DNA from: an uncultured Bacteroidales bacterium
GTDB taxonomy: Bacteria > Bacteroidota > Bacteroidia > Bacteroidales > UBA7960
Reading direction: 5' to 3'
Assembly: GCA_964491395.1 (NCBI GenBank)
Contig: CAZBGI010000008.1
Coordinates: forward strand, 6,176-70,175
DNA length: 64,000 nucleotides
Shown here piece after piece: positions 1 to 64,000 of this stretch. The notes beneath the pieces were generated by a model. The model was not told the DNA's origin. It worked only from the letters and a program-made list of their open reading frames with translations, and did not search any database. The position numbers and the translations under genes are program-made. Positions within the stretch are counted from its first letter, which is position 1. Each line of letters opens with the position of its first letter.

Positions 1-354
1 AACAATGGCCCGGGTAGCCCAGTCTTTACTGATGTTGCTGATATCATCCAGTTCAGGAACCTCGCCGATAAGCATCAGGTAAAACAAACCCTCAGGCAGG
101 GGTTCTCCATGTTCACACAAACGGGGAATAGTTCTTCTCAACTCGGTCAGTGCCACTCCTCTGAATCGTATCCCTTCATTGGGGTCAAGCTTGGAGGTTT
201 CGGTAAGCAAACTCGGAATCCCTTTCATTCCTGAAAAAACATCCCCTATGGTTACTTTTCCTACCACAACATCCGAATGTTCTTTCCTTATTTTCTGGTA
301 TTCATCATATTTTTTCAGTGCTGCTTCATAAAAACGGTGTTTTATATATTCCAT
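1..354 (-). CDS. gltA: Citrate synthase, N-terminal 118 codons (rest of gene lies beyond the left edge)
   Basis: Not in the ORF track because it is open at the window edge. Hand translation from ATG at 354-352 gives MEYIKHRFYEAALKKYDEYQKIRKEHSDVVVGKVTIGDVFSGMKGIPSLLTETSKLDPNEGIRFRGVALTELRRTIPRLCEHGEPLPEGLFYLMLIGEVPELDDISNISKDWATRAIV. The GMKG...ETS.LDP.EGIRFRG and EPLPEGLF blocks match the N-terminal region of eukaryote-like citrate synthases. The frame stays open to base 1. Confidence 0.85.
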   Translation of the reverse strand, partial: MEYIKHRFYEAALKKYDEYQKIRKEHSDVVVGKVTIGDVFSGMKGIPSLLTETSKLDPNEGIRFRGVALTELRRTIPRLCEHGEPLPEGLFYLMLIGEVPELDDISNISKDWATRAIV

Positions 355-378
355 GGTTTTGGCTTTTTGGATTATGAA

Positions 379-1611
379 TCACTTTTCAGTTCGTTCTTTT
401 TTCAGGTTATGATCAATGGCTTCAAGGAATGCTTCTGTTGAAAGATAATGCTCCTGGGTCATTTTTCTTCCATGAATCAACAAAGCCAGATCTTTGGTCA
501 TCTGACCATTTTCCACCGTTTGGATACATACTTTTTCCAGGGTTTGGGCAAAATTTTCAAGCTCCGTATTTCCATCAAGTTTTCCTCTGAAAGCCAGTCC
601 ACGTGTCCAGGCAAAAATACTGGCAATAGGGTTGGTAGACGTGAGGTTCCCCTGCTGATGCTGACGGAAATGGCGTGTAACGGTTCCATGTGCCGCTTCT
701 GCTTCCATGGTTTTTCCGTCGGGTGTGATAAGGGTGGAGGTCATCAATCCCAATGAACCAAAGCCCTGTGCTACCGTATCGCTTTGTACATCCCCGTCAT
801 AGTTTTTACAGGCCCATACAAATCCCCCTTCCCATTTCAATGCGGCAGCCACCATGTCATCAATCAGCCTGTGTTCGTATGTAATACCGGCTTCAGCGAA
901 TTGGTTCTTAAATTCGTTATCAAATATTTCCTGAAAAATATCTTTAAAACGACCATCGTATTTTTTCAGGATGGTGTTTTTGGTAGAAAGATACAAAGGC
1001 CACTTTTTCATCAATGCCTGGTTCATACAAGCTCTGGCAAATCCGGCAATAGACTCGTCGGTATTGTACATGGCCATAGCTACTCCATCGTCTTCATACT
1101 GATGCACTTCATGTTGGATAGGCTCAGAGCCGTCGTCGGGAGTAAAGGTAATGGTAAGTTTTCCGGGGCCTTTGGTTAAAAAATCAGTGGCTCTGTATTG
1201 ATCTCCAAATGCATGCCTGCCAATGCAGATGGGTTGCGTCCAGCCGGGAACCAGCCTGGGGACGTTGGAAATCAGGATAGGCTCACGAAAAACTGTACCC
1301 CCAAGAATATTCCGGATGGTTCCGTTGGGAGAACGCCACATATGCTTCAATCCAAATTCGGCTACGCGCAGTTCATCAGGCGTAATGGTGGCACATTTTA
1401 TCCCCACACCATATTTTTTTATGGCATGTGCTGCATCTATGGTTACCTGATCATTGGTTTCATCACGATTTTCCATCCCCAGATCATAATATTTGATATC
1501 CATATCAAGATAAGGAAATATCAGTTTTTCCTTGATAAATCTCCATATTACGCGGGTCATCTCATCACCGTCTAATTCAACGACCGGGTTTTTTACTACA
1601 ATTTTACTCAT
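379..1611 (-). CDS. icd: NADP-dependent isocitrate dehydrogenase (eukaryote-like homodimeric type)
   Basis: 410 aa. [32 protein letters not shown] and NYDGDVQSD blocks are typical of the IDH1/IDP family. Sits directly upstream of citrate synthase on the same strand. Confidence 0.95.
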
Positions 1612-1821
1612 TGAAATAAGATTATTTGGTTTATGGGTTATTGGTTTTCGGGTTTTCTTGATGCACTAATTTTTGATTGAATACCAGTGCAAGGTTTTTA
1701 TGCTTTATTTTATAGGGTATACGATTGTAGAATTGAATAAAATTACAATTTTAAACAACAAAAAAAAGGGAAAGTTTGCATAATTACCTGTAAAAGGCAG
1801 ATTAAATGCGAATAAATGTAT

Positions 1822-4083
1822 TCAGAATGTCCAGCCAAGGTTTATGTAGGCAAGAAATTTTTTGTTCTGAGGACTCCAGGCAAAAGTTACTTCCATAGGA
1901 CCTAAACCGGAAAGGTATCCTATGCTGAGCCCGGCTCCTAACAGCAGATTGTCAGAAGAAAGATCGTGCATTGCCTCCAGTTGAAAATCGTAAAGTGCTG
2001 CATTAACAAGAGGACTCAGCAGGAACTCATCCCAGATATTGTATTGCCAGCCCAGCTTGCCGGCAATAACAGCATGCGAAATAACTTCATATTCATTCAA
2101 ACCGGCAAAAGTGAACTGATTTTTCAAGAAGGGATAAGTACCTCCTATGTTAAACATATTGATAAAACTCTGATTATAGAAGAAGTTATAACCTGCTTGC
2201 AATTGAGTAAAAGAAGTAAGGCGGGGCCCCATTTGAATATATGATTCCCAGTTAAATGCGGTTTGCAGATAATTATTAATTTCTATACCTGCCTCCCGAA
2301 GGTCGCTGCTGTAACTTCCATCGGGTTGCTTAAAATTCAACGAGGGGTGTTGGTTAAAAAAGAAGAGGGTATGAATATCAAAGCGGGCTCCACTTTGGGG
2401 GAAAGCCAGGCGGTTGAGGCTGTTATGGTTCCATCGCAGGAAGAGTTCCTGGGAGGCAGTATGGCCCCTGACAGAAAAATCAGTACGCAAATTGGGCGAT
2501 AAGCTTTGATAGTAAAGGGCCGTTCCTCCCGAAAAGTAACTGTTGGGACCGGTTAGACTCTTAAAAGAAGATTCAAGGCGAAAATAGCTCTGAGAGTATT
2601 CGGTCACATTTTCAAAATTTTCAAACACCGGAAATTCAATGTATTGTGCAAGCCCCTCAATGTTTATCCAGTTGTTTTGATTCTCGCCGGTAAAAATGTC
2701 AATGCCTCCTTTCAGAGCAGGTTGCTCACCCACCAAGACTTTTAGGTAAGCCCCGGTATTGAAAAAGAAAAATTTGTTGGTAGAAAGATTCCCTATCAAT
2801 CCTACTCCTGCAAAATTGTTGTAATGAATAGCAGCACCAAAACTTCCGAAAGGTTTTTCTTCAAAAGAAAACAGCAACCGGCCATTGATATTGTTTTCTG
2901 TAGGCGTAAATTTATAAGTAACCCTGTGGAAGTAATCGGTAGCATAGAGTTTTTTCACAATACTGGTAAGTTTTTCCTTGTTCAGGGTATCTCCCTGCTG
3001 AATAGAAACAGCATTTCTTACAAACCTGGTATTCACATTGTTTAATCCTTCAAACAGCAGTGTATCAGCAACAAAATCATGAATTTTTCGTAAATCGTTG
3101 TGAGAAACTTCATAAGTTGCCGAGTCAGTGGGCTGTTCTTCTTTTAGTTTCAAAAACTCTTCGATGTGCAACCTTCCCGCTATCTTGCCTTGCTCTATGA
3201 TGGCTTGTACATCCTGAAAACTGGCAGCGGTATAGGATTCCATGTCAGGTTCAATAAACAAATCAGTATGCCGGCGATTCTCGGCTAAACTCTGGGCACC
3301 CTGATAAAATCCCATCTGGTAAATTATATCAAGCGGCGTTTGCAATTCATCTGCTTTTCTAAGCCCTTGAGAAACATTGACTCCAATCACCTTTCCGGCA
3401 CCCATCTCTTTGGCTTTCATTACCGGGAAATTCATTGATACTCCCCCATCTATCAGTTTTTTTCCTTCTCTCTCTACGGTAGTAAATACAGTAGGAATCG
3501 CAACGCTCGCCCTTATAGCCTTGACAATATCGCCTGATTGCATAACAACGGCATCTCCGCTGGAAACATCGGTAGCAACGCAGGCAAAAGGAATAGGAAA
3601 CTGATTAAAATCATCCAGATTTCGTACATGAAAGAAAAGCCTTCCCAGCGTATTCCACATTTGCTGTCCTTCAATAGCTCCGGAGGGAATGACAAAACGC
3701 CAGTTCTCTATGGGTAGCTCCAGCATGGTTTTCCCATGGAAGTCCCGTTTTCCCGGGTGAGTGAAAACCAGTTCCGACCGTCGCGAAAACATATTCTCCC
3801 AATCCAGGGAGAGAGCTATCTCTTCTATCTCCTTTGCACTATAACCTACTGAATACATCCCTCCTATCACAGCTCCCATGCTGGTGCCGGTAACGTAATC
3901 AATTTTCAGATCAAGACTATCAATAACATGCAATACTCCGATATGCGCAAAACCTTTGGCTCCCCCACCACTTAAAGTAAGCCCTATACCCGTTTTCATC
4001 GTTGCTGGGTTGTGTGCATGTGCTGAAAGCAAGAAGGCAAAATGGCTGAAAAGGAAAAATCCCACTAAAATCTTATTCATCAT
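1822..4083 (-). CDS. Patatin-like phospholipase fused to an Omp85-type beta-barrel (PlpD-like)
   Basis: 753 aa with a signal peptide. Patatin oxyanion and nucleophile motifs SGGGAKG and GTSMG lie at the N terminus. The long C-terminal aromatic/Gly-rich region ends in ..INLGWTF, an outer-membrane barrel terminus. Confidence 0.8.
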   Translation of the reverse strand: MMNKILVGFFLFSHFAFLLSAHAHNPATMKTGIGLTLSGGGAKGFAHIGVLHVIDSLDLKIDYVTGTSMGAVIGGMYSVGYSAKEIEEIALSLDWENMFSRRSELVFTHPGKRDFHGKTMLELPIENWRFVIPSGAIEGQQMWNTLGRLFFHVRNLDDFNQFPIPFACVATDVSSGDAVVMQSGDIVKAIRASVAIPTVFTTVEREGKKLIDGGVSMNFPVMKAKEMGAGKVIGVNVSQGLRKADELQTPLDIIYQMGFYQGAQSLAENRRHTDLFIEPDMESYTAASFQDVQAIIEQGKIAGRLHIEEFLKLKEEQPTDSATYEVSHNDLRKIHDFVADTLLFEGLNNVNTRFVRNAVSIQQGDTLNKEKLTSIVKKLYATDYFHRVTYKFTPTENNINGRLLFSFEEKPFGSFGAAIHYNNFAGVGLIGNLSTNKFFFFNTGAYLKVLVGEQPALKGGIDIFTGENQNNWINIEGLAQYIEFPVFENFENVTEYSQSYFRLESSFKSLTGPNSYFSGGTALYYQSLSPNLRTDFSVRGHTASQELFLRWNHNSLNRLAFPQSGARFDIHTLFFFNQHPSLNFKQPDGSYSSDLREAGIEINNYLQTAFNWESYIQMGPRLTSFTQLQAGYNFFYNQSFINMFNIGGTYPFLKNQFTFAGLNEYEVISHAVIAGKLGWQYNIWDEFLLSPLVNAALYDFQLEAMHDLSSDNLLLGAGLSIGYLSGLGPMEVTFAWSPQNKKFLAYINLGWTF

Positions 4084-4246
4084 TTGTCGTCTTTTTTCAG
4101 TAAAAAATCACTTGTTATACTTCCCTCTGGGCCTGACAAATCAACTTAAAAACAAGCCTTTCAAATATAATACATTTATTTCTGTATAAAAAAGCTCTTC
4201 TTCTATAAAATTGATAAATTGTATGAAGAATTATTTTTAGATTTTG

Positions 4247-4254
4247 TACTTTTG
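4247..4254 (+). promoter_or_regulatory. Bacteroidetes -7 promoter box (TACTTTTG)
   Basis: Exact match to TAnnTTTG in the intergenic region upstream of the 4391 gene. The 137-nt distance to the ATG is rather long. Confidence 0.3.
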
Positions 4255-4390
4255 AATATATAGACAACAAAGACGACTAATAAAAAGCATATTTTCAAAT
4301 AAGCAATAGCGAGGTTTGCTTTTTAGAAAAAGTATCATTCCAACGTACAAAACACACATCGGATTATTCACAAATTAATATTAAAATACT

Positions 4391-6952
4391 ATGAAGAAAT
4401 TTTACAACCCGTTGTTATGGCTGGTTTTCATCAGTGTAACATTTACCTCCCTTGGACAGGTGAGTTATGAAGTACCCTCCGACGATTTTCCCGACCTGGC
4501 TTCTGTGGTTACATTCATCAATTCTAATCCTGCCGGTGATGATGGCATGGTTTTTACCATCAGTGGCGATACAACCTTCGACGAACCTTTACTTACCCTG
4601 ACTGCACAAACAGAACCCTCCGCCCCCTACATTATCCAATGGGATGAACAAGGAAGTAAGCCCATTGTAAATTTCAGCGGCACATCGGCTGATGCGGAAG
4701 CCGGAATTACTTTCCAGGGGGCAAGAGGCATCATTGTTGACGGATTGGATATCAGAAACCCGGAGGGGATGCTGGAATACGGTGTTTTCCTCACCAATGC
4801 TGACGCCGAAACGGGTTCGCAACACAATGTCATTCGCAATACCCACATCACCCTTAACAAAACCAACCCTAACCCAACCAATGGTATCAGAGCCTTTCCC
4901 AGCTTTGAACAAACCAGTCAGGAGGGCTCCAACAGCAACAATTCTTTTGTTAACAACCATATATCTGATGTATTGATTGGCTACCAGCTCGATTCCGATA
5001 CCGGTGAAGTAGACCTTATGGATACAGGAAACACTATTGTTTCAACTGAGGATGGAAATCATATCATTGAGGATATTGTTTTCAGCGGTGTTTACTTGCT
5101 CAATCAGAATGGTGCTGTGATTGATGGTATCCATATTCTGAACCTGAACCGACCGGATGACGGCACCAACACTGCTCCGGCATCCATCTCCACAACAGGG
5201 ACACTTCCCGGAGGTGATTTAACAGAACCTTTCGTAATATCCAATAACAGGCTGGAAGGTCAGTTTTCTGAGTCCACCAGTATTTTTGGAATGTACCTTA
5301 ACCAGCGAAATGTGCACTACGACATTTTTAACAATGTCTTGAATGACATTACCTCCGATAATACAGGCACTTCTTATGCATCAGGTATTTTTATTTTTGC
5401 CACGGGAGCTACGGCAGATATCTATAACAATATGATTTCCGGTCTGGCTTCCCCTGCTTCCTCTGGAATTTCTGTCAGAGGCCTGTATCTAAGAACCTTT
5501 GTGAGTGTAAATGTTTTCTACAACAGTGTATTGATTGATTATGAGGCGACCCACTCCGAAAATGTGTCTGCTGCCTTAAGCATACATAACAGCAGCGATC
5601 CTGTTGACTTGAGAAACAATATTTTTGTTAATAAAACCACACTCCCATTGGGTAGCCAAGGATTTGCTACAGCATTTCTGAAAAACACAGCTGCTTTAGA
5701 AAATATTCAAACCCAATCGGACAATAACATTTACTATGCAGGCACTCCCTCAGCTCAAAACCTGATTTTTCGTGGTAGTACTACAGCCATGGATCAAACC
5801 CTTGCCGATTATAAACTTCGTGCTGCCACCTTTGATCAGAACAGTTACACCGAAGATGTTCCTTTCATTGCTTCCGACGATTTGCATGTTGACCCGCTGG
5901 CATCCACCCTGGTCAGGGGCAATGCACAGCCTGTTACCCAACCCTTTGCCATAACAGAGGATATTGATGGCATGCTGCGCGACGCCGATAATCCTGATAT
6001 CGGGTGTGACGAGCTTCCTTTGGACCTACCAGACGTTGCCACGAATCCAACTCCGGCAGATGGAGAGATGGATATTTCTTATATGCTGGGAGTGCTGCAA
6101 TGGGATTACCTTGAAAATCCCTATTTTGTCAACCCTGCAGGTTTTAAAGTGTATTTTGGAGAAAATGAAGTATTAACGGAGTCCGATTATATAGGATGGA
6201 TTGAATATGAAGAAGGTGAAGAATCGTTTTCTGCAGATATCGATGTGCTGGATTACACGAAAACCTACTATTGGAGCATAGTTCCCTCTCTTGATGAGGT
6301 TAATGGACCAGATGCAGAACAGCCCCAGGTATGGTCTTTTACCACAGAAGCCTTCACTTATGATTATCCCAATCCGGCTGAAAACCCTCAACCGGCCAAC
6401 AATGCTGAAAATGTAAACATCGACATTTCCTCTCTATCGTGGGAGTATATTTATAATGAAATGTTTGCGGAACCTGCCGGATTCCTGGTTTATTTCGGTG
6501 AAAGCGAAAACTTTACCGGGGAGGATTTGATAGGATGGGTAGTGTATGATGACAAAGAGCAAAACTATTCCTTATCCCTTGAATCCATCGAATTGGAAGC
6601 ACTGACAAATTATTACTGGAAAGTTATTCCTACTGTAAATCAGGAGGAAGGCCCTGAAGCAGAAAATCAGGAAACCTGGAGTTTTACCACTGACGAACAG
6701 GTTGGAGTTATTGATAAGGAAACGAATCCTTTCCTCATGTACCCCAATCCTGCTTCTGCCAGGCTCTTTCTGAAAGTTCCCCAACAGGGACTCCTTCGTA
6801 TTGTAAGTATTGATGGCCGTATTGTAAAAGAACAAAAGGTAGTTGATACTTCTGCAGAGGTAAGTCTGACCGACCTGGAAGAAGGAATTTACCTGGTAAA
6901 TTTCGTGTCGGTTCAGCAGCAAATTAGCCGTCTTTTGCACATTAAAAAATAG
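4391..6952 (+). CDS. Secreted parallel beta-helix protein with two tandem FN3-like modules and a T9SS C-terminal sorting domain
   Basis: 853 aa with signal peptide MKKFYNPLLWLVFISVTFTSLGQ. Recurrent NN.I/NN.F beta-helix rungs. Two paralogous modules of about 110 aa (nt ~6037-6350 and ~6367-6698, both ending W(S/S)FTT(E/D)). C terminus MYPNPASARLFLKV...GIYLVNFVS is typical of the T9SS type A CTD. Confidence 0.75.
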   Translation: MKKFYNPLLWLVFISVTFTSLGQVSYEVPSDDFPDLASVVTFINSNPAGDDGMVFTISGDTTFDEPLLTLTAQTEPSAPYIIQWDEQGSKPIVNFSGTSADAEAGITFQGARGIIVDGLDIRNPEGMLEYGVFLTNADAETGSQHNVIRNTHITLNKTNPNPTNGIRAFPSFEQTSQEGSNSNNSFVNNHISDVLIGYQLDSDTGEVDLMDTGNTIVSTEDGNHIIEDIVFSGVYLLNQNGAVIDGIHILNLNRPDDGTNTAPASISTTGTLPGGDLTEPFVISNNRLEGQFSESTSIFGMYLNQRNVHYDIFNNVLNDITSDNTGTSYASGIFIFATGATADIYNNMISGLASPASSGISVRGLYLRTFVSVNVFYNSVLIDYEATHSENVSAALSIHNSSDPVDLRNNIFVNKTTLPLGSQGFATAFLKNTAALENIQTQSDNNIYYAGTPSAQNLIFRGSTTAMDQTLADYKLRAATFDQNSYTEDVPFIASDDLHVDPLASTLVRGNAQPVTQPFAITEDIDGMLRDADNPDIGCDELPLDLPDVATNPTPADGEMDISYMLGVLQWDYLENPYFVNPAGFKVYFGENEVLTESDYIGWIEYEEGEESFSADIDVLDYTKTYYWSIVPSLDEVNGPDAEQPQVWSFTTEAFTYDYPNPAENPQPANNAENVNIDISSLSWEYIYNEMFAEPAGFLVYFGESENFTGEDLIGWVVYDDKEQNYSLSLESIELEALTNYYWKVIPTVNQEEGPEAENQETWSFTTDEQVGVIDKETNPFLMYPNPASARLFLKVPQQGLLRIVSIDGRIVKEQKVVDTSAEVSLTDLEEGIYLVNFVSVQQQISRLLHIKK

Positions 6953-6968
6953 ATTCATCCCTAAACTA

Positions 6969-7014
6969 AGAATGTTGTCTGGGTGCTGATTTCATCCCGG
7001 GCAGCATTCTTTTG
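6969..7014 (+). terminator. Rho-independent terminator after the 4391-6952 gene
   Basis: 15-bp stem agaatgttgtctggg / cccgggcagcattct. Its three mismatches are all G-U pairs on the plus-strand transcript. A 12-nt loop follows, then TTTT. Confidence 0.55.
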
Positions 7015-7112
7015 ATATCCTGTTTTAAGCTGAAAGAATTTAAATTATCCCCTTACCTTTACAGAGGATTATTTTTACAAAACAATGCCATCAGCATTAA
7101 ATTCTAAAACTC

Positions 7113-7301
7113 ATGAAACGATTAAGAAAAAACCAGAACCGGATGATTTTTGGTGTTTGCGGAGCATTGGGTGAATACTTCCATATCGATCCCACCCTCA
7201 TTAGAATCCTTTTTCTGATTAGCATTATTTTTTATGGTACCGGGTTGTTGTTATACCTGATTCTTGCCATTGTGATTCCTGAGGGTTATTATGAGTATTG
7301 A
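7113..7301 (+). CDS. PspC-domain membrane protein
   Basis: 62 aa. R.....MIFGVCGALGEYFHIDPTLIRILF followed by one transmembrane segment is the PspC-domain pattern. Confidence 0.75.
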   Translation: MKRLRKNQNRMIFGVCGALGEYFHIDPTLIRILFLISIIFYGTGLLLYLILAIVIPEGYYEY

Positions 7302-7785
7302 TGTTGTATTGCTATCTTTGGGTATTCTTTGCCTTATACTTGGGGTTTTGGGGGCCTTTATTCCAGTGTTGCCGGGTCCTCCGGTGAGTTTTGCAGGATT
7401 GTTGCTGATTCATTTCACCGACTTTGCTGATATCTCTCCTAATATTTTGTATACCCTGGGGATATTGGCTTTGTTCATTACCGTGGCAGATTATCTTTTG
7501 CCCATATGGGGAACACGCATAGGCAAAGGAAGTAAACATGGCGTTTTCGGGGCCACCGTTGGATTGATAGCAGGCATCTTATTTTTCCCCCCTCTGGGTG
7601 CCATCATTGGTCCAATTGCCGGAGCCTGGCTGGCCGAAAGAGTCAATGGCAAAAATAACAACGACGCATTTCGTTCTGCCCTGGGCAGCTTCATGGGTTT
7701 GCTCTTCGAAGTGGTACTAAAAATTGTTTTCGCTGTCGTTGCTATAGGATATGCCTTATCTGGAATGATTATAAATTCACCCTGA
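7291..7785 (+). CDS. DUF456-like integral membrane protein
   Basis: 164 aa with four hydrophobic segments. The LPGPP..F.GLLL motif after the first helix is as I remember for DUF456. An 11-nt overlap with the PspC gene suggests co-translation. Confidence 0.6.
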   Translation: MSIDVVLLSLGILCLILGVLGAFIPVLPGPPVSFAGLLLIHFTDFADISPNILYTLGILALFITVADYLLPIWGTRIGKGSKHGVFGATVGLIAGILFFPPLGAIIGPIAGAWLAERVNGKNNNDAFRSALGSFMGLLFEVVLKIVFAVVAIGYALSGMIINSP

Positions 7786-7822
7786 AGGTGGATCATGTCT
7801 GAAGAAAGCGATTTTTTTTTGC

Positions 7823-7830
7823 TAAATTTG
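7823..7830 (+). promoter_or_regulatory. Bacteroidetes -7 promoter box (TAAATTTG) for the methyltransferase/peptide/radical SAM cassette
   Basis: Exact TAnnTTTG match 36 nt upstream of ATG 7866. It is the only such box before the three same-strand genes. Confidence 0.45.
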
Positions 7831-7865
7831 CATTCGCATATAAATACTTATATACTTAGAAAATC

Positions 7866-8510
7866 ATGACACAACAGTTCACACAAGCCATTTCACGCCG
7901 ATACGATGAATTATCAGGTCAGGAATGCTGCCTGTCCTGTGGAGGAGCCATTAATTATGCCGATATACAACCCGGGTACAAATGTGCTGATTTAGGCTCA
8001 GGTAAGGGGTTTGATGTATTGAAAATGGCCACCATGGCAGGGCCCGAAGGGTTCGCCTGGGGAATTGATGTTTCCGATGCTATGATGGATACCGCCAGAG
8101 AAAACGCACGAAAGCTGAATCTGGATAATGTTGAATTCATAAAAAGTGAACTCGAGGACATCCGTCTTGAGAGCGAAACCCTTGATTTGATCCTATCCAA
8201 CTGCACCCTCAACCACAGCTTAGATCAAGGAAAGGTATGGAAAGAAATCTATCGTGTTTTAAAACCTGGCGGTTGTTTTGTAGTAAGTGATATATTCTCA
8301 ACAGAAGAAGTCCCCGGGAAATACAGGAATGATCCGGAAGCAGTGGCCCAATGCTGGGCAGGAGCTGTTACCAAAGAGACATATTTTCACCATTTGAAAG
8401 AAGCCGGTTTTCAGTCTGTAGAAATTATCGAGGAATCAGAACCTTATGCCAAAGGAGAAATTCACGTTAGCAGTTTTACCATCAAAGGATGTAAACCCGA
8501 TAAAAAATAA
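7866..8510 (+). CDS. ArsM-like class I SAM-dependent methyltransferase (short form, 214 aa)
   Basis: SAM-binding DLGSGKGFDV. The blocks GIDVSDAMMDTARENARKLNLDNVEFIKSE, LILSNCTLN and VLKPGGCFVVSDI closely resemble arsenite methyltransferases. Cys21/22/25 (ECCLSCGG), Cys113 (SNC) and Cys163 (QCWAGA) are present, and Cys163 lies exactly 50 residues after Cys113. Confidence 0.8.
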   Translation: MTQQFTQAISRRYDELSGQECCLSCGGAINYADIQPGYKCADLGSGKGFDVLKMATMAGPEGFAWGIDVSDAMMDTARENARKLNLDNVEFIKSELEDIRLESETLDLILSNCTLNHSLDQGKVWKEIYRVLKPGGCFVVSDIFSTEEVPGKYRNDPEAVAQCWAGAVTKETYFHHLKEAGFQSVEIIEESEPYAKGEIHVSSFTIKGCKPDKK

Positions 8511-8584
8511 ACCATGTCTGCATGGATTTTTTGTACCTTGCAGCACGATTTCGATATATTTTTTTACCCAAACAAAAGATTATT

Positions 8585-8686
8585 ATGAGAAACTTAGTAA
8601 AAAAAACCACACAACAAACAACAGAAAAAAAACAAGCACAATGCTGTGCTAAACTTTCTAAAAACCAAGTGGGTTGCCACGATTAA
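8585..8686 (+). CDS. Unannotated 33-aa Cys-bearing small ORF, candidate precursor/substrate peptide of the adjacent radical SAM-SPASM enzyme
   Basis: Hand-translated because it is below the 60-aa cutoff of the ORF track. ATG 8585-8587, TAA 8684-8686, product MRNLVKKTTQQTTEKKQAQCCAKLSKNQVGCHD. Same strand as its neighbours, 74 nt after the methyltransferase stop and 35 nt before the radical SAM start. It has a Lys/Thr/Gln-rich N-terminal half and three Cys in the C-terminal 14 residues. Coding status is not proven. Confidence 0.5.
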   Translation: MRNLVKKTTQQTTEKKQAQCCAKLSKNQVGCHD

Positions 8687-8721
8687 TCTGATTTTTATCC
8701 CGGATAGAACCCTTACCTGCT

Positions 8722-10038
8722 ATGCCACTTGCTCCCTCAGCACACAATATCATCTCCCCCGTTAGCGAAGGGAAAGAGTACATCATCGTAAATGTTTTAT
8801 CCGGGCATGCAGATCTTCTCTCTCAGGAAGAATATCAGACGCTTACATCTGATCCTGCCAACGCCTATCCCCGGGAATTTATTGACAAAGGATATGTAGT
8901 CAATCCCCAAAAAGAAGAGCTTGACTATCGTCTCAAGTACATTGGTTTTCTTGAAAATCGCGAAGAAGAAGAGGTTCAGCTCTTTTTTGTCCCCACCTAT
9001 AACTGTAACTTTACCTGCTCCTATTGCTATCAAAGTGAATATCCGCAAAAGGAGCAAAAGTTTACCAAAGAAATAACCGATGCATTTTTCAGGTTTATTG
9101 ATGAAAAATTTGCCGATCGCAGGAGTTACATAACCTTATTCGGCGGGGAGCCTCTTCTGGCATCTCCTTCCTACAAAGAAAACATCGCTTATTTTCTTTC
9201 GCAGGCCAAACAACACCGGCTTGATATTGCCATTGTTACCAACGGATATCATCTGAAGGAGTATTTACCAATGCTTGATGCTTCGTTTGTACGTGAAATA
9301 CAAATTACCTTAGATGGTACAGCAGAGGTACATAACAAACGCAGACGATTGAAAAGCAATGCACCCACATTTGACACCATTGTCGATAATATTGATGCAT
9401 GCCTTGGGAAAGATATTTCGGTGAACCTCCGGATGGTTGTGGATAAGGAAAACATCAGCAATCTCCCGGCAATGGCCGATTTTGCCATTGAAAGAAGATG
9501 GACCGAACACCCCTTGTTTAAAACCCAGATTGGCCGCAATTACGAACTTCATTACTGCCAGAATGGTCAGTCCCTCCTTTTTAACCGGATTTCTCTTTAT
9601 GAAGAATTGCTGAAACTGATTCAGGAACATCCACGGATAATCCAATTTCATAAACCAGCATTTTCAGTAATGAAATTTTTGCAGGAGAATGGGAAATTAC
9701 CGGATGCCTTGTTTGATTCTTGTCCTGCCTGTAAAAGTGAATGGGCCATGGATTATACAGGTAGTATTTATTCATGTACCGCAACGGTGGGAAAACCGGG
9801 TGAAAAGCTTGGAACATTTTATCCCGAAATCAGCCTTGACGAAGAAAAAGTAAAAATATGGCAGCAACGAGATGTGCAGCATATCGAAGAATGCCGCCAT
9901 TGCAACAAGCAACTCATTTGCGGAGGTGGATGCGGTTCTATTGCATCCAATACCGGTAAAAATATTCTTTCCCCCGACTGCCGACCCATTGAAAGTCTCA
10001 ACAGTCTTGGAGTGAAAGCCTATTTTCTCCATGAATAA
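8722..10038 (+). CDS. Radical SAM / SPASM-domain enzyme (peptide-maturase-like)
   Basis: 438 aa. Radical SAM triad CNFTCSYC (C95, C99, C102). Full seven-Cys SPASM signature: C-x9-G-x4-C (CKSEWAMDYTGSIYSC), C-x2-C-x5-C-x3-C (CRHCNKQLICGGGC), and a final Cys in SPDC. The ~90-aa N-terminal extension contains IIVNVLSGHADLLSQEEYQTL. Confidence 0.85.
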   Translation: MPLAPSAHNIISPVSEGKEYIIVNVLSGHADLLSQEEYQTLTSDPANAYPREFIDKGYVVNPQKEELDYRLKYIGFLENREEEEVQLFFVPTYNCNFTCSYCYQSEYPQKEQKFTKEITDAFFRFIDEKFADRRSYITLFGGEPLLASPSYKENIAYFLSQAKQHRLDIAIVTNGYHLKEYLPMLDASFVREIQITLDGTAEVHNKRRRLKSNAPTFDTIVDNIDACLGKDISVNLRMVVDKENISNLPAMADFAIERRWTEHPLFKTQIGRNYELHYCQNGQSLLFNRISLYEELLKLIQEHPRIIQFHKPAFSVMKFLQENGKLPDALFDSCPACKSEWAMDYTGSIYSCTATVGKPGEKLGTFYPEISLDEEKVKIWQQRDVQHIEECRHCNKQLICGGGCGSIASNTGKNILSPDCRPIESLNSLGVKAYFLHE

Positions 10039-10090
10039 CCCATTCAGGGAGGATAATACTGCTGAAAATCCTTTTTCAACCATTTTTTTT

Positions 10091-10098
10091 TACTTTTG
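10091..10098 (+). promoter_or_regulatory. Bacteroidetes -7 promoter box (TACTTTTG)
   Basis: Exact TAnnTTTG match after a T-run that follows the radical SAM gene, 84 nt upstream of ATG 10182. Confidence 0.4.
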
Positions 10099-10181
10099 TG
10101 CTTATTGAATGGTTATCCACTATACCCTTGCCTGAATCAAATGATGAACGGTGTAAGCATGATAAAAAAGAAGCGCGACTT

Positions 10182-10733
10182 ATGAATCATCATCAAAAAA
10201 AAAATACCCCCGGCATTACTTACCGGTTAATCTTTTTTTGCCTTGCCGGTAGTCTTTTGCTGGTTTCCTGCATCAACGAAGAGGTATGCGAAGATGTGGC
10301 ATCAGTGCCGGCGAGAATAGGGTTTTACGCAGAAAACCCCGATGAAACGGTGGATGATCCTGTACCCTTAGGTATCAATAATATTACGATTTTTGGTGCC
10401 GGAAATGATTCAATTTTGTATGAACATCAGGATAATGTTAACCAGGTAGAATTACCACTGGATGCAAATACCGATAGCTGTGCCTTTATTTTCAGAATTT
10501 CGGACTTGGATGACGAAAAGTTTGTAGAAGATACTCTATGGCTTGTATATCAACGCAAACCCAACCTCATATCAATGGAGTGCGGGTTTACAACCTTTTT
10601 TGAACTTATCCGGTTACATTATTCCCGCAATATTATTGATACGGTAGAAATTGATGATGCAAACATAACCACTTCATTAAATGAACATATTAAAATATAT
10701 CCCTGGTATTCTGATGATGATGATGATTTATAG
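10182..10733 (+). CDS. Hypothetical lipoprotein
   Basis: Start moved to ATG 10182. The resulting N terminus MNHHQKKNTPGITYRLIFFCLAGSLLLVSC carries a lipobox (LVSC). The upstream extension in the ORF track has no signal-like character. The C terminus is acidic (SDDDDDL). Confidence 0.55.
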   Translation: MNHHQKKNTPGITYRLIFFCLAGSLLLVSCINEEVCEDVASVPARIGFYAENPDETVDDPVPLGINNITIFGAGNDSILYEHQDNVNQVELPLDANTDSCAFIFRISDLDDEKFVEDTLWLVYQRKPNLISMECGFTTFFELIRLHYSRNIIDTVEIDDANITTSLNEHIKIYPWYSDDDDDL

Positions 10734-11394
10734 CCTGAGTGCTTTAAGTCAGCCCCCCCCTGCAGAGGAAAACCAGGAAGAAGAAGCCGAAAGCAACCGG
10801 GACACCCTTCCCTCTTTTCAACCCCACCCTTTTATCAGGGTGGGATTTGATGTTTCATCAATAGGACGAATCATCACCGAACCTGAAGTACGGCAATTTG
10901 AATTTTCAGCAGATACTGAATTTAAATACAACTGGTTTGCCGTGCTTGAAGGAGGGTTGGCCAATGTGGAAGCCGAAAGAGAGGAATTCCACTACCAGGC
11001 TTCGGGATATTTTGGTCGGTTGGGTGTTGATTATAACCTGTTGAAACGCAATCAGCCTTCTCAGAATGATTTGATATTGGTGGGTTTGCGCTATGGCTTC
11101 AGTACATTGAATCATGAAACTCCTTTCTATCAGATTTCCAACGCTTATTGGGAAAATACGCATGGCTCAATCGATAAAGGTAACTTTAACCTGCACTGGA
11201 TTGAACTTAGCGGAGGAGTAAAAACAGAAGTATTTTCCAATTTTTTTCTGGGTTGGTACCTTAAAACACGAATCAGAATAGCAGAAACACGTGATCCTGA
11301 GCTAAATCCCTATTATATTGCCGGTTACGGCAGGGGAACAAGAACAGCCCCGGTGATGGTTCATTTTAATATCCTGTATCGTTTTGAGCTATAA
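10681..11394 (+). CDS. Hypothetical exported protein, probable small outer-membrane beta-barrel
   Basis: 237 aa with signal peptide MNILKYIPGILMMMMIYSLSALSQ. Alternating hydrophobic pattern ends in ..FNILYRFEL. A 53-nt overlap with the preceding lipoprotein gene suggests a two-gene module. Confidence 0.5.
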   Translation: MNILKYIPGILMMMMIYSLSALSQPPPAEENQEEEAESNRDTLPSFQPHPFIRVGFDVSSIGRIITEPEVRQFEFSADTEFKYNWFAVLEGGLANVEAEREEFHYQASGYFGRLGVDYNLLKRNQPSQNDLILVGLRYGFSTLNHETPFYQISNAYWENTHGSIDKGNFNLHWIELSGGVKTEVFSNFFLGWYLKTRIRIAETRDPELNPYYIAGYGRGTRTAPVMVHFNILYRFEL

Positions 11395-11609
11395 CAATAT
11401 GTATTTTCTGCTTTTTTGGGTTTAATCCAGTTTGTCTGTCAGTATTGTTGGCAATATTTTTCATAAAAATAATTTGAATCGATCTGCTATTTTAAGATGT
11501 AATCAATGTTTTTAAAGACCAATGTCTTTTGAAAGAATAAACTTTTAACAATACCTGATTTTTTTTTTGAATGCCGGATTTATTGTATTTGTCACGTGAA
11601 AAAGTAGTT

Positions 11610-11617
11610 TATCTTTG
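11610..11617 (+). promoter_or_regulatory. Bacteroidetes -7 promoter box (TATCTTTG)
   Basis: Exact TAnnTTTG match 36 nt upstream of ATG 11653. Confidence 0.45.
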
Positions 11618-11652
11618 TGTTTTGACAACACATAACAAGACCTCTCTGTAAA

Positions 11653-12291
11653 ATGCAACTTGATAAAGTTAAAGAATTGGTGCTCAAAAAACTAAAAAAA
11701 GAATTAAAGCCCAATCTCTATTATCACAATTTTCAACACACAATTGATGTTTGCGAATCTGTCGACAGGTTAGCAGAAATGGAAAATATCAAGGGGGAAG
11801 ATCTCATCCTTTTGCAAACTGCAGCGGTGTTTCACGACACGGGTTTTTTGTGGCGTTACGAGAACAATGAGGAGTTGGCATGCAAGTATGCGCGGCAAAT
11901 TCTGGTCGATTACGATTATTCCACTGCACAATCTAATCACATCTGTAAAATGATCATGGCAACACAAATTCCCCAGCAACCCGAAGATCTGATGGGAATG
12001 ATTTTGTGCGATGCCGATTTGGATTATATTGGCCGGGGAGACTTCTTTATTACGGCATTGCGTCTTCACAGGGAATGGAGTGAAAACAGCAATATGAAGA
12101 TTACCTTTAAAGACTGGTATTTAAAGCAACAAAGCTTTATTATCCATCATGATTTTTTTACCCCATCTGCCCGAGAATTGCGCAACGAGAAAAAAGCGCA
12201 TAATCTTGCTCAGGTAAAAGAATTGTTAAATTTGCTCGATACAACCGCAAATGAACAACTGGGGTCGTTTTCAAGTAACCAACAGGGATAG
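11653..12291 (+). CDS. HD-domain phosphohydrolase
   Basis: 212 aa. YHNFQHTIDV ... AAVFHDTGF ... LCDADLDY gives the H..HD..D metal-binding pattern of the HD superfamily. Confidence 0.8.
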   Translation: MQLDKVKELVLKKLKKELKPNLYYHNFQHTIDVCESVDRLAEMENIKGEDLILLQTAAVFHDTGFLWRYENNEELACKYARQILVDYDYSTAQSNHICKMIMATQIPQQPEDLMGMILCDADLDYIGRGDFFITALRLHREWSENSNMKITFKDWYLKQQSFIIHHDFFTPSARELRNEKKAHNLAQVKELLNLLDTTANEQLGSFSSNQQG

Positions 12292-12483
12292 AGAATATAA
12301 GCCTTATAATTAACAACAAAGGCAATAACTATATAATTTTAGATTTTTATCGTAATAAACTGATCATAGTGTTATCGCGTATAACACCTGCAAATAATCT
12401 GTTCCTGGCGAATACCAAATTAATCAGGCTTTAACGTAACTTTAGAAACCTAATAAACGTATCCTCCTAAAACTCTACAAGAT

Positions 12484-13335
12484 ATGGAAAGTGAAAATAC
12501 CAATGTAATCCTTGTAGCATACGACTTTACCAGTATTGGCGATACAGCCATTGAGAATGCTGCTACAATGGCAAAAATTCTGCAATACAAAGTTTGTATT
12601 CTACACATTATTGATAAAAGATCCCTTAAAAATCTCAAAAAAGCGAATGAGACGCAGGACATCCTTGATGAAAAACTGAAGGAAAAGGCACTGTCGCTAA
12701 AAAAAGACCATGGTATTGAGGTCGATTACATGTCTCGAAAAGGAAGCATATTCAGAGCTATCGCGGCAGTAACCCAGGAGATTAATGCCAGTTTCCTGGT
12801 TTTTGGCACACATGGCAAAAAAGGCATCCAGTTTCTGCTGGGTAGCTTTGCCATAAAACTGGTAAAAAGCTGTCCGGTCCCCGTTTTGGTGGTTCAACAA
12901 CCAGCCAATGACTCAAAATTCAAAGATGTAGTATTTCCTTTGGATATGGAAGCCGGATCGAAGCAAAAAGTAAAATGGGCCATTGTACATCACAAGCAAT
13001 TTAAATCCAAATTTCATATCTACGTCGATTCCTATCCTGATGAATTTATTCAAAACAGGCTGAGAGCTGACCACCGGCAGGTGAAAAAAATTCTTGAAAA
13101 AAACAATATTCCCTATACAGACAATTACTCTCCCAAAAAAGGCAATTTCTCAGAAAAAACAGTAGAATTTGCCAAAGAAATCAATGCCGATATGATCATG
13201 ATTTCCACCGACCCGGACAAAATTACATGGAGTCTGTTCGGATCGCCCGATGAAAGAATCATTTATAACAAAGAAAAAATCCCTGTGATGTGCATTAATG
13301 CTCAAGACCTCAGGGTAATTATCGGAGGGTTATAA
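12484..13335 (+). CDS. Universal stress protein (tandem UspA domains)
   Basis: 283 aa. Two Usp-like halves, each with an ATP-loop-like segment (VFGTHGKKG..., MIMISTD). Confidence 0.75.
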   Translation: MESENTNVILVAYDFTSIGDTAIENAATMAKILQYKVCILHIIDKRSLKNLKKANETQDILDEKLKEKALSLKKDHGIEVDYMSRKGSIFRAIAAVTQEINASFLVFGTHGKKGIQFLLGSFAIKLVKSCPVPVLVVQQPANDSKFKDVVFPLDMEAGSKQKVKWAIVHHKQFKSKFHIYVDSYPDEFIQNRLRADHRQVKKILEKNNIPYTDNYSPKKGNFSEKTVEFAKEINADMIMISTDPDKITWSLFGSPDERIIYNKEKIPVMCINAQDLRVIIGGL

Positions 13336-13360
13336 ATTACCTGTATTACCTTATTTTTTC

Positions 13361-13393
13361 AAAAAGCCGGTGTTTATCAATGCCGGCTTTTTG
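13361..13393 (+). terminator. Rho-independent terminator after the Usp gene
   Basis: Stem aaaaagccgg / ccggcttttt with a 12-nt loop and a T-run, 26 nt after the stop codon. Confidence 0.55.
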
Positions 13394-13413
13394 TACTTTT
13401 ATGCCAAAATTAA

Positions 13414-16135
<2,722 letters not shown>

Positions 16136-16148
16136 ATATTCCTTTCCA

Positions 16149-18590
16149 TTAAGCCCCCCGTAGCTGCTGGTAATCCAGATAATACAAGATCTTTAGCGAT
16201 AAACTGTTGAATTGGGGAGAATCCATTATGAGGTCAAAATTATCAAAATAATTTTGAACAATACCTGTTTTCTCGTGAAGAATTGAATTCTTCCATACCA
16301 GGTTAAGGCTGGAGCCGGGGGCAAAGAGCCAGGTAAAGACCAAATCTATATTGAATGAATTGAAATTAAAGTCCCGGTTGTCGGTAAAATCGTAGGTTTG
16401 TTCGCTAAGCCTGCCATCCTGCTGCAAGGTAAAAAAATCATCATATTCTCCCATTGACCAGTATTGTCTCAGACGAAGGCTAAAGTACATGTCATTTTTC
16501 ACAATATAATCGCTGGATAATACATTTTCCACAGTAGTTACATCTCGATTCCCAAAAACTATATGATTATCTGAATGCCCTGCATAGCCAATCTGATTAT
16601 AATCAAAATTCAACTCCAGAGAGTGGACAAAAGAGAATTTATCATTAAACCGGTAACGCGGAGAAACATCGTAAGCCATACTGGTAGTGTTAAAAGCGGG
16701 CAACTGGCTGTACCTGACTTGTAAATCCAGGGCAAAGGGTTTCCGGTAATCAGATGATAGTCCTGTCCATCCACCGAAACCTTTGGGATTCAGGAAGAAT
16801 TGTCCCTCTGTACGGGGTTCATAATAATCTAACCGATCAGTTGGATGAAAAAATAACCCTGTATAAAAATGGGTATAAGCAAGGGAAGTAGCACTACCCC
16901 TGTATTCTACATAGGTATTTTCTATTTTATAATCACTGTACCTGCCCTGGTTCTGTATTCTGAGTCGGTTATTAAAGTTTCTCAAAAGCCAGAAGGGTTC
17001 ATATATATTGTAATGTACATCTGTACGATCGGTTATTTGATTGTTACGATGGGTAATGCCCAAATCATTGTCATTGTAAGTGGGATTAAGCGCTGCCCGG
17101 AGTAAGCGAAACTGAAAATTCCCTCTTGTTTTGGCCACGGAAGCATTATAGCGGTTTCCGGTTTCCACATTAAACGCATTATCTTCCTCCGTGTTTTTAA
17201 TATACAACTGGCTAAAGGCTCCGGAGACTTGTAATTGCCATGTATTGGAATTATCTACCAGCGATGTTCCGGCGCCGGTAACATTGGCATGATGAAAATC
17301 ACCCGATCGCAATACATTGGTATTGATGATATAGGCCGAAGAATTGTTGGACAGAGCCTGGTCAAATACAAGAATATTATAATTGGCTGTTGGGCCTGTT
17401 TGTATTTTTCGCTGAATTCCATCATCAACAGATTCTATCTTTGCAAAGGTATTGTCTGTAATGGCATTGAACACTCCTATGCCCAAGCCATTTAGTGTTC
17501 TGCCACTCAGTTTAAAGGCATTGATCAAACGAGCTTGTTCAGGATTATCCACCAGCAGTTCTCCCTCTTCCATCTGATCTTCAACCTGATAATAATGGGA
17601 TGGCCTACCCCCTATCCGACGTGAATAAAACAAACCTCCTCGCCTGAATAAATCCATACCTTCCTTGAAAAAAGGACGTTGTTCTCCATATACCGTTTCA
17701 AAAGCGGATAAGTTTTTTACCTGATTATCAGAAGGAACCTGGCTAAAATCAGGCATGAGCGTCATATCAAAGCTAAAACTTTCATTGATGCCGTACCGTA
17801 AGTCCATTCCTCCACCAAAAGAACCGGATAAATTGCTTACCCCTGCCAGCCCGTTCGGGTAATGACTGGACCCAAGCGATATATAAGGAACCAACGACAA
17901 TCGCAGTGGTGCCTGAATATTACATATTCCGGAAAGCTGGCCCCAGTAAACCAGGTTATTGGATACATTCCTTTCCTCTATGGCCCAGTGATTCATTTCC
18001 CGGTGCCTTCTGATATTTCTGTACAATTGCATTCCCCAGGTCTGACAATCAGAAACCGGAAAGCGCAGGGCAGAATAAGGAATTCTCATTTCCACAGTCC
18101 AGCCTTCATCATGAATTTTAACAGCACTGTCCCAAACACCGTCATAAGTCCGATCCTGGTGGCGAAAATCCCGTTGTACACCAGAGGCTGAAACTTCATA
18201 GGTATAAGCATCGAGCTGATTGTTATAAGTATCAAGCCTGATTCCAAATGCGTCAGCATTCAGACTTTCATCCCGTTTTCCCAACTGCTGCAGAATGCTA
18301 TCAGGGTTGGCATCATACAGCTGGGCTCCCACATAGATGAATTGATCGTCATATAGGATGTAAACTACTGTTCGCTGGGAGGGCTGACCAGCATAAACCG
18401 GATCAAACTGAACAAAGTCTTCAATTGCTTCGGCCATTCCCCATATCTGGGGTTCCAGCACGCCATCAATTTGAGGTGCAAGGTCGGTTCGCTGTGTAAA
18501 AGCTTGCTGAATACTGCTTTTGGTGTTTGCTTTAAGGCTCATGCCGCATAGCATCAACAGCAGCAAGCCATATATTTTGTATTTATTCAT
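16149..18590 (-). CDS. Large exported protein, CBM9-like N-terminal domain plus probable beta-barrel (DUF5916-like)
   Basis: 813 aa with a signal peptide. The N-terminal segment [24 protein letters not shown]...[10 protein letters not shown] resembles the CBM9/DOMON-like domain that heads DUF5916 proteins. Family name is from memory only. Confidence 0.55.
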
Positions 18591-18714
18591 TTACATGTAT
18601 ATCCGTTTGAGTTCCTCTCAAACTCATAGTATTTTTTAAGAATCTTTGTTTTCCTGGGTAATTGAAGGCGAAAATAATTAATCCTGCGAAAAAAGACCGC
18701 GCAAAAATACCGAA

Positions 18715-18754
18715 CCGGGCAAAGTTTAACTTTATTTGGTTATCCTTTGCCCGG
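18715..18754 (-). terminator. Hairpin terminator downstream of the 18776-20104 gene
   Basis: 10-bp stem ccgggcaaag / ctttgcccgg with a 20-nt loop. On the minus strand it is followed by a T-rich run (ttcggtatttttgcgcggtctttttt). Confidence 0.45.
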
Positions 18755-18775
18755 TAATAAAAGGTAGAATATATA

Positions 18776-20104
18776 TCAATAGAGAAAGTTCAAGCCAATG
18801 TAAACACCACTGTCGCCATCCTGCTTATCCAGTGCCATCCCATAATTGATAGCGACTACAAAATTCTGGTTCATTACAATGTGCAAACCCAGCCCGGTGC
18901 CCCAGTGGGGCCGAATATCTTTTTCCTGTAACAGTCCCCGGGAAACCAACCCTTGTACTTCCGGGGCGGAATAATCGATATCATACTTTTGGGTTATCAT
19001 GGCCACATCGGCAAAGGCGCTGGTGGAAATATAAAAATCCTGTGATTTTACAGAAAACCGAACAGCCTTGTAACGAAGCTCAAAATTACCATAAGCAATC
19101 CCATCGCCCATGATGCGGTTTCGTTTGACGCCTCTCACGGTTTTCGCTCCTCCAAACCCGTCGTTGGTTTTATAAGAACTGTAAATAAAGGGTTGCATAT
19201 AATACGGCATATCGCCGGCAATCACTCCCTGATAGCCCAGACGGTTGGCAACAGAAAGCCTTTCAGGGACCAGCGTTAAATAATGCCTGTGAATAAAAAT
19301 TCCCTGCAAGTACCCAAAGTCCCCATTCCCTAAGAAACCGGGTGCACCGATTAAGATTCCTTCTGTCCACATCCCCTTCATGGGATTGGCAAGTTGGTCA
19401 CGGGTATCGTGAATCAATCCGCCTTTGAGATAAAAAGTATTGCCCCCCTCGCTGATGGCTTCGGGAATGATATTAGCTTCAACATACTCGTCGTACAATG
19501 TTTCCACCACCCGGGCCTGATCTTCTTCAGATTGCCCCTCGTTGATGGTCTCAAAATCCACAGTACCCATTTTCACACCAAAATATCCGGCACCCCCAAG
19601 CCATTTCCAGTCATCATCCATAAAACGCCTTTGAAAATCGGCCGTGATACGCAATAATTTGCGGTCGTACCGGTAAAACATCCGGGATCCTCCTTCTAAA
19701 TCCTGATCTTCCAGGTCTCTGTCGTAGTTGGCCTCATAGCCGTTAAACCCATAGAAATCAAGAGCCTGTTCTGTCAGGTACATCAAATCAAATGTTGTAC
19801 GCGTATTGGGAATCAGATAAGGAGAGTCATAGAAAAAGTTATTGAGTCCGTTTCCTTTGGTAGTGCGTGACCATTCAAAATAGAGTGAATGCATATAATC
19901 GGGGTAAGTGGTGCCATCTCCGTAATAAAAGAAATTGGCAAGTGCACCATAGCGAAAGCCTTCATCGGTATTGAATGCTATGGCGGGAAGTGCGCCAAAT
20001 GTCCAGCCTGTTTTAACGGGAGTAGTTGACAAACTGTCAGTAGAAGCAAACACAGTTGTGCCCAAAATTGACCACAACAAAAAAACGACATACAAACGTC
20101 TCAT
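18776..20104 (-). CDS. Outer-membrane beta-barrel protein (possibly Omp85/surface-antigen-like)
   Basis: 442 aa with a signal peptide. Gly/aromatic-rich amphipathic strands. The C terminus ..GVYIGLNFLY has a terminal aromatic residue. Confidence 0.5.
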   Translation of the reverse strand: MRRLYVVFLLWSILGTTVFASTDSLSTTPVKTGWTFGALPAIAFNTDEGFRYGALANFFYYGDGTTYPDYMHSLYFEWSRTTKGNGLNNFFYDSPYLIPNTRTTFDLMYLTEQALDFYGFNGYEANYDRDLEDQDLEGGSRMFYRYDRKLLRITADFQRRFMDDDWKWLGGAGYFGVKMGTVDFETINEGQSEEDQARVVETLYDEYVEANIIPEAISEGGNTFYLKGGLIHDTRDQLANPMKGMWTEGILIGAPGFLGNGDFGYLQGIFIHRHYLTLVPERLSVANRLGYQGVIAGDMPYYMQPFIYSSYKTNDGFGGAKTVRGVKRNRIMGDGIAYGNFELRYKAVRFSVKSQDFYISTSAFADVAMITQKYDIDYSAPEVQGLVSRGLLQEKDIRPHWGTGLGLHIVMNQNFVVAINYGMALDKQDGDSGVYIGLNFLY

Positions 20105-20220
20105 GATGGAATGATTATTTAGTTAGTAATTGAAGGGTTAAAGTTAAATCTTTTCACCCATGGCTAACAATTTTTTTTATTCCCAGCCCGATAAATCCTT
20201 CATGTTAAAAATGAAAACTT

Positions 20221-20228
20221 TACTTTTG
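20221..20228 (+). promoter_or_regulatory. Bacteroidetes -7 promoter box (TACTTTTG)
   Basis: Exact TAnnTTTG match. No ATG occurs between it and ATG 20329. Confidence 0.4.
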
Positions 20229-20328
20229 CTCCCAACCTTGCTTGAGAATTAAAACAATAGAATTAAAGCAACAAACGTGGCAAAGAATCACCACAAATCA
20301 GCAATCAATCCGAACAGGCATCAGAACA

Positions 20329-21696
20329 ATGTATTCCATAATAGACATAGAAACTACCGGGGGCAATCCTTACCGGGATAAAATTACAGAAATAGCCATT
20401 TATGTGCATGATGGCGAAAAGGTGGTGAAGGAGTTTCACTCACTCGTTAATCCGGAACGCAAAATACCTTATTTCATTTCACGAATGACAGGCATTACCG
20501 ATGAGATGGTGGCCAGAGCACCCAAATTTTACGAGATAGCAAAGAGCATCGTGGAAATAACTGAGAATACCATTTTTGTAGCACACAATGTAAGTTTCGA
20601 TTATAATTTTATCAAAACAGAATTTAAAAACCTGGGATACTTCTTTCAACGGGATACTCTTTGCACTGTGAAACTGAGCCGGAAAATCATTCCCGGTAAA
20701 CGATCTTACAGCCTGGGAAAACTTTGCCAGGAACTGGGCATTGACATAGAAGACAGGCACAGGGCCAGGGGAGATGCAATGGCTACTGTAAAACTTTTTG
20801 ACCTGCTGATTGAGCAAAGTCCTTCCGGTTTTACCCATGAAACCCTGGGAATGCAGTTTAACAATCATCCTGTAAACCCCGCCATTACCAGGGAAGTGAT
20901 AGACCAGCTTCCTTCGAAAACCGGTATCTATTATCTCATGGATGAAAACGGAAAGATTCTTTACATTGGTAAAAGCAAGGACATTCGCAAAAGAGTGCTC
21001 ACTCACCTTGGAGGTGCAAAAACAAAACGGGCGCTCGAAATGGTTGAAAAAGTTGCTGCAATAGAGTTTGAAATTACCGGGAGTGAACTCCTTGCTTTGT
21101 TGCGCGAATCGGAGGAAATAAAAAACCATCAACCCTTTTACAACAGAAAGCAAAAAAGATGTTTGTTCAATTATGGATTGTACAGTTACACCGACGATAA
21201 GGGCTACCTGTGTCTGAAGGTGGACAAAACCAGCAATGGTGGGTATATACATACCAGTTTCGCATCGCTGGACAAAGGCAAAGACTTTTTATTTAGCCTG
21301 ACTGAAAAATTTAACCTTTGCCAGAATCTTACAGGGTTGTATGCTACCAAATCGGCCTGCTTTCAATATGCCATCAACCAATGTAAAGGAGCGTGCATAG
21401 GCGAAGAAACACCCGATACGTATAATGCCCGTGTAGAAGAAGCCCTGGCATATGCAGGGTTCATGAAAGAAAACCTGATTGTGATGGACCAGGGGCGTAC
21501 TCCTTCAGAGTCTTCCTTTATTATGATTGAAAAGGGGAAATACCTGGGATATGGTTATGCACAGAAAGAACAACCCTTGTCCAATCCGGAAGATTTTAAA
21601 AATCTGATTTCTGTAGCAGAAGACAATCGTGATACCCGACAAATCATTTCCGGCTTTCTCCGTAACAAAAGAACGGGTAAGAGAATCGTATATTGA
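20329..21696 (+). CDS. DnaQ-like 3'-5' exonuclease fused to a GIY-YIG nuclease domain
   Basis: Start taken at ATG 20329 (MYSIIDIETTGG, the Exo I motif); the track ORF begins at an upstream TTG. Exo II VAHNVSFDYNF and Exo III HRARGDA follow, then GIYYLMDENGKILYIGKS...RV..H and a later E..LI motif typical of the UvrC/Cho-type GIY-YIG. Confidence 0.8.
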   Translation: MYSIIDIETTGGNPYRDKITEIAIYVHDGEKVVKEFHSLVNPERKIPYFISRMTGITDEMVARAPKFYEIAKSIVEITENTIFVAHNVSFDYNFIKTEFKNLGYFFQRDTLCTVKLSRKIIPGKRSYSLGKLCQELGIDIEDRHRARGDAMATVKLFDLLIEQSPSGFTHETLGMQFNNHPVNPAITREVIDQLPSKTGIYYLMDENGKILYIGKSKDIRKRVLTHLGGAKTKRALEMVEKVAAIEFEITGSELLALLRESEEIKNHQPFYNRKQKRCLFNYGLYSYTDDKGYLCLKVDKTSNGGYIHTSFASLDKGKDFLFSLTEKFNLCQNLTGLYATKSACFQYAINQCKGACIGEETPDTYNARVEEALAYAGFMKENLIVMDQGRTPSESSFIMIEKGKYLGYGYAQKEQPLSNPEDFKNLISVAEDNRDTRQIISGFLRNKRTGKRIVY

Positions 21697-21769
21697 TGGC
21701 CAAAAAAACTCCCCCTAAATCCTGTTCTTTAAGGATACCTGTTCTTTAAAAAAGGTGATACTGATGGGA

Positions 21770-22816
21770 TTAGTAAATACTGGTTACAAAAGAAGGAAAA
21801 GGATCGTCAATTTCAGGATTCATAAAGGCCTTGGAGGGAAAAGGATATTTACCACCAAAAATTCCTGCTTCATAACCCACTGAACGATTTTGTCGGCCGG
21901 GAGAGCTTTCGGTAAGTTTGAAGGCGGTGCCTCCCATAATATCATCACCGGGCCAGTATATAAAACCCGGGTCTACTCCTACCCTGTTGTCACTGCCTGT
22001 ATTGTTTTCACCTTCGCATAGATAAGCCGACTCAAAATCAGCTGAATCTTCATAGCATTCTTCCGGTCCGATTTGCGTACCGGAAGTTAGATTTTTTTCA
22101 AATCTACTGTTATAAACCTGTTCCAGAATAAATTCTTCCCGGGTAAAGATATTATTATGTACCTCTGCATTGCTGATGTCTTTCAACCTGCCCAGAATAA
22201 CATTGTTTTCAATGGCAATTTTCCCCCTGTGAAACTCCATAAGAGAATTCATAATGTTGTTCTGGAACATAAAACCTGAGGCCCCCATCTCCTCATTTCC
22301 TTCTTTGCTTCCTCCTTTTACCCAACCTCGGATGATATTATTTCTAAACACCCAGCTTTCTGCATTTCCTACCACTTCAACAAACCACAACCAGTTGCGT
22401 TCTATGGTAATGTTTTCAATTTTCATGGTCTCATCGGCAACAGTAATAATATTGGGTCGCTGACCCGGGAAATAAGGAAACTCAAATCCAATGATGACAC
22501 TTCCGGAGGAGATGGTACGACGATAAGGATTGGCAGTAAACAAAATTCGGCTGATTTTGGCTGTAGATTTACAGTTCAGCCCGTCGGAAAAACCCTCCCC
22601 TATCAATACCAACGGTTTTTCCAGCAAAACATTTCCATAATTCAACGGCGAACCCTTTACAAAAATGGTGTCATGCGGAGCCGCATGTTCAATGGCCGAT
22701 TGAATGCTGCGGAAATCTCTCTCCGTATTTTTTTGATTGGAAACCACGTAATATGCTCCCAAAGAAGTATGGTAGAATGAAAACAGGATAATTATAAATA
22801 GTAATTGTTTTTTCAT
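21770..22816 (-). CDS. Secreted parallel beta-helix protein (hypothetical)
   Basis: 348 aa with signal peptide MKKQLLFIIILFSFYHTSLGA. Repeated NN(I/V) rungs (FRNNIIRG, FQNNIMNS, IENNVILG, VHNNIFT). No T9SS CTD recognised. Confidence 0.6.
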   Translation of the reverse strand: MKKQLLFIIILFSFYHTSLGAYYVVSNQKNTERDFRSIQSAIEHAAPHDTIFVKGSPLNYGNVLLEKPLVLIGEGFSDGLNCKSTAKISRILFTANPYRRTISSGSVIIGFEFPYFPGQRPNIITVADETMKIENITIERNWLWFVEVVGNAESWVFRNNIIRGWVKGGSKEGNEEMGASGFMFQNNIMNSLMEFHRGKIAIENNVILGRLKDISNAEVHNNIFTREEFILEQVYNSRFEKNLTSGTQIGPEECYEDSADFESAYLCEGENNTGSDNRVGVDPGFIYWPGDDIMGGTAFKLTESSPGRQNRSVGYEAGIFGGKYPFPSKAFMNPEIDDPFPSFVTSIY

Positions 22817-22850
22817 TCGAATAATTTTGCATTAATAAGTAATTGTTTCA

Positions 22851-22910
22851 ATGAAACTTGCATAAAACACCTTCTCTGTCCGGTTTCTTGAGCATAGTGC
22901 TTATGCAAGC
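22851..22910. repeat. Palindromic leader element, copy A (CTTGCATAA-N35-TTATGCAAG)
   Basis: atgaaacttgcataa (22851-22865) is identical over 15 nt to 28157-28171. A 9-bp inverted repeat (22857-22865 / 22901-22909) has a 35-nt spacer. The element lies 34-40 nt upstream of the minus-strand start codon at 22816. Confidence 0.6.
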
Positions 22911-23509
22911 TTTTTACGCAAACAAGTTGATTTACGGTATTACAATGCGATTACAGAACGTTACCCGGTTTGTGTATCAAATTCACCAATTATAAAGCGC
23001 TGATATACATGCACATACAAAGTCGTCGCAAGGAATCTATAACTTGTCGAAAATTACAGCCGATTTTCTAATTAAACAATTCGGGTATAACCCTATTTAG
23101 TATGCACTATTCCTCAATCAAACCAATAAGTATATACCCTAAACAATATATACGTGTATTAACGTACAATCGGCACTCAAAATCATTATTGTCCGCTTTA
23201 ATTGTTTCGTATCTACGTAACTCACATGAAGATACATGCTTGCATGCTATAAGCATCTCACCCCATGGTATTAGGCTTTCAGGCAATGCTTATAACGCTG
23301 ACTCCGTCAGGAGCGAAAAGTTTCTGGTTATGAAGTGGGCCCTATGATACAAATCCCTCAGGGATGACACAAATGATAGGCATTTCAAAAAAAACGACTG
23401 TTATTTTAACCGTACCGTAGTGATTCAAAATCCCACCTTTAAAAGAGGTAAAATAGTAAAAGAGCCCATATTTATTTCCTTGCCGATTTTATCTATGCAA
23501 TAAAAACGA

Positions 23510-23517
23510 TACCTTTG
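23510..23517 (+). promoter_or_regulatory. Bacteroidetes -7 promoter box (TACCTTTG)
   Basis: Exact TAnnTTTG match 120 nt upstream of ATG 23637. Confidence 0.35.
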
Positions 23518-23636
23518 TATATCAGATGAAGCAGTAACAAGCTGATCATCTTCCGCTATTTTTACAAAAAAATATCAACCAACCCGTTAACTCAATTTAT
23601 TATCCAAACACACTCTATTCGTTAAACCAACAAATC

Positions 23637-25835
23637 ATGAAATTCTTTACTACTTCATTGCTCCTGATTTTTATCAGTTTTGCAAGCTCAGCACAGGAGC
23701 ATCTCCCTAAAGGACTTACCGACAAAGAAAAAGAAGTTTACGAGCATTACATTCTCAATTTTGAATATGGAGATAAAAGCACGCAACCCCCGGCAACGCC
23801 TCCCCGCACACCGGCAGAGTTTGAAGAAACAGGAGGAATTATCATTACCTGGACATCCTACCAGAACGAGTTGCGCGAAATTGTAAGGCATGCAAAGCTC
23901 AGAGTTCCGGTATATATCATTGCTGATAATCCTTCCAGCGTTCAGTCTTATCTCAACCAGGGTGACGTTGACATGGAAAATATTACCATTTTGCAAATCA
24001 ATTTCAATTCGGTGTGGGTAAGAGACTTTGGCCCCCAAAGCACTTACCTTGCCGACACCGATGAACTGGCTTTTGTGGACTGGGTTTATAACCGCCCTTA
24101 CCGCCCCGACGACAATATGATTCCCATGAATTTGGCCAATCATTTCGATATACCCCTTTACCAGATGACCACCAACCCCAACAGGCTGGTAGCCACAGGA
24201 GGAAATTTTGTGGTAGATGGGCATGGGACAGCCATGTCATCGAAACTTATTCTTACCGAAAATCCCGAGCTGACGGAAGATCAGGTAGATGATATTATCT
24301 ATAATTACCTGGGTATTGACCGTTATATCAAAATGGAGGAGCTCCCTTACGACAATATCAGTCATATCGACATGCACATGAAATTGCTGGATGAAGAAAC
24401 CCTGCTGGTGGGAGAATTCCCACAGGGCGTATCTGACGGTCCCTATATTGAAAACAACCTGAGTTATTTACTGGACAATTACAATACCTGCTACGACAGA
24501 GAATACGATGTGGTTAGAATCCCCATGGTTCCCAGTTCAGGAGGGAATTACCCTCCCAATTCTTCTTACCGAACCTATACCAATTCGCTAATTCTGAATG
24601 ATCTGGTGTTGGTGCCCAGCTACCACAATTCAGCTCTCAACCAGCAGGCCATCAGCATATACGAAGAGGCAATGCCGGGACACGAAATAGTGGGCATCAA
24701 CATGGAAAACGTAATCGGTGCCAGTGGTGCGATACATTGTATTACCCGCGAAATTGCTGCTACGGATCCCATATTTATTTCTCATGCCACCATTCGTGAA
24801 GTAGAAGACTACTATGAAAACTACAGGGTGGAGGCCACCATCAAAAATGTCAGCGGCCTTACCTCAGCAAGTGTTTTCTACAGAACAGGTACAGAAGGAG
24901 ATTTCACCGAAATCGCGATGGAACACCAGGGGGATGACCTCTATGTTGCCTCTATTCCTGCCCAGGCATGCAATGCTACAATACAGTATTACATCAGTGC
25001 CACCAACGCCAACAAGACCATCACCAAGCCTTATACCGGTGCTTCAGGGGCATGGACTTTTGAGTTGGGTGGAGAGGCTGTAAACTTCACTGCCAGTGAA
25101 ACAGTAGCCGGTATTGATGAAGATATTGTTTTTCAGTACCTCGGTTGTCTTGAAGCTGATGACATCACAGAAGCCTTATGGAACTTTGGGGAAGGAGCCC
25201 ATCCGCAAACCGCTGCAGGCGTTGATGATGTTACAGTAACTTATGATACGCCCGGCTACAAAACGATTACCTTATCTATTGATGGAGAAGAGCTGATCAG
25301 AGAAGATTATGTTTCGATAACCGATGTCCAAACCTACGAGCTTAACATTTCTGTAGCAGGAGAAGGTCAGACAACCCCCGCCGCAGGAACTTACAACTAC
25401 GAGGAAGGCTCAGAGATAACTCTTTCTGCTGAGGCTGCACCGGGCTGGTCTTTTGAAGAATGGCAAATTGTGGCTGACGAGGATATGGTTTATGAGCAGA
25501 ATGAAATTGCTGTTACTATGAGTGCAAATATCAATGCAAAAGCGGTTTTCACAGAAACAGGAACTTCAGTTGCTGACTGGCAAAACCAGTTTTTATTTGA
25601 TGTTTTTCCCAATCCTGCCCAAAACCGTTTCAACGTGGTGATGACCCCAACTCCCGGGCCTGTAAACATTGAAGTTTATAACACTACCGGCCAGTGCGTA
25701 TTCCACGACACAGTTTTGGTCAAATACTGGGATCAACAGTTTTTAGTTGATTTGAGTGCTGAAAGTACCGGAATCTACTTTGTGAAAGTATCCTGGGAAG
25801 AAGGAAGTAAGACGCGCAAAGTTATCTTGCAATAA
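23637..25835 (+). CDS. Secreted agmatine deiminase / Porphyromonas-type peptidylarginine deiminase family protein with Ig/PKD-like modules and a T9SS CTD
   Basis: 732 aa with a signal peptide. Guanidino-modifying catalytic blocks: AEFEETGGIIITW, VWVRDFGPQ, GGNFVVDGHG, SHIDMHMKLLDEETLLVG and the catalytic Cys in GAIHCITRE. The C terminus FDVFPNPAQNRFNVV...GIYFVKVS is a T9SS sorting domain. Confidence 0.85.
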   Translation: MKFFTTSLLLIFISFASSAQEHLPKGLTDKEKEVYEHYILNFEYGDKSTQPPATPPRTPAEFEETGGIIITWTSYQNELREIVRHAKLRVPVYIIADNPSSVQSYLNQGDVDMENITILQINFNSVWVRDFGPQSTYLADTDELAFVDWVYNRPYRPDDNMIPMNLANHFDIPLYQMTTNPNRLVATGGNFVVDGHGTAMSSKLILTENPELTEDQVDDIIYNYLGIDRYIKMEELPYDNISHIDMHMKLLDEETLLVGEFPQGVSDGPYIENNLSYLLDNYNTCYDREYDVVRIPMVPSSGGNYPPNSSYRTYTNSLILNDLVLVPSYHNSALNQQAISIYEEAMPGHEIVGINMENVIGASGAIHCITREIAATDPIFISHATIREVEDYYENYRVEATIKNVSGLTSASVFYRTGTEGDFTEIAMEHQGDDLYVASIPAQACNATIQYYISATNANKTITKPYTGASGAWTFELGGEAVNFTASETVAGIDEDIVFQYLGCLEADDITEALWNFGEGAHPQTAAGVDDVTVTYDTPGYKTITLSIDGEELIREDYVSITDVQTYELNISVAGEGQTTPAAGTYNYEEGSEITLSAEAAPGWSFEEWQIVADEDMVYEQNEIAVTMSANINAKAVFTETGTSVADWQNQFLFDVFPNPAQNRFNVVMTPTPGPVNIEVYNTTGQCVFHDTVLVKYWDQQFLVDLSAESTGIYFVKVSWEEGSKTRKVILQ

Positions 25836-25852
25836 TTCTGGTTTATCTTGAT

Positions 25853-25893
25853 AAAAACACCGGATAACTGATTGATAGTTATCCGGTGTTTTT
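25853..25893 (+). terminator. Strong hairpin terminator
   Basis: Perfect 17-bp stem aaaaacaccggataact / agttatccggtgttttt with a 7-nt loop. The T-run is contained in and follows the 3' arm. It begins 18 nt after the stop codon. Confidence 0.75.
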
Positions 25894-26027
25894 ATTAAGT
25901 CTCTCCAGCAAGCCTTCTTTTTTCAATTCATGCAAAACAATTTATGTCATTTGGCATAGAAGGCAAATTCGCACCAGATATCTTTTACACAGGACTCCAG
26001 AACATTTTCATAAATGTGCTGTGAGAT

Positions 26028-26241
26028 CTACAAGGTATCATTGGACGAATTAGATATAATAGCAGGCGTAGTCCACCTTGAATAGTTAAATGTCAAGGTT
26101 TCTCCACCGATTACCTGAAACACCCCCCTTTGTGTATAATAATTATACCAGAAATAATCACCTTGCAGCATCTTTGTCAATCTAATTTCTCCATTTTCAT
26201 CTGGTTTTGATTCGGAGTAAAGACCCATGGTTGAAAGAACA
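26028..26241 (-). pseudogene. Orphan C-terminal gene fragment downstream of the IS stub
   Basis: Part of track ORF 26028-26339. The readable tail ..GLYSESKPDENGEIRLTKMLQGDYFWYNYYTQRGVFQVIGGETLTFNYSRWTTP.. has no credible start or promoter of its own. It abuts the truncated IS3 OrfA. Confidence 0.3.
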
Positions 26242-26448
26242 CTATCCATGTCTTTCTTTTGACTTGCTGTCAAAAACATTGGCAGCTTTGGATAAAAATT
26301 CCTTTTTCCAATTAGAAATAACATTAGGATGAACCTCAAAGCGTCTTGCCAGCTCTGACAGGCTCTCCCGCTCTTTGATGGCCTCTAAGACTACCTGAGT
26401 TTTAAAAGCTGAACTGAATTTTCTTCTCGTTTTTTTCATAGTTTCCAC
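26242..26448 (-). mobile_element. IS3-family insertion sequence remnant (OrfA helix-turn-helix fragment only)
   Basis: METMKKTRRKFSSAFKTQVVLEAIKERESLSELARRFEVHPNVISNWKKEFL is the typical N-terminal HTH of IS3-family OrfA. It stops after 68 codons. No OrfB/DDE transposase or second inverted repeat follows. Confidence 0.75.
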
Positions 26449-26493
26449 AAGTAAAATTAATAAGGTTTTTCCACTTTAGCTTGTGGTCTGAAT

Positions 26494-27735
26494 TTAGGGG
26501 AGTATTATAGTTTGCACCCAATATCCTCCACCTATTGACATAGCTTCACCCTGCGGATGTACAATATTTGCATTAGTTGCATCCCAATTCATATAGAGAT
26601 ATTTTTCAGCTCTATAAATAATCTGTGAACCCATAATAGGGGTATTTGTATTACCATTAAAATATTTTTCATTTTGTTGCTCTTTTGATTCTTCAAGTAT
26701 ATAAGATGAATCATTATAAATTTGATTTTCTCTTTCAAATAAATCATTTTTATCGAAATCAAAAAGTTCCTGAGGATAGTCAAAGTCGAAGGCTTTGTCA
26801 ATATCAGACGAATTTATTTCTCCATAAGTGTGTTTTAATACTACAGCATGTGTTGGTTTAGTGAAAAGCTGATAAATAGTGTTATCGAAAAATTCAATTG
26901 AATTATACTGCGAAGTAAAATAAATATGAGGCATATCAATGCTGTTATTGATTTTATTATTTATCCTTGAATAAAAAACCAATTTGCATTGAAAGTTTTT
27001 ATCTTCTTCCGGTGTTAAATGAATTACTACAAACGCAAAAAAGTACTCATTGCCTCCAATATATTTCATATCGGTTGTATAGTCCCAATCAAAAGATATA
27101 GGATACTTTTTTTGTGGGCTTTCTGAAGATATAATCTCAAAATTAGTTTTTCCGATTTTATCAATCTTTATTATATGACCCTTTTCATCAAAAACCCCAT
27201 CCATAATGGTTTCATCTTGTTTCTCAGGTGAGAGAGAATACCCATTTTTTATTAATGTAAATGTAGATCTATAACCACATACAACATTGAGATTATCGTC
27301 TATGACTTGCAATTGAACAATTCCTTTCCGGCTAACATTTCTTGAAACAGGGATTTTTTTGATTAATTTGCCGTCTCTTGATAAAACCATGATTTCACCT
27401 TTATTGTTATCATAAAGATAAAATAATTTCAATTTTTCAGAATAACGGAAAAGTTGACAAGAAGAGTTCTTATCATAACTAAATTGATATGATAAATTTT
27501 TGGTTTTTAAATTATATATTTTAATTTTATTTTCAGTTTCACAAAGTACGGCAACCTCATTGTCACTTATTATCTGAAAGCTGGATATACCATAATTCCC
27601 GCTAGGAAGTTTCTCAACTTTACACCCATCCTCGATATTCCATGGTATTTCAATGACTTTTTCCATTACTCTTTCAGAAAACCCATTAAATCCAATGAAG
27701 AGGAGGAAAAGCGTTAATATATATTTGTTTTTCAT
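26494..27735 (-). CDS. AT-rich hypothetical exported protein, possibly 3'-truncated by the IS insertion
   Basis: 413 aa with signal peptide MKNKYILTLFLLFIGFNGFS. Strongly AT-biased codon usage compared with neighbours. It ends ..SIGGGYWVQTIILP* about 45 nt from the IS3 stub. Confidence 0.5.
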   Translation of the reverse strand: MKNKYILTLFLLFIGFNGFSERVMEKVIEIPWNIEDGCKVEKLPSGNYGISSFQIISDNEVAVLCETENKIKIYNLKTKNLSYQFSYDKNSSCQLFRYSEKLKLFYLYDNNKGEIMVLSRDGKLIKKIPVSRNVSRKGIVQLQVIDDNLNVVCGYRSTFTLIKNGYSLSPEKQDETIMDGVFDEKGHIIKIDKIGKTNFEIISSESPQKKYPISFDWDYTTDMKYIGGNEYFFAFVVIHLTPEEDKNFQCKLVFYSRINNKINNSIDMPHIYFTSQYNSIEFFDNTIYQLFTKPTHAVVLKHTYGEINSSDIDKAFDFDYPQELFDFDKNDLFERENQIYNDSSYILEESKEQQNEKYFNGNTNTPIMGSQIIYRAEKYLYMNWDATNANIVHPQGEAMSIGGGYWVQTIILP

Positions 27736-28156
27736 GTGTTTGATGTATCTTCAGAAAAAACCTCTCTGTCTCCTGCAAATAGGTGTCAGTGAAGTCTTTG
27801 AGCTTACTGTATGACTCGGTTGAAAGGGGTAAAAAATGCTTATGGATTAATTCTTTTAGACGATTCTGATGCGCTTTCACTATTTTTTCATTCAACATGT
27901 ACGTCCCGTTTGTTATTAATACATTGACCTGGCTTTTATTTTCTAAAAATAAGACAATTTTTTGATTAAAAAATCGGGGTTAACGGTTTAATTAGTAAAA
28001 TTGTAGATTATTAGCGGTGGGATGAGCAAAATTAAGTCTTTTTGCAACAAGGATGCTAACGGAAAACAAAAAGAAATCGTATTCTTAAGGTTCATACAGT
28101 ACTACATAAAAAACACAATTCTAATCAAACACAGTATCATTAATTATTTCTGACCT

Positions 28157-28217
28157 ATGAAACTTGCATAAGCGCTGCGCTCTCCAAATATAAACAGTAA
28201 GCCCGGTTATGCAAGTT
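28157..28217. repeat. Palindromic leader element, copy B (AACTTGCATAA-N35-TTATGCAAGTT)
   Basis: Perfect 11-bp inverted repeat (28161-28171 / 28207-28217) with a 35-nt spacer. It lies 35 nt upstream of ATG 28253. The first 15 nt are identical to copy A. Confidence 0.6.
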
Positions 28218-28252
28218 CCTTTTAACCAATTAATTATTAAAATTTTATCCTA

Positions 28253-30361
28253 ATGAAAACCCAAAGAGTGTTCTTACTGATCCTGAACGTGTTATTTCTT
28301 ATAGCCTGTGGACAACCCGGTAAAAAGGAAGCAACACCTCCCGTGGCTGCACAACACGAGCAACAACTTATCATGCATGGTGATACACGCATTGATTTCT
28401 ATTACTGGATGAACGACAGGGATAATCCTGAAGTAATTGCTTACCTGGAAGCAGAAAATGACTATTTGAAAGAAAGCCTGGAACATCTTGAAGACAACCG
28501 TGAAGAACTTTTTGAAGAGATGCTCGGAAGATTAAAGCAGGACGAGAGCAGTGCTCCTTTTTTCCAGAATGGATATTATTATTACACCCGCTACGAAGAG
28601 GGTGGTGAATACCCCATCTATTGCCGGAAAAAAGAATCCATGGAAGCAGAGGAAGAAGTTCTGCTCAATATTCCTCAAATGGCCGAAGGATACCGTTATT
28701 TCAACGTGGGCAATTTCAGCATCAGCCCCGATAATGAAAGGATAGCCTACACGGTGGATACACTGGGAAGACGTCAGTATACCATTTTTTACAAAGACCT
28801 GGATACCCAAAACGTACATTCTACAGCCATTGAACATGCCGCAGGGGATGTAGAATGGGCCGCTGACAACAACACGTTTTTCTTTACCACCATCGACCCG
28901 GTAACACTGCGCTATATCAAAGTTTTCAGATACAATACAGATACCAAAACGCCGGAGGAAGTATACTACGAAGAAGACGATACCTACTATTACATGGGCG
29001 TTTCCAAAACTACGGACGGAAAGTATCTTACCATTGATGTATCTACTACGTTAAGTACGGAAACATTATTACTGGAGGCAGACAACCCGCAGGGAAGTTT
29101 CAGGGTATTTCAGCCCCGGCAACGAGATTTGATTTACTCAGTAGAACATCTGGATGGCACATTCTATATTTTGACCAACGATCAGGCTCAAAATTTCCGG
29201 TTGATGGAAACTCCTGCATCACAAACACAGATCCACCATTGGAAAGAAGTAATTCCTCACCGGGAAGATGTTTTGCTGGAAAGTTTCGCTTTGTTCAATG
29301 ATTTTATGGTGTTGCAGGAACGCAGCAATGCCCTGAGACAAATGCGGATTATCAACACCAACAACAACAGCGAACACTATATTGATTTTGAAGAGGAAGC
29401 CTACACGGCAGCCATCAACATCAACCGCGAAACTGATACGGATATTTTCCGTTACAGCTATACCTCTCTTACTACGCCGGCTACCATTGTCGACTATAAT
29501 ATGAACACAAAGGAACAAAATACGGTCTGGCAACAAACCGTTCTGGGCGACTTTGATGCTGATGATTACGAAACCCGAAGACTGTTTGCGCCCGCGCGGG
29601 ATGGCGAAAAGATTCCTGTTACCCTGGTTTATAAAAAGGGGACAAAACAAGATGGCAACAATCCGCTTCTTCAGTATTCCTATGGCTCTTACGGAATTAG
29701 TGTTGACCCCAGGTTCAACTCCAACCTTATCAGCCTGCTCGACAGAGGCTTTGTATATGCAATGGCACACATCAGAGGAGGTCAGGAAATGGGCAGAACA
29801 TGGTATGAGGAGGGAAAACTGCTCAAAAAGATTAATACCTTCACCGACTTTGTAGATGTATCTGAATTCTTAATCAGTGAAAATTACACATCGCCCGACC
29901 TGCTTTTTGCCCAGGGAGGTAGCGCAGGTGGCCTATTGATGGGTGCCATTGCCAATATGCGCCCCGAGCTTTATCAAGGCATTATTGCCGGAGTACCCTT
30001 TGTGGATGTGGTAACCACTATGCTGGATGAGACCATTCCTCTTACTACTTCCGAATATGACGAGTGGGGCAACCCCAATGATTCGCTTTTCTATCATTAC
30101 ATGCTTTCCTATTCGCCTTACGACCAGATCCGTGAACAGGCTTATCCCAATATGCTGATTACTTCAGGATTGTATGATTCTCAGGTACAATACTGGGAGC
30201 CTACCAAGTGGACTGCCAAGCTGCGAACCCACAATACCGGAGACAGTAAAATATTCCTGTACACCAACATGGAAGCCGGGCATAGCGGAGCATCAGGAAG
30301 ATTTCAACGGTTGAAGGAAATGGCTCTGCAATATGCATTTATGCTTGATTTGGTGAAATAA
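28253..30361 (+). CDS. ptrB: Oligopeptidase B (protease II, S9A prolyl-oligopeptidase family), lipoprotein/exported form
   Basis: 702 aa. N-terminal beta-propeller region begins HGDTRIDFYYWMNDRDNPEVIAYLEAEN. Catalytic Ser lies in GGSAGGLLMGA, followed by later D and H (EAGHSG). Confidence 0.9.
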   Translation: MKTQRVFLLILNVLFLIACGQPGKKEATPPVAAQHEQQLIMHGDTRIDFYYWMNDRDNPEVIAYLEAENDYLKESLEHLEDNREELFEEMLGRLKQDESSAPFFQNGYYYYTRYEEGGEYPIYCRKKESMEAEEEVLLNIPQMAEGYRYFNVGNFSISPDNERIAYTVDTLGRRQYTIFYKDLDTQNVHSTAIEHAAGDVEWAADNNTFFFTTIDPVTLRYIKVFRYNTDTKTPEEVYYEEDDTYYYMGVSKTTDGKYLTIDVSTTLSTETLLLEADNPQGSFRVFQPRQRDLIYSVEHLDGTFYILTNDQAQNFRLMETPASQTQIHHWKEVIPHREDVLLESFALFNDFMVLQERSNALRQMRIINTNNNSEHYIDFEEEAYTAAININRETDTDIFRYSYTSLTTPATIVDYNMNTKEQNTVWQQTVLGDFDADDYETRRLFAPARDGEKIPVTLVYKKGTKQDGNNPLLQYSYGSYGISVDPRFNSNLISLLDRGFVYAMAHIRGGQEMGRTWYEEGKLLKKINTFTDFVDVSEFLISENYTSPDLLFAQGGSAGGLLMGAIANMRPELYQGIIAGVPFVDVVTTMLDETIPLTTSEYDEWGNPNDSLFYHYMLSYSPYDQIREQAYPNMLITSGLYDSQVQYWEPTKWTAKLRTHNTGDSKIFLYTNMEAGHSGASGRFQRLKEMALQYAFMLDLVK

Positions 30362-30472
30362 TACCCACCATTTATTCTATTCATTAAGAAAACTTTTTTA
30401 ACCCTGTGGATGTCAATCTCCCCCGACCAAAAAAAAGGTTTGCCCACAGAAAATTCTAAAACAACTATTACC

Positions 30473-31690
30473 ATGCAATACAAAAAAATTATTCTTACGC
30501 TGCTGGCAGTATTATGCCACATAGGATTCAACTTTGCCGGCAATGATCAATTGGAGCAACAGGCCCGCGAAATACATCAGCGCATATTCACCCTCGACAG
30601 CCATACCGATACCCCGCTGATGCTGGGACGAAGAGGGGTTGATTTAGGAAAAAGAAATGATCCCGGTGAAGGGGGCGGAAAGCTGGATTTCCCCCGTATG
30701 GAAGAGGGTGGCCTGGATGCAGCCTTCTTTGCTGTATTTCTCGGACAGGGTGAAAGTACTCCGGAAGCCTATGAGACTGCCAAAGAGCGCAGCATGAATA
30801 TTTTTGGACTTGTACACGAAAGTATTGAGCACAATACCCACCAGGCAGGCCTTGCCTTGACTCCCGAAGATGGATACCGGCTTCGCGATGAAGGCAAAAA
30901 GGCAGTGTATATCGGACTGGAAAATGCCTACCCCATCGGAGAAGACCTTTCACTGGTTGAGCAGTTTTATAACCTGGGAGCCCGCTATATTACCCTTGCC
31001 CATACAAGCAACAATCATTTCAGCGATAGTTCCAATGATCCTGATGGTCCTGAGCATGATGGACTTTCTGACATAGGATTTGACCTGGTGGAAGAGATGA
31101 ACAGGTTGGGCATGATGGTGGATGTAAGTCATGTTTCCGATAAAGCCTTTTATGATGTTATATCAGTTGCCAAAGCCCCTGTTATTGCTTCCCATTCCAA
31201 TGCAAGGGCTGTCCACGACGACCCGCGCAATCTCGACGATGACATGCTCAGAGCACTGGCGGCCAATGGAGGAGTCGTTCAACTTTGCTTTCTTTATGTT
31301 AAGCAGATGCCTGCCAATCCCCGGAAAGATTCTGCCCGGGCAGAACTGCGCCAAAGATTCAATAATTTCCAGGGGCTCTCTGATGAAGAAATGGAGCAGG
31401 CCCGCAGTGAATGGTATGCTATTGAGCAACAGTTCCCTTCTGAATTGCCTACCGTTGCCGACTTAATTGATCACCTGGATCATATTGTGAATCTTATAGG
31501 AATTGACCATGTAGGTATCGGAAGTGATTTCGACGGAGGAGGCCAGCTGGAAGATTGTTATGATGTAAGCCAGATGCACAATCTTACCGTAGAAATGCTC
31601 AGAAGAGGTTACACTGAAGAAGACATAGAGAAAGTTTGGTCAGGCAATTTCATGAGGGTATTTAAAGAAAATCTGGCATTAAAAGAATAA
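30473..31690 (+). CDS. Membrane dipeptidase (peptidase family M19)
   Basis: Start taken at ATG 30473, where MQYKKIILTLLAVLCHIGFNFAG is a signal peptide. Supporting motifs are DSHTDTP, VDVSHVSDKAF, IASHSNARAVHDDPRNLDD and GIGSDFDG. Confidence 0.9.
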   Translation: MQYKKIILTLLAVLCHIGFNFAGNDQLEQQAREIHQRIFTLDSHTDTPLMLGRRGVDLGKRNDPGEGGGKLDFPRMEEGGLDAAFFAVFLGQGESTPEAYETAKERSMNIFGLVHESIEHNTHQAGLALTPEDGYRLRDEGKKAVYIGLENAYPIGEDLSLVEQFYNLGARYITLAHTSNNHFSDSSNDPDGPEHDGLSDIGFDLVEEMNRLGMMVDVSHVSDKAFYDVISVAKAPVIASHSNARAVHDDPRNLDDDMLRALAANGGVVQLCFLYVKQMPANPRKDSARAELRQRFNNFQGLSDEEMEQARSEWYAIEQQFPSELPTVADLIDHLDHIVNLIGIDHVGIGSDFDGGGQLEDCYDVSQMHNLTVEMLRRGYTEEDIEKVWSGNFMRVFKENLALKE

Positions 31691-31747
31691 GAAAAAGACC
31701 AATAAAGTTTACAATTCATCTCTTTCCCTATCAATAACTCTAAAAAC

Positions 31748-32338
31748 ATGAAGAAAAGCATATTATGGTTCCTACCGGTGATGGCCACATTTCTGGTATA
31801 TTGCGGAAATACTCCCCGTGAAACAGAACAAGTTGCCACCGAAACAGAAGTTGTGGCCCTTTCAGAAGCCGAACAAGCTTTTTTGAACAACCTGGCAAGT
31901 CTTTGCGGAAAATCATTCCGGGGCCGGGAAGTATATATGCAGGAAGGTCGGGAGAGCTGGGCAGATAAGGATCTGGTGATGCACGTTACGGTTTGTGAAG
32001 ACACGCATGTACACATCCCTTTCCATATTGATGATGACACATCACGCACCTGGATGTTTCTGGCAGAAAACGGGAAACTCCGTTTTCGCCATGATCACCG
32101 CCATCCTGATGGTACGCCGGAAGAGCAGACCCTTTATGGTGGGTATGCTGATGGAGAGGGTGACGCTTTTCATCAATATTTCCCTGCTGATGAATATACC
32201 CGTGAGTTGCTTTCTGACACCTTAAACCGGCAATGGAATGTTATACTCGACAAGGATATGACCTATTTCAGTTACCAGCTCCAGTATCACGGAGAAGTTG
32301 TTTTCAGAGCCGATTTTGACCTGACCCGCCCATTGTAA
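31748..32338 (+). CDS. Hypothetical lipoprotein
   Basis: 196 aa. MKKSILWFLPVMATFLVYCG carries a lipobox. No family recognised. Confidence 0.5.
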   Translation: MKKSILWFLPVMATFLVYCGNTPRETEQVATETEVVALSEAEQAFLNNLASLCGKSFRGREVYMQEGRESWADKDLVMHVTVCEDTHVHIPFHIDDDTSRTWMFLAENGKLRFRHDHRHPDGTPEEQTLYGGYADGEGDAFHQYFPADEYTRELLSDTLNRQWNVILDKDMTYFSYQLQYHGEVVFRADFDLTRPL

Positions 32339-32357
32339 GTTCAATATCAACACCCTC

Positions 32358-32399
32358 AAAACAACAAAAGGTCTGGAATTCCAGGCCTTTTGTTGTTTT
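32358..32399. terminator. Bidirectional hairpin terminator between convergent genes
   Basis: 19-bp stem aaaacaacaaaaggtctgg / ccaggccttttgttgtttt with one mismatch and loop aatt. A-run and T-run flanks allow function on both strands. Confidence 0.65.
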
Positions 32400-32422
32400 G
32401 TGCTCAAATTTTCCCTGAGGTA

Positions 32423-33640
32423 CTATCTCAGCATTTCCTCTACCCTCTCTGCTTTGCCATCTACTTCTGCCGGTTTCAGTCCCATAATTTTTGTAATAAG
32501 CGGATAAAGATCAACCACCTCTATGGAAGGGTGTTTGTGTCCTTTTTTAAAAGCCGGACCCATGGCGTAAAAGATGGTATGCATATCTTTTTTCGCATTG
32601 TCCCAGCCATGGGCCCCTCCGGTATAGTAAGAAGAACGGGGTTTGCCCCAGCCGACACTCCAGGTGCTGTCGGCAAGAATCACAATGTCTTCAATTCGCG
32701 GATTGGTTCCGTAGTTCAGTCTGTCAGGCACATCTTCCTTTTTCCAGACACTAACATGTTCAACGGTTTGCAGAATACTCCATACCGAATCCATCATCCC
32801 TTCTTTGGGGGTAACATGCATCATGGGGTTTCCGCCATGGGTTCGTTCATACCAGTCGCGGGGCGTATAATCTCCTATATTTACATACCTTTCCGGACTA
32901 ACTTCAGTCATTCCATGATCAGAAGTAACAATGATATTGATATTCTCATGGAAAGGCAATTCCTGAATGCGGGTAATGAAAACTCCCACCAGCGAATCGA
33001 GTTCCAATACAAGTGCATCTATTTCCTGGCTTTCAGGACCATAACGATGCCCGGTACCATCAGGTTCCTGGAAATAAAAAGTGATAAGACGGGGGCGAAC
33101 TTCTTCTTCAAGTTGCAACCAGTTGATTACGGTATCTATACGACTGGCAAAAGGCACTCTGCCGTCATATCTTTTCCAGTAGGTAGGTTGCAAACCCTGA
33201 ACGGGAGCCTCAGAACCCACCCAGAAAAAGGAGGCAGTGGTGACATTTTGTTTTTCGGCAGTTACCCAAATGGGTTCACCATTATAAAAATCTCCATTCT
33301 CAACAGATTCCCGATCTCCCAACCGATAAGTGCCATGCTCAGGGCAAGTGAAATTATTGTCTACAATGCCATGATTATCGGGATACAACCCCGTGGCCAT
33401 ACTGTAGTGATTGGGAAAGGTTTTGGTAGGAAATGCAGGTTTTACGTACTCAGCATTAACTCCATGCTTAGCAATATAATCCAGCCAGGGAGTCTCAACC
33501 CTGGAAGTATAATCCCAGCGAAATCCATCCATCGACAACATTACCACATATTGCTCATCAACAGGAATCCGGCGATTTTCCGCGCACGAAGAGAGAAATA
33601 CGTTCAGGACCACTATCAGAATCAAAGCTATTCTGTTCAT
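32423..33640 (-). CDS. Ectonucleotide pyrophosphatase/phosphodiesterase (alkaline-phosphatase superfamily, NPP type)
   Basis: 405 aa with a signal peptide. Supporting motifs are VVMLSMDGFRWDY, PTKTFPNHYSMATGLYPDNHGIV, EPDGTGHRYGP and TSDHGM. Confidence 0.85.
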   Translation of the reverse strand: MNRIALILIVVLNVFLSSCAENRRIPVDEQYVVMLSMDGFRWDYTSRVETPWLDYIAKHGVNAEYVKPAFPTKTFPNHYSMATGLYPDNHGIVDNNFTCPEHGTYRLGDRESVENGDFYNGEPIWVTAEKQNVTTASFFWVGSEAPVQGLQPTYWKRYDGRVPFASRIDTVINWLQLEEEVRPRLITFYFQEPDGTGHRYGPESQEIDALVLELDSLVGVFITRIQELPFHENINIIVTSDHGMTEVSPERYVNIGDYTPRDWYERTHGGNPMMHVTPKEGMMDSVWSILQTVEHVSVWKKEDVPDRLNYGTNPRIEDIVILADSTWSVGWGKPRSSYYTGGAHGWDNAKKDMHTIFYAMGPAFKKGHKHPSIEVVDLYPLITKIMGLKPAEVDGKAERVEEMLR

Positions 33641-33861
33641 CTTATTATTTTTAATTTAACATATAATGATTATTCTAACAAAGCTGCAAATATAGGGTTT
33701 TCTCTTGATAACTTCTTCTGTTTCCTGGAAAGTAAGACAGACGTAATATTGGCAAGAGGAATTTTTGCCATCCTCAGGCTCATTTTTCACTAAACATCTA
33801 ATTTAAGCGGTGAAAGCTAAAAAAAATATCACAAATGCTTTAACCAATCAAAATAAAAACA

Positions 33862-33869
33862 TATTTTTG
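33862..33869 (+). promoter_or_regulatory. Bacteroidetes -7 promoter box (TATTTTTG)
   Basis: Exact TAnnTTTG match 33 nt upstream of ATG 33902. Confidence 0.45.
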
Positions 33870-33901
33870 TTGGATAGGAGAACTTAAAACAGAATATAAA
33901 G

Positions 33902-36253
33902 ATGTACAAAGGAAAAAGCGGACTTGTGGCGATATTCATTATGGCCAGTTATTTTAGTTGTTTAGCCGATGAATCCATTGGCGTTTTGGAATCAAAGCTT
34001 AAAAACACCCAGGCCGACACGCTAAGAATCGAAGTACTGCTCCAAATGGGAGATTACTTTGAATACACCGATTACGATTCTGCCCTTCATTTTTACCGTC
34101 AAGCCCTTGAATTGAGTCAGAACTCACAGGAATCTTCCAACCCATCATACCAGGAACAACTCAAACGCTTAGAAATAAAATCTCACCGGTATATTATTCA
34201 TCTTAACAGCACCTGGGGCAAGTATCAGGAAGCCATTGATCAAGGCCTGGTAATACTGGAGATGTATTATGATCTGGAAGATTATGAAAGGGTTATACAT
34301 ACCAAACTCAACATTGGAAACAATTACTATTATTTAGGCGATATTCCCGCTGCTGTAGACTATTTCGTGAAAGCGCTTGATTTGGCTCATGAGCATAACT
34401 CTCATGAGAATATCGCCTCCATAAACACGAACCTGGCCACCATTCATTACCAGAGAGGCAATTACCTGCAAAGCCTGGATTATTACCAAACCGCACTGAA
34501 ATATTTTAAAGAATATGAAAATGTGAGAGATGAGGGACTGGCCTATCTTGGAATTGGAAACATTCACAGTTCACTGAAGAATTTTGCTGAAGCAAAACAG
34601 AATTATCAGATGGCCCTCGATAGAATGGACGAATTGGAGGATCATGCAGCAATTGCCACCATACATTTGAGTTTAGGTTCGCTCTATTATCAATTAAAGG
34701 ATACTGATAATGCTGACCATCATTACCAAAAATCACAACATCATGCTACCATAGGCAAGGATTTAAGGGTTCAGGGGCAGGCACTCCTTAATCTCGGCAT
34801 TTTATATGCCGGTGAGGGCAATTACACAAAAGCTCTGGAGCATTATGATCAGGCTCTGGAGATTGCCACAGAATCGGGCAACAGGCACACAGAAGCATCA
34901 ACATTGCGAAACAAGGCCTTAACCCTGTTAAGGTTGAAAAAATTCCGTCAGGCCCTTGAGTTGGCTCAAAACAGTTTTCAACTGTCCAGAGAAGTTGAAT
35001 CACTGGAAGATCAGGCAGAATCACTGAAAGTAATATCAAGAATCAATGAGCAACAAGGTCGTTATGCTTCTGCATTAACCTATTATCAAGAATACAAACT
35101 ATATAACGACTCTTTGCTCAATATTGAAAACCAGCGGCAAATCAATGAAATGGATGCTGTTTTTCAATCGGAGCAAAAACAGCAAAAAATAGACTTGCAA
35201 AACCTTCAGATTGAGAAAAACAAAATCGAATTGAGGCGTAAAAACCAATTGGTGAATTCTTTCATTATCATCCTTGTTTTTGTTATCATTCTGGCGATTG
35301 CTACCCTTTTGCATTTTAATCAGAAAAAAATCACCAACATGGAAATTGCCCGGCAAAAAGCTGTTATTGCTGAGAACATAGAAACTATTAACGGTCAGAA
35401 AGAAGAATTAAAAGAAGCTCACCTGCAAATAAGCCTGTTAGAAAAGGAAAAAGACCTGCAGCAGCAAAAAGCCAGGCAAACCTTATACCTTGCTGAAAGC
35501 ATTTCCGCAAAAAGCCATGACTGTTCTGTTATATTAAGTCGAATTTTTTTCAACAAAATCTTTGAGACCAACCTGGGTGAAAAAGCCCAAATATCAGACA
35601 TATGCATTGCACGGGAATTGAAAAACCAGGTTTTTATCGTGATAGCAGATATTGATTTACCTATGGTAGATAAAAAACTGATAAATATCGCACTGGGTTC
35701 ATATATCGACCGACATGCCGGAGAGGATTTCATCCAAAGAACGGATGAGTGTTTACATCAATTGAAGGAGTATCTGCAGGAAATTATATCTGGTGTAATG
35801 GGTGAAAATAAAACCATGGACAGTAAGCTTGCCCTGTTATATCTTGACAAAACCCATCATAAGGTTAAATTTGTATCTGAAGCTCCCCTGCTGGGTCTGG
35901 CCATTGCACGAAATCCCGGTAGCATATTCCGCCCCATGTTTGATTATCAGGAAATACAAATGATTGATCCTGCGGCTGAGCTATCCGGGAAAACAAGCAT
36001 CCGTTTTTCTCCTTCCGGGATGTATGAATTTAAATTAAAACCTGCTGACCGGATTTATCTGTTGAACCCCGGGAAGCCCACAGCTGATAATGACAGAGAA
36101 TCTCGGATTGCACAATACAGAAAGGTTATTCAGTTTGTTGACAATCATCAGAATATGGACATAACCATGCAGGGAGAATATCTGGAAAAAGAATTCGGGA
36201 CCGCTTCAAATCCTGCCAAACATAATATCATGATTCGGGGTATGGAAATTTAA
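33902..36253 (+). CDS. TPR-repeat membrane protein with a coiled coil and a C-terminal domain of uncertain (possibly degenerate PP2C/SpoIIE-like) type
   Basis: 783 aa with a signal/anchor. About 8 TPR units (A..YY..AL....). One transmembrane helix (LVNSFIIILVFVIILAIATLLHF). A coiled-coil segment, then a C-terminal domain of about 270 aa. Confidence 0.7.
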   Translation: MYKGKSGLVAIFIMASYFSCLADESIGVLESKLKNTQADTLRIEVLLQMGDYFEYTDYDSALHFYRQALELSQNSQESSNPSYQEQLKRLEIKSHRYIIHLNSTWGKYQEAIDQGLVILEMYYDLEDYERVIHTKLNIGNNYYYLGDIPAAVDYFVKALDLAHEHNSHENIASINTNLATIHYQRGNYLQSLDYYQTALKYFKEYENVRDEGLAYLGIGNIHSSLKNFAEAKQNYQMALDRMDELEDHAAIATIHLSLGSLYYQLKDTDNADHHYQKSQHHATIGKDLRVQGQALLNLGILYAGEGNYTKALEHYDQALEIATESGNRHTEASTLRNKALTLLRLKKFRQALELAQNSFQLSREVESLEDQAESLKVISRINEQQGRYASALTYYQEYKLYNDSLLNIENQRQINEMDAVFQSEQKQQKIDLQNLQIEKNKIELRRKNQLVNSFIIILVFVIILAIATLLHFNQKKITNMEIARQKAVIAENIETINGQKEELKEAHLQISLLEKEKDLQQQKARQTLYLAESISAKSHDCSVILSRIFFNKIFETNLGEKAQISDICIARELKNQVFIVIADIDLPMVDKKLINIALGSYIDRHAGEDFIQRTDECLHQLKEYLQEIISGVMGENKTMDSKLALLYLDKTHHKVKFVSEAPLLGLAIARNPGSIFRPMFDYQEIQMIDPAAELSGKTSIRFSPSGMYEFKLKPADRIYLLNPGKPTADNDRESRIAQYRKVIQFVDNHQNMDITMQGEYLEKEFGTASNPAKHNIMIRGMEI

Positions 36254-37416
36254 TACCCCAGTCTCCTGAGATTTTCTGTCTTTCGGGCATTATCAGAAAA
36301 ACCGAAAAGGATTCTTAAGCTCCATGCGTTCCCCTGCAAAGAAGAGCCAACGGTATTGCTATGATTTAAAAACATATAATAACCCAACTTTGCACTTACT
36401 CTGCTTCGGTTAGGAAAATGGTAGGAAGCTACCGGTCCCATCTGCACGGCAGCAGCCACAAAAGTTCTCCGGATGGGGTCCTGACGGTCTTCTACAACAT
36501 CTATCAGGTCTGCTCCTCCTGAAATAAACATACCCATTGCATAGTTTTCAGGACGAAAGAAAATGTGGGTTGTTTCTATGCCCAAAAATCCCCCCTGGTA
36601 GTTTCGGGTTTCCACGATACTATCGCGTACCGACAATTTGAAAGGTTTCTGTGTTTGACCAAAACGCATGGAAAAAGCCAAATCAAAATATGTATTGCGG
36701 TATTTTACTCCGGCAAATATATCAAGAGTGGGTTTAAAGCCAATAACCTCCAGGTCTGCTGTGGGAATCCAAACACCTGAGCCCACCCCCATATTGAGTT
36801 CGGGTCTTTTCTGAAAATAAGCCACACGTTCTTTATAGACCTCTGTCAGTTGGCTTCCCTGATATTTATCATCGCGAAGCAAGGAAAAAAAACGCCCCGT
36901 TTCTCCACTATATAAAGTCAACCAGGCCCATTCAGGTTGTCCGGCTGTAAACCGGGCTCGCATTTGCCTTGCCCATCTTTGTGTTTGCCTGTCAAAGTTG
37001 CTGTTTACCGATACATATCCAAAATATTCTTCATACAATTCAAAATATTCCTGCCGGGTGGCTGGGCTTTCCAGGTGAGAAATTTCATCTCGTATATCAA
37101 AAGCAATTGCAAATTCAAGCATTTGGCTGCCCTCCCACTGGCCGGGAAATTGCCCTTCAGATATCAACTGCAACATCCTGATTCTGAAGAGAGGCTCTGT
37201 GGTTTCACAGCTTTGCTCCCACTGAAAAAGTAATTCGGGTAGCCTGTTCCATCGACCCTGCTCGATTATCAGGGCCACACTATCGGCATATACAGAAGCC
37301 TGCTCACTACAATCCTCCTGAACAGGGTTACTTCCATAGCCATAAACTACCGGAAAGAAAAAAAGAACACTCAAAGAAATCAATAACTTTCGCATCCTCA
37401 TTATACATTCAGTCAT
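36250..37416 (-). CDS. Hypothetical exported protein
   Basis: 388 aa ORF. The real start is probably ATG 37401 or 37395 (MRKLLISLSVLFFFPVVYG signal peptide). A 4-nt convergent overlap with the TPR gene. Confidence 0.5.
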   Translation of the reverse strand: MTECIMRMRKLLISLSVLFFFPVVYGYGSNPVQEDCSEQASVYADSVALIIEQGRWNRLPELLFQWEQSCETTEPLFRIRMLQLISEGQFPGQWEGSQMLEFAIAFDIRDEISHLESPATRQEYFELYEEYFGYVSVNSNFDRQTQRWARQMRARFTAGQPEWAWLTLYSGETGRFFSLLRDDKYQGSQLTEVYKERVAYFQKRPELNMGVGSGVWIPTADLEVIGFKPTLDIFAGVKYRNTYFDLAFSMRFGQTQKPFKLSVRDSIVETRNYQGGFLGIETTHIFFRPENYAMGMFISGGADLIDVVEDRQDPIRRTFVAAAVQMGPVASYHFPNRSRVSAKLGYYMFLNHSNTVGSSLQGNAWSLRILFGFSDNARKTENLRRLGY

Positions 37417-37566
37417 TACAAAATAAGATCTGTGCCATCTTTGTTATACAAAAATACATTTGTTTGTCAACACATAACGCATAAATGTAAAATCTGTTTT
37501 TTACAGCCGCAGAATCTGCATTAAATAAAGTAGCATCACCTGGTATGTTTTTATTTGACGTTTAAA

Positions 37567-37574
37567 TATCTTTG
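37567..37574 (+). promoter_or_regulatory. Bacteroidetes -7 promoter box (TATCTTTG)
   Basis: Exact TAnnTTTG match 122 nt upstream of the ppc start. Confidence 0.35.
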
Positions 37575-37695
37575 TAGAAAAGGCATCTTCACAAGCCCGA
37601 CAGGATAACACATTCTTTTGAACTAATGAGATGCAGAAAAGTTAACCTTTATAGAGAGATACACTATTTTTATCAACTAATAAAACGAATGAACT

Positions 37696-40428
37696 ATGGA
37701 AAATAAGGCAACAAAGCAAAGAGAGATTGAACGAAAAGGGTTGGAAAAAATTCAGGATGACCTGCAGGCCATCACTGCCAGCTTTAAAGAAGTTTTAGCA
37801 GAGCTGGATGAGGAAGACATAGCACAGATGTTGCCTGAAGCAGACCAAAAAGCGGAACCCCGTTCTGAAAGTGAAGGCAACCAGGAAAAATTAGTACAGG
37901 CATTAAGCATTGGTTTTCAGCTCATGAACCTGGTGGAAGAGAATGCCACAGTACAGTTTCGGAGAAAACTGGAAAATTCACTCGGGATGGAAGCAATAAG
38001 GGGTTCGTGGGCCGAGACCTTTTCAAGGTTAAAAGAAGAAGGGTTAAAGGAAGAACAAATTGCCCATATTCTCTCCAAAGTGAAAGTAACACCCGTCCTT
38101 ACGGCTCATCCTACGGAAGCCAAAAGAACATCGGTACTGGATTTACACAGGGACATGTACCTGCAACTGGTAAAAAAGGAAAACCAGATGTGGTCAAAAT
38201 CAGAACAACAAGCCATCCAGGATGATATAAAATCATTGCTGGAAAGATGGTGGCGCACGCGGGAAGTGCATCTTTCCAAGCCCGATCTCGAATCAGAAAG
38301 GAATAATGTGTTGCATTATTATACTCGTGTATTCCCCAAAGCACTGGAAATGAGCGATCAGAAACTAAAGTACACCTGGAAAACCATGGGCTTCAATCCC
38401 TCCATCCTCAGCAAACCTTCCGCTTTTCCTTTGTTGCAGTTTGGAAGCTGGGTGGGAGGAGATCGTGATGGTCATCCCCTGGTAAGTGCTTATGTTACCA
38501 AATCAACCCTTCAGATACACAGAAAAGCAGCCCTGACAATTATTATGGACAGCATGAAAGAACTTGCTGCCAGGGTAACTTTCTCCGATGGACAGAATCC
38601 GGTACCATCATTTTTTCACAATGCCATAGGGCAACTGCAAAATGCATTGGGTAACGAAGGAGAGAAAGCAATCAAGAGAAATCCTCGTGAGCCCTGGCGG
38701 CAATATGTCAATCTGATGCTGGTAAAACTGAGAAATACCATTGAAGAAAACACCACCGAATATGGTGCTTATTACAAAACGGCCTTACAACTTCAACAAG
38801 ATTTGGAGATACTCAGAAACAGCCTGATAGAAATTGGCGCGCATCGCATAGCAGAGGATTTGCTCTTTCCACTCGAACGTCAGGTACAATGCTTTGGTTT
38901 TCACCTTGTTAAACTTGACATCAGGCAAAACAGTGCCTTCCATGAAAAAGCCCTGGAGCAAATGCTCAAGGCCGCATCGATAGAAGACTGGCAGTACAGC
39001 AGTTGGAGCGAAGAAAAAAGGGTTGCCTTTCTTTCTGCAGAACTCAAAACACACCGGCCTTTCGTGGCGGCCGGTATCTGCGTGGGTCCTGAAGCAGATA
39101 AAATCATCTCCTGCTTTTCTGTTTTGAAAAATCATGCCGATAGATTCGGCTACGAGGGAATTGGTTCTCTAATCGTAAGTATGACACGGGATTTAAGTGA
39201 TTTGCTCATCGTGTATCTTTTTATGCGCGAGGTGGGAATGCTTGATGCACCCCTGCAGGTAGTCCCCTTGTTTGAAACCATTGAAGACCTGCAACGTTCG
39301 GATAAGGTACTGGATGCCTTCCTGTCTCATCCCATGACCCGGGGAAGAAAACATCACAGAAATCAGATGCAGGAAGTGATGCTTGGATACAGCGATAGTA
39401 ATAAGGATGGAGGAATCGTTGCCAGCAGATGGAATATCTACCAGGTGGAAGAAAAATTAACTGCCGTGGCAAAAAACCATTCTATCAACCTGAGATTTTT
39501 TCATGGTATTGGCGGCACCATAAGCCGTGGAGGGGGTAAGTACCATCGGTTTCTGGAGAGCATGCCACGTGGCACCATGAGTGGAGAAATCAAACTTACT
39601 GTTCAAGGGGAAACCATTGCCCAACAATTTGCCAATCTCTTGAATGCAACCTATAACCTGGAGATGTTGCTTTCAGGTACCACCCTTCAAACTGCTTATA
39701 CCTTTGCTGTAAATAAGCGTCCGGCATACCCCTACGAGGCAATCAGCAAACTGGCAGTACTATCGCTGAAAAAGTACCAGGAGTTGATCAAAAAACCACA
39801 TTTTATAGAATTTTACGGTCAAGCCACACCTATTGACCTGCTGGAACAAAGCAGGATTGGCTCACGACCTGCCCGTCGCACAGGCCAGCGTAGCCTGGAT
39901 GATTTGCGCGCCATCCCCTGGGTCTTCAGCTGGAACCAATCACGCTTTAATCTCACTGCATGGTACGGAGCAGGGCATGCATTGCAAACGCTAAGAACAG
40001 ACCACCCTGACTATTACAGTCAACTGAAAGAGTTTGCTTACAAATGGCCCTTTTTACGCTATACCCTTATTCACATTGAAACCAATCTGCTCAATGCTGA
40101 TGAAACCTTAATGCAACAATACAGCCATTTGGTGGAAGACCCCGAACTTAAAGAAACCTTCTATTCTTTGATTAAGGAAGAGTATCAAAATGCACGTACC
40201 GAGCTGATTGAATTTCTGGGCGAAGAATCTGAAAACCGGCGACATAGTTTGCTGGCAAACATTGAACGAAGAAAAAGGGAGCTGCAAATCCTGCACAAAT
40301 TGCAAATTGAACAACTTAAAGAATGGCGGACACTGAGTGAAACCGAGAAAACAAGTAAAGAATATATGCTTGACAGGCTTTTGATGATTACCACCGCTTT
40401 GTCTGCAGGTCTGAAAAGTACAGGTTGA
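37696..40428 (+). CDS. ppc: Phosphoenolpyruvate carboxylase
   Basis: 910 aa. Supporting motifs are VLTAHPTEAKR, GYSDSNKDGG, FHGIGGTISRGGG and a C-terminal ..LKSTG. Confidence 0.95.
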   Translation: MENKATKQREIERKGLEKIQDDLQAITASFKEVLAELDEEDIAQMLPEADQKAEPRSESEGNQEKLVQALSIGFQLMNLVEENATVQFRRKLENSLGMEAIRGSWAETFSRLKEEGLKEEQIAHILSKVKVTPVLTAHPTEAKRTSVLDLHRDMYLQLVKKENQMWSKSEQQAIQDDIKSLLERWWRTREVHLSKPDLESERNNVLHYYTRVFPKALEMSDQKLKYTWKTMGFNPSILSKPSAFPLLQFGSWVGGDRDGHPLVSAYVTKSTLQIHRKAALTIIMDSMKELAARVTFSDGQNPVPSFFHNAIGQLQNALGNEGEKAIKRNPREPWRQYVNLMLVKLRNTIEENTTEYGAYYKTALQLQQDLEILRNSLIEIGAHRIAEDLLFPLERQVQCFGFHLVKLDIRQNSAFHEKALEQMLKAASIEDWQYSSWSEEKRVAFLSAELKTHRPFVAAGICVGPEADKIISCFSVLKNHADRFGYEGIGSLIVSMTRDLSDLLIVYLFMREVGMLDAPLQVVPLFETIEDLQRSDKVLDAFLSHPMTRGRKHHRNQMQEVMLGYSDSNKDGGIVASRWNIYQVEEKLTAVAKNHSINLRFFHGIGGTISRGGGKYHRFLESMPRGTMSGEIKLTVQGETIAQQFANLLNATYNLEMLLSGTTLQTAYTFAVNKRPAYPYEAISKLAVLSLKKYQELIKKPHFIEFYGQATPIDLLEQSRIGSRPARRTGQRSLDDLRAIPWVFSWNQSRFNLTAWYGAGHALQTLRTDHPDYYSQLKEFAYKWPFLRYTLIHIETNLLNADETLMQQYSHLVEDPELKETFYSLIKEEYQNARTELIEFLGEESENRRHSLLANIERRKRELQILHKLQIEQLKEWRTLSETEKTSKEYMLDRLLMITTALSAGLKSTG

Positions 40429-40477
40429 TTCAAAAGTTTATTTTGCCTGCCTGCAGTTAAAACGGACGAAAAAATCC

Positions 40478-42199
40478 TTATTTTTTCAGCAGTTTCTGTT
40501 GAATCACAGTATTCCGGGAATAAACCTTCACCAGGTATATTCCCGGTTTCAGTTGGGCAATGTTAATTCCGGTAGGGTTTCCTGTTATATCCTGCTTCAG
40601 GATTAACCGTCCATGCATATCAAATACCATCATCTTTTCAGCATCAGGCATGTTCATCACTGAGATCTGGTCGAGAGCCGGGTTGGGATAAAGTATTTCA
40701 GGATTCTCCAATGGCCCGGAAGGGGTTGATAAAAATATCCCCATTTCCACATCCAGCCAGGTGGTTTCGTAATTGTTTACCGAAACATTATGGATGGTTT
40801 TATCAGGATAACCTTCTGCCTGAAATTCCAGGGTATAGGTTCCTGCAAGCAATGGCCTGCTGTAACCACCATGCTCTGCAGAAGACCATACGTGGGAATT
40901 ATCAACATCATGCCCGGCAATTTGTATTGTAGCACGTACAGGCTCACCGGTGTTGATATCCGTTACTGTTCCTCTGATTCCATACAAACTTTGCTTCATG
41001 TAGTTAAGCATCGACCGATGGTTATACTCCCAGTGGTTTTCGAGCAAATCTGTGGGTAATAATTTTATATCGGAAAGCTCCAGCGTAAACTCTCTCGTGT
41101 TTGCATAATAATTCATATAATCCTGGCGGCTGCCATATACTACATACCAGTCACCGCCATGGGTTACCCCATTGTTAAATGAAGAACCCCATGGATCCAT
41201 ATAACCATCGGGACTATAGTATCTTGCCGTATCAGCATACTCATGCATTACCAGTTGCCACCAGTCATGATCAGCATGAGTCTTTTCGGCTGAAGTCCAG
41301 CTATCCCAGGGATAATTGACACATTCAATACCCCCATGCATATTTGCTGACATTACAAAGTCATAATCCTGTGCCAGATCTATCATGGCCTCCGTTTCAG
41401 GCTGTATAAAATCTTGAGGATCCGATACCGGATTGGGATAGTTTCTGTTCATATCCACAAAATTGACATTCCCTCTTGTAGCTCCTGTAACAGTGGAGTT
41501 GTCTGTGGTATAAGTTCCGTCAGGATTTTCATTGGGACAAATCCAGATCTCAAGATTATCCAGCAAATGCGTTACTGTTTCATCCTCACCATAATTGTTC
41601 AGTAAATAGTGTATCAGTCGTAAGGATAGATTAAACCCGGTAACTTCATCTCCATGGATGGTAGAAGTGTACATAAACCGGGGTTTTTCATGGTCTTCAC
41701 TGATATTGGATGTAATACGTCCAAAAATCAATTTGCGACCGGAGGCCAGCGTCAATATTTCCACTCGCTGGTATAAGTCTGGAAACTGTTCCTCAAACTG
41801 GTTCATCATACTTTCATAAGCCGAATAGGTAGGATAAAAATCCCAGGAATTGATGTTATCTACATCTACCGATGAAACCATATTAATCTGATTCTTATCA
41901 GTAGAGAGCGAAGGAGGTGTCAGTACCTCATAGGATACTTCCTGCTCTGCAAACCATTGAAATTCGGATAAATTGGCATAAGCATAAACAAAACCCGAAG
42001 CCGGATGATAATAATCGATTGAAATCGATCTGCTGAAGTCATTCAACAGTCCGGGGTCATCCAACCCAAATCTGAAATATACTTCTCCCCTGTTTTCCAG
42101 TACCTCATAAGCCTCTTTGTGGTCATTTACACCTTCTCCTTTAACAACAGGGTTCAGCAAAAACAAAAACAATAAGGGAATAAGTCTGACGATCAGCAT
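40478..42199 (-). CDS. M14 zinc carboxypeptidase with T9SS C-terminal sorting domain
   Basis: 573 aa with a signal peptide. Zn ligands lie in STIHGDEVTG (H..E) with a later H. The C terminus LYPNPALDQISV...GIYLVKVYS is a T9SS CTD. Confidence 0.85.
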   Translation of the reverse strand: MLIVRLIPLLFLFLLNPVVKGEGVNDHKEAYEVLENRGEVYFRFGLDDPGLLNDFSRSISIDYYHPASGFVYAYANLSEFQWFAEQEVSYEVLTPPSLSTDKNQINMVSSVDVDNINSWDFYPTYSAYESMMNQFEEQFPDLYQRVEILTLASGRKLIFGRITSNISEDHEKPRFMYTSTIHGDEVTGFNLSLRLIHYLLNNYGEDETVTHLLDNLEIWICPNENPDGTYTTDNSTVTGATRGNVNFVDMNRNYPNPVSDPQDFIQPETEAMIDLAQDYDFVMSANMHGGIECVNYPWDSWTSAEKTHADHDWWQLVMHEYADTARYYSPDGYMDPWGSSFNNGVTHGGDWYVVYGSRQDYMNYYANTREFTLELSDIKLLPTDLLENHWEYNHRSMLNYMKQSLYGIRGTVTDINTGEPVRATIQIAGHDVDNSHVWSSAEHGGYSRPLLAGTYTLEFQAEGYPDKTIHNVSVNNYETTWLDVEMGIFLSTPSGPLENPEILYPNPALDQISVMNMPDAEKMMVFDMHGRLILKQDITGNPTGINIAQLKPGIYLVKVYSRNTVIQQKLLKK

Positions 42200-42244
42200 T
42201 ATATTAAGCTTTTTTTTATAAATTATGGCTCATGTTAAGAAATG

Positions 42245-43138
42245 TCACGGGTTTAATTTTTCGTGCAAGAGGTTCAATTGGTTGTAAACTGCTTTGTTCA
42301 CCTTGGCCAAAGGCAACCTGACATAGTTTTTAGAGAGCCCCATAATCTCCAGCAGGGCTTTAACGCCTGAAGGGCTTCCATCTGCATAAATAGTCTCAAT
42401 GGTATTGAAAAGCTTAAAATGCAGTTCCCGGGCCTGGGCAAAATTGTTATCAAGACAATACCGCACCATCTGGGAGAAATATTTCGGATAAGCATTGGCA
42501 ATCACAGAAATCACACCATCTCCTCCAATAGCCATAAAGGGTAGTGTCAGTGCATCATCTCCGGAGATTACCAGGAAATTCTCAGGCTTGTCTTGTATGA
42601 TGCGTGAACTTTGGGCCAAATCACCCGATGCTTCCTTTACAGCAATTACATTAGGCACCTCATGGGCAATTTTTAAAATCGTATCTGCATCCATATTAGA
42701 ACCGGTACGGGAAGGCACATTATACATAATAACGGGTGCCGGGCTTTCAGCAGCAATGGTTTTGTAATGATTAAAAATGCCTTTGGGTTGGGGTTTATTA
42801 TAATAGGGGCTAACGGACAGAATGGCCGATACACCTGTAAAATCGGTTTCTTTAAGCTGATGAGCAACCTGGCGTGTATTATTCCCACCAATTCCTATTA
42901 CTACGGGAACTCTCTTATCAACTATTTCAATACCAAAATTCTGGACAGCTGTTTTTTCATCATTGTTCAGGGTAACCGATTCCCCGGTAGTTCCCATAAA
43001 AACGATATAGTCGACTCCTTCATTGATCTGGTATTCAATCAGATTCTCAAATGATTTAAAATCAATACTTCCCTCCCGGTGAAAAGGGGTAATAATGGCT
43101 ACTCCGGTACCCCGGAAACTATTTTTGCTTGTTGTCAT
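42245..43138 (-). CDS. dapA: 4-hydroxy-tetrahydrodipicolinate synthase
   Basis: 297 aa. Supporting motifs are GTGVAIITPF, GTTGESVTL, YNVPSRTG and the catalytic Lys in IAVKEASGD. Confidence 0.95.
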   Translation of the reverse strand: MTTSKNSFRGTGVAIITPFHREGSIDFKSFENLIEYQINEGVDYIVFMGTTGESVTLNNDEKTAVQNFGIEIVDKRVPVVIGIGGNNTRQVAHQLKETDFTGVSAILSVSPYYNKPQPKGIFNHYKTIAAESPAPVIMYNVPSRTGSNMDADTILKIAHEVPNVIAVKEASGDLAQSSRIIQDKPENFLVISGDDALTLPFMAIGGDGVISVIANAYPKYFSQMVRYCLDNNFAQARELHFKLFNTIETIYADGSPSGVKALLEIMGLSKNYVRLPLAKVNKAVYNQLNLLHEKLNP

Positions 43139-43682
43139 TATTAGTAATCATTTTTAAATAGTGCATAACTTGGCGGCTGGTCTCCTGCAATGAACTGCTG
43201 TCATCCACCTGAAGCATCAGGTCATATACTTCAACATATTTCTCCACATACCTGCCTACTTTCATTTTGGCCTGAGAAATGGCGCTGAGATACTTCACGT
43301 GATGCAATCCCGAGGGTGTTAAATCTATGAGAATATCATAGGACGGAGATATGAAATCTTTTACATTCTGTGCTACCGGATGCTGATCCCAGGAAAAGGA
43401 GGCGGAATTGCAAAACTCAAAAGTAAGCTTGGGGAAACAATGATCGGGCATCTTCTTTTCTGTCACATAGCCCAGTGTTTTCACCTTTTTCTGGTCCTGT
43501 TGCAATTCTTTGACCAATTGTGTCACGAGGCGGTAATCATTTTCTGAAGTGGCATCATATAGTATCCCCACACTTTCTGCCTGCTGATAACCTACCATGC
43601 TGCGTTTTCTTACCACATTCTTGTGCGCTCTTTTGAGTAACCACAGCCTGAAATTGTCTTGGATTTGTTTAAATGCTTTCAA
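43119..43682 (-). CDS. Conserved hypothetical protein
   Basis: 187 aa. A 20-nt same-strand overlap with dapA suggests an operon. No family recognised. Confidence 0.5.
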   Translation of the reverse strand: MKAFKQIQDNFRLWLLKRAHKNVVRKRSMVGYQQAESVGILYDATSENDYRLVTQLVKELQQDQKKVKTLGYVTEKKMPDHCFPKLTFEFCNSASFSWDQHPVAQNVKDFISPSYDILIDLTPSGLHHVKYLSAISQAKMKVGRYVEKYVEVYDLMLQVDDSSSLQETSRQVMHYLKMITNNDNKQK

Positions 43683-43736
43683 TGTTTTATCCTCAATGAA
43701 TAAATATGTTTTTTATTTTTCTATCCTAGATTCTGT

Positions 43737-44258
43737 TTATGGGTTCTGACGCTTTATCATGCAGTTTTTCAATTCCCCTATATACATCCGGTGATAATCT
43801 TCAGAAGGGTACATCTTGTGCAGGGAAGGGTCAACAAACAGTTCAGGCTTTATATCATCGTGATATATTTTATGACATTCCAATACGATGCGGGCCTGCT
43901 CGAAGTAAACCGATCCATTTTCCGATTCAACAGCTTTTAAGTTTTGGGTTTCCATTTTGTTTATTTCCCTGCCAGAACGCGTCCCCATTACATTCAGCAT
44001 GTCCCGGTAGGATTCATCAAAAAAATTGAGAGTAAAGTGGTCATTTTTTTCCAGAAAATTGTAAGTATATCGTTGGGGCCGAACGAAAATTATTGCGATA
44101 GGCTTATTCCATAAAACTCCTGCAGTTCCCCAGCTTGCGGTCATCATATTATAGTGCTCAGGGCTTCCGCAGGTTATCAGCATCCAGTCCTTGCCAATCA
44201 GTTTAAAAATACTCTCGTTAAGTTTGTTCGCATCTGTTTTTTCAAAATCTGCACCCAT
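43737..44258 (-). CDS. Flavin reductase-like (FMN-binding split-barrel) protein
   Basis: 173 aa. The WMLITCG...NMMTASWGTAGVLWNKPIAIIFVRPQRYTY pattern is typical of flavin-reductase-domain proteins. Confidence 0.7.
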   Translation of the reverse strand: MGADFEKTDANKLNESIFKLIGKDWMLITCGSPEHYNMMTASWGTAGVLWNKPIAIIFVRPQRYTYNFLEKNDHFTLNFFDESYRDMLNVMGTRSGREINKMETQNLKAVESENGSVYFEQARIVLECHKIYHDDIKPELFVDPSLHKMYPSEDYHRMYIGELKNCMIKRQNP

Positions 44259-44699
44259 TATTCAACGGAATTTTAATAATCACCAGTTATCTTGTTCAAA
44301 GTGCGAATGTACCTAAATTTGATGGAATAAAAAATATCATGAACCTGCAAATTTCTCCCTTCAGCCTGTTTAATTACTTTTTTCACTACTGTAAGGGTAA
44401 ATCATCGGGTATTTCCAAAAGTGCCTGTTATCTAGGTCATCCTTACGGCATTAAGACCAAAGGGTAAACGGTTGTTCTGTAAACATTTCACCCCTTAAAG
44501 GGGGTTAAAAATCAATTTCACCTTTGGAAATAATCCCTGAAGGATAATTCGTTTAACGTATTAAGGAATGTCACGACAAATGAGCTCCACAGGAAAGGAA
44601 CATTGTAACCGGTCAACAAGGACTGTTATTTTTTACTCATCCATTATTTGATGTTTGATCTCTGAACTATTGAATATAAACAGGGTTCTACCAATTGAT

Positions 44700-44707
44700 T
44701 ATCTTTG
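44700..44707 (+). promoter_or_regulatory. Bacteroidetes -7 promoter box (TATCTTTG)
   Basis: Exact TAnnTTTG match 79 nt upstream of ATG 44786. Confidence 0.4.
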
Positions 44708-44785
44708 CGCTTTTGGCTATGTAGCTCGGCGAAATACGGAATAGACTTCATGAAGTAGTACCTTACATAAACGCTATAAAAACCT

Positions 44786-45556
44786 ATGATTAAAGTAAAT
44801 GTCCTCGGAACCGGGACCTCTCAGGGTGTACCTGTGGTAGCCTGTGGATGCGAAGTCTGCAAAAGTACAGATATAAAAGATAAAAGACTCAGAACCTCCA
44901 TTATGGTGCAAACGTCTCACAATATTATAGTGGTAGATGCGGGGCCGGATTTTCGTCAGCAGATGCTTCGTGCAAACATAGAACATCTCGATGCCATTCT
45001 TATCACGCACAATCATAAAGACCATATCGGCGGCATAGATGATGTAAGAGCTTTCAACTGGATTCAAAAAAAACCCATGGATATCTATGGCAATAAAAGC
45101 TCGCTGCAAGTCATCCAAAAAGACTTTTCTTATGCTTTCGGGGAAGACAAATATCCTGGTGTGCCGCAAATAAACCTGCATACCATTACCAACAAACCTT
45201 TCACTATTAATCATGATAAAATAATTCCCATTGCTGCCTTCCATGGTAAAATGCCGGTTTTAGGATTCCGAATCGGCAATTTTGCATACCTCACTGATGC
45301 AAGCTTCATTGAACCTGAAGAGTTTGATAAGATGAGAGGTTGTAAAATTATCATTATTAATGCATTAAGAAAAGAACAGCATCACTCACATTTTAATCTG
45401 CAGCAAGCCACCGAACTACTGCAAGAGTTGGGTCCGGAGAAAGGATACATCACCCATATAAGCCACCAGATGGGATTTCATAAAGAAGTGAATGCCTTAT
45501 TACCTCCCGGCATAGAATTAAGCTATGACGGTCTGGAAATCTTCCTCGAGGAGTAA
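44786..45556 (+). CDS. MBL-fold metallo-hydrolase (PhnP/YycJ-like)
   Basis: 256 aa. N-terminal Cys cluster (CGCEVC), the metallo-beta-lactamase motif ITHNHKDHIGG (H.H.DH), and later H and D ligands. Confidence 0.85.
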   Translation: MIKVNVLGTGTSQGVPVVACGCEVCKSTDIKDKRLRTSIMVQTSHNIIVVDAGPDFRQQMLRANIEHLDAILITHNHKDHIGGIDDVRAFNWIQKKPMDIYGNKSSLQVIQKDFSYAFGEDKYPGVPQINLHTITNKPFTINHDKIIPIAAFHGKMPVLGFRIGNFAYLTDASFIEPEEFDKMRGCKIIIINALRKEQHHSHFNLQQATELLQELGPEKGYITHISHQMGFHKEVNALLPPGIELSYDGLEIFLEE

Positions 45557-45613
45557 AAAGATCGCATTTATTTCCGGCCTGATTCGGCCCTGGCATCGAT
45601 GCAAGAGTAGAAA

Positions 45614-47260
45614 TTACTCAATTTTTACTCTTTTGAGAAGCATATGATTAAGGGGGTTGGTTTCAAGATTCTTTACATAATGGGGCAGGAATCTGACTGA
45701 CTGATCATAAAACAGGGGAACCACCGGGGCATGTTCAATGACAATGCTATCCAGCTTTTTATAATATTCGTATCTTGCTGAATCAATTACCACAACCTTA
45801 GACTGCTGGTAAATCCTGTCAAATTCAGGATTTGAAAAGCGTGTATAATTGGGTCCTGCGGGAGCATGATTGGGAGAATAAAACAAGGCAAGATAATTTT
45901 CAGCATCGGGATAGTCAGCAATCCAGGAAGCTCTGAAAACAGGGGCTTCGGCTTTTGCCATTAATTCGCGCAAAGTGGCAGGGGGCATCACGTTGATTTG
46001 CAAATCAATCCCAATGCGCGCCAATTCGTGCTGAATATACTGTGCGATATCCATGTAAAGTGAAGTGGTAGAGAGTTCGATAGGTGGCAGTCCCTGACCA
46101 TTGGGGAAACCCGCTTCTTCCAGCAATGCTCCTGCTTTATCGGGCTGGTAGGTATAACCTCCTTCATTGGCATCAAACCCGGGCATCCCTACCGGCACGA
46201 AACCGGCATGCGCCGGAGTGCCCAGGTTGTTTCTCAGGTACTTGAGCATTTTTGCACGATCAAAGCCATAGTTGACAGCCTGTCTTACTTTCTTTTTCTG
46301 CAAGGCTGATAAACTGCGTGGTGCAGTATCATCAACCAGGATACCCAAATATTCCGTATTTAAGAAAGGGCGGGTAATTTTATAAAAGCGATCATGGTAT
46401 TTTGCCTGTAATTCTCCTTCAGGAGTCAGCAATTCGTCTTTATAGCTTGCATCAATGCGTGTAAGGATATCAAGGTTTCCCTTAATGAACTCGAGAAAGG
46501 CCGTTTGCCGGTCCTGGATAAAACTGATTGCGACAGCATCAAGATGAGGAAGTCGATCAGATTTATCGAACTCAAAATAGCGTTCATTTTTGGTAAAAAC
46601 AAGTTTTACTCCCTCTTTCCAGTATTGAAAACGGAAAGGACCGGTTCCTACGGGAGCTTTGCGAAAATCAAGCCCCCGGCTTTCAACCACTTCATGAGGC
46701 ACTACAGAACAATAGACCATACATAGTAATCCTGTCATGGGAGGAAAGGGTTCTTTCAACCTGATTTGCAATATTGTATCTGCCAGTGCTTCTATATCCA
46801 AAGAGTTATCGGCCTTTCGTGCCACCGGGTTCATTACCCAGCTGCCGGGAGAGTTCAGGGCAGGATCAATAAGCCGTTCGAAACTGTATACAAAATCATC
46901 TGCCACCACCCTTCTGCCCTTCTGATTGTCAAAGGCTTCATCATCATGAAAATAGATATCATCGCCAAGAAAAAAGGTATAAACTGTTCCATCCTCAGAT
47001 ATTTCCCAGCGATGGGCAATAGCAGGTTGTACATTTAACAAGGTGTCGAGTTGAACAAGTCCGTTAAAAATCTGAGAGGCAGCCCATATATTCGATTGAT
47101 TACGAGCATACACCGGATCGAGTGAGGTAATATTTCCGTCTTCGTTGTATCGAAAAAGCGAAAGATGCGAATGATCTTCAAAAGATTCCTTGCAGGAAGG
47201 AATAAAGGCAATAACCAGAAGAACAAATACAAAAAAAGATGGTTTAGGCATAACTGTCAA
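45614..47260 (-). CDS. ABC transporter substrate-binding lipoprotein, family 5 (peptide/nickel type), orphan
   Basis: 548 aa with lipobox ..AFIPSC. SBP_bac_5-like blocks (DPVYARNQSNIWAASQIFNGLVQ, AESWE-like HRWEISEDGTVYTFFL). No permease or ATPase gene lies adjacent. Confidence 0.8.
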   Translation of the reverse strand: MTVMPKPSFFVFVLLVIAFIPSCKESFEDHSHLSLFRYNEDGNITSLDPVYARNQSNIWAASQIFNGLVQLDTLLNVQPAIAHRWEISEDGTVYTFFLGDDIYFHDDEAFDNQKGRRVVADDFVYSFERLIDPALNSPGSWVMNPVARKADNSLDIEALADTILQIRLKEPFPPMTGLLCMVYCSVVPHEVVESRGLDFRKAPVGTGPFRFQYWKEGVKLVFTKNERYFEFDKSDRLPHLDAVAISFIQDRQTAFLEFIKGNLDILTRIDASYKDELLTPEGELQAKYHDRFYKITRPFLNTEYLGILVDDTAPRSLSALQKKKVRQAVNYGFDRAKMLKYLRNNLGTPAHAGFVPVGMPGFDANEGGYTYQPDKAGALLEEAGFPNGQGLPPIELSTTSLYMDIAQYIQHELARIGIDLQINVMPPATLRELMAKAEAPVFRASWIADYPDAENYLALFYSPNHAPAGPNYTRFSNPEFDRIYQQSKVVVIDSARYEYYKKLDSIVIEHAPVVPLFYDQSVRFLPHYVKNLETNPLNHMLLKRVKIE

Positions 47261-47351
47261 ACGGAAAATCTAAGCAAATATCAATAAAAGCCCGAAATTA
47301 CAAAATTCCTGTTTCTGATTGGGTGAGACTTGAAAATAAATGCCTTGATTT

Positions 47352-47387
47352 CAAAAAAAACAACAGGAAAATGTCCATTCTCCTGTT
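47352..47387 (-). terminator. Hairpin terminator after the 47392-47829 gene
   Basis: 7-bp stem aacagga / tcctgtt with a 12-nt loop, followed on the minus strand by GTTTTTTTT. Confidence 0.5.
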
Positions 47388-47391
47388 TTGG

Positions 47392-47829
47392 TTATTTACG
47401 GTAAAATTTGCGGTACAGAAATTTGCGGGGATAAAAGATACCCATTAGGGGTAGATAGAGGAAATAATCCAGTAACCGGGAAGGGGTTTCGTATTCAATA
47501 TCGTCAATGATAAAACTTGTATGATTATCGCGTGCTACTACCCTGTGGCTATGCTTCCAGTAGCTAATCCCAAAAGGCACCCTTAAACCCCGGTCAACAA
47601 AGCCATATTCGCGATGAGAAATCCACATCTCTTTGATGATAACTGTCCAGTGCCCCATGAAGGGAATATTGAATTTCAAATCGATGATATCGCCCGGATT
47701 TTGACCCTCATACCGTTTTATCGTTGCAATAGCAAAGGGTGGCATCAGGTAATCAAACAGTTTCTTGTTGAAATCCTGGTGTACCCTCTCAAAGGTAGCA
47801 TTAACGGTGGTAATCAAGCGAATTCTCAT
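47392..47829 (-). CDS. Hypothetical protein (possibly SRPBCC/START-like fold, unverified)
   Basis: 145 aa with no signal peptide. Assignment rests on length and a loose pattern only. Confidence 0.4.
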   Translation of the reverse strand: MRIRLITTVNATFERVHQDFNKKLFDYLMPPFAIATIKRYEGQNPGDIIDLKFNIPFMGHWTVIIKEMWISHREYGFVDRGLRVPFGISYWKHSHRVVARDNHTSFIIDDIEYETPSRLLDYFLYLPLMGIFYPRKFLYRKFYRK

Positions 47830-47939
47830 AGACCCTCCGGGTTAAAATAAGATTGATTGTATAACCCACGAAGCAGAGTCTTGTTTAACTCTTACGCAAA
47901 AATAGATAAACAATTTTATCGTACCTGTAAAATAGGTAA

Positions 47940-49049
47940 TCAGTCCCTGAACAGCAGAAGGGGAAGGTTGCCCGAATGGATTAACTTGCGGGTGAGGCCA
48001 GGATTGAAAATTCTCTGAAGCAAACCTCTCTTTTTATTACTAAGGGCAATAATATCGATTTCGTTGAGTTTGCAAAAAGCCTCCAGGTTGGCAACAGGAT
48101 TGTCTCCTTTGATAAAACTGCATTCTACTTTGACATTTTTATTTACTTGCCGGAAATAATCTTTCAGGTTGTCCATTTTGGCAGCATCCCATTTGTCCTC
48201 GCGGTCTTTGGAAACATGTACGCAATGAATTTTTACATCAAATGCAGAGACAATGTAAATCAGTCTTCGGATAGCCACATAGTCTGACTCATCAAAATCT
48301 GTGGCATAAACAATGTTTTTTACATTGGAAAACGAGGCAATGTTGGTTCTTTCAGGTATGGCCAGCACAGGTATCTTGGTTTTGTCCAGCACACGGTAAA
48401 CGACACTTCCGATAATATCGCTTTGCTTTTCACCCTTTCCTTTGGCGCCCATTACAATAATACCGGGTTTGTAAGTTTTGGCCATCGTGGCTATTTCATC
48501 CTCCACAATTCCTTCCCTGAGAGAATAACTGATCTTTATTTGCTCAAGTCCTTCATCAGCGGCGATTTGCCGTATCTCATTTACAAAATCAATGAGCTTT
48601 TTCCTGGCCTGATCCTCCATTTCTCTCAGATTAATATCCATATCAACCTGGATGGAATAGGCATCTGTTATAGGAACAAGATCAACAATCGGTGCGTAGA
48701 ATACATGCAGTATTTTTATATCAGCGTTATATTTTTCGGCCAGTTTGATAGCATATTTGCATGCTGTTTTAGAAAACTCCGAAAAATCAACCGGGATAAG
48801 AATACGCCTAATCTCTTTCATATCTTTGGCTTCTTTCTCTTCCTGCTGGCTTTTCATTTCCATAATTATCCGAAGTGCGCTTTCCACATCAGATTCCCTG
48901 ATTTGAATCTGCACTCCTTCAGATACAGCCCCCTGCACCAGATTTACGTTTTTCAGAAAACACTCTATACCTGCACTTTCCAATCTGGCTTTCAGAATTT
49001 CTGCAGCAGTATAATGGTCTGTAGCCAAAGTTACCAAACGATCTTTCAT
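47940..49049 (-). CDS. Universal stress protein with an extra N-terminal small domain and tandem Usp domains
   Basis: 369 aa. After about 80 aa, two Usp-like halves (ILIPVDFSEFS...MGAKGKGEK; YATDFDESD...IALSNKKRG). Confidence 0.7.
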   Translation of the reverse strand: MKDRLVTLATDHYTAAEILKARLESAGIECFLKNVNLVQGAVSEGVQIQIRESDVESALRIIMEMKSQQEEKEAKDMKEIRRILIPVDFSEFSKTACKYAIKLAEKYNADIKILHVFYAPIVDLVPITDAYSIQVDMDINLREMEDQARKKLIDFVNEIRQIAADEGLEQIKISYSLREGIVEDEIATMAKTYKPGIIVMGAKGKGEKQSDIIGSVVYRVLDKTKIPVLAIPERTNIASFSNVKNIVYATDFDESDYVAIRRLIYIVSAFDVKIHCVHVSKDREDKWDAAKMDNLKDYFRQVNKNVKVECSFIKGDNPVANLEAFCKLNEIDIIALSNKKRGLLQRIFNPGLTRKLIHSGNLPLLLFRD

Positions 49050-49392
49050 AGCATTGATATATTTATAAATTTATACTATCAACTACAACTTTAGATGCTC
49101 TAAATATACGAAAAATACAACCTATTCACAAACATCTCGGAGTTCATTTCTACAGAAATAATTATTGCTCTGTCAGATAATTGTTACGGTTTGGTTGATC
49201 ATATTTATATTCGATGAAAAACATGAAACATTATTCATTGCTACTTTCTGGATATCTGATTGTTGAATACAAACCAGGTCATCAGCTTCATTACATGGTT
49301 TCCCAATATTATCATAATCGTCAAAATCATATCTTTCACTTTTTTTGGCAGTTCAAAAGCAACGCAACCCCTGTTTCTCCGTGGTATTTCTA

Positions 49393-49400
49393 TATTTTTG
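49393..49400 (+). promoter_or_regulatory. Bacteroidetes -7 promoter box (TATTTTTG)
   Basis: Exact TAnnTTTG match 44 nt upstream of ATG 49444. Confidence 0.45.
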
Positions 49401-49443
49401 CCATTGAAGTTTACAAGTATTTACTCTTATAGTACTATTACAT

Positions 49444-51213
49444 ATGCAAAAGAAATTTAACGGACTGATTATCTTCGCGTTATTCGTGGGTTTACTGCCC
49501 TTGCAGGCAGAAGAACCATGGCAAACCTGGTATGAAAAACACGATGGCAACAGCACACCTTCCTATGAGGAAACCATGGCTTACTGTCAGCGTCTGGCTG
49601 AAAGTTCCCCGATGATTCATTTGGAAACATTTGGGAAAAGCCACCAGGGACGCGATTTAGCGGTGCTCATTGTTAACAGGCAAGGCAATTTTGAACCGCA
49701 GAGCAATTCCGGCGAAGAGCAACTTGTGGTGATGGTTCAGGCCTCTATTCATGCGGGCGAGCCGGTGGGTAAAGATGCAGGATTGCTGTTGTTAAGAGAT
49801 ATGGCCATTCACGGAGAACACCTTCAATACATGGACAACATAACCCTTATTTTTGTACCGATATTGAATGCTGACGGTCATGAGCGTTTCGGGCCTTATA
49901 ACCGCATCAACCAGAATGGACCGGAAGAAATGGGCTGGCGTACCAATGCCCGAAACCTGAACCTGAACCGTGACTTCCTGAAAGCCGATGCCAAAGAAAT
50001 GCAAGCCTTACTCAAACTCTGGCATCAATGGAATCCTGATTTTTTCATTGATACCCATTCCACCAACGGCGGAGATTATCAATATGCCATGACCTATGCC
50101 CTGGATATCTTTGGTGGTGCCGATCCTGGCCTTATCAACTGGATCAGGGAAAATTATGTGCCGGATATGGAAAGATCAATGGAGAAGGATAATTACCCTA
50201 TTTTCCCTTATGTTACTTACCGTTCATGGCACGATCCGCGCAGCGGACTGCAAAGCAGGGCTGCTCATCCCATGTTTTCCCATGGATATGCTTCTGAACT
50301 CAACCGTCCCGGTTTGTTGCTGGAAACCCACATGTTGAAACCTTATAAGGACAGGGTTGAATCAACCTACCATATGATCAAGAACACCCTGCGCCTGCTT
50401 CATGAAGATAAACAACTTAAAAAGGTCATAAAAGAAGCGGATAAATATACTGCTTCTGAGACCTTTCGGCAGAAAGAATTTCCTCTCCGCTGGGAACTTA
50501 CATCGGATTCAACAATGGTAGATTTCCTGGGAGTAGAATACATGCAAAAACAAAGCACTCTCAGCGGAGGCAACTGGTTCATTTATGAAGCTGATAAACC
50601 AGTTACCTATCAAATTCCCTGGTTCAACCAGAACAGACCTTCCTACAGTGTTTCCTTGCCTGAAGCTTACATCATACCTGTGGAATACCACGATATAATT
50701 GAGCGACTGCAGCTTCATGGTGTAGAGATGTCCTTTCTTGAGGAAGATCGCTTCATTCCGGTGGAGACCTATCGCTTTAACGATGTGCAACTTACATCCC
50801 GCTCCACTGAAGGCCGTCAAACCGCTTCCTTTTCTACCGAGATCATTAAAGAAGAAAGAAAATACATGAAAGGTTCGGCAATTGTGCCGATGAATCAGGC
50901 TCGTGCACGTATTGTTGCCCACGCGCTGGAACCCATGGCTCCGGGTTCATTTGCATATTGGGGTTTTTTTAATGCCATTTTTGAAAGAGTGGAATATTTT
51001 GAAAGCTATGTGATGGAAGCTATGGCCCGTGAAATGCTGGCCAACGATCCCTCTCTCAGACAAGGACTGGACAAAGCCATCAAAGAGAATCCCTCCATGG
51101 CAGAGAATCCTTATGCTATCCTTTCCTGGTTTTATGAGCAAACACCTTATTACGACCAAAGGCACAACATGTATCCTGTCGGGAGAATCATCAGCAACAA
51201 TTTGACAGACTAA
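49444..51213 (+). CDS. M14-family metallocarboxypeptidase (exported)
   Basis: 589 aa with a signal peptide. Zn motif SIHAGEPVG (H..E), R..NLNRDF and a later H (DTHSTNG). Confidence 0.8.
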   Translation: MQKKFNGLIIFALFVGLLPLQAEEPWQTWYEKHDGNSTPSYEETMAYCQRLAESSPMIHLETFGKSHQGRDLAVLIVNRQGNFEPQSNSGEEQLVVMVQASIHAGEPVGKDAGLLLLRDMAIHGEHLQYMDNITLIFVPILNADGHERFGPYNRINQNGPEEMGWRTNARNLNLNRDFLKADAKEMQALLKLWHQWNPDFFIDTHSTNGGDYQYAMTYALDIFGGADPGLINWIRENYVPDMERSMEKDNYPIFPYVTYRSWHDPRSGLQSRAAHPMFSHGYASELNRPGLLLETHMLKPYKDRVESTYHMIKNTLRLLHEDKQLKKVIKEADKYTASETFRQKEFPLRWELTSDSTMVDFLGVEYMQKQSTLSGGNWFIYEADKPVTYQIPWFNQNRPSYSVSLPEAYIIPVEYHDIIERLQLHGVEMSFLEEDRFIPVETYRFNDVQLTSRSTEGRQTASFSTEIIKEERKYMKGSAIVPMNQARARIVAHALEPMAPGSFAYWGFFNAIFERVEYFESYVMEAMAREMLANDPSLRQGLDKAIKENPSMAENPYAILSWFYEQTPYYDQRHNMYPVGRIISNNLTD

Positions 51214-51267
51214 GCCGGCATAAGTTTATTGTCTGCCTTCGTCTATTTCAAAAGTTTTACAGCGTAC

Positions 51268-51304
51268 GGGCCCCATTGACAAACAAGCATGGTCAATGGG
51301 GCCC
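51268..51304. terminator. Hairpin between convergent genes (probable terminator)
   Basis: Perfect 13-bp GC-rich stem gggccccattgac / gtcaatggggccc with an 11-nt loop. There is no strong T-run, so function is uncertain. Confidence 0.45.
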
Positions 51305-51339
51305 GGGGTGATAAACAACTCTGTACCGGTAAATTTTGC

Positions 51340-52623
51340 CTAGCGGATAACAAAGGTTATCCCCGCCCTGGCACCGGTCCACCATTGGGCAGTATGATCG
51401 TTCCATTGGTAATCATGAAAACTTCTTTGGGTAAGTTCGAGATCTTCAGCGGAATATTCATGGGTGGTTTTGTAGATATGATTATAAAGAACCACCCCTC
51501 CAAACAATTGCAAACGTTCATGTAAACTATGGTAATAGAGGGCACGAAACTCATTGAGGAGGTTGGTATTTTGATTTTTCCACCAATCCCATTCATGGTA
51601 AATCTGGTAGGAATGAGCTTCCAGCTGAAGGAAAGATCTCTGCGGAGAAAGTTTTATCCTGGAACCAATGCCGTACCCGGTGGCAGAGAACGTTTTATCC
51701 TCCATGGGCTTTGCCCCAACAGAAAAGATATTATAAAAAGCAGAAACGCCAATTTTATAAGACAGGTTGGCATACATGACATCGCTTGCCGAGAGTTCCA
51801 ACTGCCTTAAACCACCCTTTCGCGTAATGCTGAGAAAACCCACAGGCACTCCTGAAATGGTATCACTTACATTGATAAATCCAAGCTGGAAACCTTCAAC
51901 TTCGCGAGCAGCATTCAAAAAGCCGGCTACCTGAAATCCCTGTACATCGCCAGCCACATTCATAAATCCGGCAAGCTGGATACCCTGCATATTTCCTGCC
52001 GATATATTGCCAAAACCAGCACCGTAAACTCCTTGTGAATCTCCCCCACTAACATTCATGAAACCTGCCCCCATGGCACCCATAGTATTTCCGCCTGATA
52101 CATTCATAAATCCTGCACCGCCAATCCCCTCAACATTTCCCCGTGTTACATTCATAAACCCGGCCCCGCTGACAGAGCGGCTATTGTCATCGGTAACATT
52201 CATGAAGCCTGCGGCTTTTATTCCATTATGCTCCTCTCGAATGGTATTGAGAAATCCCGCAAGATGAACACCTTCTGAAGCACCATTAACAACATTAACA
52301 AAACCGGCCCACTGAAATCCATAAAAGTTATTTCTTACTACATTGCCAAAACCCGCCACCTGAAGTCCATCAACATTGCCGTTTGTTATGTTCATAAAAC
52401 TTCCTGCTTCCAGCCCCTGCACACCCCCGGTAAGTCCCATAAATAAATTGAGGCTTATATTATATTGATGGTTCCGGGTTTGAGTGCCATCGGTTCCCAA
52501 AAAAGGAAATATACTTAGCTGAAAATCGCGTACGGACTTTTCATCAGGCGATTGACTCTTTAGCGGGAGAACCCATAACATGGAAAGCATCAAAATAAAA
52601 ATCTTTACTGGTCTTCTACACAT
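51340..52623 (-). CDS. Exported protein with an N-terminal array of 16-residue AGF.NV repeats and a C-terminal probable beta-barrel
   Basis: 427 aa with a signal peptide. See the repeat feature below. The C-terminal ~160 aa have alternating hydrophobic strands and end ..GARAGITFVIR. Confidence 0.65.
   Translation of the reverse strand: MCRRPVKIFILMLSMLWVLPLKSQSPDEKSVRDFQLSIFPFLGTDGTQTRNHQYNISLNLFMGLTGGVQGLEAGSFMNITNGNVDGLQVAGFGNVVRNNFYGFQWAGFVNVVNGASEGVHLAGFLNTIREEHNGIKAAGFMNVTDDNSRSVSGAGFMNVTRGNVEGIGGAGFMNVSGGNTMGAMGAGFMNVSGGDSQGVYGAGFGNISAGNMQGIQLAGFMNVAGDVQGFQVAGFLNAAREVEGFQLGFINVSDTISGVPVGFLSITRKGGLRQLELSASDVMYANLSYKIGVSAFYNIFSVGAKPMEDKTFSATGYGIGSRIKLSPQRSFLQLEAHSYQIYHEWDWWKNQNTNLLNEFRALYYHSLHERLQLFGGVVLYNHIYKTTHEYSAEDLELTQRSFHDYQWNDHTAQWWTGARAGITFVIR
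51826..52458 (-). repeat. Intragenic tandem repeat, period 48 nt / 16 aa (consensus AGFMNV..G...G...)
   Basis: The A-G-F triplet recurs at residues 90, 106, 122, 138, 154, 170, 186, 202 and 218, a spacing of exactly 16. It recurs again at 233, ~247 and ~261. At DNA level the motif acattcat(a/g)aa(a/t/g)cc(t/g)gc recurs on the plus strand. Confidence 0.85.
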
Positions 52624-52844
52624 TGTTTCTACAGATTAAGAATTTAAAAAAACATTTAACGGTATCGGTTTATCAACCTACGTACCATAACATATAACTC
52701 ATTTAGATTCTGCAACATATCTTTTTTAAGAGAAAGCAGAAAAGATAAAAAAAACGGAAAGTAACCGATTTAGGTGTTCACAAGTGAACAGGATTGTTCG
52801 TTTTGCAACACCTATGACTTTGGTAAAATATTATATTTTAGAAC

Positions 52845-54302
52845 TTATAATGCTTTCTCCCTGCGAGATAAGGCCCACAATCCCAGGGCAGTGATTCCTC
52901 CGTTTACAATCAGAATCTCAAATCCAAACTGATATCCCCATAGGAGTTGTTCTGAATGTATACTTAGCAGATAGCTGATAACGGGAGAAGCAATACACAG
53001 AAGTGGCACCCATTTATCACGGACTTTTAGTCGGGTATATAAACCAATAAAATACAACCCCAACAAGGGTCCGTAAGTATATCCGGCAATGGTAAAGAGC
53101 TTGCTGATAAGCGCGGCATCATTAATAGCTCTGTAACCAATAATGATAAACAGAACGATTATGGAAAAAGCAATGTGCACAACATAGCGGATTTTTTTGA
53201 TTTTTTGCTCTGTCATGTCGGGTCTTCTTTTCAATCCCAGAAAATCAATACAAAAAACCGTGGTAAGAGCTGTAAGTGTCCCATCGGCACTGGAGTAAGC
53301 TGCAGATATCAATCCGAAAAAGAAGGTTAATCCGGCAGCAACGCTAAGGTACTGTAAGGCCAGTGTAGGAAACAAATCATCAGAAGTATGCGGCAAAACA
53401 ATATCATACTGGCCGGCGTAAATCCAGAGCACAGCTCCCAGAAACAAGAACATTAAGTTGACCGGAATAAGAATAAATCCAAAGGTAAATATATTTTTTT
53501 GCGCATCTCTCAGGTTGCGGCAACTTAAGTTCTTCTGCATCATATCCTGATCCAGTCCTGTCATAACAATGGTAATAAACATACCGGCAAAAAACTGCTT
53601 CAGGAAAAACCGCGGATCCGTATAATCGGTAACAAACATTTTGGTGTAACCCCGGGAAGTGGCCTCTCCCCATAAATCGCCCAGGCTCATCCCCAAAGAG
53701 TTGGCAATGATAAAAATCGTGATTATTACAGCCGAAATCATAAACGTGGTTTGCAGTGTATCAGTCCATACAATGGTCTTGATCCCGCCCTGGAAAGTAT
53801 ACAACAATATAAGCACCATAAACAACCCCACAGTGATTCCAAAAGGGATTCCCCAATGGTCAAATACGAACAACTGCAACACATTTACCACCAAAAACAT
53901 ACGAAACGAGGTGCCAATCAGGCGGGAAATGATAAAATAAAACGCCCCTGTTTTGTAGGATGAAAACCCAAACCGCTTTTCCAGATAGGTATAAATGGAA
54001 GTTAGATTCATCTTATAATATATGGGCAGCAGCACCAGGGCAATGACAAAATAACCTGCCAGGTATCCCATAACCAATACCATGTAAGAAAAGCTTTCAG
54101 CCTCCACCAAACCAGGAACAGACATGAAAGTTACACCACTCAATGAGGCTCCTATCATGCCGTAAGCTACCACATACCAGGGTGAGTTTCGATTACCCAG
54201 AAAATAAGCCTCGTTATTGGCTCTGCGTGCTGTAATACGCGAAACAGAAAAAATCAGCAGGGTATAAATCAGGAAACTAAATAATATGATCTGCGAGGTC
54301 AT
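52845..54302 (-). CDS. Sodium:solute symporter family transporter
   Basis: 485 aa with about 13 hydrophobic segments. The N-terminal region YFLGNRNSPWYVVAYGMIGASLSGVTFMSVPG is typical of the SSF family. Confidence 0.85.
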   Translation of the reverse strand: MTSQIILFSFLIYTLLIFSVSRITARRANNEAYFLGNRNSPWYVVAYGMIGASLSGVTFMSVPGLVEAESFSYMVLVMGYLAGYFVIALVLLPIYYKMNLTSIYTYLEKRFGFSSYKTGAFYFIISRLIGTSFRMFLVVNVLQLFVFDHWGIPFGITVGLFMVLILLYTFQGGIKTIVWTDTLQTTFMISAVIITIFIIANSLGMSLGDLWGEATSRGYTKMFVTDYTDPRFFLKQFFAGMFITIVMTGLDQDMMQKNLSCRNLRDAQKNIFTFGFILIPVNLMFLFLGAVLWIYAGQYDIVLPHTSDDLFPTLALQYLSVAAGLTFFFGLISAAYSSADGTLTALTTVFCIDFLGLKRRPDMTEQKIKKIRYVVHIAFSIIVLFIIIGYRAINDAALISKLFTIAGYTYGPLLGLYFIGLYTRLKVRDKWVPLLCIASPVISYLLSIHSEQLLWGYQFGFEILIVNGGITALGLWALSRREKAL

Positions 54303-54378
54303 GCGCTTAGGGGTTTAAAATTTCAAGCGGCAAAAATAGGGAAAGTTTTTAAAACCTATTTCAGGAAAGAATAGTATT

Positions 54379-55338
54379 TTACTTTGCAGGATCAAAGGCA
54401 CGAATCATATAGTCTTTTCGGTTGTATCCTCCGAAGGCTCCAAGTCCTCCCTCTATATTGCTGTAAATATGCACTGACTCGGCAAAAGGAAAATCCTCAC
54501 CATAATAAAAATAATCATCTACGCTCTGATGAAAACGGTAATAGGCAAAATCAGTCTGCAAGACAAAAACAAAAACAGAGTCAATACGTTGGCTGGTTTC
54601 ACCCTGACCCTGCGACCCATCAAAATCAATCCACCCATAATACTCTCCCTTAAAATTGTACAACGCTCCTTCTTCATCACTAAAAAACTCATTACCCCGT
54701 TCAAGCCATAGCTCCTGAGAACCAATAAATACGGTATCATTATTCCCATAATCATTAATCTGGTAAGAACGGACAATTCCACCGGTTCGGAAATAGTTGG
54801 GTTCTGAGGTTTTCTGTGGCCTCACGTTCCACCCTAAGAGTATTTCCGTACCTTCAAAATTGTCATGTACAATACGTATATCGTCAAAAGAAACATCATC
54901 CACTCCAAATTCAGGCACTAAGCATTCGGCCTTCACCGTTTCTCCCTCAGAAGATTCTGCTTTCAGCTCATAAGACTTACCCGCCTCCACAGGAAATTGA
55001 GATGCAGGAATCGTAAAAGCCTTCAGGTTGTAATCATAAGATAATTGGATGAATTCACCTCCCTTAGGAGCCAGAAATACATCAGCATCATCATTTACAG
55101 GTGCTACCTGCCCAGAGGCCATGGTATGGGGGATGCTGCGGTGAACAAATACCTTTATCAGCGAATCCTGTGGTGAGATAAAAGAATTAACCACCAGTTG
55201 AGGCTCACTGCCCGGAATATCCACATTTTCTGCTTCTGACAAAAAGAAATCCTCACAGCCTGTAAACAACAACACCACTAAAGAAATCAGGAGTATATTA
55301 AAAGTGTATCGACGAATTTTTAGTGCATTTTTTGTCAT
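54379..55338 (-). CDS. DUF4249-like lipoprotein, partner of the upstream TonB-dependent receptor
   Basis: 319 aa with lipobox LFTGCED. It follows the receptor gene after a 5-nt gap, the usual arrangement for DUF4249 proteins. Family name is from memory. Confidence 0.65.
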   Translation of the reverse strand: MTKNALKIRRYTFNILLISLVVLLFTGCEDFFLSEAENVDIPGSEPQLVVNSFISPQDSLIKVFVHRSIPHTMASGQVAPVNDDADVFLAPKGGEFIQLSYDYNLKAFTIPASQFPVEAGKSYELKAESSEGETVKAECLVPEFGVDDVSFDDIRIVHDNFEGTEILLGWNVRPQKTSEPNYFRTGGIVRSYQINDYGNNDTVFIGSQELWLERGNEFFSDEEGALYNFKGEYYGWIDFDGSQGQGETSQRIDSVFVFVLQTDFAYYRFHQSVDDYFYYGEDFPFAESVHIYSNIEGGLGAFGGYNRKDYMIRAFDPAK

Positions 55339-55343
55339 GACTT

Positions 55344-57764
55344 CTAGAATTTGAAATTAACACTGATAGAAGGAATGATAGGAAAAATACTCACCTGCAT
55401 CAGTTCCCGGTTGGTTTCATATCCATCACTACCATTTCTCATTACATCTTCCCAGTAATAAAAGAAGGGGTTCTTGCGGCTGTAAGCATTGTATGCTCCC
55501 AGCTCAATGGTACGTTTCACGGGATATCCAAACCGGGTAATGTCTTTGTGAAATTGCAGCCCGACATCAAGTCGCTGGTAAGAAGCGGCCCTGAAGCTGT
55601 TCTTCTTATCATATACATTGGCGGAATACCACCAGGGGTTGTTGTCTGAGTAATATTCCATATTGCCCGATACAGGATGGGTTATTACGGGAAAACGTCC
55701 CGTTCCCAGATCATAGGCATTGCCGGTAGCGTAAACCCAGGTAGCGCTAAAGGTCATTCCTTCAGATACTTCGTATATTCCCACCAGGGAGATGTCATGA
55801 CGACGGTCATACCGGGCCCAGAATTTCTCACCGAAATTCAAATCATCAAACTGATGCTGGATCCAGGAAAGCGTATAACCCACCCAGCCGGTGAAACGAC
55901 CTGCTTTCCGTTGAATCAGAAATTCAAGACCATAAGCCCATGCATCACCGGCAGTGATATTATCTTCCCACGAAAATTCTTTTGCATTCTCCGGATCTTC
56001 AACAAACAGGAAGGAAGCCCCTTCCTTGTACCCGATGATATCAGTAGATTCCTTGTAGTATCCTTCAATGGAGAACTCCAGGTTTCGTGGAAGCCAGTCC
56101 CAGGCAAAACCAGTGGCGACCTGCCAGGTACGTTGCGGAGCGATATTTCTCGTTGAGGGAACCCACAGGTCGGTAGGTAAACCAATACCCGTAGTACTGA
56201 GCAAATGCACATACTGATTCATGGAGGCAAATGAAGCTTTCCAGCTAACTCCCGGATAAATGACCAGGTTAGCGTTGAAACGTGGTTCCAGGTATTGGTA
56301 ATTCTTTCCTTCTGTACGCAAATGACTGAACCGCAATCCCGGATTGATTTTCATGTAATCCCCAAAGGCAATCTCATCTTCCACATAAATGCCCGACTCC
56401 AGTGATCGGTGAATTTCTGCACTACGCTCAATGTTTCCTATATCATCATTGCGAAGCACAATGGCACTGGGTGTGAATCGGTGATTCAAAAACTGTACCC
56501 CGGCCCTGATATGATGGTTGGACAGTGGGTGCCAACTCAAGTCGTATTTTATGCCCACATCCTGAATACCGGAATTATAAGTCAGATCAAAGGCACTGGT
56601 TTCATTATGAAGGATATCATTGTATCTTTCTTTTGAATATATCTCAAGCAGATAATCAGAAAATACAAAAGAAGCATTGGCAAACAACCGATCGCTGAAT
56701 ATATGATTCCACCTTACTGTTGCGGTAGTATTTTGCCAGAACAATCCCCCTTCAGTGCTGTCTTCGAAGTCAGTACTTTTATACTCATCCTTAAAGAAAA
56801 ACTTGTCCCTTCCCATATAGCTGCTTACAAAAACACGGTTATTGGGGTCAATATCATAATTTATCTTTGAATTAAGGTCATAAAAATAGTATCCTCCAAA
56901 CCCATCATCAGGCATAAAAGGACGGGTAAGGACATCGAGATATGTTCGCCTGCCCGAAATCAGGAAGGAGGCTTTGTCTTTGATGATGGGCCCTTCAAGC
57001 GTAAGTCGGCTGCTGATAATTCCTATACCACCCTCACCGGCAAACTTTTGCTTGTTGCCATCTTTCATCTGAATATCCAGCACCGAGGATAATCTTCCCC
57101 CAAAACGGGCCGGAAATCCCCCTTTGTACAATTGCATATTCTTCACGGCATCGCCATTAAAAACGGAGATAAAACCAAACAAGTGATTGGCATTATACAC
57201 AATGGCATCGTCGAGGATAATGAGATTCTGATCAGGCCCTCCACCTCTTACATAAAACCCGCTCGTACCTTCTGTTCCTGATTGCACGCCGGGCATTAGC
57301 TGTAATACCTTAAACATATCTTTCTCTCCCAGCAGGGAAGGAATATTTCGGGCCTGTTGAATCGGAATATCCAGGCGCGACATCTGGACAGTTTGCGAAA
57401 TACGGGTAAGTCGTTCATCGGTTACCACCACTTCCTGGAGTTCAATACTGGGATCCAGTTCAATGTCGAGCCGCAAATTATCAGTTAAAACCAGATTCTT
57501 AACTACCGGCACGTAACCTACATAAGAAAAGATTACTTCAACGCTGTCTGTGGGAAGTGTTATGGAATAAAAACCGTATGTATTGGATGAACTGCCAATG
57601 CGAAGATTGGGCTCATAAACATTGGCGCCAACGAGGGTCTCACGACTCCCCTTTTCATAAATGTATCCGCTTATGGTATATTTGGTGGTTTGCCCGGATA
57701 AGAAGGTAATACCTGAAAACAAAACTATTACCTGGAAGAACAGTGCAATGAACGTTTTTTTCAT
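55344..57764 (-). CDS. TonB-dependent receptor with N-terminal carboxypeptidase-regulatory-like domain
   Basis: Start taken at ATG 57764 (MKKTFIALFFQVIVLFSGITFLSG). CarboxypepD_reg-like YTISGYIYEKGSRETLVGANVY, then a plug domain (LLGEKDMFKVLQLMPGVQSG). The barrel ends ..SISVNFKF with a terminal Phe. Confidence 0.9.
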   Translation of the reverse strand: MKKTFIALFFQVIVLFSGITFLSGQTTKYTISGYIYEKGSRETLVGANVYEPNLRIGSSSNTYGFYSITLPTDSVEVIFSYVGYVPVVKNLVLTDNLRLDIELDPSIELQEVVVTDERLTRISQTVQMSRLDIPIQQARNIPSLLGEKDMFKVLQLMPGVQSGTEGTSGFYVRGGGPDQNLIILDDAIVYNANHLFGFISVFNGDAVKNMQLYKGGFPARFGGRLSSVLDIQMKDGNKQKFAGEGGIGIISSRLTLEGPIIKDKASFLISGRRTYLDVLTRPFMPDDGFGGYYFYDLNSKINYDIDPNNRVFVSSYMGRDKFFFKDEYKSTDFEDSTEGGLFWQNTTATVRWNHIFSDRLFANASFVFSDYLLEIYSKERYNDILHNETSAFDLTYNSGIQDVGIKYDLSWHPLSNHHIRAGVQFLNHRFTPSAIVLRNDDIGNIERSAEIHRSLESGIYVEDEIAFGDYMKINPGLRFSHLRTEGKNYQYLEPRFNANLVIYPGVSWKASFASMNQYVHLLSTTGIGLPTDLWVPSTRNIAPQRTWQVATGFAWDWLPRNLEFSIEGYYKESTDIIGYKEGASFLFVEDPENAKEFSWEDNITAGDAWAYGLEFLIQRKAGRFTGWVGYTLSWIQHQFDDLNFGEKFWARYDRRHDISLVGIYEVSEGMTFSATWVYATGNAYDLGTGRFPVITHPVSGNMEYYSDNNPWWYSANVYDKKNSFRAASYQRLDVGLQFHKDITRFGYPVKRTIELGAYNAYSRKNPFFYYWEDVMRNGSDGYETNRELMQVSIFPIIPSISVNFKF

Positions 57765-57960
57765 GTGCATAAGAATGGGTGGATAGTGCTCTGGCAAAGG
57801 TGCAAAAAATTATTACAGATAACGTAGTGTCAAATTAATTATTTCTTAATTTTCAGATAAAAGTCAGAAATTATCATCCAGCCCGGTGAATGGTCTTGTT
57901 ACCTTCCCTGAGATTGCGCTTAAACTATTTACCTTAAGGCTTGTTTAGATAAAAAAAAAC

Positions 57961-59259
57961 ATGACCCAATATTCCGTTTTTTGGTTTCGCCGCGATTTGC
58001 GCCTGGTAGATAACAAAGGGCTCTATTATGCGCTGAAAGAAAAGAATAACCTCATCCCCCTGTTTATTTTCGATACAGACATTATTGACAGCTTGCCTGA
58101 AGATGATGCCCGGGTAGATTTTATTTATCAGAATCTCAGCAGCATGGAGCAAGAACTGAAACAAAAAGGAAAACACCTCCTGGTGCTGAAAGGAAAACCT
58201 ATCGAAATCTTTCAAAACCTCTTAAATGACTACCCGATAAAAAGCGTTTACACCAACAAAGATCATGAACCCTACGGTATAGAACGTGACAAGGAGATTG
58301 CAGGATTACTCAACGAGAAGGGTGTTGAATTTAAAAGTTATCTGGATCATTTGCTTTTCGATAAAGATGAAGTACTAAAGAGTGATGGTACACCGTACAA
58401 CGTATTTACACCTTATGGCAAGAAATGTAAAGAAATATTATCATCCGGGCATTTAAAACATTATAATTCGGAAAAACTACTTCATCACTTTGCAGAATTG
58501 CCAGACAGCAAGTTTCCCAGCCTGAGGGACATTGGATTTTCATCTCCTTCCCTTGATTTTCCCTCAAAAAAGGTAGGGAACTCCCTCCTTGAGCATTATC
58601 ATCAAACACGCGATTACCCTGCAGAAAATGGAACTTCAAGGGTAGGAGTGCATTTGAGATTTGGAACTGTCAGTTTAAGGGGCCTGGCCCAAAAAGCCCT
58701 TAAAAAGAACGATACGTATTTGAATGAACTTTTCTGGAGAGAATTTTATGCCATGATATTATGGCACTACCCCAATGTGGTAAATGACTCATTTAAGCCC
58801 GCCTATGACAAAATACCCTGGCGCAACGATAAAGAGGAATTCGAAAAGTGGAAGGCAGGGAAAACCGGTTACCCTATCGTAGATGCAGGAATGAGGGAGC
58901 TTGACCAAACGGGATATATGCATAACCGGATACGGATGGTAACGGCCAGCTTTCTTACCAAACACTTGTTGATTGACTGGCGTTGGGGAGAAGCCTGGTT
59001 CGCGGAAAAGCTTCTTGATTATGAGCTTTCGAGCAACAACGGAGGCTGGCAATGGAGTGCAGGAAGCGGATGTGATGCAGCACCTTATTTCAGGATTTTT
59101 AACCCCATCACCCAACAACAGAAATTTGACCCGAAAGCCAGGTATATCCAAAGATGGGTTCCCGAATATGATACTGAAAATTATGCGGATCCTTTAGTGG
59201 ATCATAAATTTGCACGGGAAAGATGTTTGTCAACTTTCAAAAAAGCCCTGAACGGATAA
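57961..59259 (+). CDS. Cryptochrome/photolyase family protein (deoxyribodipyrimidine photolyase type)
   Basis: 432 aa. N terminus FWFRRDLRLVDN. FAD-binding region TGYPIVDAGMREL..TGYMHNRIRMVTASFL...GGWQWSAGSGCDAAPYFRIFNP. Confidence 0.9.
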   Translation: MTQYSVFWFRRDLRLVDNKGLYYALKEKNNLIPLFIFDTDIIDSLPEDDARVDFIYQNLSSMEQELKQKGKHLLVLKGKPIEIFQNLLNDYPIKSVYTNKDHEPYGIERDKEIAGLLNEKGVEFKSYLDHLLFDKDEVLKSDGTPYNVFTPYGKKCKEILSSGHLKHYNSEKLLHHFAELPDSKFPSLRDIGFSSPSLDFPSKKVGNSLLEHYHQTRDYPAENGTSRVGVHLRFGTVSLRGLAQKALKKNDTYLNELFWREFYAMILWHYPNVVNDSFKPAYDKIPWRNDKEEFEKWKAGKTGYPIVDAGMRELDQTGYMHNRIRMVTASFLTKHLLIDWRWGEAWFAEKLLDYELSSNNGGWQWSAGSGCDAAPYFRIFNPITQQQKFDPKARYIQRWVPEYDTENYADPLVDHKFARERCLSTFKKALNG

Positions 59260-59265
59260 ATCGGG

Positions 59266-59712
59266 TTAATTAATCAGACTGTCGGGTGATTCAGAAAACC
59301 ATTCATCCTCTTCATCCTCAAACCAGTCGCCTTCTTCGTAAAGATCATCCAGGGGTATATCAACCAACCACTTCCCGTCAACTTTAACCAGTGAAACTTC
59401 AGCTGTTTCCCCGTATTCTATGTAGCTGCACAAAGCCGTGGAACCTGAAACTGTACAATTAATATCAGCAAGGGTATATTTCACAATCTCTTCTTCGTCG
59501 GGCAGGTAGAAACCCACAGAAGCCAGGTCTTTCATCATTTCCAGCAACTGTTTTGTAGAAGCTGTGCCATAAACGGCAGCTTCATCATACTCGCCCGCAG
59601 CAAAATGATTGGCAAACTTCATCATTACTTCTTCAGCTGTATCCTCCTGCTGGCAAGCTGTAAACAAAGCACAGATCAAACTGAACGTTAATAACATTTT
59701 TATAGTTTTCAT
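59266..59712 (-). CDS. Hypothetical lipoprotein with acidic C-terminal tail
   Basis: Start taken at ATG 59712 (MKTIKMLLTFSLICALFTAC lipobox). The C terminus is EEGDWFEDEEDEWFSE. Confidence 0.55.
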   Translation of the reverse strand: MKTIKMLLTFSLICALFTACQQEDTAEEVMMKFANHFAAGEYDEAAVYGTASTKQLLEMMKDLASVGFYLPDEEEIVKYTLADINCTVSGSTALCSYIEYGETAEVSLVKVDGKWLVDIPLDDLYEEGDWFEDEEDEWFSESPDSLIN

Positions 59713-59791
59713 GCTGCGTGGTATTTGAATTTGTTTGAATGTCTTTTGTGAAGAAAACAACATTACAAATTTACAACTCTGAAGAAATGTA

Positions 59792-62146
59792 TTACCTGTT
59801 TTCGTCTTTTACTGCAGAAGATGAGCTTTCATGAGTTATATCCACTGATATTTCTACTACCTTATCTATCTGTCCGGATTCATTCAATTGCGCTTTGGTA
59901 ACACCCTTGATAATGAAGTAATCGCCCTGCCGGCTCTTCCTTCTTAATGTTCCTTTTACTTCTTTACCTCCCTGGAGTATATCCCAGAATTTGCGATAGT
60001 TTTCGGATTGCTCCCAGTCGGGGTTATCAAAGAAAATGCTATGATGTTTTCCTTTGAGTTCTGAGGATGAATAGCCACTAACCTTTTCAAAGTTTTCATT
60101 GACATTGATTATCTTTCCCCGGGCATCGTATTCTAACACGCAGAACAATGTTTCGGAGGTCTCCACAAGGGTCTGAAGCTCTGTTTCTTTGCGTGCCATT
60201 TCTTCTTGTGTAGCATGCATCTCCTCCATGTTTTGCCTCATCTCCTCTTCCTGTGCCCGCATTTCCTCAGCTTGCTGCTGCGATTGTTCTAACAGGTAGG
60301 CCGTCCGGATGTTGATTTTTACCGATGAAATGGTGCTGGCAATATTTTCGGCAACCTTTTCAATAAACTCAACATGGTAGGGTTCGAATTTTTTAAACGA
60401 GGCCAGCTCGATAACTCCATATACTTTTTCATTCAACAACAGAGGAACCAGTAACAAAGCATTTGGGTTTTCATCTCCCAGCCCGGAAGTGATCCGAACA
60501 TAATCCTGGGGTATATCTGTCATCAAAATGGGTTTCTTCTCCAAAAAACATGCTCCTGTTAAACCTTCTCCAATATCAATCCTTTTGGTAATATATTTTT
60601 TCCTGTCGTAAGCATAACAAGCGGTCATTTCGAGGAAGGGATCATTTTTGCTCTCATCATTCAGAATGAACAAACCTCCCTGGGTAGCATCCAGATATTT
60701 TACAAGATTTTTTATCACATTAAAGCTTAATTCCTCCAGGTTATCATTGTTGTACCGGAGGATATCCGCGAATTTTGCAAGTCCGTTGGTAATCCAGTTT
60801 CTGACGGTATCTTCTGCCTTACGCTTTTGCTCTTCTTCCCGGGCCTTTTCAAGGCTATCGCGCATATTTAGCAATGCTGTACCCAGAACATCGTTTTCCC
60901 CCAGCTTTTGATAAGAAACTTCTAATTGGCCCTGGCCTATTTTTTCAGCAAACCCTGCTCCTGCCTTCAATCCAGCAAGCAATGAATTTAAACTCGATGC
61001 CATTTGGGCATTTTCATCCTTTCCCTCTACCTTCAATGCTTTTACATTATTAATATCTCCGGTAGCAATTTTCCTGATGACCGCTGTTGTTTTTTTCAAA
61101 GGATTCGTTATGTTGTTGGCAATCATGTATGTGACCCACGCCAGCAATAGCAAGCCCAACACAACTACAATCATCGATCGGTAAAATATTTGATTAGCTT
61201 CAGCAGTGATAAAACTTCGGGGTATTACAACGGCAAATGACCAGGGGGTATCGGTTTCTCCAATATAAATGGGAGCATAGGTTATTAAAGCGTCTTCTTC
61301 CAGGACTTCACTGTAAGCAAAATGAGAAGTAAACTCTCCCTGCTTTATGATTTGCTCCAGGCTGTAAGTTTGAAAGTAGTTCTCCTGCTTTTCTGACATG
61401 TTTTCACCCAGGAACTCTGCATTTGGATGCCCCACATAGGTACCGTCGTTGGAAAGCAGATAGGTATAGCCTACATCAAAGGGATTAATGGAAAGGACAA
61501 GTTCCTGGAAACGATCCAGAATAATATCCGTGCCGGCCAAACCGGCAAACCGGCCATCTATAATAATGGGAATACAAGGGCTTACCTCCAGCATCTGGTC
61601 ATGATCACTTCCGGAATAGCTGTACCAATAGGGATCAGTAATTGTCTCATCCATACTTTCTTTTATCAGGGCATATAAGCTTCCTTCATCATCTCCCTCA
61701 AGGTTCAGGGTATCTTTCTGGTAAATCAATCGACCGTTTTGTCTAACCCAGGTATATCTTACCCGCCCGTGAGGTGCTGTGTAATCCGGAAGCAAGGCAT
61801 TCAGTTCAAGGCTTATCCAGGTAGAATAAAAATCCGAATTGCGATCCAGAAACTCATAAAGGACAGGAGAAACAATATCCTCGGTAATTTCCAGCGGGTA
61901 ATCTGGAAAATTTTGCAAGGACCAACCAATGCCCCGTGAAAGGTTAAAATCGGTATTGAGTTCACTGTTGACCAGACTTGCATATTCACGGGCTTGCATA
62001 CTTGCCATTTCCCTGGCATCGCGGTGGGCCTTATCACTCATTCTGAGTGTTATGTATCCAAACGAAACAATATAGATAGCCGATGTTACGGATAATATCA
62101 GCAACAACAACTTGTGCCGGATTCGCAAATTTTTAAAAGATATCAT
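59792..62146 (-). CDS. Membrane sensor: periplasmic Cache-like domain, TM, HAMP, GAF, coiled coil, PAS; no recognisable output domain
   Basis: 784 aa. Two transmembrane helices flank a periplasmic region of about 290 aa. HAMP-like NPLKKTTAVIRKIATGD. GAF-like ..GGLFILNDES...GEGLTGACFLEKKPILMTDIP...VPLLLNEKVYGVIELASF. Glu/Met heptads AEEMRAQEEEMRQNMEEMHATQEEM. The C-terminal PAS-like region has NENFEKVSGYSSSELKGK. Confidence 0.8.
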   Translation of the reverse strand: MISFKNLRIRHKLLLLILSVTSAIYIVSFGYITLRMSDKAHRDAREMASMQAREYASLVNSELNTDFNLSRGIGWSLQNFPDYPLEITEDIVSPVLYEFLDRNSDFYSTWISLELNALLPDYTAPHGRVRYTWVRQNGRLIYQKDTLNLEGDDEGSLYALIKESMDETITDPYWYSYSGSDHDQMLEVSPCIPIIIDGRFAGLAGTDIILDRFQELVLSINPFDVGYTYLLSNDGTYVGHPNAEFLGENMSEKQENYFQTYSLEQIIKQGEFTSHFAYSEVLEEDALITYAPIYIGETDTPWSFAVVIPRSFITAEANQIFYRSMIVVVLGLLLLAWVTYMIANNITNPLKKTTAVIRKIATGDINNVKALKVEGKDENAQMASSLNSLLAGLKAGAGFAEKIGQGQLEVSYQKLGENDVLGTALLNMRDSLEKAREEEQKRKAEDTVRNWITNGLAKFADILRYNNDNLEELSFNVIKNLVKYLDATQGGLFILNDESKNDPFLEMTACYAYDRKKYITKRIDIGEGLTGACFLEKKPILMTDIPQDYVRITSGLGDENPNALLLVPLLLNEKVYGVIELASFKKFEPYHVEFIEKVAENIASTISSVKINIRTAYLLEQSQQQAEEMRAQEEEMRQNMEEMHATQEEMARKETELQTLVETSETLFCVLEYDARGKIINVNENFEKVSGYSSSELKGKHHSIFFDNPDWEQSENYRKFWDILQGGKEVKGTLRRKSRQGDYFIIKGVTKAQLNESGQIDKVVEISVDITHESSSSAVKDENR

Positions 62147-62345
62147 TGCAGTGGAATTGAGAGTGTTTTGGGTTGGGCCAATACTATATGTACCAGTTTA
62201 TTATTGCCTGGGATTACGAGGAGCCGAACCTGTAATGCATCTTTAGTTTGTTGTTCAAAAGAAACTGAATTCGATAAAAAACTTATCTTATTTATTGTAA
62301 TTATTTTCAAAGCAAACAAGCATTTTAACAGACGGACTGAAAACC

Positions 62346-62371
62346 AAAAAACCGGAATATTCCGGTTTTTT
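62346..62371 (-). terminator. Perfect palindromic terminator between the two sensor genes
   Basis: aaaaaaccgga-atat-tccggtttttt forms an 11-bp stem with a 4-nt loop. A and T runs on both sides. It begins 9 nt after the stop of the upstream sensor gene. Confidence 0.7.
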
Positions 62372-62379
62372 GGATTAAG

Positions 62380-64000
62380 TTATTCTTTTATCTTTTGAAC
62401 TATAAATACAATTTTTATGGGTGCTCCATATTTATTAAGAATGTGTTTGAAAGCCCCTTTTACAGGCACCGTGGAGCCATCTCTCCTGAGGAGCAGAAAA
62501 TCTCCTTCAATGCTTGTACCTTTGCTCAGGGTATCTATTACATTGAGCATTCCCTGGCTTTCCATATGAGTCTTATCAAACAATTTGAAAAAACTGAACG
62601 AATCGACTTCATGCTCTGAATAGTTGACCAGTGATGCTAAATTGGCGTTGATTTTCTTTATTTTGCAATCCACTGACAGCTCCATAACAGGAATTGAACT
62701 GTTAATGGCCTGGAAAAACCCTTCGCTTTCCGTTTCTTTTCGTTCCATTTCTTCCTGCGTAGCATGCATCTCTTCCATATTCTGACGCATTTCTTCTTCC
62801 TGGGCTCTCATCTCTTCACTTTGTTCTTGCGACTGATGCAGCAATTCGGTGGTACGAATATTTATTTTTACACTGGAAATGGTTGAAGCAATGGATTCCG
62901 CTACTTTTTCAACAAATTCTATATGGTAGGATTCCAGCACTTTAAAAGAGGCAATTTCAATAACACCAAATATTTCATCATTCAGCTTAAGTGGCACAAT
63001 GAGAATGCATCTGGGGTTAGAGTCACCAAGTCCTGAGGTTATGTTAATATAGCTATCGGGAATATCTGTAAGGAAGATTGTTTCACCTTCCTGCAAACAA
63101 GTTCCCACAAGACCTTCACCCTTGGCTATGGTTTTCTTCAGAAACTTGCGCCGTTCATAAGCATAGCATGCAGAGAGTTCAACAGCAGGTACTTCAGTGT
63201 CTTCCCTCAAAATAAACACCCCTCCCTGGTTGGCCTCCAGGTATCCTACCAGGTTTCTGATAATATTGAAAGATAGTTCCTGCAGGTTGTCATTGTTTTG
63301 TCTGAGTAGTTCAGCAAATTTGGCAACACCCTGGGTAGCCCAGTTGCGTTTGGTGTCTTCTATTTTTCTTTTTTCTTCTTCGGTTTTGGCTTGTCGCAGG
63401 CTACCCCGCATTTCAACCAGTGAGATTCCAAGTGTGTCCTCTTCACTCAAAGGCTTAAAATCATGCTCAAAATTTCCTGCTCCTATTTCCGATGCAAAAG
63501 TTACTTTCTCTTTGAGTCCATCAATAAGAAAATTAAGGGCTTTGCTCATATCTCCAATTTCATCTTCTCTTGCCTTTAGGGTATGATCGGGAAGTTTTCC
63601 CTCGCCCATTTCACTGAGAGTATTGCGCAAATAAATTAGCGGTTTGGTTATCATTCTTACAAACAGCATCGCAATGATAATACCTCCAATAACGATGATG
63701 ATACCCAGTAAAAAGCTGAGACTTGTAAATCTCTCGAGGGTAGTTTCCATATTGATTTGCCCACTGGTAACAATGGTTCGTTGCACCTCAATAAGTTCAT
63801 CGAGACTTTGAATGAGTTCCCGGGTATTTCTTACAATTGTACCTCCCTCTTCCATCATAGGACGAATCTCAAAAATCACCATCACGTCATCGTAACTCAT
63901 GAAATCGGACAGTTCGTCCATGACAAAGCCATAAGTAATAAACAACTCACCAATTTCACGCAGTACTTCGTTGAGCTCTTCTTTTTGTTCTTCATTCCAT
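62380..64000 (-). CDS. Paralogous sensor (HAMP, GAF, coiled coil, PAS); N terminus beyond the right edge
   Basis: The track start at 63945 is a TTG, and the frame remains open to base 63999 (..WNEEQKEELNEVLREIGELFITYG..), so the gene is 5'-truncated by the window. Its domain order matches the neighbouring gene, and the coiled-coil segment SEEMRAQEEEMRQNMEEMHATQEEM is nearly identical. Confidence 0.8.
   Translation of the reverse strand, partial: WNEEQKEELNEVLREIGELFITYGFVMDELSDFMSYDDVMVIFEIRPMMEEGGTIVRNTRELIQSLDELIEVQRTIVTSGQINMETTLERFTSLSFLLGIIIVIGGIIIAMLFVRMITKPLIYLRNTLSEMGEGKLPDHTLKAREDEIGDMSKALNFLIDGLKEKVTFASEIGAGNFEHDFKPLSEEDTLGISLVEMRGSLRQAKTEEEKRKIEDTKRNWATQGVAKFAELLRQNNDNLQELSFNIIRNLVGYLEANQGGVFILREDTEVPAVELSACYAYERRKFLKKTIAKGEGLVGTCLQEGETIFLTDIPDSYINITSGLGDSNPRCILIVPLKLNDEIFGVIEIASFKVLESYHIEFVEKVAESIASTISSVKINIRTTELLHQSQEQSEEMRAQEEEMRQNMEEMHATQEEMERKETESEGFFQAINSSIPVMELSVDCKIKKINANLASLVNYSEHEVDSFSFFKLFDKTHMESQGMLNVIDTLSKGTSIEGDFLLLRRDGSTVPVKGAFKHILNKYGAPIKIVFIVQKIKE

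Follow-up and report, generated by a model that had tools for sequence, protein, structure and literature searches.

A short methyltransferase that derives from ArsM, a 33-aa peptide, a radical SAM (rSAM) enzyme and an unlinked Trx::TrxR fusion constitute a single co-inherited module, in which the methyltransferase has kept the cysteines of the ArsM metalloid site. Our preferred reading, to which we give a probability of about 40%, is that the rSAM enzyme matures the peptide, that thiols of the peptide and of the methyltransferase (hereafter mini-ArsM) share a methylated thiophilic centre, and that Trx::TrxR resets the disulfides. Three of the four genes lie in the window, i.e., the whole stretch of 64,000 nucleotides of an uncultured Bacteroidales bacterium that was analysed, and are organized as follows.

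7113-7301, + strand: PspC-domain protein, whose gene overlaps that of the DUF456 membrane protein.
7291-7785, + strand: DUF456 membrane protein; together, the PspC and DUF456 genes span 7113..7785.
7823..7830, + strand: candidate promoter TAAATTTG, matching the Bacteroidota -7 consensus TAnnTTTG, with the methyltransferase start 36 nt downstream.
7866..8510, + strand: mini-ArsM SAM methyltransferase, 214 aa (ORF, profile, alignment and fold model).
8512..8525, + strand: short hairpin CCATGTCTGCATGG then ATTTTTTG, from a consensus scan only, separating the methyltransferase and peptide genes.
8585..8635, + strand: precursor peptide leader MRNLVKKTTQQTTEKKQ (orthologue comparison).
8636..8686, + strand: precursor peptide core AQCCAKLSKNQVGCHD and stop codon (orthologue comparison and codon variants).
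8722..10038, + strand: putative RRE-radical SAM-SPASM peptide maturase, 438 aa (profiles, structure matches and conserved Cys).

The promoter motif at 7823..7830 could possibly mark the start of the transcription unit. It is the sole TAnnTTTG match on the + strand between 7313 and 10091, and the whole window contains 77 such matches for 66 expected, which is no enrichment. The hairpin at 8512..8525 looks like a terminator or an attenuator. Genes coding for PspC and/or DUF456 proteins are found directly upstream in 17 related loci (L001-L006, L009, L011, L014-L016, L018-L020, L024, L031 and L042); they are upstream neighbours in Bacteroidales relatives only, and do not belong to the conserved core.

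The linkage of the methyltransferase to the peptide/rSAM pair, proposed in the initial annotation, is borne out by strict synteny and co-inheritance. The order methyltransferase-peptide-rSAM is kept in 78 of 80 genome loci spanning Bacteroidota, Spirochaetota, Ignavibacteria and Margulisbacteria; of the two exceptions, one has the rSAM gene elsewhere in the locus and the other lies at a contig edge. The three genes co-occur and adjoin in hundreds of genomes. Among 40 Bacteroidales genomes sampled by means of their rSAM gene, the peptide is encoded directly upstream of this gene in all 40, and the methyltransferase is present in 38 of the 39 that could be assessed. Presence and absence were also scored in an even sample of 301 genomes from the order. 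Of these, 46 (15%) have the rSAM gene, and the short methyltransferase is found in 46/46 of these genomes and in 0/255 of the others (Fisher 2e-55). The Trx::TrxR fusion follows the same distribution, with 43 of the 46 rSAM genomes plus one fragment elsewhere (Fisher 2e-47, 301 genomes); the three apparent misses consist of two adjacent copies cut by a contig end and one partial match only. In the genome studied here the fusion is unlinked (contig C84, 4425-5699), and it was missed in the initial annotation because it lies outside the window. The module is broadly distributed (at least 3,736 protein clusters at 90% identity). In the loci examined, neither an exporter nor a leader peptidase was conserved with it. 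A correlation between the pairwise identities of the methyltransferase and the rSAM enzyme (r = 0.53) was discarded, as it included spurious ORFs and shared ancestry gives such a correlation anyway.

Full-text literature searches returned no name or description of this module, and the one relevant paper concerned the CCxxC motif of ArsL. Its proteins bear only the public names 'hypothetical protein', 'radical SAM protein' and 'methyltransferase domain-containing protein', and the JGI names of the methyltransferase homologues also include 'arsenite methyltransferase' or 'UbiE'. The carriers are anaerobic bacteria, and number in the thousands. In some lineages, MarR-type regulators and DUF302 or DUF1847 proteins are encoded near the module.

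The 214-aa methyltransferase contains the motifs initially described, namely ECCLSCGG (C21, C22 and C25), DLGSGKG (42-48), SNC (C113) and QCWAGA (C163), and the 50-residue spacing between C113 and C163 was correctly measured. Its reported resemblance to ArsM extends to sequence, profile and fold, all of which place it nearest to ArsM and away from generic UbiE-type enzymes. ArsM comes first in the NCBIfam, PDB-sequence and fold comparisons alike, and the best 11 PDB fold matches of the predicted model (pLDDT 91) are all ArsM, with query-normalised TM scores of 0.74-0.81; the protein also matches Pfam Methyltransf_31 (E = 2e-31). Alignment to characterised ArsM (CmArsM, 4fr0, and CrArsM, 5evj) places C25, C113 and C163 on C72, C174 and C224, respectively, which are cysteines of the As(III) site. 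C25 of LSCGG, an invariant residue, thereby faces C72 of the YGCG motif, and C174 and C224 are likewise 50 residues apart in solved ArsM. All five cysteines (C21, C22, C25, C113 and C163), whose conservation the initial annotation had proposed to check, are invariant in 120 homologues with identity down to 57%, as are D42, G44, G46 and G48 of the SAM-binding motif. The triad C25/C113/C163 is also invariant in sister clades at 37-49% identity, which have the same peptide, rSAM enzyme and reductase.

As anticipated, the enzyme is short and devoid of the C-terminal part of ArsM (214 aa vs. about 270-400 aa). It scores 186.4 bits against NF008823 over profile positions 60-234 of 272, below the curated whole-protein cut-off of 263 bits. 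A stretch of about 45 residues, which in ArsM separates the GCG motif from the N-terminal helix, is missing, so that the CC pair abuts C25 (CCLSCG). Assuming this deletion of about 45 residues, C21 and C22 would occupy the place of the CC motifs near the N-terminus of canonical ArsM, a tentative equivalence. The CCLSC sequence resembles the CCxxC motif of ArsL, but lies here on the methyltransferase and not on the rSAM enzyme. Experiments on ArsL have shown that its CCxxC motif binds As(III) with three cysteines (bioRxiv 10.64898/2026.04.29.721666). Taken together, these results support the view that the methyltransferase is an ArsM derivative that keeps the metalloid-site cysteines. Given this affinity for ArsM along with the strict synteny and co-inheritance, it is neither a generic UbiE-type enzyme nor a protein that is dissociated from the peptide/rSAM pair in other genomes.

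The small ORF that follows is genuine, but a start at 8522 (54 codons) was rejected since the orthologue starts point to 8585. The peptide is thus 33 aa long (8585-8686) and begins with MRNLVKK; 69 orthologues begin with MK[ST]L[IV]KK. Kept across phyla, this leader motif presumably serves as a handle for the RRE domain of the rSAM enzyme. The core reads AQCCAKxSxxxxGCHD-stop; its fixed positions are nearly invariant, it is always C-terminal, and the stop codon directly follows it in 144/144 sequences. Among 128 distinct DNA versions of the core (16 residues), all synonymous codons are used at every invariant residue and all three stop codons occur. This full synonymous codon use shows that selection acts on the peptide itself, and that the peptide is translated. 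Such conservation is far above that of typical antibiotic RiPPs, and a secreted antibiotic was rejected on the basis of the invariant core and the lack of a conserved transporter or peptidase. The peptide has no match among the NCBIfam and Pfam models.

As initially claimed, the protein of 438 aa encoded next to the peptide belongs to the radical SAM/SPASM enzymes (Pfam Radical_SAM, E = 3e-19), and its profile and structure matches, which designate an RRE-SPASM peptide maturase, confirm that it is unlike ArsS or ArsL. The CX3CX2C motif at C95/C99/C102 is invariant in 69 orthologues. Nine more cysteines (C279, C334, C337, C352, C391, C394, C400, C404 and C420) are invariant or nearly so, and would be enough for two auxiliary [4Fe-4S] clusters; the conserved set includes CX2CX5CX3C, in a region aligning to the SPASM domain of CteB. 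CteB is also the nearest PDB sequence match (5wgg, E = 1e-11), and the best fold matches of the full-length predicted model are CteB, anSME and SuiB. In this model, residues 1-85 form three strands and then three helices (pLDDT about 80-94), a predicted RRE-like domain in keeping with the matches to CteB and SuiB, both of which bear an RRE. The enzyme falls into no named subfamily, all NCBIfam scores being below the curated cut-offs (CefB 153/600, TIGR04463 149/525, PapB 122/340 and SCIFF maturase 80/425). The best 25 of the 83 NCBIfam families that match it are RiPP maturases and other, non-arsenic rSAM enzymes such as MoaA, NirJ and viperin, with ArsL and ArsS both absent. No curated family of NCBIfam or Pfam claims either the methyltransferase or the rSAM enzyme.

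A further clue comes from the distribution of the CC pair in 158 distinct enzyme/peptide pairs. The leader of the peptide has a CC pair in 12 of the 143 cases where the enzyme has an N-terminal CC, and in 11 of the 15 where it has not, the latter involving several leader types (Fisher 5e-8, not corrected for phylogeny). Four CC-less enzymes with no CC in the leader either are exceptions to this trade-off, which would nonetheless hint at direct cooperation between enzyme and peptide.

The link to the ars detoxification system suggested by the initial annotation was not borne out. The survey of the genome for arsR, arsC and acr3 that it called for located a canonical arsR-arsC-arsM-acr3 operon on another contig, and the full-length ArsM of this operon scores 338 bits against NF008823. 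Acr3, ArsC or ArsR genes were found within 10 kb in 0/80 related loci. The module is not the ordinary arsenic detoxification methylase of the cell, whose gene lies on that other contig. At the genome scale, Acr3 is present in 36/46 carriers (78%) vs. 127/255 non-carriers (50%; p = 3.5e-4), an enrichment that is suggestive of a metalloid and possibly confounded by habitat or genome size. Acr3 is missing from 10 of the 46 carriers, and canonical ArsM from 25. The control gene, SelD, shows no enrichment (46% of the 46 carriers vs. 43% of the 255 others), and none of the 144 cores has a selenocysteine codon replacing a Cys of the peptide; a link to selenium was rejected on both grounds. An in-frame TGA in one orthologue was considered as a selenocysteine codon and dismissed, as it is the stop codon of that peptide.

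The mechanism that we favour would proceed as follows. First, the 33-aa peptide is translated, as shown by its codon pattern. Second, its leader, MK(S/T)L(I/V)KK, would dock on the N-terminal RRE of the rSAM/SPASM enzyme, which would then modify the invariant core, most likely through a Cys-derived thioether cross-link like those made by its nearest relatives, thereby constraining the peptide. Third, the peptide, with its leader still on, would bind mini-ArsM, in which a complete ArsM thiol triad is predicted to stand beside the SAM methyl group, along with the mobile CC pair. A thiophilic centre would be ligated by cysteines of both the peptide and the enzyme. The most likely candidate is a trivalent metalloid of the As(III)/Sb(III) type, and this centre would be methylated from SAM by ArsM-style oxidative methylation. 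A disulfide cascade and a dependence on thioredoxin are known for ArsM. Fourth, given this cascade and the strict co-occurrence of the fusion, the disulfide formed on the enzyme or the peptide after turnover would be reduced by Trx::TrxR with NAD(P)H. Finally, as the module is accompanied by neither an exporter nor a leader peptidase, its product likely stays in the cell. Several points speak against this mechanism. Simple chelation leaves the near-invariant A, Q, K, S, G, H and D residues and the need for an rSAM enzyme unaccounted for, and if all three cysteines of the peptide become thioethers, the metalloid-binding thiols are gone. The lack of ars genes nearby, the sub-cut-off ArsM score, the carriers devoid of Acr3 or of canonical ArsM, the possible confounding of the Acr3 enrichment and the four exceptions to a CC trade-off whose statistic ignores phylogeny also weigh against it.

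The alternative that survives best, which is possible although we consider it rather unlikely, is ordinary RiPP tailoring. The rSAM enzyme would cross-link the peptide, and the ArsM-derived enzyme would methylate it on a Cys thiol, His, Lys or the C-terminal Asp; the cysteines of the enzyme would merely grip a Cys-rich substrate, for example by a transient disulfide or a shared Zn, and Trx::TrxR would keep the thiols reduced. Methyltransferases are common RiPP tailoring enzymes, and the strict co-inheritance of this one with the peptide/rSAM pair agrees with such a role, as does the lack of a physical link to ars genes in the 80 loci. The highly conserved non-Cys residues of the core likewise suggest specific recognition by an enzyme. 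However, tailoring would not obviously call for a dedicated disulfide reductase, for the ArsM triad at its precise spacing or for a fourth Cys pair in cis or in trans, all of which have been kept across deep divergence. Moreover, the exporter and leader peptidase expected for a secreted natural product are absent, and the core is conserved far beyond what is usual for antibiotic RiPPs.

By analogy with PQQ and mycofactocin, the peptide could instead give rise to a redox cofactor or low-molecular-weight thiol, i.e., an intracellular dithiol/disulfide carrier recycled by Trx::TrxR, with the methyltransferase either completing its synthesis or taking it as a cosubstrate. We regard this as unlikely. 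A core that is invariant across phyla and always C-terminal, an RRE-bearing rSAM/SPASM enzyme as in PqqE and MftC, a dedicated reductase co-inherited in the absence of export genes, and the MarR-type, DUF302 or DUF1847 neighbours of some lineages would all fit. Nevertheless, no cofactor-using enzyme accompanies the module in the loci examined, its patchy spread (15% of the genomes of the order) is easier to reconcile with an accessory function than with a core cofactor, and the ArsM triad is left unexplained.

A bolder reading, which we hold to be improbable, is that of a first ribosomal-peptide-dependent metalloid pathway, in which the CC...C of the matured peptide would act in trans like the CCxxC tail of ArsL and deliver As(III) or Sb(III) to mini-ArsM for methylation. 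In its boldest form, the metalloid would be delivered by the peptide to the SPASM enzyme, in which attack by a peptide carbon radical would create a peptide-bound carbon-arsenic bond. The pathway would then yield a ribosomal peptide or cofactor that contains arsenic. Finally, a classical arsenic-detoxifying ArsM that adjoins an unrelated peptide/rSAM pair by chance, which the ArsM cysteines and the 'arsenite methyltransferase' annotation of homologues in some pipelines might suggest, is barely credible given the perfect co-occurrence with the rSAM enzyme (46/46 vs. 0/255), the fixed gene order, the separate full-length ArsM in the ars operon of the same genome and the 0/80 loci with ars neighbours.

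If our preferred reading of a methylated centre shared by peptide and enzyme thiols is true, the module may connect ribosomal-peptide chemistry with arsenic-type thiol chemistry. The RiPP field would gain a very widespread rSAM/SPASM system with a near-invariant precursor, an obligatory metalloid-type methyltransferase and a private thioredoxin reductase, and arsenic and metalloid microbiology would gain a second ArsM lineage, which is frequent in groundwater, soda lakes and anoxic sediments. This lineage, currently counted as 'arsenite methyltransferase' in gene surveys, probably has another function or depends on a peptide partner, which affects the interpretation of arsM counts in metagenomes. 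Consisting of four genes and one 33-aa peptide, the system is small enough to be directly testable by heterologous expression.

Several known systems share parts of this organization. As in ArsM/AS3MT (4fr0/4fsd, 5evj, human AS3MT 8xt7, NF008823), a Rossmann SAM domain is followed by an As-site subdomain, with equivalents of C72/C174/C224, the same 50-residue spacing and possibly the equivalent of the extra N-terminal Cys pair; the thioredoxin dependence of ArsM also finds an echo in the co-inherited reductase. Unlike these enzymes, mini-ArsM has only 214 aa, with a deletion of about 45 residues in its N-terminal region, no C-terminal part and a sub-cut-off score, and it is found outside ars operons (0/80 loci), always paired with the peptide and the rSAM enzyme. 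The PQQ (PqqA/PqqE) and mycofactocin (MftA/MftC) systems similarly rely on a small conserved precursor with C-terminal key residues and on an RRE-dependent rSAM/SPASM enzyme, and their product, like that of the module, is probably intracellular. Unlike them, the module has no PqqB/C/F- or MftD/E-type enzymes and no identified dependent dehydrogenases, its partners being the ArsM-like enzyme and Trx::TrxR. The pairing of a radical SAM enzyme with an ArsM-type methyltransferase is also encountered in the arsinothricin (ArsL and ArsM) and arsenosugar (ArsS and ArsM) pathways. The CCxxC sequence recalls that of ArsL, but is borne here by the methyltransferase (or, as CC, by the leader) and not by the rSAM enzyme. 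ArsL and ArsS do not belong to the SPASM/RRE peptide maturases and act without a precursor peptide, and the module lies outside any ars operon context. Finally, the CteB/SCIFF and PapB-type ranthipeptide/sactipeptide systems combine RRE, radical SAM and SPASM domains with two auxiliary clusters, and encode a short Cys-bearing precursor beside the enzyme. The rSAM enzyme described here shares just about 17-18% identity with CteB in structural alignment and scores far under all NCBIfam cut-offs, and the module differs from the SCIFF/PapB systems by a core with just three cysteines that is near-invariant across phyla, and by having an ArsM-type enzyme and Trx::TrxR as obligatory partners.

The short ArsM-type methyltransferase, a 33-residue peptide, a radical SAM enzyme and a thioredoxin-thioredoxin reductase (Trx::TrxR) fusion belong to one module. 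The first three genes are co-oriented in the window (7866-10038, + strand), in a stretch with the same G+C content as its flanks, and in this genome the fusion, as the fourth component, is encoded beyond the window. The features concerned are the following.

7113-7785, PspC-domain gene and DUF456 gene, overlapping by 11 nt, upstream of the cassette
7866-8510, + strand, ORF of the methyltransferase, 214 aa
8585-8686, + strand, small ORF, 33 residues from the start indicated by orthologues (MRNLVKK...)
8722-10038, + strand, ORF of the radical SAM protein, 438 aa
10091-10098, TACTTTTG box ahead of the DUF6452/DUF6048 pair
10098-11394, overlapping DUF6452 (lipoprotein-like) and DUF6048 genes, 3' of the radical SAM gene here and in close relatives
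Contig C84 of the same genome, 4425-5699, Trx::TrxR orthologue, 425 aa (CPPC + CATC), 63% identical
Contig C139 of the same genome, 2762-4715 and flanks (330-3385 of scanned locus L081), - strand, canonical arsenic-resistance operon arsR-arsC (thioredoxin type)-arsM-acr3

A methyltransferase-anchored scan with one genome per species returned at least 572 loci, of which the best 80, labelled Bacteroidota, Spirochaetota (including Leptospirales), Ignavibacteria and Margulisbacteria, were examined. All 80 contain the methyltransferase, and in 78 the peptide and the radical SAM gene follow in the same order; one of the other two has the radical SAM gene elsewhere in the order and one is ended by a contig edge. 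A metagenome scan contributed 566 additional loci. Sister clades of short methyltransferases (37-49% identity) likewise have a peptide sharing the core, a radical SAM gene and a reductase downstream. When the search was anchored on the radical SAM enzyme, 46 carriers came out of 301 genomes drawn evenly from the order to which the window belongs. The peptide was present in all 40 carrier loci examined, and the methyltransferase lay upstream in 38 of the 39 assessable ones and 2.9 kb away in the remaining genome. Over the whole draw, all 46 carriers have the short methyltransferase and 0/255 other genomes do (Fisher 2e-55). The synteny with the peptide/radical SAM pair, whose absence would have refuted the arsenic reading according to the initial annotation, holds.

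The fusion, 422 aa long, joins a thioredoxin (CPPC) to a thioredoxin reductase (CATC) and lies directly 3' of the radical SAM gene at about 44 of the 80 loci from the methyltransferase scan and, with the radical SAM gene as anchor, at about 38 of 40. It is co-inherited with the other three parts: 43 of 46 carriers have it, and elsewhere in the 301 genomes only one fragmentary case was found (Fisher 2e-47). Among the three carriers apparently devoid of it, two have the adjacent copy cut by a contig end and the third has a partial match only. Since the fusion tracks carriers and is not housekeeping, the C84 gene, unlinked to the cassette and surrounded by unrelated genes (acyl-CoA carboxylase, rlmH), belongs to the system; the fusion is likewise on another contig than the radical SAM gene in a second genome, G067. 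An extra stand-alone thioredoxin-like ORF separates the methyltransferase and peptide genes in some lineages (four loci).

Other neighbours are lineage-specific. Most Bacteroidales relatives, as far as about 58% identity in the methyltransferase, have a PspC gene, a DUF456 gene or both directly upstream, which may reflect a lineage-specific membrane-stress link or mere conserved synteny. The DUF6452/DUF6048 genes probably do not belong to the module, as they lie several kb away in more distant relatives. Further extras are a MarR regulator upstream in Spirochaetota and DUF302 and DUF1847 proteins downstream. In Prolixibacteraceae-like genomes, a protein of 79 aa, with two predicted membrane helices and the motifs GC(N/T/A)SG(A/S)C and CKTC, is encoded directly 5' of the methyltransferase (eight loci); neither Pfam nor NCBIfam has a family for it. 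The module loci have no conserved transporter or peptidase.

The methyltransferase is an ArsM derivative of established identity and fold class. Every residue named in the initial annotation is present in its ORF, namely ECCLSCGG (C21, C22, C25), DLGSGKG, SNC (C113) and QCWAGA (C163), and these five cysteines, whose conservation in orthologues was to be checked, do not vary across 120 homologues reaching down to 57% identity. Among NCBIfam models, the enzyme fits the arsenite methyltransferase NF008823 best (186 bits, cut-off 263, spanning profile positions 60-234 of 272); other ArsM subfamilies come next, and UbiE-type families are far behind. The best sequence matches among solved structures are CrArsM (5evj) and CmArsM (4fr0); in the alignment to solved ArsM, C25, C113 and C163 correspond to C72, C174 and C224, the As(III)-holding cysteines of CmArsM. 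A structure model built from 25 homologues (pLDDT 91) has ArsM enzymes as all of its 11 best PDB fold matches (TM 0.74-0.81), with human AS3MT at rank 16; the loop bearing the CCLSC motif is its lowest-confidence part (about 68), as expected of a mobile segment. Profile scores, solved-structure matches and fold thus place the enzyme with ArsM, and, given the strict synteny, neither observation that the initial annotation had set against its arsenic reading, a generic UbiE placement or a lack of synteny, was made.

In the short enzyme, the stretch from the N-terminal helix to the GCG motif is about 45 residues shorter than in canonical ArsMs, including the full-length ArsM of the same genome, which brings its N-terminal CC pair right up to C25. 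It has lost the C-terminal extension as well, in agreement with the earlier remark that the enzyme is short and lacks the usual C-terminal domain. Some orthologues carry Cys-rich C-terminal tails (KKCCCCS, KCCCNN, GECSWCN, RGCCCSR; nine loci and others) that recall those of canonical bacterial ArsMs; the window's enzyme ends in KGCKPDKK, with a single, non-conserved Cys.

Among 69 distinct peptides, the N-terminus reads M-K-[ST]-L-[IV]-K-K and the last 16 residues A-Q-C-C-A-K-x-S-x-x-x-x-G-C-H-D; the CC-plus-third-Cys pattern noticed initially lies in this conserved core. The core was compared in 128 distinct DNA versions: all synonymous codons are used at each invariant residue and all three stop codons occur, so the peptide is under selection, not an RNA; codon usage thereby shows the small ORF to be a real, translated peptide. 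The stop follows the core directly in 144/144 cases, with no selenocysteine variant among the 144 cores. The three Cys, Lys, Gly and His never change, unlike Q, S and D, which are replaced in rare variants, ALCCAKT(T/S)...PGCH(N/D) (Q to L, S to T, D to N; four loci). At two loci, the AQCCA unit is tandemly duplicated (MKTLIKKKSAAQCCATAQCCAKISSIVAGCHD).

The radical SAM enzyme is a peptide maturase. Beside its cluster motif CX3CX2C (C95, C99, C102), nine other cysteines are conserved, CX2CX5CX3C among them, and by their pattern form a full SPASM domain, in line with the 438-aa SPASM protein of the initial annotation. Its best NCBIfam matches, all far under cut-offs, are maturases of Cys-rich peptides (CefB, TIGR04463, PapB, Clo7bot), and its closest solved relative by sequence is CteB, a thioether synthase. 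The model (pLDDT 85.6) begins with three strands and three helices, the shape of a RiPP recognition element, and in fold best matches CteB, anSME, SuiB, TigE and ChlB.

Not every methyltransferase has the N-terminal CC pair. It is present in the enzyme of 143 out of 158 distinct enzyme/peptide pairs, and only 12 of the 143 peptides concerned bear a CC in the leader; leader CC occurs with 11 of the 15 enzymes without the pair, leaving four exceptions (Fisher 5e-8, uncorrected for kinship). These leader pairs (ACCAPEK, SCCAVE, GCCPEE, KCCTAT, SCCTAT and others) occur in several unrelated leader types. The simplest reading of this pattern is that the system would need one vicinal Cys pair near the active site, from either partner, which implies that the methyltransferase would bind the leader-bearing peptide directly. 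Many leaders show a second vicinal Cys pair, as in KKACCAPEK.

The proposed genome survey for arsR, arsC and acr3 found the C139 operon, with a canonical ArsM of 283 aa (338 bits), unlinked to the cassette; Acr3, ArsC and ArsR are absent within 10 kb at all 80 loci. Given both results, the detoxification role once considered is unsupported. In favour of a metalloid link are the full ArsM thiol triad kept over deep divergence, the CC-plus-one pattern of the peptide and the co-inherited disulfide reductase; the ArsM catalytic cycle needs a disulfide reductase (disulfide-bond cascade, CmArsM). In ArsL, moreover, CCxxC has been shown by experiment to be an As(III) site of three cysteines (bioRxiv 10.64898/2026.04.29.721666). 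As raw counts in the 301 genomes, uncorrected for phylogeny, habitat and genome size, 36 of 46 carriers have Acr3 against 127 of 255 other genomes, an enrichment (odds ratio 3.6, p = 3.5e-4); for canonical ArsM the enrichment is weak (21/46 vs 78/255, p = 0.06), and for the control trait SelD there is none (p = 0.75).

We tentatively favour peptide-assisted ArsM-type methylation (probability about 0.4). The core would be matured by the radical SAM enzyme; a thiophilic centre, in all likelihood a metalloid such as As(III) or Sb(III), would be ligated by peptide and short ArsM together and methylated from SAM; Trx::TrxR would reset the disulfides, and the product would be kept inside the cell. 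Plain peptide tailoring is a somewhat less likely alternative. A peptide-derived redox cofactor, compatible with the reductase, is clearly less probable, and some probability goes to other chemistry beyond these readings. Chance neighbourhood is scarcely credible beside the 46-of-46 co-occurrence.

Neither curated families and database names nor the searchable literature describe the module: close relatives of the radical SAM enzyme, which make up at least 3,736 clusters, are named 'radical SAM protein' or 'uncharacterized protein' only, and the peptide gene, where called in public annotations, 'hypothetical protein' only. If the metalloid-peptide reading is true, the module would be categorically new. 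Its parts are of known kinds, an ArsM fold and a radical SAM/SPASM maturase; their obligatory combination is new.
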